A stretch of 41,373 nt of DNA from Thelocarpon superellum. Its lineage: Eukaryota. This document shows positions 1 through 41,373 of the stretch, piece by piece. The stretch covers positions 1 through 41,373 of the forward strand of contig JAPEUG010000121.1 of the NCBI GenBank assembly GCA_026025795.1, given 5' to 3'. How positions within the stretch are numbered: the stretch's first letter is position 1; every line of letters begins with the position of its first letter. A program made the translations under genes and the position numbers. A model generated the notes under the pieces. It was not told where the DNA came from, did no database searches, and was given only the letters and a program-made list of their open reading frames with translations.

Positions 1-1261
1 GGCGCTGGCTTCGTCGGCCTCGCCATTGTGCAGGCACTACGCCAGAAACACCCAGCTTGCAAGACGTCTGTGCTGGACCTGCGGGCGCCAGACGAGGCGC
101 ACCGCGTGGCCGGGGTCGACTACATCCAGGCGGACATTACGTCGGCAACCGAGACGCGGAGAGCACTGACGCAAATCCAGCCCCAGCTGGTCATTCATAC
201 CGCGGGCATGGTGCCGCAGTTCGCGGACCGATACGGACGGCAGAAGGAGGCGCAGCTATGGCGCGTCAATGTCGAGGGCACGCGGAACGTGCTCGCTGCC
301 TCGAAAGCGGCAGGCGTCAAGGCGCTCGTGTACACCAGCAGCATCGCGGTGCTGTTTGATGACTTGAGCCGGGACTTTCTCAATGTCGATGAGACCGTCC
401 CCGTCGCGGACCACTCGCTGGTCTATGGCGAGTCCAAGGTAGGATCACGCCACCGCCACCACCACCACCACCCTTTGGCCAGATAAAGGACCCCAGCTGA
501 CCATCGACAGGCAGCGGCCGAGAAGCTGGTGCTGGCCGCGTCCAGCCCGTCACTGCTCACCTGTGCTCTCCGACCATCCATGATCCTCGGCCCCGGCGAC
601 CCTTCCACCATCCCTCCCTTTCACGGCTGCATCGCGCGGGGCGAGACGCCGTGGGCGATTGGATCGGGCGACAATCTATGCGACTTTACGTACGTCGACA
701 ATGTGGCTGACGCGCACGTCTTGGCGGGCGAGAAGCTACTCTCCGCCCTCTCGTCTTCTTCCGATCACACCACCATCATTAACAGCAGCACCACCAGTGA
801 CACGGAATTTCCAGCAGGTGACGCAACCCACGTCAACCCGCTAGCAGGAGAAGCAATATACATCACAAACGGACAACCGATCGCCTTCCGAACCTTCTGT
901 CTCGCGATATGGGCTGAATTCGGACACGTGCCGGCTTTTCAAGTGCGGATTCCCGAGGGTCTCGCCAGCGTGCTCGGTCTCGTGAGCGAGTGGTGGACCT
1001 GGCTGACGCGCTCCTCGTCGGCCTTGAATCGAGGCAGCGTAAGAGATGCCTGCGCGACGCGCTACGCGGATATCTCCAAGGCGAGGCGCTTGCTGGGCTA
1101 TCAGCCGAGAGTGGATCTCGTGGACGGTGTGAGGCGGGCTTGTGAGGTCTGTTTTACCTCCCTTCTTCCTAAGTTGAAGCCTGCCGGATGCTGGGTGCTG
1201 ATGTGATGTGATCGATCAGGCTTACAAAGAGCAACTAGGACAGCAGGAGGAGGAGCCTTGA
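1..1261 (+). CDS. 3-beta-hydroxysteroid dehydrogenase / C-3 sterol dehydrogenase (ERG26-like extended SDR), 5' end lies outside the window
   Basis: The window opens in frame with the Rossmann motif GAGFVG. Also VIHTAG, VNVEGTRNVL and YTSS. The catalytic YxxxK (YGESK|AAAE) is completed across intron 439-510 (GTAGGA..CTGAC..CAG), followed by DFTYVDNVADAH and ARRLLGYQP. Exons <1-438, 511-1146, 1220-1261 (TGA). Confidence 0.85.
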
Positions 1262-1502
1262 CTTGATGAGAACACGCATGACGTGAGACGAGACCAGACA
1301 CATCGTAAATGTACCTGGGACTGGAATTGTAGCTGTAAGATACATTTGAAACAGAGGGAGAAGAGACACATCCACATTCACCTTCACATTCGCTATTCGT
1401 CTCATCTTCGTCACCATCACAATCAAGCGTCGCTGTCTCACTTCGCTCGCCCTTCCGTCCCCTTTCTTTTCCTTCCTTTCCAACCCTACTCCCACCGTCT
1501 CC

Positions 1503-2249
1503 TCACTGCTTCTTCTTACTGCTGCCATTGCCACCACGATGATTCGCACCGTGGCCGTTCCCCTTCTTGCCCTCCGTGGGGGATGCACTCCCCGACGCGG
1601 CCGCGGCCGCCTGCTGCGCCGCCTGACGATCCAGCTTCTGAATCTCCTGGCGCTCCTTGTGCTCTGCGTACCACTGGCCGGCTTGGAGAACGAGCACACC
1701 AACCAGCACGAGGGCCAAGATGGTATGACTAGCGCTCATGACGCGCAGGCTGTCCTCACGGCTCAGCGACTCGCCCGTGGCTCGCTGCGCAATCAGATCC
1801 TCCCCCTGCACCAGCTCCGTCCCGTATGCCTGCGTGCTCACGACCCGCATCCCCTTGACCACGTTCGTGATGTACACGACGATGGCCACCATGTACAACA
1901 CCAGGCTCGCCCCGTCAAAGAGCATGTTGGCCTCTGACGGCTTGTACAGTTTCGTGATGAACCCGAGCAGGCCCACGCCGATCATGATGTTCAGGAGCCG
2001 CGGGATGATCGGGGGCGACTGGTGAATAAAGGAAATGTGCTGCTCCAATTGGTCGTAGTATTCCGCCGTCGCTGCCACCGATGTCCAGAGGATCGGGTAG
2101 TCGTAGGGAAAGGCGGAGAAGAGCATCCCGAGGAAGAAGGACGTCGCTGTCGGCGGCACTCGTTAGTCATCACGTGAAGCCTTGGGGGGGAGAGACGTCG
2201 TACGACATAAGATGAGGAATGTGGAAAATGACCCGTTGCCTAATGCCAT
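1503..2249 (-). CDS. SHR3: ER membrane chaperone for amino-acid permeases, Shr3 family
   Basis: Exons 2249-2204 and 2146-1503; intron 2203-2147 (GTACGA..ACTAAC..CAG). The spliced N-terminus is MALGNGSFSTFLILCPTSFFLG..FPYDYPILW. Also KPSEANMLFDGASLVLY and LVLVGVLVLQAGQWYAE, four hydrophobic segments, and a C-terminal KKKQ dilysine ER-retrieval signal. Confidence 0.9.
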
Positions 2250-3208
2250 GGCGTGGACGGGGACGCCTATTGGGCGTTGATGATGGATGATGGGTGATGG
2301 GAGGTGCGGGACGGAGAACAAGTCGACGGTCGCGCGCGCGACGGGTGATGCGAAGCTTCGAGCAGTAGCGTCGAAGGATGAGCTTGGACCGGGCCTGACG
2401 CGAGCGCTGATGCGATGGATCGTGACCGGCTGGACGGCACGGGACGAAGCCGGGTGGAGCTTGATGGAAGCGGGCTCGAGCGGGAGATCGATCGCAGAGG
2501 TACTTGTACGAGATGTTTCCACACACGAGTAGCTGTGCTGTCTCGTATCGGCCCGATCCGTGCCTGCGGGTAGTGATGCGATGGGAGCGTTGCGCTCTGG
2601 GGATGACACGCGCGACGGACCTGGTCAGATCCAATGAGCCGAGCCAAATCAACGGCCCTCCTGTGGCCACCCTTGAATACGAACTTGATTGCGAGATGGC
2701 GCAGTACAAGATATTGCGAAGGCCAATCTGTCGGCTGGCTACGAATGGCAGGAGTTGATACGAGCTGTCTACCATCGACTCCCTCGTGCTCGGGATCAAT
2801 GCAGCTTGCATCTTTTCTGTCCGTTACGCTTATTAGCCGGGCCACACGCGACACCACTCCTAGCAAATCCGTCCTCTCTAATGATCGCTCTCGTCGCTTG
2901 TCGCTTGTCGCCCGCTTACCAACAAGTCCCCAGGGAGAAGGATCGATGAACAGCAAAAAGGCAACTGGAGCCAGTGAAGGACAGCGTGACTCGATTGACG
3001 ACTTTCATTAGGCTACCCTTTCCAAATCGCTATCGCCACCGCCATTTAGTCGTACAGCTCATTCGTATCTTCCGAAGCATCAACGCCACGTATTTCTCCA
3101 CCATTTTCGCCATCCGATCGTCCGCCATTGACCATCTTTGAGGGACCTGCCTACGGCAACATGGATGATGGCGCTCTCGAACGATTCCACCCATGGGTCT
3201 CGGTCGGA

Positions 3209-5651
3209 TCATCGCTCGTATCGTGGTAAATTTTCCCGAGGCGCAAAAGGCTCGCCGGTCACGTAGGAATGAAAGAGGTCACGCTCCGCGTCTTGCATCA
3301 GCAGCGGAGCCGGCGGGGCAGAGGCTGTCGGTGCGGTCACCTGCACAGCCTCTCGGCCGTCTTCTTCGGGAGCGGGTCCATCATGAGGAGTGCTGGCCTC
3401 GGTCTGAAGCCGCCGACGTTCGAGCTCTTGCTTATCCTCCGACGCTGCTCCCTGAGCCTCGGTCACCTCGGATGCATGGCTAGCGTGAGTGTGCGTGGCC
3501 CCGGAATCGTCAGTCGGCGCGGTGGGCTCAGGATCCCCGAGAATGGTCCACGCGCCAACATCGCCTGGTTCTTCGTTGATCTCCGAGAGTGGTGGGGCTG
3601 ACGGCCCATGGGTCGCCGGAGACAGGCCCGTCGCATTGAGAAGTCCCGGCGGGGCACTGGGAAGTAGTCGTTCCTCCGCCTGACGAAGGATCGTCTTCTC
3701 ATCCACGCTCTCACTCACGACCACGTCAGGTGGTGGAGCGTCGGCTGTGCCGGGACCGACGCGAGCGTGGCCGACCTGGTCCAGGATGCGCGGGTCGACA
3801 TGGTCACCCTCTGACATGTGCTTCCCTCGATCGTGGGCGGGGCAGTATTCTCTGGCTTCGCATGATTCCCCTTCCGCCTGATGCGAGGGCACGCCGAGGG
3901 ATGCCGCGGGGGGGGCCACACCCCGAGCCTCGTGGCGGCGACCCCGACTGCTGTCCATCGTTCCCACGACGACTTCAAAGAGACACGAGACCACGCTGTT
4001 TTCCCGTCGGATCCGGTCGGTATCGACGATGCCCCCACCTAGCTCCGCAAAGATCTTTTCCGCTCCGAGATCGCCGTTGCCCAGCGACCGGCCGTGTGCT
4101 TGCGGGGGCGTCGCCATGTTGATGACCCCGAGATCGACAAACGCACTCTGTGACCCGGCCAGTTTGCCATTCAGATCGATGATGATCTCGATGAAATACT
4201 TGAAGCTGATGATGGCGCCTGGGACGCAGGAGATGGTGGGAAATGCATCGTCCGGCACCCGCACGGACGCCTTGATCTCCGCCGTCAACGAATGGGGATC
4301 GATGATGAGCGGGGCAAAGGCCTGGGACAGATCCTTGCGGAAGAGGCTGCTAGAGCCCGCCGAGGACAGTGACAGCCCTCCGAGACCCGTCCGACTCCGG
4401 GGGTAGTACTCCTCCACCGGCGCCTTGCCCGTCGATGCCTGGTCGCCCGTGACTTTGGCCAGGCTCGCGGGGTGAGAGTCAACGCGGCCTTGACGATAGA
4501 GCGTGACGATGATGCCGTGTAGGCTCTTGACCGGCTTGGTGTGCTGCACGCGGATCTTCAGGGGCAAGGTGTCACCGCGTAAGCAACCGCCACGCATCAC
4601 CTCCACCGTCGCCGTGATGGTCCGGTCCGCCAGCGACGCGGCCGCACTCGGAGGATTGGTCCGACCGCTCGGCCGAGCGTTGGCCAGTCTCGATCCAACT
4701 CGCGCACTTCCGGTACTGCCGCTGGCGACGCTCGTGCCGCTGATCTCGCTCGGGGCGGGGCTCTGGGGAGACTCGCTGCGCTCATCGGAAAGCCGTGAGT
4801 GCCTCCCATCGGCCGCATGGGACGTCGTCGCCGGCGCCGGCGACGTCCCGCTGGCGCTGGCCGGCCCGCTGGCCGACCCGTTCCGCACCGCCTCTACCGC
4901 GGCGCGCGCATCCGCGCTCTTGACCTTGGATCGACGACGAATCGGCTCGAGCACGATGCGTCGCGAACGGGATTGCTGGAGGAAGGCGACGTCGATCGTC
5001 TCAACGAGACGTACTTTTCGATGGCACGTCGACGTGGGAGCGATGGTCGTCGGTCGCGTCAGCGTGGACGAGAGGGCGTACGAGACGGTCCCCCGCTCGA
5101 ACTACCAGAGACGGCGTAAGTAAGGCGACAATGCCGAGCGGAAGATAGCTCGCACGCCCATTACTTACGTCGATGCTGCTGGGCAATTTCTTGCTGGGGA
5201 AGTCGAGCTCAAAGTGGAACTCGTAGACGCCCGCCTCCAACCGTCCCTCGCCGCACAGGACGACCTCGTCGTGGAAGAGTGAGGCAAAGCCATTGCCAAA
5301 GGACTCGGTCGCCCGCTTCGTCCGGTTCGCGCCGTAGGGACCATCGCCGGCCAGGGCATTGTCGGAGATGCCGGGCCGGAGCACGCGCACGTAGCCGCAC
5401 AATCCGACGACTAGGTGGCTGATGCGTAGCGGCTTCGCCACCGTCAGCACCACGGCGCCGCGCACGAGCTCGCCGGGGGCGTAGAGGCGATGGGGCTCCT
5501 CGGGCCGGATGAAATATTCCGACACCGTCCTGGCCTTGGGCACGAAGGGCGCGGTGAAGCGAGACAGCAGGCGTCGGCCCTTGGCAGCCGCTTGCGACGT
5601 CGGCTGGGACGTGGCATCGGAGGCGACGTTGGCCCTGGCATCGGCCGCCAT
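3209..5651 (-). CDS. palF: Arrestin-like pH-response regulator PalF/Rim8
   Basis: Exons 5651-5169 and 5101-3209; intron 5168-5102 (GTAAGT..TAG) restores LPSSID|FERGTVSY. Arrestin-N (EPHRLYAPGELVRGAVVL) and arrestin-C (GGCLRGDTLPLKI, EEYYPRSRTGLGGLSLS, FRKDLSQ) motifs. Acidic tail with PSAPP motifs, EDKQELERRRL and terminal LPRYER. Confidence 0.9.
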
Positions 5652-8620
5652 GGCAGGAAGCCGCCGGGAAGGCCCACAAAGGCACGGCGCCGGCACGGTG
5701 CATGCGCAGCCTCGTGGTCGCGCGGTGGTCTCGGGCTTGGTGTTGCGGATCGATCGTGGCCACACTGCAATGACTTCGCCCCGTCGCAGATTCGCCGGGT
5801 CGCCGGGCTGACCTCACCGCGTTCGCTCACGCCCTTATCTGCCCCGAGCCGGTCCAACGCAGAGTCGCGGGGGTTAACGGCAGGTAGCGACACCGGCGCC
5901 CCGTGCGAGCACTCGACCTCGTCACCTCGGCCTCGACGATCGCATCGCTGCATCTATCTTCCGTTCGAACGCAAGCGAAAGCAGAAGATTTGCCCTGTCA
6001 GACATCTGGCGCAGCCAGGCGCTCTCTAGTAGAGAATCGAGCTGGACGAGTCCCAGATCGGCAGGGCGCCGCGAATCCTTCCCAGTTGAAGCGTGGCTCT
6101 GGTGCACGACGAACCGACCCTCTACAACAAGTAGTACTTGTAAGCGGTACGAAATACGTTCATCCGGCGTCTGACATGAATCGTACGGTCGGGGACGCGA
6201 TCAGTCTACGGCTGCTTGACCGGTGCAATCTCTCGGTGAAGGTCGTCTGGGTGACAGTGTGACCCTCGGACACCATAACTGTGCCGTATGACCGCGTCTG
6301 GATGATGTCGAATGGCCCTGACTTCGAATAACTCCGTGGTTCAAAGTTCATGAGCGCATGGATAAAGGACGTGACTTCGCCTGCTGGGTCGCCATGCGCC
6401 CGGACGCCTCTCGCCGGCTAGCGGCACTGACAATAGCTGATTCGGCCATATGAGATGCCTTGCGGCGACAAGCTTCGAGCTCAGATGCCGACCTAGCATC
6501 TACGTAGCTGGCCCTGGTGGCACGTTGTGCGGATCCACTGCGCCGTGGAAAGAATCATTTCCACCACCTCATCAAGTCCCTTTGGCGAGTCGGCCGAGGG
6601 AGGGGCTGCAGACACTTCACAGGCAGGCAAGGGAGAAGTGCGTGCTTCGGCCGGCGAAGTCTAGGAGAGCCGGCTGCTTACAGTAGGAGGTCTTTCCTCC
6701 GGCCAAATCAACGACAGATGCTGGTGTCCATCTGCTGGGGACAAAGACTTGTTGTTAGAGCACCTTGAAACTCTCCAACTCAAATGGACCCGTAATTTCG
6801 CCGCAAGAGGAACACGACAAGGCTGTCGTACCTCCTACTCGATCTGCACCTATACTCTAGGGCCTGAGAGGGCACAAATGGGTGGTCGTTTCAGGTGCCA
6901 GCACAGCTGGCGTAGCTGCAGGACGTTCGCCATGCCCGACTCCTGCTCGGCTCCAATCGGGGCCAGCTACATCGCGATGCTCGAGCGCTCACTACTGTGC
7001 TCGAGACGCAGCCAATGAATGGAGCGAGGACATGGCCGTGCGTCCCGGCCGCCCCGCATCCCATGATTGGAGCCAGATGAGCAGATGGGGACAATGTCAA
7101 CACCGCCATCCATGGCCCATGCCCCCCGCTCCGGCGAGATGCGGCGGGCAAGAGCAGAGAGCTCGATGTCGGAAGACTAGGCCGAGCGGGCCGTGTAGAG
7201 ACCTCTACTCCAAGTCCGGCGAGGCCTGACGGGCGTTGGTGGGAAGGACCAATGACTTGCTAGGAGCCGTGCGCGAGACGCGCTCACAGACCGTCGGCCC
7301 AAATCAGCGCCATCCAACCAACGAAGACGCTTTCGGATGTAGGCAGCGCATCGCGGGCGGATGGTGAGGGTGTAGGCAAGCCGAAAGATGGCAGACCAGT
7401 CATCCACGGGCTCGACGCGCGCAGCCCCCGTAAATTGACCCTAATGCAGCAATTAGGGGCCATTTCACCTGCGGGCGCGCGGCACGACCGTCCATTCCGA
7501 GCGAGGGCGCGCATTCTCTGGTCCTCGAGCCATCCTGGCCCGGCCAAAGCGCGCGCGCTCTGCTCGGCGCCCCGAGCCCAGCAGGCGACAGCGAACCAGA
7601 GGCCGGAAGAAAGGGACCAAATTAAAATGAAGCCATGCCAGGAATTGGTTGTTAAGGGCCAGGTGCAATTACTCGAACCAGCAGCCCCAGATGGTCGTGA
7701 AGGCGCGCGGTCACTGGTAAACAAGGGATGCAGGCCTCCGCGGCTGCGGCCAGCCCGTCCACGAGAGAGATAAAGGGCATGACCGTGGCCACCCTCGAAC
7801 CTCCCCTCCTCCTAGATCATCACGTCCATCGCTCTCGCCCTGGTGTCCCACGTCTGTTTACGGTCTGCCGGGTCTGAGGGGATTTCCTTTCGTGTGCCTC
7901 GTGGACGTGAGCACCAGCGAGCAGCGCCTCCACCGCACGGCTTCTTCGGTAGCGGAGCGAGACCCCGCCCCTCCAATCAGCGCCCGGATCGCCTCTTGGC
8001 CGCCCACCCGTGGCACTGCACCCGAAGCCTGCTGAAGGCCTCGCAGGCGTTCGACCGCGGCCGGTCATCACGGTGGTCCGACATCAGGCTGGCCCTGGGA
8101 CGCAGTGGAGCGTGTCGCGCGAACCCAGCTGGACAGTTCCACCACTGAGGAGCCCTCCCGGTCGACGGCCCCTCCGCCCATCTCGCATCGCCGAGACACT
8201 CCTCACCCCTACGCGCCGCGTGGTCTAACCCACAACAAGCAAGGCTGGGCCGCGGTATCTCGCATCGGTCCCTCGCTGCCCTATCGACGCTCGCTCGCTT
8301 GCCCCCCGCGACCAATTTTATCGCGGATGCGTTGAAGCCGCCGACTTGCCCGCCCGCCCACCGCCAGACTTGGTCGACTTTGTCCGGCTGCGGCTGCTAC
8401 TCCAGCTACTGCAGTGTTGCCTACCCCAGAGGTTAGTGCCCCCATTCACCCATTCACCCATTACGCGCCCGATCGGAAGGGCAAGGGACACGTGCTAAAT
8501 GGTGCTAGACAAGCGGGCTTGTCGCCGTCCAGTCCCCCGGTCCCCCCCATCGGGCACAGGTGTCGCTGGACGAGGTCAGTCGACCAGGCCTGGTAAGCTG
8601 AGATCCCCTCCACGCATGCC

Positions 8621-8646
<26 letters not shown>
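8621..8646 (+). repeat. (CA)13 microsatellite
   Basis: Perfect CA run read directly, just upstream of a TATA-like box. Confidence 0.95.
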
Positions 8647-8651
<5 letters not shown>

Positions 8652-8691
8652 GCACCCACCCTCGCACCCGCCCACCCCTTGGCGCGGCCAT

Positions 8692-8697
8692 TATATA
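8692..8697 (+). promoter_or_regulatory. Putative TATA box of the gene starting at 8813
   Basis: TATATA in otherwise GC-rich sequence, followed by a pyrimidine-rich tract about 120 nt upstream of the ATG. Confidence 0.5.
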
Positions 8698-8812
8698 TCC
8701 TTCGCCGTCGCGGATGTGCTGACCTCTCCTTCCACCGCCAGTGCTTCTTGCTCTGCGGCGTCGCCGGCTGCCTGTCTACCAGGTCGCCTGCTCCCAGGAG
8801 CTTCGTGACATC

Positions 8813-9454
8813 ATGCCGTCCGTCAAGCCGACGTTGCATCCGTTGAGGACGCCCATGTCGGCGACCTTCCCGTTGTCCTCTTTTCCTTCCGAGCTCCCAC
8901 GAAGCCCGTTACCAGGCAGCGCGACGGAGCTATTGAAGCAAGAGGATGGCATCAAGACCCCCATCACCCCGCCCACGGCCTACACGGACTTCCTCAAGTC
9001 TCTGTCGACCACCTCCCTCTGCAGCCCGACGGTGGAGGAGAAGTCGGGCAAGTCGTCGCCGACGTCGAATCCCTCGAGCGACACCAGCGGATGCTCGTGT
9101 AATTGCGAGCCACGCCACTCTCCCAAGTTCACGCTTCCGCCCTCACCCCACCCTAGACAGCCTCACTCGGCCCCGGCCACGGGCCCCCTCCGCCGCCTCC
9201 GTATCCCCCAGTCTCCCTTGTGGTCTCCCGGCGCCGACTCACCCGTCAGCGCGCGATCCATCCGCTCGCCCTTCAGCATCCGATCACCTAATGAGTGGGA
9301 CATGGACGGCAAACTTCGCGCCTTCGATGCCCTCGCACCTCCGCGTTCGACGCGACCGGTCAGCGTGCGCCAGGTCGTCACTCGCACCGTCACCTACACT
9401 CCTCGCATGGACCTGGCGCCGGCGCCCAAGGGCAAGAAGCGACGGACGGAGTGA
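8813..9454 (+). CDS. Uncharacterised Ser/Pro-rich protein, probably nuclear
   Basis: Intronless ORF from ATG 8813 (MPSVKPTLHPL). Contains the blocks PITPPTAYTDFLK and VRQVVTRTVTY, which I recall from conserved Pezizomycotina hypothetical proteins. Ends in basic PAPKGKKRR; coding-like codon usage. Confidence 0.8.
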   Translation: MPSVKPTLHPLRTPMSATFPLSSFPSELPRSPLPGSATELLKQEDGIKTPITPPTAYTDFLKSLSTTSLCSPTVEEKSGKSSPTSNPSSDTSGCSCNCEPRHSPKFTLPPSPHPRQPHSAPATGPLRRLRIPQSPLWSPGADSPVSARSIRSPFSIRSPNEWDMDGKLRAFDALAPPRSTRPVSVRQVVTRTVTYTPRMDLAPAPKGKKRRTE

Positions 9455-12400
9455 GAGGGCGCAGCCACTCACCCCGGGCCTCTCCACCCGCACGATCCCC
9501 CCACGCCCTGGCAAGACCTCCCTCCCTTGCCCGACCATGATGGCGGTGACTCCTTGACGTCCGCTCGCAGGCGACGTTGGTGGGGAACGCGATGGTGGCA
9601 CTTGGCTTATTGTATTTGCCCTTGGGAATACGACATGACGATATCGGTGACGGAGGAGTACGGGAATTTTCTTGGGAGGAAACTACTTGGCCTCTCGACG
9701 ACCTTGGGTGCCATCATTAGGGCGGCCTTCCGCCGTCAGCACCCGAAGGGCGTTGCGCATCTTTACAATTCCACCTACTTATTGCCCATGCGACCTGCTG
9801 CACGTACCACCAGGCGGAAGCGTGCACCGTGAGGACGATGTATAGCCGAGGCCATGCGACGCTGGCATGTAGGTACCCCGTACCCCATCTGCCACCACAC
9901 CATCCCGCTCACGTCGACACCGTTGGTCGTCTCGGAGCGCACTCGTCCTCGTACTCGTTCGGCGAGCGATGACAGCTGAGCTGGATCTCGGTCAGCGAGG
10001 CTGGGTGCGGGTGCGGGACTGCGTGTGCGTGTGCGTATTCCCTCGCGTGTGGGTATGGACGCAGCCGCGAGGGAGGGGTGGTGACCAGGGAGCTAGGCAA
10101 CGCAAGCAAAAGGCACGGAGCGGACCATGGCTCGACGTGCATCCTGCGTCATGCTAGTGCAGCAAACCTGGGTGAAGCCTGGCGCGCGCGGGCCCGTTGG
10201 TTGTCCGTCTGCCTGCCTGTCTGTCTCTGTGGCCGGTCCACCTGTCGGCTTACCCGACAGGTGCCGGAGCACCCCGCCCGGAAGAGACGGTATCGATAGG
10301 GCAGGCCTCCCGCGACCACACGCTCGACCAGACGAGACGACGGCGCCCGTTTGCTGGCGGAAAATACGAATCGTTCATCATCTCCGGTCAGTGGTAGTCG
10401 CGAAGTAGGTTTCGGTTGGTACCTGCCAGCGTACCGGTCGGAGGTGGTAAGGTGTGGTACTCGTCCGTCCTCAGGTCGATGACCGCGTCCCTATGACGAT
10501 AGCTACGCGCTACCGCTACCCTGGCCGTATCCCAGTCCGCCTGTCAAAGCAGCGAGAGGCTTGATTCCCACAACCCGGACACCTGCTTAACCGCCGAGCA
10601 CACCCCTGTCGCGCGCGGCGGCCAAAAATAGCCGGTCACCAATCACCGTGCCCATCGCGCCCCGTCGCTGGTCCCGCCAGCGGTGCGAAGCGCCCTGCCC
10701 ATGGGAGGCGAGGATCCTGGTGTGGCTCACGCACCGGCGTGATTGGTCCATTTAGCCTTCCTTTGTTTGTGGGCCTTGGGGGTGCATCGCATGGCACATG
10801 TCCCCCCATCCATCACTGGACGATGCTCCACTTGCTACATTCCCGCCTCTCGGACGTGGCCCAGCGATGGAGGATGGCTGTAGATCCACCAAACAGCCCG
10901 CTTCCGGCTTCTGACGCCCCCTTCCGGATGGCTTGCACCACTACAAGTGGTTAGGTGGCTGCCGTCTACGTTTGTCCTTTCTACGCCACGCGCCCACCTT
11001 CACCACGAAGCCCCACCGCCGCTGCGCGGCCAGTACCGCGACCGCCCCCACCGCGCCTGAGCAGAGAGGCGGGCGTACAAGAACGCTCCTCGTAGGCGTT
11101 GTGTGGCCGAGGCGGGCATGCTGGAGCGAGCAGCGGTTGCCATGTGCAGCCAGCTGTCAGCCAGGCCGGACGCCAATGGGGCAGGTGAGGTACGCAGCCA
11201 TGTCCGAGGACTCGTAGTCGTCCGGGAATCACTCTCGCCAATCACGATTACGCTGTTCACGAGAGACGAAAGAGTGGACTCGTGGGCCGGAACGGCGGAA
11301 ACGGGAGCACCAGCCGACCACGACCGGTCAGAAGGAGAGCGAGCCACGACGAAAAGCCCCCGAAGCCATGACCCAATCAGGCTCATCACAAGCTACTAAC
11401 GATGTGATGGAGGGCGTGGTCTCACTGGCTGGGGAAGGGTCAACGAACGAATGGGAGATGGTCCAGAGACCCGACCACACGGCCATTTGCGGGGAACGAC
11501 CGCGCGCCATTCTGGCGCTCCCGCTTGCTGGGACTCACGAGCGATCAGGATCTAAGATGATGGGAAACGCCACGTTCACGTCCGCGGCCACGGCCAAGGC
11601 CACGCACGCCCTCGATCATCGATCATCGATCATGCGTGACCCATCCTACCTCTCACCTCCCATCCGATCCCACTTCTCCGAATGGTGGGGAGGGAAGCTA
11701 ACCGCAACGACTGTGGTAGGTCCAATGGTGGGGTTGATGGCATGGCCTGGCCTGGCATGGGATGTGACGTCGGGTCATGTGCACCAGCGATCTTTTCCCA
11801 CCCGGCAAACACAGACGCCGACTTTCTGCCTGACGCCAGGATCGAGAGATGACGAGCAGAATTTTCCAAATACCTCGAGCCACCGAGGCGAGGCGCCCGC
11901 CAGTGACTTGGATTGTCACCCTCTCTCCATACCTCCATCCTCTTTGTCCCTGTTTAAGCCACTTTTGCATCGCCGATTGACATACCCACCCGTTTGCTTC
12001 GCCCCTCGGAGGAAGGGCGAGGTGATGAGCAAAGCAATTGGTCCAGTCCGGAAACGTGGAGTCAGAGGCTGAACCGGTCATCTGTCATCGTTTTGGGTTC
12101 GGTTGCGTTTGCAATCACGTCCCTTTGCTCGCCTGTCGGCTAGCTCCGCCTTCCTCACGGATCATTTACTCGATCTCACAGCTGTGATGGTCCGCGCCTT
12201 TTCTTTCTTTCTACAAGTAGTCCCATTCCTGGGCTGCTAAGCCTCCCTCCACGCACATGTTCTTCCGCGACGGATAGTACTGCTGTCCAGGTATTGGCTG
12301 GCACTCTAACCAACAGCCCGTGCACGCCATTACTCGAACCGTCACCACGACTGGATATGTAACCCAAGTAGGCTGTAAAAGCTCATGCAGTTGACGACTT

Positions 12401-13232
12401 GTCGATGCCGCCTCAGACCATACCAGAACCGGAGCCGGACGTGGAAGACATACGTAGGGCCGGAACGGAACATGGAGAGCCCGACAGCGGAGACTCTTAC
12501 GTCACTCGTCTCGCGTCTTGCTAGCTTGTCACTTTGTCCGTCCGCATTAGGCATGAGCAGTTCTACTAAATTGGTTACCATTCTAACTCATACAGTGGCG
12601 ATTGGGAAGAGAAGTAGGATGGTGTGGCAGAGGGGCAAAGGAAAGCGAGTGAGTGAGACAGAGAAGACGGATGCGGCAAGCGGATGTTTCATCAACCTTT
12701 GACCTCGCTCGGGCCTATGGGTATCGAATCTCTTTCTGTTCGCCAGTGACGACTCTACCTCCCGCTGTCTCGCTATCTCTATATCTCTATATATCGACGT
12801 AAAAGAATAGAAGGGAGATTTTGTACGATTGGAAAAGAGAGGGTATAGAAAGATGTTGATGTATGAAGGCGTGTGAGCATCTTTCCGGATGCGATTATAT
12901 GTCGGACAGTTATGTGACGTACAAATCCGGACAAAACCACGAGTGAAAGAAGTGACCAATGCGAAGACCAATGACGAAATTTCTAGCTAATTACAAAGAC
13001 CCTGTGGAACCTGACATGGACCTGTCACAGAGCTTAATAACCCTCCGCAGATTGACAAATGGTAATTAAAGATTAAACCCGCGTCGATGGAGCGTGGGTT
13101 GAAGGCGTGAGATTGGGTGGGGTAGGATGGAGGTGGAAGGATGGAATATGCCAAGGCCAGGTTCGAAGGCTCGGTCGACCGCAGCTGTGGATCGAGGCTT
13201 TTCGCTCGGTGGTCATCTGCTGGACCAAGGCT

Positions 13233-14027
13233 TTACATGAAAGCAGCAACGGCCATGACGGCCAGAGCGGCGACGCTACTACCGAGCTTGGTGGCGCTGA
13301 TGATGCCGGCCTTGCCCTCGAACTGGGCGGGCGAGGCACCGAGCGAAGGCGAGGATCCCTCCGCCGAGGTGGCGACGGCGGCAGCACTCTCACCAGGCGT
13401 TGCGGCGGCGGGTGCTGCACCCGCGGGCGGCGTACCGGCGACAGGTGCGGCACCGACGGCTGGCGAGGCCGCCGGAGCACCGGGAGCAGCGGGAGCAGCG
13501 GGAGCACCGGGAGCAGCGGGGGCACCGGGGGCACCGGGAGCGCCGGGAGCGCCGGGAGCGGCAGAGGCGCCGGGGGCGCCGGGAGCGGCAGAGGCACCGG
13601 GAGCGCCGGGAGCAGGTGATCCAGGCAAGACGACGGCTGGGACGACAGACGTCGCGGGGACAAGGACGGCCGGAGTGGAGACAGGTGTCACAGGAACAAT
13701 CGGCGCGGTCGAGTTGGTAAAGGGCGCAGAGGGTCGGATGACGGGCACCACCGGGGCCGTCCCTAGCGATTTCGGAGGTACGCTGGTCTTGGTCTTGTTG
13801 TAGGAAGGTTGATAAGAGATGGGCGTGGTGGTGGCGGGGCAGATGGTGGTGGTGATGGGAATGACGGAAGTGACGACCACCGTGGCATTCGCCGGGCAGT
13901 ACTTCACAGTCGGAGCGCAGCTGGTGATGGTTTTGACGGTGGTGGTTAAGTAGGTGGAAGTGGTGTTCTGCGCAGCGGTAAGACCGATGCTAAAAGCCAG
14001 CACCGGGGCGACGGCGAGGAACTTCAT
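13233..14027 (-). CDS. GPI-anchored cell-wall/surface protein with Thr/Cys motif and Ala-Pro-Gly repeats
   Basis: Signal peptide MKFLAVAPVLAFSIGLTAA. TITSCAPTVKYCPA..TTTICP wall-protein motif. N-glycosylation sequons NTT, NAT, NKT, NST. C-terminal FEGKAG..LAVMAVAAFM resembles a GPI signal. Intronless, 264 aa. Confidence 0.9.
   Translation of the reverse strand: MKFLAVAPVLAFSIGLTAAQNTTSTYLTTTVKTITSCAPTVKYCPANATVVVTSVIPITTTICPATTTPISYQPSYNKTKTSVPPKSLGTAPVVPVIRPSAPFTNSTAPIVPVTPVSTPAVLVPATSVVPAVVLPGSPAPGAPGASAAPGAPGASAAPGAPGAPGAPGAPAAPGAPAAPAAPGAPAASPAVGAAPVAGTPPAGAAPAAATPGESAAAVATSAEGSSPSLGASPAQFEGKAGIISATKLGSSVAALAVMAVAAFM
13468..13620 (-). repeat. Intragenic 9-bp-based tandem repeat encoding (APG/APA/ASA)n
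   Basis: Repeated plus-strand units such as gccgggagc, accgggagc and agcgggagc. The protein reads APGAPGASAAPGAPGASAAPGAPGAPGAPGAPAAPGAPAAPAAPG. Confidence 0.9.
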
Positions 14028-15154
14028 CGTGGCTGAGTCGATGAACGAGAGGTACGACGGGACGAGGGACGCGACGAGGAGTGATAATGGATCGTTGGGA
14101 AGCTGGGAACGACTGAGACTGAGCCTAAAAGACTCTACGAGATAGATTGCGAGGAAAGATGGGTCGAGCGAGAGAGTAGAGGAGTAGCCGCAATTTATGG
14201 AATCTCCGAGGTGGTCGACTTCGAAAAGCCTTCACCCAACGAGCCTCGCCCGAGCGCAATCAGCATGATTGCGGCCCAGGGCGCATCTGCTACCGTCACG
14301 TCACACTCGAACCAGCCACTTCGTTGCCAGGGTATCAATTTGCGGTAATGCTGCCCGTCGCGTCAAGGCTCGGCGCTCAAGCTAGGTGCGGGAGGCCAGC
14401 AGTTGGCCGCCGCATGTCGTTGGCTCCGAAGAAAATCTTACGAGCTCAAGCAATGGTTGCACACTGCACCTCATTGGGTATCGGACGTGTTGTCCATGGT
14501 GGTAACAGCGAAGATGGCCGGACGGTAGCATATCAGTTGACAGGCCGTGGTTGCATCAAGCCATTGCAAAGATAACGACGGATGCGGCCACGAGCGATGA
14601 GTCTGATCAGACGCCATCGCCTCATCCGCCTCGACATCACGTCTGTGAGGCAGCAAAGGACCCCGCAAACGGTCCGAGAGTACATAACCTCGCAACTGAA
14701 ACCTTTGCCGTCATGAGCCTGTCCTTTTGCGGGTCAGGATGTCTTAGCAGAGTGACATCGGGTTCATCGGTCGAGACTTTATTAATAGTCTCCAGGACGA
14801 TGCCGCCGGATTCCGACCGGATGAGACGGGGTGAACAAGAAGCGGAATGATAGCCGAGACGGTCCAGTCGTTACGAGGAAATGGCCGGAGAAGGAGCTTG
14901 CATGCGGAACTCCCTCTGGACGGTACGAAGTAATACTCGTACGAGCAGCCTGTGCCCCCAGACCAGTCGCTTCGATCCGTGGCGGAGGGAACGTCGCAAC
15001 CCCGCTTGCAACCGAACGCCAGCACGGGCACTAACCGGGTATGCAGCTACCCCTCCCCTCGTCTGCAGGAACGATGTGACCGAGAGAGCTCCCACATCAG
15101 CAGAGCAAATCCTCTTTGGTCGTGAGCAAGCATTCTACCATTCCGGACGCAACC

Positions 15155-16406
15155 ATGGTTTTCACTTCGGAGATTTCGTTTACGTTGGACACGATTTGCC
15201 CGTGGTACGTACCTAACAGCGGTAGTGGGGACACCGCAAACGGAAGCTGATGAGTCGCGATGCGCGGTAGGACTTTTCTCGCGAAACGGAGGTTACGTAG
15301 CACCCTCCTGTCCACCTCTCCTCCTCGGCTGACTCGGATTCGATCTCCCTCAGGCTTGACCAAGGTTAGTCTACGCGGTGCTCTCTCCTCGGTAGTGTCG
15401 TCGATGAGATACTCCGTCTGATTTTCTCCTGAGCCGCCGCCAGACCTTGCTATTGTCTTGGGTGTTGGTCGAGAAATGGCCAAGGCCAGCACCCCCCTGG
15501 ACATGTCGCAGACCGTACTCCGACCGGGGCGAGGAGGAAAGATAGCGTGGCCGTCAATATATTTTCGTGGCTTACTTGCCAAGATACGCTGACAGCCTGC
15601 CACCCCATAGCACTTGCCATCGTTAGACACTGTTCTGTCTCGGAGAAGGTCCAGTTCACTGTGAGGTTCTACCCGTATCAACTCTACCCGGACGCGTCCG
15701 AGGAAGGCGAAGACAAATATGGGTGGTATGACAGCGCCTCCCTAGCCCCACGTCCCCCCGACTTCTCTCCTTGGACTGGCCGTGCACGAGCTGCATTGGG
15801 CGCTGGCCCTGCGAGATGAGTCCTCACATTAACCCGGACTGGCACGATCAGGTACCGACGGACCAAGTATGACGACAACGACGAGAAGATGGTGAAATAC
15901 ACTACGCTCATGTCGGACTATGGCCGATCGGCTGGGATCAGCTTCAAGTTTGGCGGGACCATAGCAAACAGTCTCCCCGCCCACCGGTTGATTCAGTACT
16001 TTCAGGAAGCTCCCCAAGGATCCCCCGAGTTGGCGGATCGAATCGTGAATTGTGATGAAGCCCCAGGGATCGTCAGGACGTTAACAACCTGACTGGCTGA
16101 CCCGCCTCTCTAGCCCTCTACATCCTGTATTTTGAGCAAGAGGCTCATCCCGCCGACGACCAGACGCTGTTACATGCGGCCACGGAGGCGGGCATCTCTC
16201 TAGAAGCCGCGCAAGCAGCGATCCGGAACAGGACCGAGGGGGTGCAGGACGTCAAAGCGTTGATTCGCGAGCAGGTCGGTGACGGGGTGGACAGTGTACC
16301 TTACATCGTCTTCGAGGGGAAGAAGCGGGATTTCACTTTGGTCGGGGCCCAAGAGGTGGGCGAATATGTCCAGGCCCTGGAGCAAGTAGCGAAGGAGAGC
16401 GAATAG
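15155..16406 (+). CDS. DsbA/FrnE-like thioredoxin-fold protein (DSBA family, CPWT site)
   Basis: Six exons: 15155-15204, 15271-15291, 15354-15364, 15611-15725, 15852-16051, 16114-16406. Joined they give MVFTSEISFTLDTICPWTFLAKRRLDQALAIVR..PYQLYPDASEEGEDKYGWY..FKFGGTIANSLPAHRLIQ..SLYILYFEQEAHP..GVDSVPYIVFEGKKRDFTLVGAQEV. Confidence 0.85.
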
Positions 16407-17406
16407 GGGTGCGAGAGTGCAGCCAGCATGACCCGACACTCCCATCACCTATGAGGAATCCTCCCGCTGGACCGGGCCGTGGTGCTCTGCAGATGAAACG
16501 GATGGGCGGATCGTGCTGGAGGCGAAAGTCCCAGTCCGAGTGGTTGGAACTCGGCAAGGGAGCGTTCGGAAAGGATGTGCGGCATCCGGAAGGGTCCGGC
16601 TTGCGGCGGTCAAGTGGGTGGTGGTGCTTTGCTCGCGCACGTGACCTGCACTGATGACTTGCATGAATCCCGTCGATCGTTCCCCGTATCATAGCCGAGG
16701 CCGAGGATCACGTCCCCGCTGCGCCAGGCTTGCCGGGTGGGGCGGGGCAGGCGGAAGGCTGTCGTGCACCCTTGCCGTGCTGATTGGCGTGTGTGTAACG
16801 GGTCACTTGCATCACCACAGACCTCGAATATGGGGGCATCAGTAAGGCACTTCACCATCCGCCAGGATCATCGCACCGCGCGCCGGGCGCCAGGCGCCAG
16901 GCGCCGCGCTGGCCCAGCGGGAGCCACGGTCGCAATGTCGTTTCATCGCTCTAGTTCCGCCGGCGTCGCCCCAGCCGCCGTGATCGGAGGGCCAGGGCCT
17001 CGGTAGTCGAGGGTCGGCATGGATGCTGCGCCTGCTTCGTGGGGTCGTGTGCCAGCGCGCCTCCGCGCCCAGCCGTGCCGATGGCTCACCTCCCCTCGGA
17101 CCCTTTCTAAGCCAGCAGCAGCAGCAGCGTCCTTGCCTGGTAGCGTTTAGGTTTCTCTCCTTCCCCCTCAGCCATTCCCAAGAGATTCACTAGGCTGCGT
17201 CGCCATAAGCGAAGCACGGCTAACGGTGCGGTGTAAGTCGATGATTTTTCATCCACATCGATACGTCAGCCATCTGACTCGATCTCTCCGGTGGTGACGG
17301 CTCTCTTATTTTCGATCCCCTGCAGTCCGCGATGGCCCGGGCCGGGACATAAAGCTGCCACGTCCAGTCGCGCTCTCTCCACCTCCCCGACCCGTCCAGC
17401 GGCACC

Positions 17407-18997
17407 ATGATTCCCTCTCTCCCGAACCCGGTCGACTACGACGTGTCTCCGCATACTGGCTTCCTCCCCGCACGGCTGCCGCTCGACGTCCTGCCTGACC
17501 CGTATTACGCTAAATGGGAGGCGGTCGTGAGGAGCCTCCAATCATTGCTACTGAGCCAGCGACTCCGTGGCGTGATTGACAACCTCCCCGTGCTGTCCAC
17601 GACGCGTCTACACGATGAGGCGGAATGGCGACGGGCATATGCGCTCCTGGGATTCATGACCCATTCCTACATCTGGGGAGGAGATGTCCCAGCCAATGTA
17701 CGCGCTCCATGCCACCCTACCGAGGTCCGTACTCACGTCCACACAGCGCCTTCCGCCATGCCTTGCGATCCCGTTCCTGTCCGTGGCGGAGCATCTTGAA
17801 ATTCCTCCCGTCGCCACTTATGCAGCGCTTTGTCTGTGGAATTTCAAGCCCATCTTTGAGGACGAGGCCATTGATAGCCTGGAGAACCTTTCGACCCTCG
17901 CCACCTTCACCGGGTCCTTGGACGAATCATGGTTCTACCTGGTGTCTGTTGCCATCGAGGCGCGGAGCGGTCCAATGATTCCCCTGATGCTCGATGCCAT
18001 TGCTGCGGCGCGTGTCAAGGACAGCCGGACGGTCACGCTCTGTCTCAACTTGTTCGCCGAGCGACTCGACGAGCTTGGGACGCTCCTGCTGCGCATGTTC
18101 GAGAACTGTGACCCGCACGTCTTCTACCATCGCATCCGACCCTTCCTGGCGGGTAGCAAGAACATGTCGGACGCAGGCCTCCCTGAAGGCGTCTTCTACG
18201 ACACAGGCAGCGCGGATGACACGTATCGACACTACAGCGGTGGTAGCAATGCGCAAAGCTCGTTGATTCAATTCTTCGACATCGTTCTAGGCGTGGAGCA
18301 TCGTCCGACCGGGGAGAAGGCATCGGACTCGACTGGAGACGAGAAGACGCGCACGTCCACGTTGCCTCCGTCTGCGCCGCGACATAACTTCATCCAGGTA
18401 CGATGGGCTTGTGATGAGGGAATGGGTTCGACTGACGGCGACTAGGAAATGCGTTTGTACATGCCCGGGCCGCACCGTCGATTCCTCGAGCATGTTGCTA
18501 GCGTGGCCAACATTCGCGAGTACGTTGAGAGTCATCGATCGGACCGTGCACTCTGCGTCGCCTATGACGCGTGTCTGGCCATGTTGCGGGCCTTCCGCGA
18601 CAAACACATTCAGGTGGTATCGCGGTACATCATCGTGAAATCGCGCGAGTCGCGTTCCCATTCACGCTCGCTTAGCCCGCGCGCGGCTCCACCCATCATG
18701 AACATCGCCACGGCGGCCAGCGGGAGCTCGAAGGGACGGAGTCCAGGTGGCAAGAATAAGCTGACGGGCACGGGAGGAACGGCGTTGATTCCGTTTTTGA
18801 AGCAAGCACGCGACGAAACGGGCGAGCCGGCGATCGACGCCTGGGCGCGCCGTCTCCTCAGCAACGGACCGGCGGATGACCGCAGCTTTGCGCGATTGGG
18901 CAAAGTGGACGAGCATGCGAACGGCGACATGGAGATTGTGGGCTTAGCGGGGACATGGGCCATGGATGATAGCGAAGGCGGGCTCTGTCACTGGTGA
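17407..18997 (+). CDS. BNA2: Indoleamine 2,3-dioxygenase (kynurenine pathway)
   Basis: Exons 17407-17697, 17747-18397, 18446-18997. Motifs HSYIWG, PPVATYA, FTGSLDESWFYLVS, FYHRIRPFLAG, YSGGSNAQSS, MRLYMPGPHR, FRDKH (proximal heme His) and GTGGT. Confidence 0.95.
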
Positions 18998-20277
18998 TGC
19001 GGCATTCGGGAGCGTGGCGACTGCGGTGGTTTGGCCCCCTCTCGGCCGCTGGCGGCTGCGCTTGTGATTTTACCTGATGCATGCGGAGGCGGATTTGGCG
19101 GACATGATGAACATCATGAACTGGGGCGGGGGAGTCTTGCAAACCAGCGCCTTACTTATGTACCCATGACCTATGAAGCCGTTGAGAAGTATCTCTGGCG
19201 CGAGCAAAATAATGAAGAAGTTCTTCCAGCAAGATAGGTGCGCAATCTGCTTCGGAATACGTTCCTTACGGATTGGATGGCCAAGACGAGTATCCCACTG
19301 CCCCAACAATGACGTAGGTAAAAACCATGCGCTACAGCTTGACCATGGACAATCACATGTGCAGGCCGATATCAAGGCACTGGTCGTTGGCGATATGGAG
19401 ATTCACATCGCGCAGCCGCTCGCAGGGTAGCTGCGATCGTGTACGATCCACAACTCCATGGGGTTCCTATACCGTATCTTCGAGAACGTAACAGAATTCA
19501 GCGAGACTAGGGAAAGGCCGGTTCCAGATGCTTCGCTCATATTTTGAATAGGCGAGCGACGGTACCGCCGACATACATACCGTAGCTCTCTAGACAAATG
19601 AAAAAACGCGAAGAATTCCATAGAAGTAACGGATGTGAATCAATCTTCGAAGCCGGGATTATCAGTCCGATAGTTACTCACTGAACAGTATCCGTGGTAC
19701 CGTACTCGTACCGGTAGTCGCACACGCATGCATCGATTGGGTGGAGGAGGAAGAGGACGCGGAAGGCCATCAGCCACTTTGTCCAGCACCTCAACGATGA
19801 CGCAATTTAGCGAGGTGGTCACATCACAAGCGAGGAGCAACGCCACGAAAGCGGCGATGACGTCGTACGGCAAGGATGGCTTTATTTTTCGCTTCGGCCG
19901 GCGTCACCAACGTCAGTGGCTACCGGGATGGAAAGGATCCCGAGGCGCACGTTGGCGCGTCAGACCAATCAGAGGAGCCTGGGATGAGACGATGTGACGG
20001 CCCGGGTCACGCGGAGGATGTGAATCGGGTAAGGTAGGCCTGGCTGGAGCTGGGATGGCGACTGGTAGCCGGCGTGCATCGTAGGGTCCAGCAGGGAACA
20101 GGGCCGGCCAGGCCATCTTTACAGTTCGGTGCGAGTACATCTTGTGGCTGGTGAGTTGTTGATAGGTGAAGCTTGTAAGGAGGGATGAAGCGAGGGGGAG
20201 AGAAGAAGCTGTAGTTGCCATACAAGCAAGCACGAGGACAAGTAAGGCTACGCTGCCACTGCGTTTGTGCTCCAAGA

Positions 20278-20283
20278 TATAAA
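20278..20283 (+). promoter_or_regulatory. TATA box (TATAAA) of the CsbD/LEA-like gene
   Basis: TATAAA about 145 nt upstream of ATG 20426, followed by a C/A-rich leader and CAACATG start context. Confidence 0.55.
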
Positions 20284-20425
20284 GAGGGCTGTGATCCTAT
20301 AAGGCTTCCGCAAGCAGCCGATTCTATTCTCCAACTCTCTCGACAGCTCAACCTACAATCACTCTGCTACCAACCCTGCTTCGAAAATCCTCAGTCCTCA
20401 AACCAACCATCCACTCACCATCAAC

Positions 20426-21142
20426 ATGTCTGATTCCAACACCTCCACTTTCCAGTCTTACGTTGACTCCGCCACCGGAGCGGCTCAATCAGCTCTCGGA
20501 TCTTTGACGGGCAACCCAGCCGACAAGGTGAGGAATGCCCCCCATGTCTGGCCCCGCGTCGACCCTGCACCCATTACTCCCACTCCCACCCCACCCTCTC
20601 CCCACCTTCACGACCTAACACATGTGGTGAACAGGCGCAGGGCCAAAACACGCAAGACAAGGCGCAGCTCGAGAACGACGCCTCTCACACCGTGGGCAAG
20701 ATCGGCAACGTGAACATCGGCCCGAACGGCGCCACCTCGGTCGACGACTCGAACCGCACCGACGGATCATGGAACCAGACGATCGGTAGCGCCAAGGAGG
20801 CCATCGGTGGCCTGGTGGGCGCTGACGGCCTCAAAGCCGAAGGCCAGCGCCAGAATGAGGCTGGGAAGGGCCAGGAGGCTCAAGGCCAATTGTCTGATTT
20901 CGGCACAGGTGTTGGTACGTCTGCGTCTACGTCCCCATCCTCCGCTTTTTATGTCTTTCCTGAACATGGCTGATGTGGATTCGACTCGTGTAGCCGACCG
21001 AGCCAAGGGTGCGTTCGGTGGTGCCGTGGCAGGCGTCACGGGCGACCGAGACGCGCAGGCGGCATACCAGGCCCAGCATGACACGGGCAAGGTGACGCAG
21101 CGAAGTGCCGAGGCCGATATTCAGAAGCAGGCGGATGCGTGA
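20426..21142 (+). CDS. CsbD/LEA-like hydrophilic stress protein (Hmp1 'mismatched base pair and cruciform DNA recognition'-like)
   Basis: Exons 20426-20527, 20635-20914, 20994-21142, all GT-AG. Protein: SYVDSATGAAQSALGSLTG..GSWNQTIGSAKEAIGGLVG..GKGQEAQGQLSDFGTGVADRAKG..QHDTGKVTQRSAEADIQKQ. Confidence 0.85.
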
Positions 21143-21505
21143 TACGTTCTGCGTACACGTCCATCTGCCTCCTGTTCATTCCGCGAGATAACTAAGATCG
21201 AATTTGATACCGATGGAAGATGAGCAAGCGTGAGACACGGATGGAGCGAGCAAATTGATGAATGCATTGAAATACGAGCCACGGAATGAAGGCAGCGGGA
21301 TGGGGATCAAATGGTCTACTTCATGATGATTAGTCGGACCTCTTAGTTAGATACCCTCCTTGTTCCAATACACCTCGAATGACCTCAACTCACTTAGTTG
21401 CACTCGCTAATCTGATCTACTGATAACTCGTGCAACTTACACAACTTCCTCTCCATGTTTACTGAGATGCGAGGCTACCTCTTCTCCAGGTAAATGGTTC
21501 ATCGA

Positions 21506-23445
21506 TCAGGTCCCCCCTTCCTCAGTCAAAGCCATACCACGAGAGATCTTCCGGATCAATGCCTTTTTGAGGAATTGCTCACGTGCCAGACTTCGGGATT
21601 GCTATATTCCCCACGTTGATTAGTTCGTGTTACCACATTCGCCGCCTACTTTCTCATCTCGCGTAGGAAGGGATGGGAGAGAGAGGGATTGGTAATGGAA
21701 AGGGAAAAGGGAAATACCTTCAAAAACACCTCCAGTCCAACTCGCCCCGTATCCAGGGCTCGTCCCAGGACAAACATGGTGTCGCCCAGGGCGCGCTCCT
21801 CAGCCACGACGTCGTAGAGCTGTCCGCCGACTACGGTTGGGGCCACGAGCACGTCGTCGACGTTCGGCACGCTACGGCTTTTCGCCTCCTCCATGACAGC
21901 GTCGGCGCGCTGGATGCTCTCCGTCAAGATGCGCTCGTTGGACTCGAGCGTGGTGGAGAGCTGGGCCAGGAGATGCATTTCGTGCTGCATGGCGGAGAGA
22001 GAGCGCTGGAGCGCCGCGTGTTGCGCCTGCAGAGACGGGAGCGTGGAGGTCATGGCCTGGTTCTGGGCCGCCAGTCGGTGCTGGTAGAGGGTGTTGCCAA
22101 GGGCGTCGAGCAGCGCGTCTTTCTCCGGGTTGGGGGGGATGGGGGGGGCAGGGAGAGGAGCCGCACTTGAAGTGAGAGTAGCAGGCGAGATGGTAAGAGG
22201 GGCCGAGAGCAGGTCTTCGGTTGGTTGGGAGACGCCCTTATTGGGCGGTGGGTGATAGATGGGGGAAGCAATGCTGTGACTGTGTGCGCCGGGATGCGGT
22301 TGAGCAGGGCCGTAGTTTTGGTGATTTTGGTAGGGTGGTTGTGGGGGGCCTGAGTCGGTTGGTGGAGGCTGCATGGATGGCGGTCGATTATTGTACGGAG
22401 GGTCTACTGAGCCAGTCCAAGTCGGAGGAGCTGCGGGGGGTCCTGGTCCTGGTGCGACATAGCCTGGACGAGGTGGGGGCCCTTGACAAGGCCCTATACT
22501 ACTGACTCGTTGTGGAACGGGGTAAGAGTATGATTCGCCTGGGGCGGATCCTCGAATATTCAGTTGTCCCGGAACCGGGGGAAGAGGTGGTGCTTCACGC
22601 CCAGAAGGGGCTTGTGAATCACGCCCTTGCGGCGTAGCCTGACCTGCTCGATTCCCTTCGGCTTTTGGTGGGAGCGGGGGAGGGCGAGGGCTGGAGTCAT
22701 GATTTACATGAGGGAGAAATGGATTTGGTGGCGGTGACCGACCCAGCTCTGGAGGTAATGGCGGGGGTGGTGGTGGCGCCGTTGTAGGAGAGGTATATAC
22801 CGGCCGAGCTTGTTGTGATCGCGAGACCACTGGAGGCTCCTTGGCAAAGACGCTGCTGAGGACGTCGAGGAAATCTGAGAGAGTCGACTTCTAGCAGGAC
22901 CGTCAGCTTGCTCCCACATTCCGGGTGCGCAGTATCGGGGATGCTCACATCCCAAAAGTCCTGCCACCGGGCCAGATACGGATGATAGACACGACCATCG
23001 CCGCCGACATGTTGTCCAGGACGAACTACCATACTCCGTGTCGGCGTGACGTACACCATCGGTGCCTCGCGGGGATAGGTGTAGGGGAGCCAGAGTGCGA
23101 TGGGAAACTGATACACCGTTCCGCGGAAAGAGACTGGAAGGGTCCCGGAGACCAGGAGCAACAAGGCCGATGCTCCATTTTCGTACGCTGTCTCAGGTCA
23201 GTCGACGGCAGACATTCATCAACGGGGCAGGACACACTGTAGACTTCGGTTCGTGGGCTGAGGGATGGAACACGGGCGAGGATATGTGCCACGTCCTCGT
23301 AGGTACGATTGATGTCATGATAGTCCTGGTGAGCGGTAACGTGTAAGCTCTTAAGCAACCTGTCGGCTTCGATGGGTCGGGCAGTACGTACGCTGGTGAG
23401 GACGCTGTAGAGCCAGTTCAGCACCTTCTGTGGCACGGCGCTCAT
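21506..23445 (-). CDS. VPS23: ESCRT-I subunit Vps23/Tsg101 (UEV domain, Pro-rich linker, coiled coil, SB domain)
   Basis: Exons 23445-23392, 23325-23238, 23187-22949, 22890-21718, 21601-21506. UEV motifs LSPRTEVYTYENG, SGTLPVSFRG, YPREAPMVYV and GRVYHPYL. C-terminal QLYDVVAEERAL..FLKQSRSLAREQFLKKALI. Confidence 0.93.
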
Positions 23446-23889
23446 GGTCTGAGCAGCTTGAGGGCATAGCCTGACGGTAAAAGCTGGGCCTAGGTCGAAT
23501 CATGGCATCATGTTGACTTCGGTTACGCACACTTCCGGTCAAGGGTGGGTGGTGTTGAGCTTGGCCTTGTGCCGTGACGACGGCGATGTCGCCAACTCTA
23601 TGCCGCTACGGTGCTTCAGTACGCGTTGGAGCACGCCTTGACGTCAATGTGATTGCCACGCCGCAGGTCGCCGGAGCTCGGTGGCAGCACGACAACCGCT
23701 CCCGGCCCGTCTCATGTGACTTACAATGTACCGGTGGCCGCATCGCTCTTTATGATCGGCTACGTCCATGTCGAGCATTGCGTGGAATTGAGCTGATCCC
23801 GCCTAGATGTACTTCGTACGTGTAATGAAGACATACTGCCCAACGCCCCAGACCTGTCCGCCCGACGCGTCCAGCCTATGTCCCATGAA

Positions 23890-25743
23890 TTAATGTTGAC
23901 TCCATTCAATACTGTCCAAATCAATGCCTTCCTGAACCAACTCCCACAGTGGACTCAGCTCCCGTAAAAAGGTCACTCGCTCCTTAACGGCCTTGAGCAC
24001 GTAGTCGATCTCGCTCTCCGTGGTAAAGCGGCCGATGCCGAAGCGGATGCTGCTATGTGCACTCTCGTCGCTGCTGCCCAGCGCTCGCAGCACGTAGCTG
24101 GGTTCGAGCGAGGCCGAGGTGCACGCGCTCCCCGACGAGAGCGCAATGTCCTTCAAGGCCATGAGGAGTGATTCACCCTCGATGTAGGCAAAGGACACAT
24201 TGACGCAACCCGGGTAGAAATGCTTTGGGTCCCCGTTCTGAGTCGTGTGATCGAGTTCAAGGAGACCCGTTAGCAGGCGCCGAGAGAGGGCCGAGATGCG
24301 TTGGTGATCGTACTAGCAGGCCGGGTGCGTTAGCAGCGGTCTTTTTCTTCGGAAGAGATGAGCGATGGTCACGATCCGATTCTCGAGCAACACCGAATCA
24401 GAACCCCTGCTACAACAATCATACCATGGTGGCGCGCATACGACTGAAGACGCAGCGTGTGCCACCACAGTCAGAAAGCCATGCATGTAAAGCAATATAA
24501 TCATATCCGACGAGAAAGGCCGACGCCGACGCGATGGACACGTAAGCTTGCATGGATAGCGCTCACCTTCATCTCTTCCTTGGCGATGCGGCAGGCTTCG
24601 CCAAAGCCCACGACCAGAGGCGGCGCGAGCGTCCCGCTCCGCAAGCCTCGCTCCTGACCTCCCCCGCTGATGATGGGATCGATGCGAACACGCGGCCGTC
24701 GTCGCACGTAGCACGCGCCAATGCCGTTGGGTCCATAGATCTTGTGCGCCGAAATGGACATCAGATCCACATTCCAGGCGTTGACATCGACTGGGATCTT
24801 GCCGACGGCCTGCGCCGCGTCGGTGTGGAAAAAGACCTTCTTGGAACGGCAGAGCGTGCCGATCTCTTCCATGGGTTGAATCACGCCAATCTCGTTGTTG
24901 ACGGTCATGATGCTGACCAGCGCGGTGTCTGGCCGCATGGCCGCTTCCAATTCGGCCATGTCAATCCGGCCATTCGACTGCACGGGCAGATATGTGACCT
25001 CGAAGCCCTCGTCCTGGAGATGGCGACAGCTGTCGAGCACACACTTGTGCTCCGTCTGGCTCGTGATGATGTGCTTCTTCTTTCCTGACCGTCCGAAGAA
25101 TCTCGCCACGCCCTTGATGCTCATGTTGTTGCTCTCCGTCGCGCCGCTCGTGAAGATGATCTCCTTGGCATCGGCCCCGATCAGCTGGGCGACGTTCTCT
25201 CGCGCCGTCTCAATGGCCTTGTCCGTCTCCCAGCCGTAGGCATGTGTGCGCGAGTGCGGATTGCCGTATAGTCCGGTGAAGAAGGGAAGCATGGCATCTA
25301 GCACGCGAGGATCGGTCGGAGTCGTCGCTTGCATGTCGAGATAGATGGGGCGAGATCCTTGGTCGAGGATGGTGGCTTGTTTCAGCACCCCTATCCATCA
25401 TCAGCATCATGAACAGTCTTATTGGGCCGGTAGAGAGGAACGTACCCGCGGAAGGACTCATCATGGCTGCTGCGTCCAAGACGGTCCCCGAGGCGGGAAC
25501 GGACTCGGGCAGTTTTCCGGTCTGCGAGATAAAGGCGTCGTGATCCGCTTTGATGGCAGTATCCACGGACACCTGTGCACTGTCTTTCTTCGACTCCGAC
25601 ACGTAAGATCGAGAGGGTACGACCGCCGTGGGATGGGCGCATCTTCGAATGGCAGCATTTCGTGGTGGCGTTGCCCTGCTCAAGGTCGAGGAGGAATAAA
25701 GGCGTGAGGCCTGACGCATCGCTCGCGGGGCGACAAGCGCCAT
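23890..25743 (-). CDS. NFS1: Mitochondrial cysteine desulfurase
   Basis: Exons 25743-25446, 25390-24567, 24312-23890. Arg/Ser-rich presequence. Motifs [34 protein letters not shown] lysine in SAHKIYGP, catalytic SSGSACTS and C-terminal IEWSQH. Confidence 0.97.
24392..24511 (-). ncRNA. Intronic box C/D snoRNA in NFS1 intron 2, predicted guide for 18S rRNA Cm49
   Basis: Minus strand: box C ATGATTA (24504-24498), guide ACATGCATGGCTT (24488-24476), box D' CTGA (24474-24471), internal stem TGGTGGC..GCCACCA, box C' ATGATT (24422-24417), box D CTGA (24401-24398), terminal stem GTCGGA/TTCGGT. The guide is the exact complement of the conserved 18S sequence AAGCCATGCATGT. Confidence 0.85.
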
Positions 25744-26542
25744 CTTCGTACATGAACGATTCATCCACGAGATAGGTGGAGGATTGGCACCCGAGATTCA
25801 AGAATTTGGGAACAGTGGGTTCTCCCAGTTGTAGAGCATCGCGTGAGGCGAAACATCCATCGACGCTCATGAGGTACTCCAATCGCTGACTACTACAATC
25901 TCGAGAGATCCTCTTAGCTTGATGACGGTTCGAAATTCGCTGGTCTTAGGTAAGCTCGGACTCGCCCTAGGAGCGTGGAACGAAGCGGAGAGTCACGGGA
26001 CTTGTCACTTCCACTGCGCCTGGTTGACGGTTCCATGTCACAATCGAGACTCATCAGAGACGGACTGCTGAGAATCTACGGATTCACATCACATTACATA
26101 TCGTACAAGAGGCATCTACTACCACCTTTGCTTTCCAAGGTTGAGGCATGAAGGTCATCGCCCGTACGGCTGTGGCTGCCAGGTGCCACGCCACGGAGCG
26201 GCACACGGCCTAGACCTGTCGTCACCGCCGTGCGTCAGTAATGGCCGCATCAGCCTGCAGCCTTCGTAGAGACTCTCAGGCGCCACCCGACAGAAGCAGT
26301 CACTGCCTGCTGCAGCCCGAGGATGTCGTAACGGAGCGAGGACCAAATCGCCGTCATTGGCATCATCATTAGCGTGATCGGCTCCCGTTCAACGTGGGAC
26401 TAGATAGTCCGGCACAGGTAGCACCGCGGCGTATCGTCACCCGCTGCCGTCGGTGCCATCGGGTGCTGTCGGTCCCATCACAACAATACCCCCGTTCCCC
26501 GCATCTTCCTTTGGATCCTGACCAGCACCGTGGGATCCAGCC

Positions 26543-28247
26543 ATGAGTTGGAAAGGCTTCACCAAAAGCGTCGTACGCGTGAGTCTGCCCACGCCGAGCA
26601 GCTAACACCTCGTCGCCTTCCGCGCACGACTTCCGCACCGGCTAACTCGTGTCGCCAGGCACCACAATCGGTCAAGCAGCGTTTTAACGTGGTTTGTCGG
26701 CCTTCTCCTGTGAAACACCTGGGTTGTGCTCATCGTCGTCCTAGGGCGAGACCACTAAAGATGCCGTCTACATCGACTCAGAACGGCGCTTTCAAGAGCT
26801 GGAGACGGTTCGTCTGCCAAGCCGACGATGGTGGGGCGAGCTGGACTGACCGATGGAATCAAGGAAACCAAACGATTACACTCCGAGTCAACAAAGTGAT
26901 TCTTGATCTCTCGCAGGTCCCGCGTGCTTGCTGCTAACTCAACGCAGGTACTTTGATGCGATCAAAGGTCAGCGCGGTGCGGTGAAGCGTGTTCAGGCTG
27001 GATCCTTACCTGTTCCTAGGCATGTTGAACCATCAGATTGAATTCTCCAAAGCCGTGGCAGAAATCTACCGACCAATCTCAGGCCGTGTGTCCGACCCCG
27101 ACTCGATCATGTCCGAGGGTAACCCCGAGGGGATCCGCGCATGCGAAGAATATGAGAATATCGTCCGCGACCAACTCGAGACCCTGCAACCGGAGCTGGA
27201 GATGATTGAGACCCGGGTCATCCGGCCCGCCGTCGAACTGCTTGACATTATCAAGGTCATTCGGAAGACGGCGACGAAGCGGCAACACAAGCAGCTCGAC
27301 TACGACCGGCACCGCGCCACGCTGCAGAAGCTCAAAGACAAGAAAGAGAAGACGCTCAAGGACGAGAAAGCCATGTACAAGGCGGAAGCAGACGTGGAGG
27401 CGGCGACGCAGGAGTTCGAATATTTCAATGACCTGCTCAAGACCGAGCTGCCCAAGCTGTTCCAGCTCGAGCGCGAGTTCATCCGGCCACTCTTCCAGTC
27501 CTTCTACTACATGCAGCTGAACGTCTTCTACACCCTGCACGAAAAGATGCAGAGCATCAACATCGGCTACTTTGACCTCACGCTGGGCATCGAAGAAGCC
27601 TTTGAGCAGAAACGCGGCCTGATCAAGGACCAGGCCGAGGCCCTGTCCATCACGCGCTTCAAGGCGACGGGCGGCCGGAAACCAGGACAGCCCAAGTACG
27701 GGCCTCCGAAGAAGCTGGCCGTCGAGAACAAGCCGTCTGCATCCTCCACGCTGGCCATCGAAGGACCTCCCCCGCTGAATCCCGCACCGTCGCACGCCTC
27801 GGAGCTCGACGCTGTCGCGAGTCCTCCGCCGCCGTACTCGGCGAACCTCTCCCCCACCAGCGCCACAGGCTCCAGCGTGGCCCGCGCCAACTCCACCAAC
27901 ACATCGTGGGGCGCCGCTGCCAAAGCCAAGGGTGCCGCACCACCTCCACCCAAGCCGAAACCGAAACCCGCCCGGCTCAGTGGCGCTCCTCAGGTCGAGA
28001 TGGCCACGGCATTGTACGACTATGAGGCGCAAGCCGAAGGCGATCTGAGCTTCGCCGCCGGAGACGTCATAGAGCTTGTTCAACGTGGCGCCACGGAGAA
28101 CGAATGGTGGACAGGGAAACTGCATGGCAAGGAGGGACAATTTCCGGGTAAGCATGCTTCCATCCATGGAGGATGTGTCTGTCCGTCCTTGCTCTACTCG
28201 GCTAACGACTCGTCCGTGATGCAGGCAACTACGTGCAAGTGAATTAG
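26543..28247 (+). CDS. RVS167: N-BAR/SH3 amphiphysin
   Basis: Exons 26543-26578, 26659-26691, 26745-26807, 26864-26895, 26948-26967, 27020-28147, 28225-28247. N-terminus [29 protein letters not shown]. BAR domain with KQLDYDRH; SH3 domain ALYDYEAQAEGDLSF..WWTG..FPGNYV. Confidence 0.95.
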
Positions 28248-28900
28248 AGCAAGCATCGCCTTTTGCCTTTGTCGCTCCTTTCCCGCTCCATCTCCTGCAT
28301 ACCCGTCACGCAGACATAGCACTGAATACCATTCTGTTCAACTCCATTCGACTCCATTCGATTCCCGTGATGAAGGCTGCGGAAGTTGAGATACCGGACG
28401 GCGTCGTTGAGTTGCTACAGATGCCGTCTGTCGTGTGTAGCTACGAGCCTTGGTACTAGCTAGAGACTTCGGAAGCGGTAATGGAGGGCAAGGGAGAAAA
28501 TGAGCGAGGGGGAGAAAGAAAAGACAGAAGATTCAATACAAGATGCAAAAGTCCCGAATACCTCCAATCTGCATTTATCTTTGACTTACATTCACATTGT
28601 CGTGAAAAGCGCTCGATTAGTACGTGTTACGCACGCTCGGGAAAATGCCTCATCAGCTGGTTCTGATCATTTGGACGATCCAATTTGCTCATTCCTTTAT
28701 TCGGTGGACAGACATACCTAGGTAGAAACCTAAGTAGACAGATGTGTATGAAGGTAAGCAGAGAAGACGTTCAGAGTCCTTGTTTTTGCGGACGCGTATT
28801 CGTACTCATGATGAAAACTCGTCGCGTTGCCTTTTGAAGTGGAAGTGGATGGGAGACGTATGTTCATGGAGGGTCTGTGATTGATCCTGTTGCTGGGAAA

Positions 28901-29000
28901 GGGAGAGGGAGAGGGAGAGGGAGAGGGAGAGGGAGAGGGAGAGGGAGAGGGAGAGGGAGAGGGAGAGGGAGAGGGAGAGGGAGAGGGAGAGGGAGAGGGA
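28901..29000 (+). repeat. (GGGAGA)16 perfect hexanucleotide homopurine repeat
   Basis: 100-nt perfect run read directly, lying between the convergent RVS167 and F-box genes. Confidence 0.97.
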
Positions 29001-29076
29001 AAAAGAGAAGCATGGGACGGCGGAAAGCACAGAGAAGACGTCATCAAAATCATGAAAGAGAACAGTAAGGGAAACG

Positions 29077-31549
29077 TCACCGCAACCACACGCCCATTCC
29101 AAGCCCCAGGTACGCGGCCTGTTCTCTTCTCAACCAGCACGCGTCTTTCGCCGCCGATATCTTGGCGGTGTCGGTAGCGGTTGTCTGCCGTTCACGGTGC
29201 GGTGAATCGAATTCATCACAGTCGCATCCACAGTCGCAGTCGCAGGCGCAGTCATATCCGCGGTCCGCCTCCACGCATGCACGCGCATGTGCACGCCCAC
29301 TTCCCTCTTGGTCTTCATCAAGACGCACCCGTTTCGAGCCAGAGCCAGAACCAGAGCCAGAGCCAAAGCTAGAGCCCGCGCTCGCGCTCATGCTCAAGCC
29401 CAAGATCGAACTCGGTCGAGGATCGAGCACTAATCTCGCTTTGCTCTGGCTCTGGCTCTTGCTCTTGCTCTTGGCGTTGCGGCGCCAGGTCCGATCCCGC
29501 CGATCGGTATCGAGGATGACGATGCGCTGGGGGCCGCTGGCCTTGGCGTCTTCGGTGTCGGAGCGGTCTCCGGTTACGCTGTCACCCGCGCGGCTTGACG
29601 CCGACGAAGGCGATGCGGTGGTGGGGGGTGAGCAGGTCGATGTCTCGAAAGGATCAAGGCCGGCAAGCTGGATGCCGCGGTCGAAATTGACAAAGACAAT
29701 CGCGCGCTCCGTGTCGGATGCGCTGCCACTGAGATAAACGATGCTGCGCTCGTCCGCGATCCCGTCCACCTCCACCTTGCTGCTGCTGTTGCTGCTGCTT
29801 CGCTTGCGGTTCGGACACGGGCCTGGGTTGAGGATGTTGTGGAGCGCTTCGAGCTTCTCGTCTTGCAAAGCGGAGCGAGCCGCGGGCCACATCCGGATCC
29901 CCGCTTGGCGTTCAATGAAGGTCTCTTCCGCACCGTCGAGCGGTTCGCCGGTGATGGGGTGTGGAGGGGGTCGCTGGAGGAGTCCGTGCTTGTCGTACTT
30001 CGTGGGTCCGAGTCTCCGACTGCCAATCCGTAGTCGGAGGCGAGAGGTGCGCCGGATGCCGCCATCGCAAGGTGGGTCCTCTGGGTCATCGACCAGGTCA
30101 ATGAATGCGTTGCACGACGGATTGTAATATCGCAGCTTGGTCCGGGCTAGGATGAAACTGCGCGAGCTTCCGACATTGCCGTCGTCGCCGCGATGCACGT
30201 AACGCGGTAATCGCGGCTTTGGGCGTGAGTAATGGGGTTTGTCGCTCTCGTCCATCATCAGCACAATCGCTTCGTTCGGGAGAGTGTCGGCCGCTTCAAA
30301 GTCCGTAGTCTCGTCTCCATCTTCCGACGTCGTGAGTGTCGTAATGGCGTCGGTGGCACTTGGTATGTGGACTTCGGCTGGAAACTCCAAGGGTTGCATG
30401 TAGTAAGTTCGCTGGCTCATGCTGCCACCTCCCTGCCACTCCCGCCGGCATTCAACAATCATCAGTTTCCCCGTCCCTTCGTCCGCGTGGAGGCGGAGAT
30501 CGGTCCATGAGTCATTGATTGGTCCCTCCACATGGTTGCGCCGCCAGATAACCCGTGATTCCAGCGTCTGCTGGCAGACGTTGTCCAAGGGGAAGCGACA
30601 ACAGTGGTAGCTGGACGTCCAGTCTACCTCCTCCACATCAAACGAGGTCTGGTTGCTCAACGCATAGAAATGAGGCCCATGAATCTCAAAAGACACCGTC
30701 ATCCCCATGTCGGATCCAACAAAGTTCTCAAGATGAATTCGTCTTTCCAATACCTGTCCAGTGGCGAGAGACACGCCTGAGATGACCCACTCGTGATGCC
30801 CATGCTGGCCCGTCTCCGAATGTGTGCCGTAAAAGACGTATGAGCCGTTGTTCCGCGCAAAGATTTTCATCGTCGATTCAAGACATACGGTGATAATCGG
30901 CTGAGTCTGTCCACGCGCGTCCGGCCTCAATCGGACGATAAGGAGATGAGACGCAGGCTCTGGCCTGCCGACCTCCCATAGACAGACGAGAACATGATCG
31001 GCATAATTTAAAAGGGTCAATTGACCACGACTGACCGGGCTGCCCGCATCAAGATGCTGCCTCACAAGGGGCCCAAGTTCGATGACTTGTTCTGTGCGAG
31101 CAGAGGCATGGAGATCGAGAACGCGGATGGTATGACTGGTCCGATAACACAGTATCCCTTGCCGGTACAAGATGGAAGAACCATAGCCTAGAATCGACGC
31201 TGAGGCTGGCCGGGTAGTAGCCACTGCTTCTCGACGGTCAAAGACCCGCCACGCTGCGGCACGATAGGTAAAGCGGTCCTTTCGCCCTAGTTCCGCCTCC
31301 GTCCGCGCAAGTTTGGCCTCGCGGGAGTATGGAATAAGTGTCTGAACGTCTCTCAGCACCATGTATTCAGGCAGTCAAGGTCAATGGAGATGGACGTACC
31401 TCGACCGTCCGCCGACAGATGACCTCCTCCGCTAAGAGCGACTTAAGTCCCCTACACGTCTCACCCAGACGCAGCACATCCTCGAAATTCAAGCTCGCGG
31501 CGATATGAAAGATGACGTCCAACGGTAAGTGGCATAAAAGGAGAGGCAT
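29077..31549 (-). CDS. F-box domain protein
   Basis: Exon 1 31549-31400 encodes an F-box (LCHLPLDVIFHIAASLNFEDVLRLGETCRGLKSL). Intron 31399-31342 (GTACGT..CAG). Exon 2 31341-29077 includes FYALSNQTSFDVEEVDWTSSYH and WRRNHVEGPINDSW. Confidence 0.85.
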
Positions 31550-33877
31550 TCCAAGATCCACGGCAGCAGGACGAGGGGCGAGGTGAGTGTGGCGGCTACA
31601 ATTTCCCTATCGGATGGAATAATCTGCTCGCCGAAGCGCCCCAGATTTGATCAAGGAGGAGAGAGCACAGTATGAAGCAGGCAATAAGGGCGCAGGAAGA
31701 TCATCAGCACCACGGAACACCGACGACTTGAAGGTCTTCATCAGAATGCCAGAACGAGGGAATGGAAGACACCGGGAGAGATGCTCCTTCGCAAGGAGAT
31801 AGTTCAACGGAAGACTTCGATGATAGCATGTTGGGCTCTCCTCGTCGGGCTGGCGGTGAATGCCTTATGTAGCACGATCAGAGCCGCATTTGGCAGGGGG
31901 TTGAAAGAAGAAGGGTAAGGCGAGACAGATGCAGCATTCCGTTAGGCTTGCAATCTGCGGTCGAGGATTGATGTACCGGGACCACGGGATCTGAGTTTCC
32001 CGCCACTCCAAATGCGACCGCTACAGCGATGCGGCTCAAATGATGTCTGGGCGGCATCGCTGTGGTGGGGCAAACGGACTTTTTATCAAGGAAACCACTT
32101 AGTGCATACGCCGTCCGCAAAACCAATTTGAGACCGTCTCCCCCACCATTGTCAAGCCAGTCTCGATCAGTCTCGATTGGGGCGAGGCTGAGCTTTTGTA
32201 CACATGGTGAGATGAGCCAGTTCGAGCTGCCCGCTCACCGTGGGGCGGATCGCGGCCTGATCTTTCGGGCTATTGTTCACCGGTTCCGAGGGGCTAGCGA
32301 AAGCTGATTGGTGAGCAAGAACCTCGCACGAATATGCGGCTCTGCGACCTTCAGGCACCTCACCCCACTAGTCAGACTTCGTCACGCCTATCGTATACTA
32401 CACGTTTCAGGTCCGGGTCTCACTTGTTTGGCTGCCTCACTTGCTTGAAATTCTTCACCAACGTTTCCCCACGCGTGTTTCTGCGGGTATGCCTTTGCCT
32501 CAAGGACCGGTACAGATGGTCGGAAAGAGCGCGCAACGAGATATTCCTTGTCCAATAGCAAGCTGCTCACCTGACTGAGGATGCATGCGAGTAAACTTCG
32601 TCGGTGTGCATGGTGCCCACGCTTTCATAGTCTGACCACGCAATACGGAGCCTGACCGCTGCTCGAGTAAGTACGAGTCAAGTAGTACTCAGTAGTCCTC
32701 GTACAGAAATCAGGTAGCCTCGCACACCTAACCACCACCTTGGCCATACTAGCCGCAGGGCCGGCAGCTAAAACCTTATGGAGAGCTCGAGTACATTGGC
32801 CGTCGTGAAGCGGCTCTGCGGGCATAGCGCGATCGTCAAGCTTCATCAGAACTCTGTACTTGTAAGTCTTGCTCTTCGCCGATTCAACGCGCATAAAGCG
32901 GGATGAACGATTGTGTTCCTTGATGCGTTCGCCCCTTGCGACTGCATACCGTTCATTTCAATGCCAGAGCAAGGCTGTCGTCGCAAGGGGGAATGTGGGC
33001 AGTGTGGCAGAGACCAGTGAGAAAACGACTCGTCGCACCGTCCCAACGGGCATGTCGGGACGATCGTGACATTTTAAGCAGGCCATGAATACGAACGCAT
33101 GACGCTTGTGGTGCCAGTTGTGACCACTTCTCCCGTGACCACCCTAGTACTGCTTAGACCGATGAGACTGCTCTGCCTACTACGATAGTAGTGGGGCCGA
33201 GGCCCCGTCAGATGTGCCCTTGGCTCCACTTCGACGAAGCCGTCCTCCGGCATGGGCACGGCAGCAATCGATGTGTTCCGGCCATCCTTAGTGACCTATG
33301 GAAGAGACCGTGGCGGCCCGGACATATCGTGGGAAGGCCGACGGTGACGGCTACGACCTGCGAGGGTAAGGCACACACCCCCTCGGTGGTGTCAACAGTC
33401 GATTCGCAGCGCTTCAAATGCAACGGGCTGCCTCGTCGACCGGTAAGGGTGAGGAGCTGCTGCTGCAAGGCCGCTTTGCGGGCGGGCTGATGCATCAACC
33501 TCGTGCAAGGACAGGTTTCCAGACACCCCAGACAGGAATCGAGGGCATCTCCGAGGCTTCACAGACAGGGCACATGGCATGATGAGGAGCAAGGTGAGGA
33601 GGGACAAATTGTCCTCGTACAAGCTTGATGATGACTGGATCAGTGCAGGCCAGGGCACCATTGAGAATCTAATGAGGCCACGTGAAGCACAGGGGCAGCA
33701 CGGCAAGGACGTAGGCCCATGGGAGGGCAAACGTGCAGGAAGCCATCCATCAACGCCGCTCGTCAAGCGATTTGACGCAACTCCCCTGTCTACATGATTG
33801 CCCAACAAGAACACAAACGCCACCTGCCATGTAGACGCGAGAGACCCCGGTTCTCGTGAACCGGAGGAATATTCTTG

Positions 33878-34348
33878 TCACAACGCCACGCTCTCCATGT
33901 CCCGCATCAACACTGCCATTTGCGCCCGCTTGGCCGCTTCGGCGACCAGACTGAAGTCCTGCAGGAGGGCCTTGGTCGTGGCCGGGCTGTGGGCTGCGTC
34001 GTGGTCCCGGCGGTCGTAAGGCTGAGATGCCGCTAAGTGAGTGTGGGGTGCCGAGCCCGTTTGCTGCGACAGCGTGGCCGGAGCGGAGGTTGGGCCGCGA
34101 CCGTAGGGATTGGAGGAGGAACAGTTATGACTCGACTGTCCGGATGACGGCGACGGTAGTGGCGCGTGGACATGTGTTGTCGTCGAGGTGTGAAGGCCAT
34201 TGGAAGTCAACGCGGACGGCGCGACGTGGTTCGGATGAGACAAGGGTGAGGCGGCGGGCGAGCCCCATGGAGGAGCGGCCGGGTGATTGCTCGGTCTCGA
34301 GGTGCCTCCGTGCTGTGTGTGGCCTGAATGGCGACTGGGAGCATCCAT
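33878..34348 (-). CDS. Small uncharacterised protein with disordered N-terminus and helical C-terminal motif
   Basis: ATG 34348 (MDAPSRH). The C-terminus LLQDFSLVAEAAKRAQMAVLMRDMESVAL resembles a block I recall from Pezizomycotina hypothetical proteins. The start codon is uncertain. Confidence 0.7.
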   Translation of the reverse strand: MDAPSRHSGHTQHGGTSRPSNHPAAPPWGSPAASPLSHPNHVAPSALTSNGLHTSTTTHVHAPLPSPSSGQSSHNCSSSNPYGRGPTSAPATLSQQTGSAPHTHLAASQPYDRRDHDAAHSPATTKALLQDFSLVAEAAKRAQMAVLMRDMESVAL

Positions 34349-34377
34349 CGTAGCCCTGCGTCGGTCTAGCGATGGTA

Positions 34378-34410
34378 ACCTCAACCTCGACCTCAACCTC
34401 GACCTCGACC
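34378..34410 (+). repeat. Imperfect (ACCTCR)n hexamer repeat
   Basis: acctcaacctcgacctcaacctcgacctcgacc, in the probable 5' leader of the minus-strand gene. Confidence 0.75.
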
Positions 34411-35293
34411 TTGACGGTTGAAGGAGTGACGATGGTCAGGCTGGGTCTGAGGGCGACGGGACGAGGGAGCTGGTGGGGCGGAGGGGGTCGGATGAGGATC
34501 GCATCCACGACGGCGTACCAGTGGTCATGAAAGAAGAGAGGATGAAGTGGAAACCACTGACCGCGCTTGGCAGACGAATCTACATATGAAGGGCGGGATG
34601 GGGAGATCTATGGACCGACGCTGTAAATTGGGGCGCTTTGCCCACGGGGATTAGGCGGTGGCAGCAGGATGAACGAACGAACCACCCCCTCAGCCTGGGG
34701 AAGGCAGGCGCCAACCTCCAAGCCGACTCGTCACTAAGGACCTGACGACCGTCCGGCGTCGGCCAACATTGACACCACGTCTCCCACGACACTAGAGCCG
34801 GCGGAACAGACGCCAGCAACTATTCGCGCGCCCCCCTACGCTGTCATCTCGTCCTCGGGGGCTCTGCGCCCCGTGGTGGCCAGGTTCCATCGCAAAGGCT
34901 TTTGGCGAGCAAGATTGAACGCCCGGGGAAATCGTCATGCGCATAGCCGACCTTGCGATTTGCCTCCGCATTACTAGTGAATCGGCCCGCGGACCTATGC
35001 GCAGGCCCCCTCCCCCGCTTCTGCCGGATCGGCGCGCCTCTGTGAGGCAGACGGTACCACAGGCCCTCGAGGCCGCGACCGCATCCGTTCCAAGCCTTGG
35101 CGGTCGGGTGGCATGCATGTGACTCGGCCCAATGGCATCGCACCGGTGCCTTGCACTTGTTCAGCGTACTCGTACTCGTAAGTACTTCGCGCGTACAGCT
35201 TTTCGTCCTGCGGTAGAGTCCCTAGGGGTACTCCGTATTATTCCACGACATGTTCTGTTCCGTTTGCCGTTTGGCCTAGGAGAGAGAGCAGCA

Positions 35294-35323
35294 GTCGCGG
35301 TTGCGGTCGCGGTCGCGGTCGCG
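35294..35323 (+). repeat. (GTYGCG)5 hexamer repeat upstream of EFM7
   Basis: gtcgcg gttgcg gtcgcg gtcgcg gtcgcg read directly. Confidence 0.75.
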
Positions 35324-35412
35324 TGTTGCCCCTGCATTGGACCCTCGTTTGGGGTCAATGGTGTGACGGCGAGCGAAGGTCGATCGGACGCCATCGCGTG
35401 CGCCACCGCAAG

Positions 35413-36446
35413 ATGACGGACGATGACGCTGAGCTGCCCGCCGGTCTCTTTGACGAGCCCGACGGCTACTTTCCGCCGGCAAAGCCCCACACCGTGGCCT
35501 CGTACAGGCTGCTGTCTGGCGAGGTGTTGAGCCTCCGTCTGGTGGGCCATAATCCATTGTGGGTAAGGCCCCATGGCGCGGATCTCTCCCGTGAGGTGGA
35601 TGGAGCACGACTGAGCTCACACCAAGGGTCATTTGCTCTGGAATGCCGGCCAGGTGATGGCCGAGTATCTTGAGCGACGGGCCGAAGCGCTCGTTCACGG
35701 CCGAGACGTCCTGGAACTCGGAGCCGGGGCAGGACTCCCTGGTCTCGTCTGCAGCCTGCATTCGGCCGCACATGTAGGATGCATCGGAGGGCCACGTTGT
35801 GGTGACATGCGCACGGCCCGCTGAATGTCATCCAAGGTTGTCGTCACCGACTATCCCGATGCAGATCTTATCGACAATCTCAGGTACAATATCGATCAGA
35901 TCCAGCACGGTCGGGAGATATCCCATATGCATGCAGAGGTTTGTCGATCTTTCTCCGCGTAACCCGGATCCTAATGGCGGCAGGGATATCTGTGGGGCTC
36001 GGACACCCAGGCAGTGTCAAGCCATCTAGGCCGATCAGATGCTACATTTGATCTACTGATCCTTGCCGATCTCCTCTTCAATCACTCCGAGCATGCGGAG
36101 CTTGTCGCGACCATCTCCAAGACCCTCAAACGGTCTCGTGATGCACAAGCTTTGGTCTTCTTCACCCCGTATCGGCCCTGGCTACTGGAAAAGGACCTGG
36201 CCTTCTTCCCCTTGGCCGAAGCCGCTGACTTCCACGTGGAAAAACGATTCGAGAAGGTCATGGATCATGTCATGTTCGAGCACGATCCAGGGGTCAGTTC
36301 TGTCTTGGCGTCGAAGTGGCTCAAGCTGGGCGGTGGACTGATGCCGTGGTGAATCGTAGGAAGAGCTTCTGCGACGGACCGTGTTTGGATATGAGCTGCG
36401 GTGGAATGACGACGCTCTTACAGGCGCAACCGACGGCGCAACATAA
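35413..36446 (+). CDS. EFM7: Seven-beta-strand protein N-terminal/lysine methyltransferase Efm7 (Nnt1)
   Basis: Exons 35413-35562, 35627-35773, 35837-35938, 35984-36292, 36360-36446. Motifs LRLVGHNPLWGHLLWNAG, VLELGAGAGLP (motif I), VVTDYPD, GYLWG, LILADLLFNHSEH and FFTPYRPWL. Confidence 0.92.
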
Positions 36447-36696
36447 GCGGTCCATCCAATATGCAATTGTTCGATAGATAGCATGCACATATGCACGAGG
36501 AGGGCGGAAGAGTATCTTGCTTCCACGTAGGAGTTGCAATGGGCCAAGGCTGCGGACGGGGGTGAGGAAGCACGGGAAAACATACGTTGGTGTGCCTGGC
36601 GCTACTGCAGGTCGCTCCCGCTTGCACTCTCAATCTCTCGGGGTCCAGCTTCGACATCTCGATCAACCTGACGCGCCCATCTCTGCGTCATGGATC

Positions 36697-37736
36697 ATGA
36701 ACATGCCTGCCGATGACACGTCTCACCGTCACCAGGGTGAAGCTGGTCATAATGGGAGCTTTCGTGACTTCTTCGCCATTCCTGGCCCAGTGAAACGACT
36801 CTTCGATCAGTTTCCGCTACTTCACTATCCAGCCAATACTCTGCCGGCGAGGTCCGCACCCCGCGGACCACGATCGACCTTGTATATCTTTACGACCGAT
36901 GAGCGGGCCTTCCAGCAGCGGCCCTCCTTTAACCCACAATGTCTCAAGTGGCAGGTCGGTCTTGATGAAGTGCCACCTCGCAGCTGATGCAGTATTGACC
37001 CATCCACCAGACCTTTTTGAAGTTTAGCGGAGTCGACTTTGACACTGCCCGATCGAACAACCATGCCTCGCCGACCGGTGCTTTACCTTTCATTCTCCTC
37101 CCTCCTGTCGATGCGTCGACCTTGACCTCCCGCCTCCCAGTCCCCGCCAACAAGCTCCATCAGTGGGCCGAACAACATGGGCGTCCGATCCCGGACGTGC
37201 AGGACCTGAGGAGCGAGGCGTATCAGTCCCTCGTTGACTTCCGGATTATGAACGCATGGGTACGGCCTCCGTTGTCCAGCATCCATGACCAGCGTGGCTG
37301 ACCTCGTCCCTTCCAGCTCTATGCACTCTACCTCGAGCCAGCAAACGCGGACATAGCCCGCCGGCTATACATCGACCCTTGCTCTACAAACCCTCTTGTC
37401 CGTTTAACGATCGCCCACCAGCTACGGAGCGCGGCGCAAGACGAGCTCCACCGGGCTTCTCCCATCATCAACGTCATCGACACTTACCGAGAGGCCCAGA
37501 AGGCCTTTGACGCGCTCGACACACTACTCGGCGACCATTCCTGGTTCTTCGGCGAGAAAGAGCCGGGCTTGTTTGACGCGAGTGTCTTTTCGTATACCCA
37601 CCTCCTCCTCAGTGACGTTATGGGATGGATCGATCAACGCTTGGTAGACGTTGTGCGAGGGAGACCAAATCTCGCGCGGCATCACGAGCGTATCTTGGCC
37701 GAGTTCTATGGCGTGAGGCCTGGCCAAGATCGATGA
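36697..37736 (+). CDS. SAM35: Mitochondrial SAM complex subunit Sam35 / metaxin-like (GST-like fold)
   Basis: Exons 36697 (or 36703)-36954, 37011-37259, 37317-37736. Motifs PGPVKRLFDQFPL, PSFNPQCLKWQTFLKF, SNNHASPTGALPF and WFFGEKEPGLFDASVFSYTHL. Confidence 0.88.
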
Positions 37737-37959
37737 GTTTGTCGATGGTGGATCATCCCGTGTAGATGCGGCCCTACTTGTAACCTCTTCTCCTCATTTG
37801 GCATCGATCCATCTCTCCGGATGTACGTCGGCGAGATCATGAGACGACGGCTCGCTATGCTATCTATCTATCGGAAGTTAAGCTCCGGCACAGACGCCAT
37901 GCATCGCCGACACCGCTATGCAACGACCGCACAGACGCGCGCGCACCCCCGGGCACAGC

Positions 37960-38995
37960 CTAACACACGGTTCCCCCAAACGGAGCGCTCTCTCTCAGAT
38001 CCGCCACCAGATCCTCCACATTGCTCAGATATTTCCCGAGCAAGGCCTGCTTTTCCTCTGTCGTCCTTGTATCCTTGCGGCTCCTCCCGCTCTCCCCAGC
38101 GCCGTTTCCGTTCCGGCTAAACGCCCCCAGCAGTTTACTTGGCGTGCGCGCCAGGCCCGCCGCGCTTCCGCCGGGGATTTCGGGCATGAGGTAGAAATAG
38201 AGGAACTCGATCAGCTTCAGCTTCACCTCGCGGCTGGTCGAGCGTTGCTTAAACAGCGAGGTTACCGTCAGCAATCCGTCCAGGGTCTCGAAGGATCGCG
38301 TGTTCCGCGGCTGGTCGAGCAGGGCGCACACGAGGGTGAGCAGGGTTGAACATTGGATAGCCGGGCAGTTGGATGGCTCGAGGAGATCGAGCAGGAGCTG
38401 GGGACGGTCAATGTCAGTGTCGGGAGAGCTAGTGGCGATGGGGGTTGCCTCACGTTCATGTAGATCTCTCGCGAAAACAGCGCTCGTGATGGAGGATGCA
38501 GGAGGAGGGTGCCCTGGATCAGATCAAGGGTGGAGAGGATAAGGAGATCATTTTGTCCCGCTGGTCGTCGCAAGAGTCAGCAAGAAAGTGATGGCGTCCT
38601 GGAAGAAATGAAATTTGAGGCCACTCACTGCTTCCTTTTCCCAGCAGACGGTCCAAGCAGGTGATGAGTCGGATGGGAACTGTACTTGAAGTGAGCTGGA
38701 GTTCAAGGGCTTCGCATTCAGCATGCCAAGGATATGTACCATTCCACTCGAAGCCCTGCTGCAGTTTGAAGAATTCCCGAAAGGCCGGATCGGTCTTCAA
38801 CGAGGCCAGTTCCTTTGGACTTGAGGGTTGGGTCTGGGGTGGGGCGGCCGACCGCCGCTTCTCGATTGAGGATGACTTGTTCTTGGACAGGCAGATCTGG
38901 GCCACTAATCCCTCCACTTGGCGAAGCCCTTTGCGGATCTTGCCGCCGTCATTGGAGGAGAGGTTGTCGAAGGCGAGCGACAAGAGCGCCTCCAT
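37960..38995 (-). CDS. cdc14: Cell division control protein 14, SIN component (S. pombe Cdc14 type, not the phosphatase)
   Basis: Exons 38995-38740, 38679-38629, 38560-38454, 38397-37960. Motifs KIRKGLRQVEGL, DPAFREFFKLQQGFEWN, LDLIQGTLLLHPPSR, NTRSFETLDGL and LKLIEFLYFYLMPE. Confidence 0.9.
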
Positions 38996-39758
38996 CAGAC
39001 CGACGATGTTGGGGTCACCTTTGGTGAGACCGACTCTCCAGGTTTATCAAGAGATGAAGGAAAGAACTATTCCCAGGTGACACTTGCGCTCATAGTGATG
39101 ATTGAAGTTGGACTAAAGTGTGACCGCCAGGATGCGGTCTGGCCCGGGATGGTGCGCGGCCGGTAAACACAATGCCTTGTTGGCCCAGCGATTGGCCTGC
39201 AGGCGGTGTCGGGTGGCAGAATGGAGCTGGCCAGCCGGACGCTAATCCCAACACAGCCGAATCGCGGAGTTGGTCGTCGGTCGTTGGTCTTCCGTCATCC
39301 GCTGCTGGTGCTGGTGCCGACCGTCACTAACACCACCACAACCTTGTCCCACTCCATGCCAAGTTGTCCCGCCCGTCTCGGACTTCTGGTACTCCGCGTG
39401 GATGCACACGACTCCCCCAGTCCCAGTCGTTTCATGGCGTGAGAGCCCCAACCGAGCAGCGAATGTCTTTGCCACCTCGTGAATCTCGTGAACCTGTCGA
39501 ACTTTGTGACCTCATGTGCTCTGAAGCACTCCTGGACCCATCAGAGCTATCCAAGTTCGTCAGCTTAGCTCCATCTAGTCGTATGTGCTGAAGGGGCTTG
39601 GGTACAGTCGTATGTCCTGCAACATGACCTAGTCGATACGCCGCACCACACAGCACCCGACGTGGCTGTGAGCGAGCGACGGAGCGTCGTTGCCTGATCC
39701 GCGTCTTCAAGTGACGCGACCGATCCGATTCGAGAGCTTCCGAGTCATCACCACAGCC

Positions 39759-41050
39759 ATGCCACCCGAACCCTCTCGCGCACCGAGTGCCATCCCCCCT
39801 CGCACGAGCTCGGCCGGAACGGGCGCGACACAATCACCCAAGGCCCCGTCCAAGTCCCAGATCGAAGCCGATGGCGTCCCGCTCAAGAAAAAATCACGGG
39901 TGCACTCGATGAGCTTTGGCGGGGCTCGCCCGGATCTCGGCGGAGACGTGGCCGACGATCAATTGCGCCAGAAGAGCTCGACGTGGAGCTCTGAAAAGGA
40001 GAAGGTGTGCTCCAACGCCACCTACTGCCTCACATGGCCACAACCTCACACTGTCCAGATTCTCTTCGGACCCTTTGACTATCTCTTCGCGCATCCGGGC
40101 AAAGACATTCGTAGCCAGCTGATCACGGCGTTCAACAAGTGGCTGAAAGTACCACGGGAAAGTCTCGACATCATCACGAAGGTGGTGGGGATGCTACATA
40201 CGGCGTCATTACTGTAACTCTGCCCCAGCCAGCCAGGTCAGACTTAGCTTGAGGAGGCCGGCGCTGACGGTGTGATGGATTAGGATCGACGACGTTGAAG
40301 ATTCCTCCTACCTCCGACGAGGCATTCCCGTGGCTCACAGCATCTTTGGCACGGCACAGACGCTGAACTCGTCCAACTACGTCTATTTCGTGGCGTTGCG
40401 GGAGTTGCAGAAGCTGAACAACCCTCAGGCCATCACCATCTACACGGAGGAGATGCTGAATCTTCATCGTGGACAAGGCATGGATCTGTTCTGGCGCGAC
40501 ACCCTAACCTGTCCCACCGAGGACGACTACCTCGAGATGGTGGGCAACAAGACGGGCGGGCTGTTCCGACTCGCGGTCAAGCTGATGCAAGTCGAGAGCC
40601 AGAGCGACAAGTCAGTCCCACTTCTACTTCCGTCCTCCTCTTGCCACCTCGCTCACCCGTCACAGAGACTGCGTACCCCTCGTGAACGTGATCGGACTCC
40701 TCTTCCAGATCCGCGACGACTACATGAATCTCTCTAGCACGCAATACACGCAGAATAAAGGACTGTGCGAGGACCTAACAGAGGGCAAATTCTCCTTTCC
40801 CGTGATCCACAGCATCCGGAGCAACCCGGCGAATCTGCAACTGATCAACATCCTAAAGCAGCGCAGCAACGACGACGAAGTCAAGCGCTACGCCGTTTCC
40901 TACATGGAGGGCACGGGCAGTTTCGAGTACTGTCGCAAGGTGGTCCGGACCCTGATGGGACGAGCGAAGCATCTGGTCCATCTCATGGACGGTGATCGTG
41001 GCGAGGGCGTGGGTGTCTTGGCATTCTTGGATAAAATGTCCATGGAATGA
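39759..41050 (+). CDS. BTS1: Geranylgeranyl pyrophosphate synthase (al-3/BTS1 type)
   Basis: Exons 39759-40004, 40059-40213, 40284-40610, 40666-41050. Motifs [26 protein letters not shown] (FARM), [22 protein letters not shown] (SARM) and [12 protein letters not shown]. Confidence 0.95.
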
Positions 41051-41070
41051 AAGGTGCGCCGTGACGGATA

Positions 41071-41146
41071 AGAGGGAGAGGGAGAGGAAGAGGGAGAGCA
41101 AGAGCAACGACTGCGCAAGCAGGGAGGGGGAGGGGGAGGGGGAGGG
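41071..41146 (+). repeat. Purine-rich low-complexity tract including (AGGGGG)n in the GGPPS 3' region
   Basis: agagggagagggagaggaagagggagag followed by agggagggggagggggagggggaggg. Confidence 0.75.
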
Positions 41147-41373
41147 TAGCTTATAAGCGACTACCCGCTCACAATGTGTTCCATGTCCGCAAGTTATATC
41201 CATCAAGTGACCTGGTCAATGTAGTACATGTCCAACTCCATCTCTATCTCGATGCCCATGGTACAGAACTTGGATAAAGCTCAAGTTACTGGAACTGGAA
41301 AGGTAGGAATCGGCGGAATCAAATAAGAGCAGAACAGAGTTAAATACACTACACTGGTTATCAAGTCGACAAA

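Follow-up and report, generated by a model that had tools for sequence, protein, structure and literature searches.

An NFS1 intron of Thelocarpon superellum carries a probable counterpart of the Neurospora crassa box C/D snoRNA Nc CD4

The second intron of the NFS1 gene of Thelocarpon superellum contains an element that is very probably an intron-encoded box C/D snoRNA, the counterpart of Neurospora crassa Nc CD4 and a predicted guide for position C49 of 18S rRNA. The window, by which we mean the whole stretch of DNA analysed here, is 41,373 bases long. The element has the anatomy of a box C/D snoRNA, is not the product of random sequence, is conserved in the same intron of related loci, and matches the published snoRNA in target, guide length, guide position and intronic location. 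From these features we would expect a stable RNA to be expressed in T. superellum and C49 to be methylated there.

Host gene and intron

The exons flanking intron 2 match the Pfam family Aminotran_5, and the best NCBIfam model for the host exon is the IscS subfamily of cysteine desulfurases, with a score below the whole-protein cut-off because the query was one exon only. The host is therefore an NFS1-type gene, with the following features:

24567..25375, minus strand: NFS1 exon upstream of intron 2 (reading frame and IscS subfamily match; start at 25375 placed from the AG at 25377-25376)
25445-25376, minus strand: NFS1 intron 1, 70 nt, GT..AG, in frame
24566-24313, minus strand: NFS1 intron 2, 254 nt, GTGAGC...CTAG (delimited by the exon reading frames)
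24334-24329, minus strand: GCTAAC branch-site motif
23890..24312, minus strand: NFS1 exon downstream of intron 2 (reading frame and Aminotran_5 match)

Since intron 1 is only 70 nt long, the 254-nt intron that holds the snoRNA is unusually long for this gene. Within intron 1 (25376-25445, minus strand), the run ATGATGCTGATGATGG resembles C boxes; we take it as a chance resemblance, because no D box accompanies the run and a snoRNA would not fit into an intron of this length.

Anatomy of the element

Within NFS1 intron 2, on the minus strand and thus on the sense strand of its protein-coding host, the element reads C-D'-C'-D in canonical order:

24393..24509, minus strand: predicted box C/D snoRNA, probable Nc CD4 counterpart, sole match of the family profile
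24504-24498, minus strand: C box AUGAUUA (position 6 is U, not G)
24488-24476, minus strand: D' guide, 13 nt, ACATGCATGGCTT as DNA and ACAUGCAUGGCUU as RNA
24474-24471, minus strand: D' box CUGA, with one spacer U between guide and D'
24470-24424, minus strand: hairpin between D' and C', with a 10-bp outer stem
24422-24417, minus strand: C' box AUGAUU, aligning to the UG-containing C' region of relatives
24411-24402, minus strand: element AGCAGGGGUU directly upstream of box D, candidate second guide
24401-24398, minus strand: D box CUGA

Judged as a box C/D RNA, the element has a D box of CUGA and a C box, AUGAUUA, with a single departure (at position 6) and with the critical first GA present. 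Antisense elements of this class have at least 10 nt and end 1-2 nt before D or D'; here the guide has 13 nt, and a single base separates it from D'. The guide ACAUGCAUGGCUU is complementary to the 18S sequence AAGCCAUGCAUGU, as judged from Table 1 of Liu et al. (PMC2780460) and the near-universal 18S segment, and C49 lies opposite the fifth base upstream of D'. The outer stem of the hairpin is formed by 24470-24461 pairing with 24433-24424, by which D' and C' come to lie close to each other. The element measures 107 nt from C box to D box; a mature RNA of some 110-120 nt is therefore probable. From box D there are 68 nt to the branch A and 85 nt to the 3' splice site.

Much of this had been described in a first-pass annotation of the same DNA, which called the intron unusually long and placed in it, at 24392..24511, a box C/D snoRNA with C, D', C' and D in canonical order. 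All four boxes are found in the order it gave, and a profile built without the window delimits nearly the same interval (24393-24509, minus strand). Its placement of box D upstream of the GCTAAC branch site also stands, with the spacing of about 65 nt becoming 68 nt on a recount to the branch A.

Chance expectation and folding

Short boxes such as CTGA and TGAT are common, and motifs of this size could come together by accident in a long intron. As for the guide, allowing up to one mismatch, the 13-mer occurs once in the 41,373 bases on both strands, against a mean of 0.03 in shuffled sequences, 3 of 100 of which contained a match. The strong hairpin between D' and C' that had been proposed earlier was recovered, with a 10-bp stem, at -24.0 kcal/mol (z -3.8). 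A 146-nt region reached a folding energy of -50.7 kcal/mol (z -2.2), a value matched by 8 of 200 shuffles.

The flanks of the element behave differently. Although a 4-bp UCGG/UCGG terminal stem and a 6-bp outer stem can be drawn in the window, the flank duplex has -8.1 kcal/mol and z +0.13 against shuffled flanks; across the family, its median z is -0.25, with 8 of 39 sequences below -1.5. The terminal stem and the outer TTCTCG/CGAGAA stem of the first-pass annotation were dropped as evidence for this reason, the flanks pairing no better than their shuffles.

Conservation in the same NFS1 intron

We scanned metagenome contigs with the pattern TGATNA, 3-15 bases, the 13-nt guide, one base and CTGA, which returned 58 loci. 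The host at each locus was checked by tblastn with the 150 and 135 residues that flank the window intron. NFS1 exons were found on at least one side in 51 of the 58 loci and on both sides in 49, with 67-91% amino acid identity to the window; at these 51 loci the element sits between exons at the same NFS1 intron position, so that the comparison of orthologous introns that had been proposed at the outset came out in favour of a conserved element. Where both exons are present (49 loci), the orthologous introns measure 180-271 nt, with a median of 201. The seven loci without NFS1 exons are L009, L015, L031, L032, L036, L044 and L046.

Conservation of the C box, the guide and D' among these loci is not evidence, because the search pattern demanded them; we therefore looked to features outside the pattern. 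After five loci of clearly different build had been dropped (L009, L015, L032, L044 and L046), the remaining 53 loci and the window gave 39 unique sequences of 71-109 nt. All 39 have a D box of the form [C/A]UGA, which the pattern did not require, and the free base of TGATNA is only ever G or T. In 51 cases box D is followed by the 3' splice site at 62-96 nt (85 nt in the window; L008, L031 and L036 are not among them). The hairpin between D' and C' has a median z of -2.0 in the family, with 26 of the 39 sequences below -1.5, and is at least as stable as -5 kcal/mol in 32 of the 39. The surrounding intron sequence, by comparison, is unalignable among relatives.

A sequence-only profile (R1) built from the 38 metagenomic relatives, with the window excluded, found a single match in the window, at 24393-24509 on the minus strand (39 bits, E=1.3e-11). 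An origin of the window element by chance, to which the terminal stems and the commonness of short boxes might have pointed, is effectively refuted by this match, by the rarity of the 13-mer and by conservation at 51 NFS1 loci with otherwise unalignable intron flanks, and we give it practically no weight.

Copies of the guide outside NFS1

Two members of the family lie outside NFS1. At L036 (2046-1947, minus strand), a copy with canonical boxes and the usual hairpin is found just downstream of an open reading frame that matches Pfam Bmt2 (E=1.7e-89); Bmt2 is a 25S rRNA adenine-N1 methyltransferase. L031 is likewise a family member without NFS1 exons, and the open reading frames next to it have no Pfam match.

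These copies bear on a further alternative, namely that the conserved sequence is a cis-acting intron element that controls splicing or expression of NFS1, with the box-like motifs being incidental. The strong tie to one NFS1 intron (51 of 58 loci) is what such an element would produce, but it would not explain all four boxes in order, a guide perfectly complementary to 18S rRNA, or family members after the Bmt2 frame (L036) and away from NFS1 exons (L031). The Neurospora member, moreover, accumulates as a stable 81-nt RNA according to Table 1 of Liu et al. (PMC2780460). We consider a cis-acting element very improbable and keep to the box C/D snoRNA.

The same D' guide is also found in units of other build. 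L009, L015 and L032 carry box C/D units outside NFS1, which at L009 stand as two tandem copies 111 nt apart (matches at 209-177 and 98-66, minus strand). On the D side these units have the guide GACAGGATCAACCAG, which is complementary to CTGGTTGATCCTG; we take the latter sequence to be the extreme 5' end of 18S rRNA and part of a universal eukaryote primer, so that both guides of these units would aim at the 5' region of 18S rRNA. A non-fungal eukaryotic origin is probable for the three loci, a hint that a guide for the C49 equivalent is not confined to filamentous ascomycetes. L044 (2034-2001, minus strand) and L046 (555-522, minus strand) hold short box C/D-like units with the same guide in unrelated contexts, measuring 69 and 78 nt, respectively, from C box to D box.

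Variants of the C and D boxes

The C box is UGAUUA in 25 of the 39 unique family sequences, and its two forms combine with the D box as follows:

C UGAUUA with D AUGA: 15 of 39 unique sequences
C UGAUGA with D CUGA: 14 of 39 unique sequences
C UGAUUA with D CUGA: 10 of 39 unique sequences, window included
C UGAUGA with D AUGA: 0 of 39 unique sequences

In the kink-turn, the sixth base of the C box lies opposite the first base of the D box. The three combinations found therefore correspond to the states U-A, G-C and a U.C mismatch, and the window, with UGAUUA and CUGA, has the U.C mismatch in place of the usual G-C pair. Mapped onto a 37-row tree of the NFS1 exons, the C-box position needs at least two changes and the D-box position at least four. 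Such a pattern fits a pairing constraint, without being strong proof of one. The AUGA form of box D is itself a known one: in the survey presented in the main text of Canzler et al. (PMC5824354), 4.2% of fungal box C/D snoRNAs have another base at the first position of box D, in most cases an A.

In the same tree the window sits in a clade of 13 rows (support 93/99). Its 12 clade-mates have canonical boxes and lengths of 77-86 nt, and the window has retained UGAUUA and AGCAGGGGUU as they occur in neighbouring clades.

The published family

Table 1 of Liu et al. 2009 (BMC Genomics 10:515; PMC2780460) lists the Neurospora crassa snoRNA Nc CD4, an intronic RNA of 81 nt on chromosome V that was detected by cDNA cloning and northern blotting. 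It is given there with a D' guide, the target 18S-Cm49 and a match of 13/0, and without a homologue in S. pombe, S. cerevisiae, A. thaliana or H. sapiens. The first-pass annotation had predicted a D' guide for 2'-O-methylation of 18S C49 and had surmised that the family might already be catalogued in Neurospora or Aspergillus. The published entry agrees on both points, with Neurospora as the genus: the target, the 13/0 match, the D' side and the intronic location are those of Nc CD4, and the family has been in print since 2009. Its novelty is therefore low, and the evidence supports a correct but ordinary find that very probably belongs to a family already known.

We infer homology to Nc CD4 from the shared target, guide geometry and intronic location; the sequence and the host gene of Nc CD4, absent from the main text of Liu et al., do not enter the comparison. 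In that main text we found no experimental mapping of Cm49. Primer-extension mapping is described there for CD29, at its U2 and 5.8S sites, and the caption of Figure 3 names CD11 and CD29; as mapping is described for the CD29 sites only, Cm49 appears to be a prediction in that study too.

Reference collections add little. Rfam 15 gave no match at the gathering threshold in the window, none at E<=10 in 24250-24650, and no snoRNA match at E<=0.1 in ten related loci, where only AT-repeat noise was returned. Canzler et al. 2018 (PMC5824354), under whose naming scheme the Nc CD4 family would be CD_4, do not mention the family, C49, CD_4 or NFS1 in their main text. Passages of Table 1 in the A. fumigatus snoRNA catalogue (PMC2377427) name neither an 18S C49 guide nor a cysteine desulfurase host. 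A full-text literature search for Cm49 with 18S returned Liu et al. only, apart from an unrelated 28S-Cm4917; searches for a snoRNA in a fungal cysteine desulfurase intron and for RiboMeth-seq with 18S and snoRNA in filamentous fungi found nothing related or relevant.

The element upstream of box D

The stretch directly upstream of box D has a history of its own. A sequence ending in GGGGUU precedes box D in 15 of the 37 tree rows, and one more row has AGGGUU; these rows span several deep NFS1 clades, which differ in the neighbouring bases. It is missing from 21 of the 37 rows, among them the 12 that share a clade with the window, and at least four changes are needed to place it on the NFS1 exon tree. 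Persistence across deep branches suggests a function, perhaps as a second guide; absence from 21 of the 37 rows means that the element is dispensable in many lineages.

Two readings give this element a larger part. According to one, the RNA is a genuine box C/D snoRNP with a main job other than C49 methylation, either as a chaperone for folding of the 18S 5' domain or with AGCAGGGGUU as the key guide on another RNA. The identity of the D-side element in 15 rows of different sequence surroundings is in keeping with this, as is the lack of a Cm49 mapping in the main text of PMC2780460. The geometry of the D' guide, by contrast, is canonical throughout (13 bp, one spacer base, a perfect CUGA, and C' brought near by the hairpin), the D-side element is lacking in more than half of the rows, the window's nearest relatives among them, and no target for it was found by a text search of the literature or in the window. 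We judge another main job to be unlikely, and retain guidance of C49 methylation as the predicted function.

The other reading is additive: the snoRNA would be a double guide, in which AGCAGGGGUU, identical in several NFS1 lineages that lie far apart, would guide a second 2'-O-methylation not described before. We regard this as a tentative idea that is more doubtful than probable. The complement of AGCAGGGGUU is AACCCCUGCU; a text search of the literature for the element or its complement met unrelated primers only, and occurrences of the complement in the window are not above chance. A possible target is a C-rich run followed by UGC that is presumably present in the conserved internal stem-loop region of U6 snRNA, a region that is methylated in other eukaryotes. 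If U6 were the target, the RNA would be a combined rRNA and snRNA guide, the second function of which would have been lost in the Neurospora-like clade.

Proposed mode of action

The snoRNA would be transcribed within the NFS1 pre-mRNA, freed from the spliced intron and trimmed to ends protected by its core proteins, which would be Snu13, Nop56, Nop58 and the methyltransferase Nop1/fibrillarin. Its 13-nt D' guide is predicted to pair with nucleotides 46-58 of 18S rRNA, where a 2'-O-methyl group would be added to C49, opposite the fifth guide base upstream of D'. The 10-bp hairpin may serve to keep D' and C' together in an internal protein-binding motif. As a link between ribosome modification and NFS1, the choice of host would amount only to the trivial co-transcription of any intronic snoRNA; the host itself is conserved.

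Significance

The value of these results lies mainly in annotation, in that a published, lineage-restricted 18S-Cm49 guide is placed in the T. superellum genome and a family is pointed out that Rfam does not cover. Across many filamentous ascomycetes, the guide has held its place in this one intron of the mitochondrial cysteine desulfurase gene. Our understanding of how box C/D RNAs work is unchanged by the window element. What small interest remains concerns the conserved NFS1 host, the box variant, the enlarged hairpin in this genome and the orphan D-side element; the box variants, with UGAUUA accompanied by AUGA or CUGA and UGAUGA never by AUGA, could be of use in work on kink-turn tolerance.

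Comparison with known systems

Yeast snR74 and human U27, which Liu et al. (PMC2780460, Table 1) name as the homologues of Nc CD21 (18S-Am28), share class and mechanism with the window element; their target likewise lies in the 5' end of 18S rRNA, and their guide is likewise on the D' side. They are aimed at A28, whereas the window guide is aimed at C49. Conservation of their family extends from yeast to human, but for the Cm49 guide no homologue is listed in yeasts, plants or human. The closest known system is Nc CD4 itself. Like it, the window element is an intron-encoded box C/D RNA with a D' guide of 13 bp, no mismatch and 18S-Cm49 as the predicted target, and the 81 nt of Nc CD4 are close to the lengths in the window's NFS1 clade (about 77-86 nt). 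The window copy differs in measuring 107 nt from box to box, because of the 47-nt GC-rich hairpin between D' and C', in having UGAUUA instead of UGAUGA as its C box, and in retaining the conserved AGCAGGGGUU before box D.
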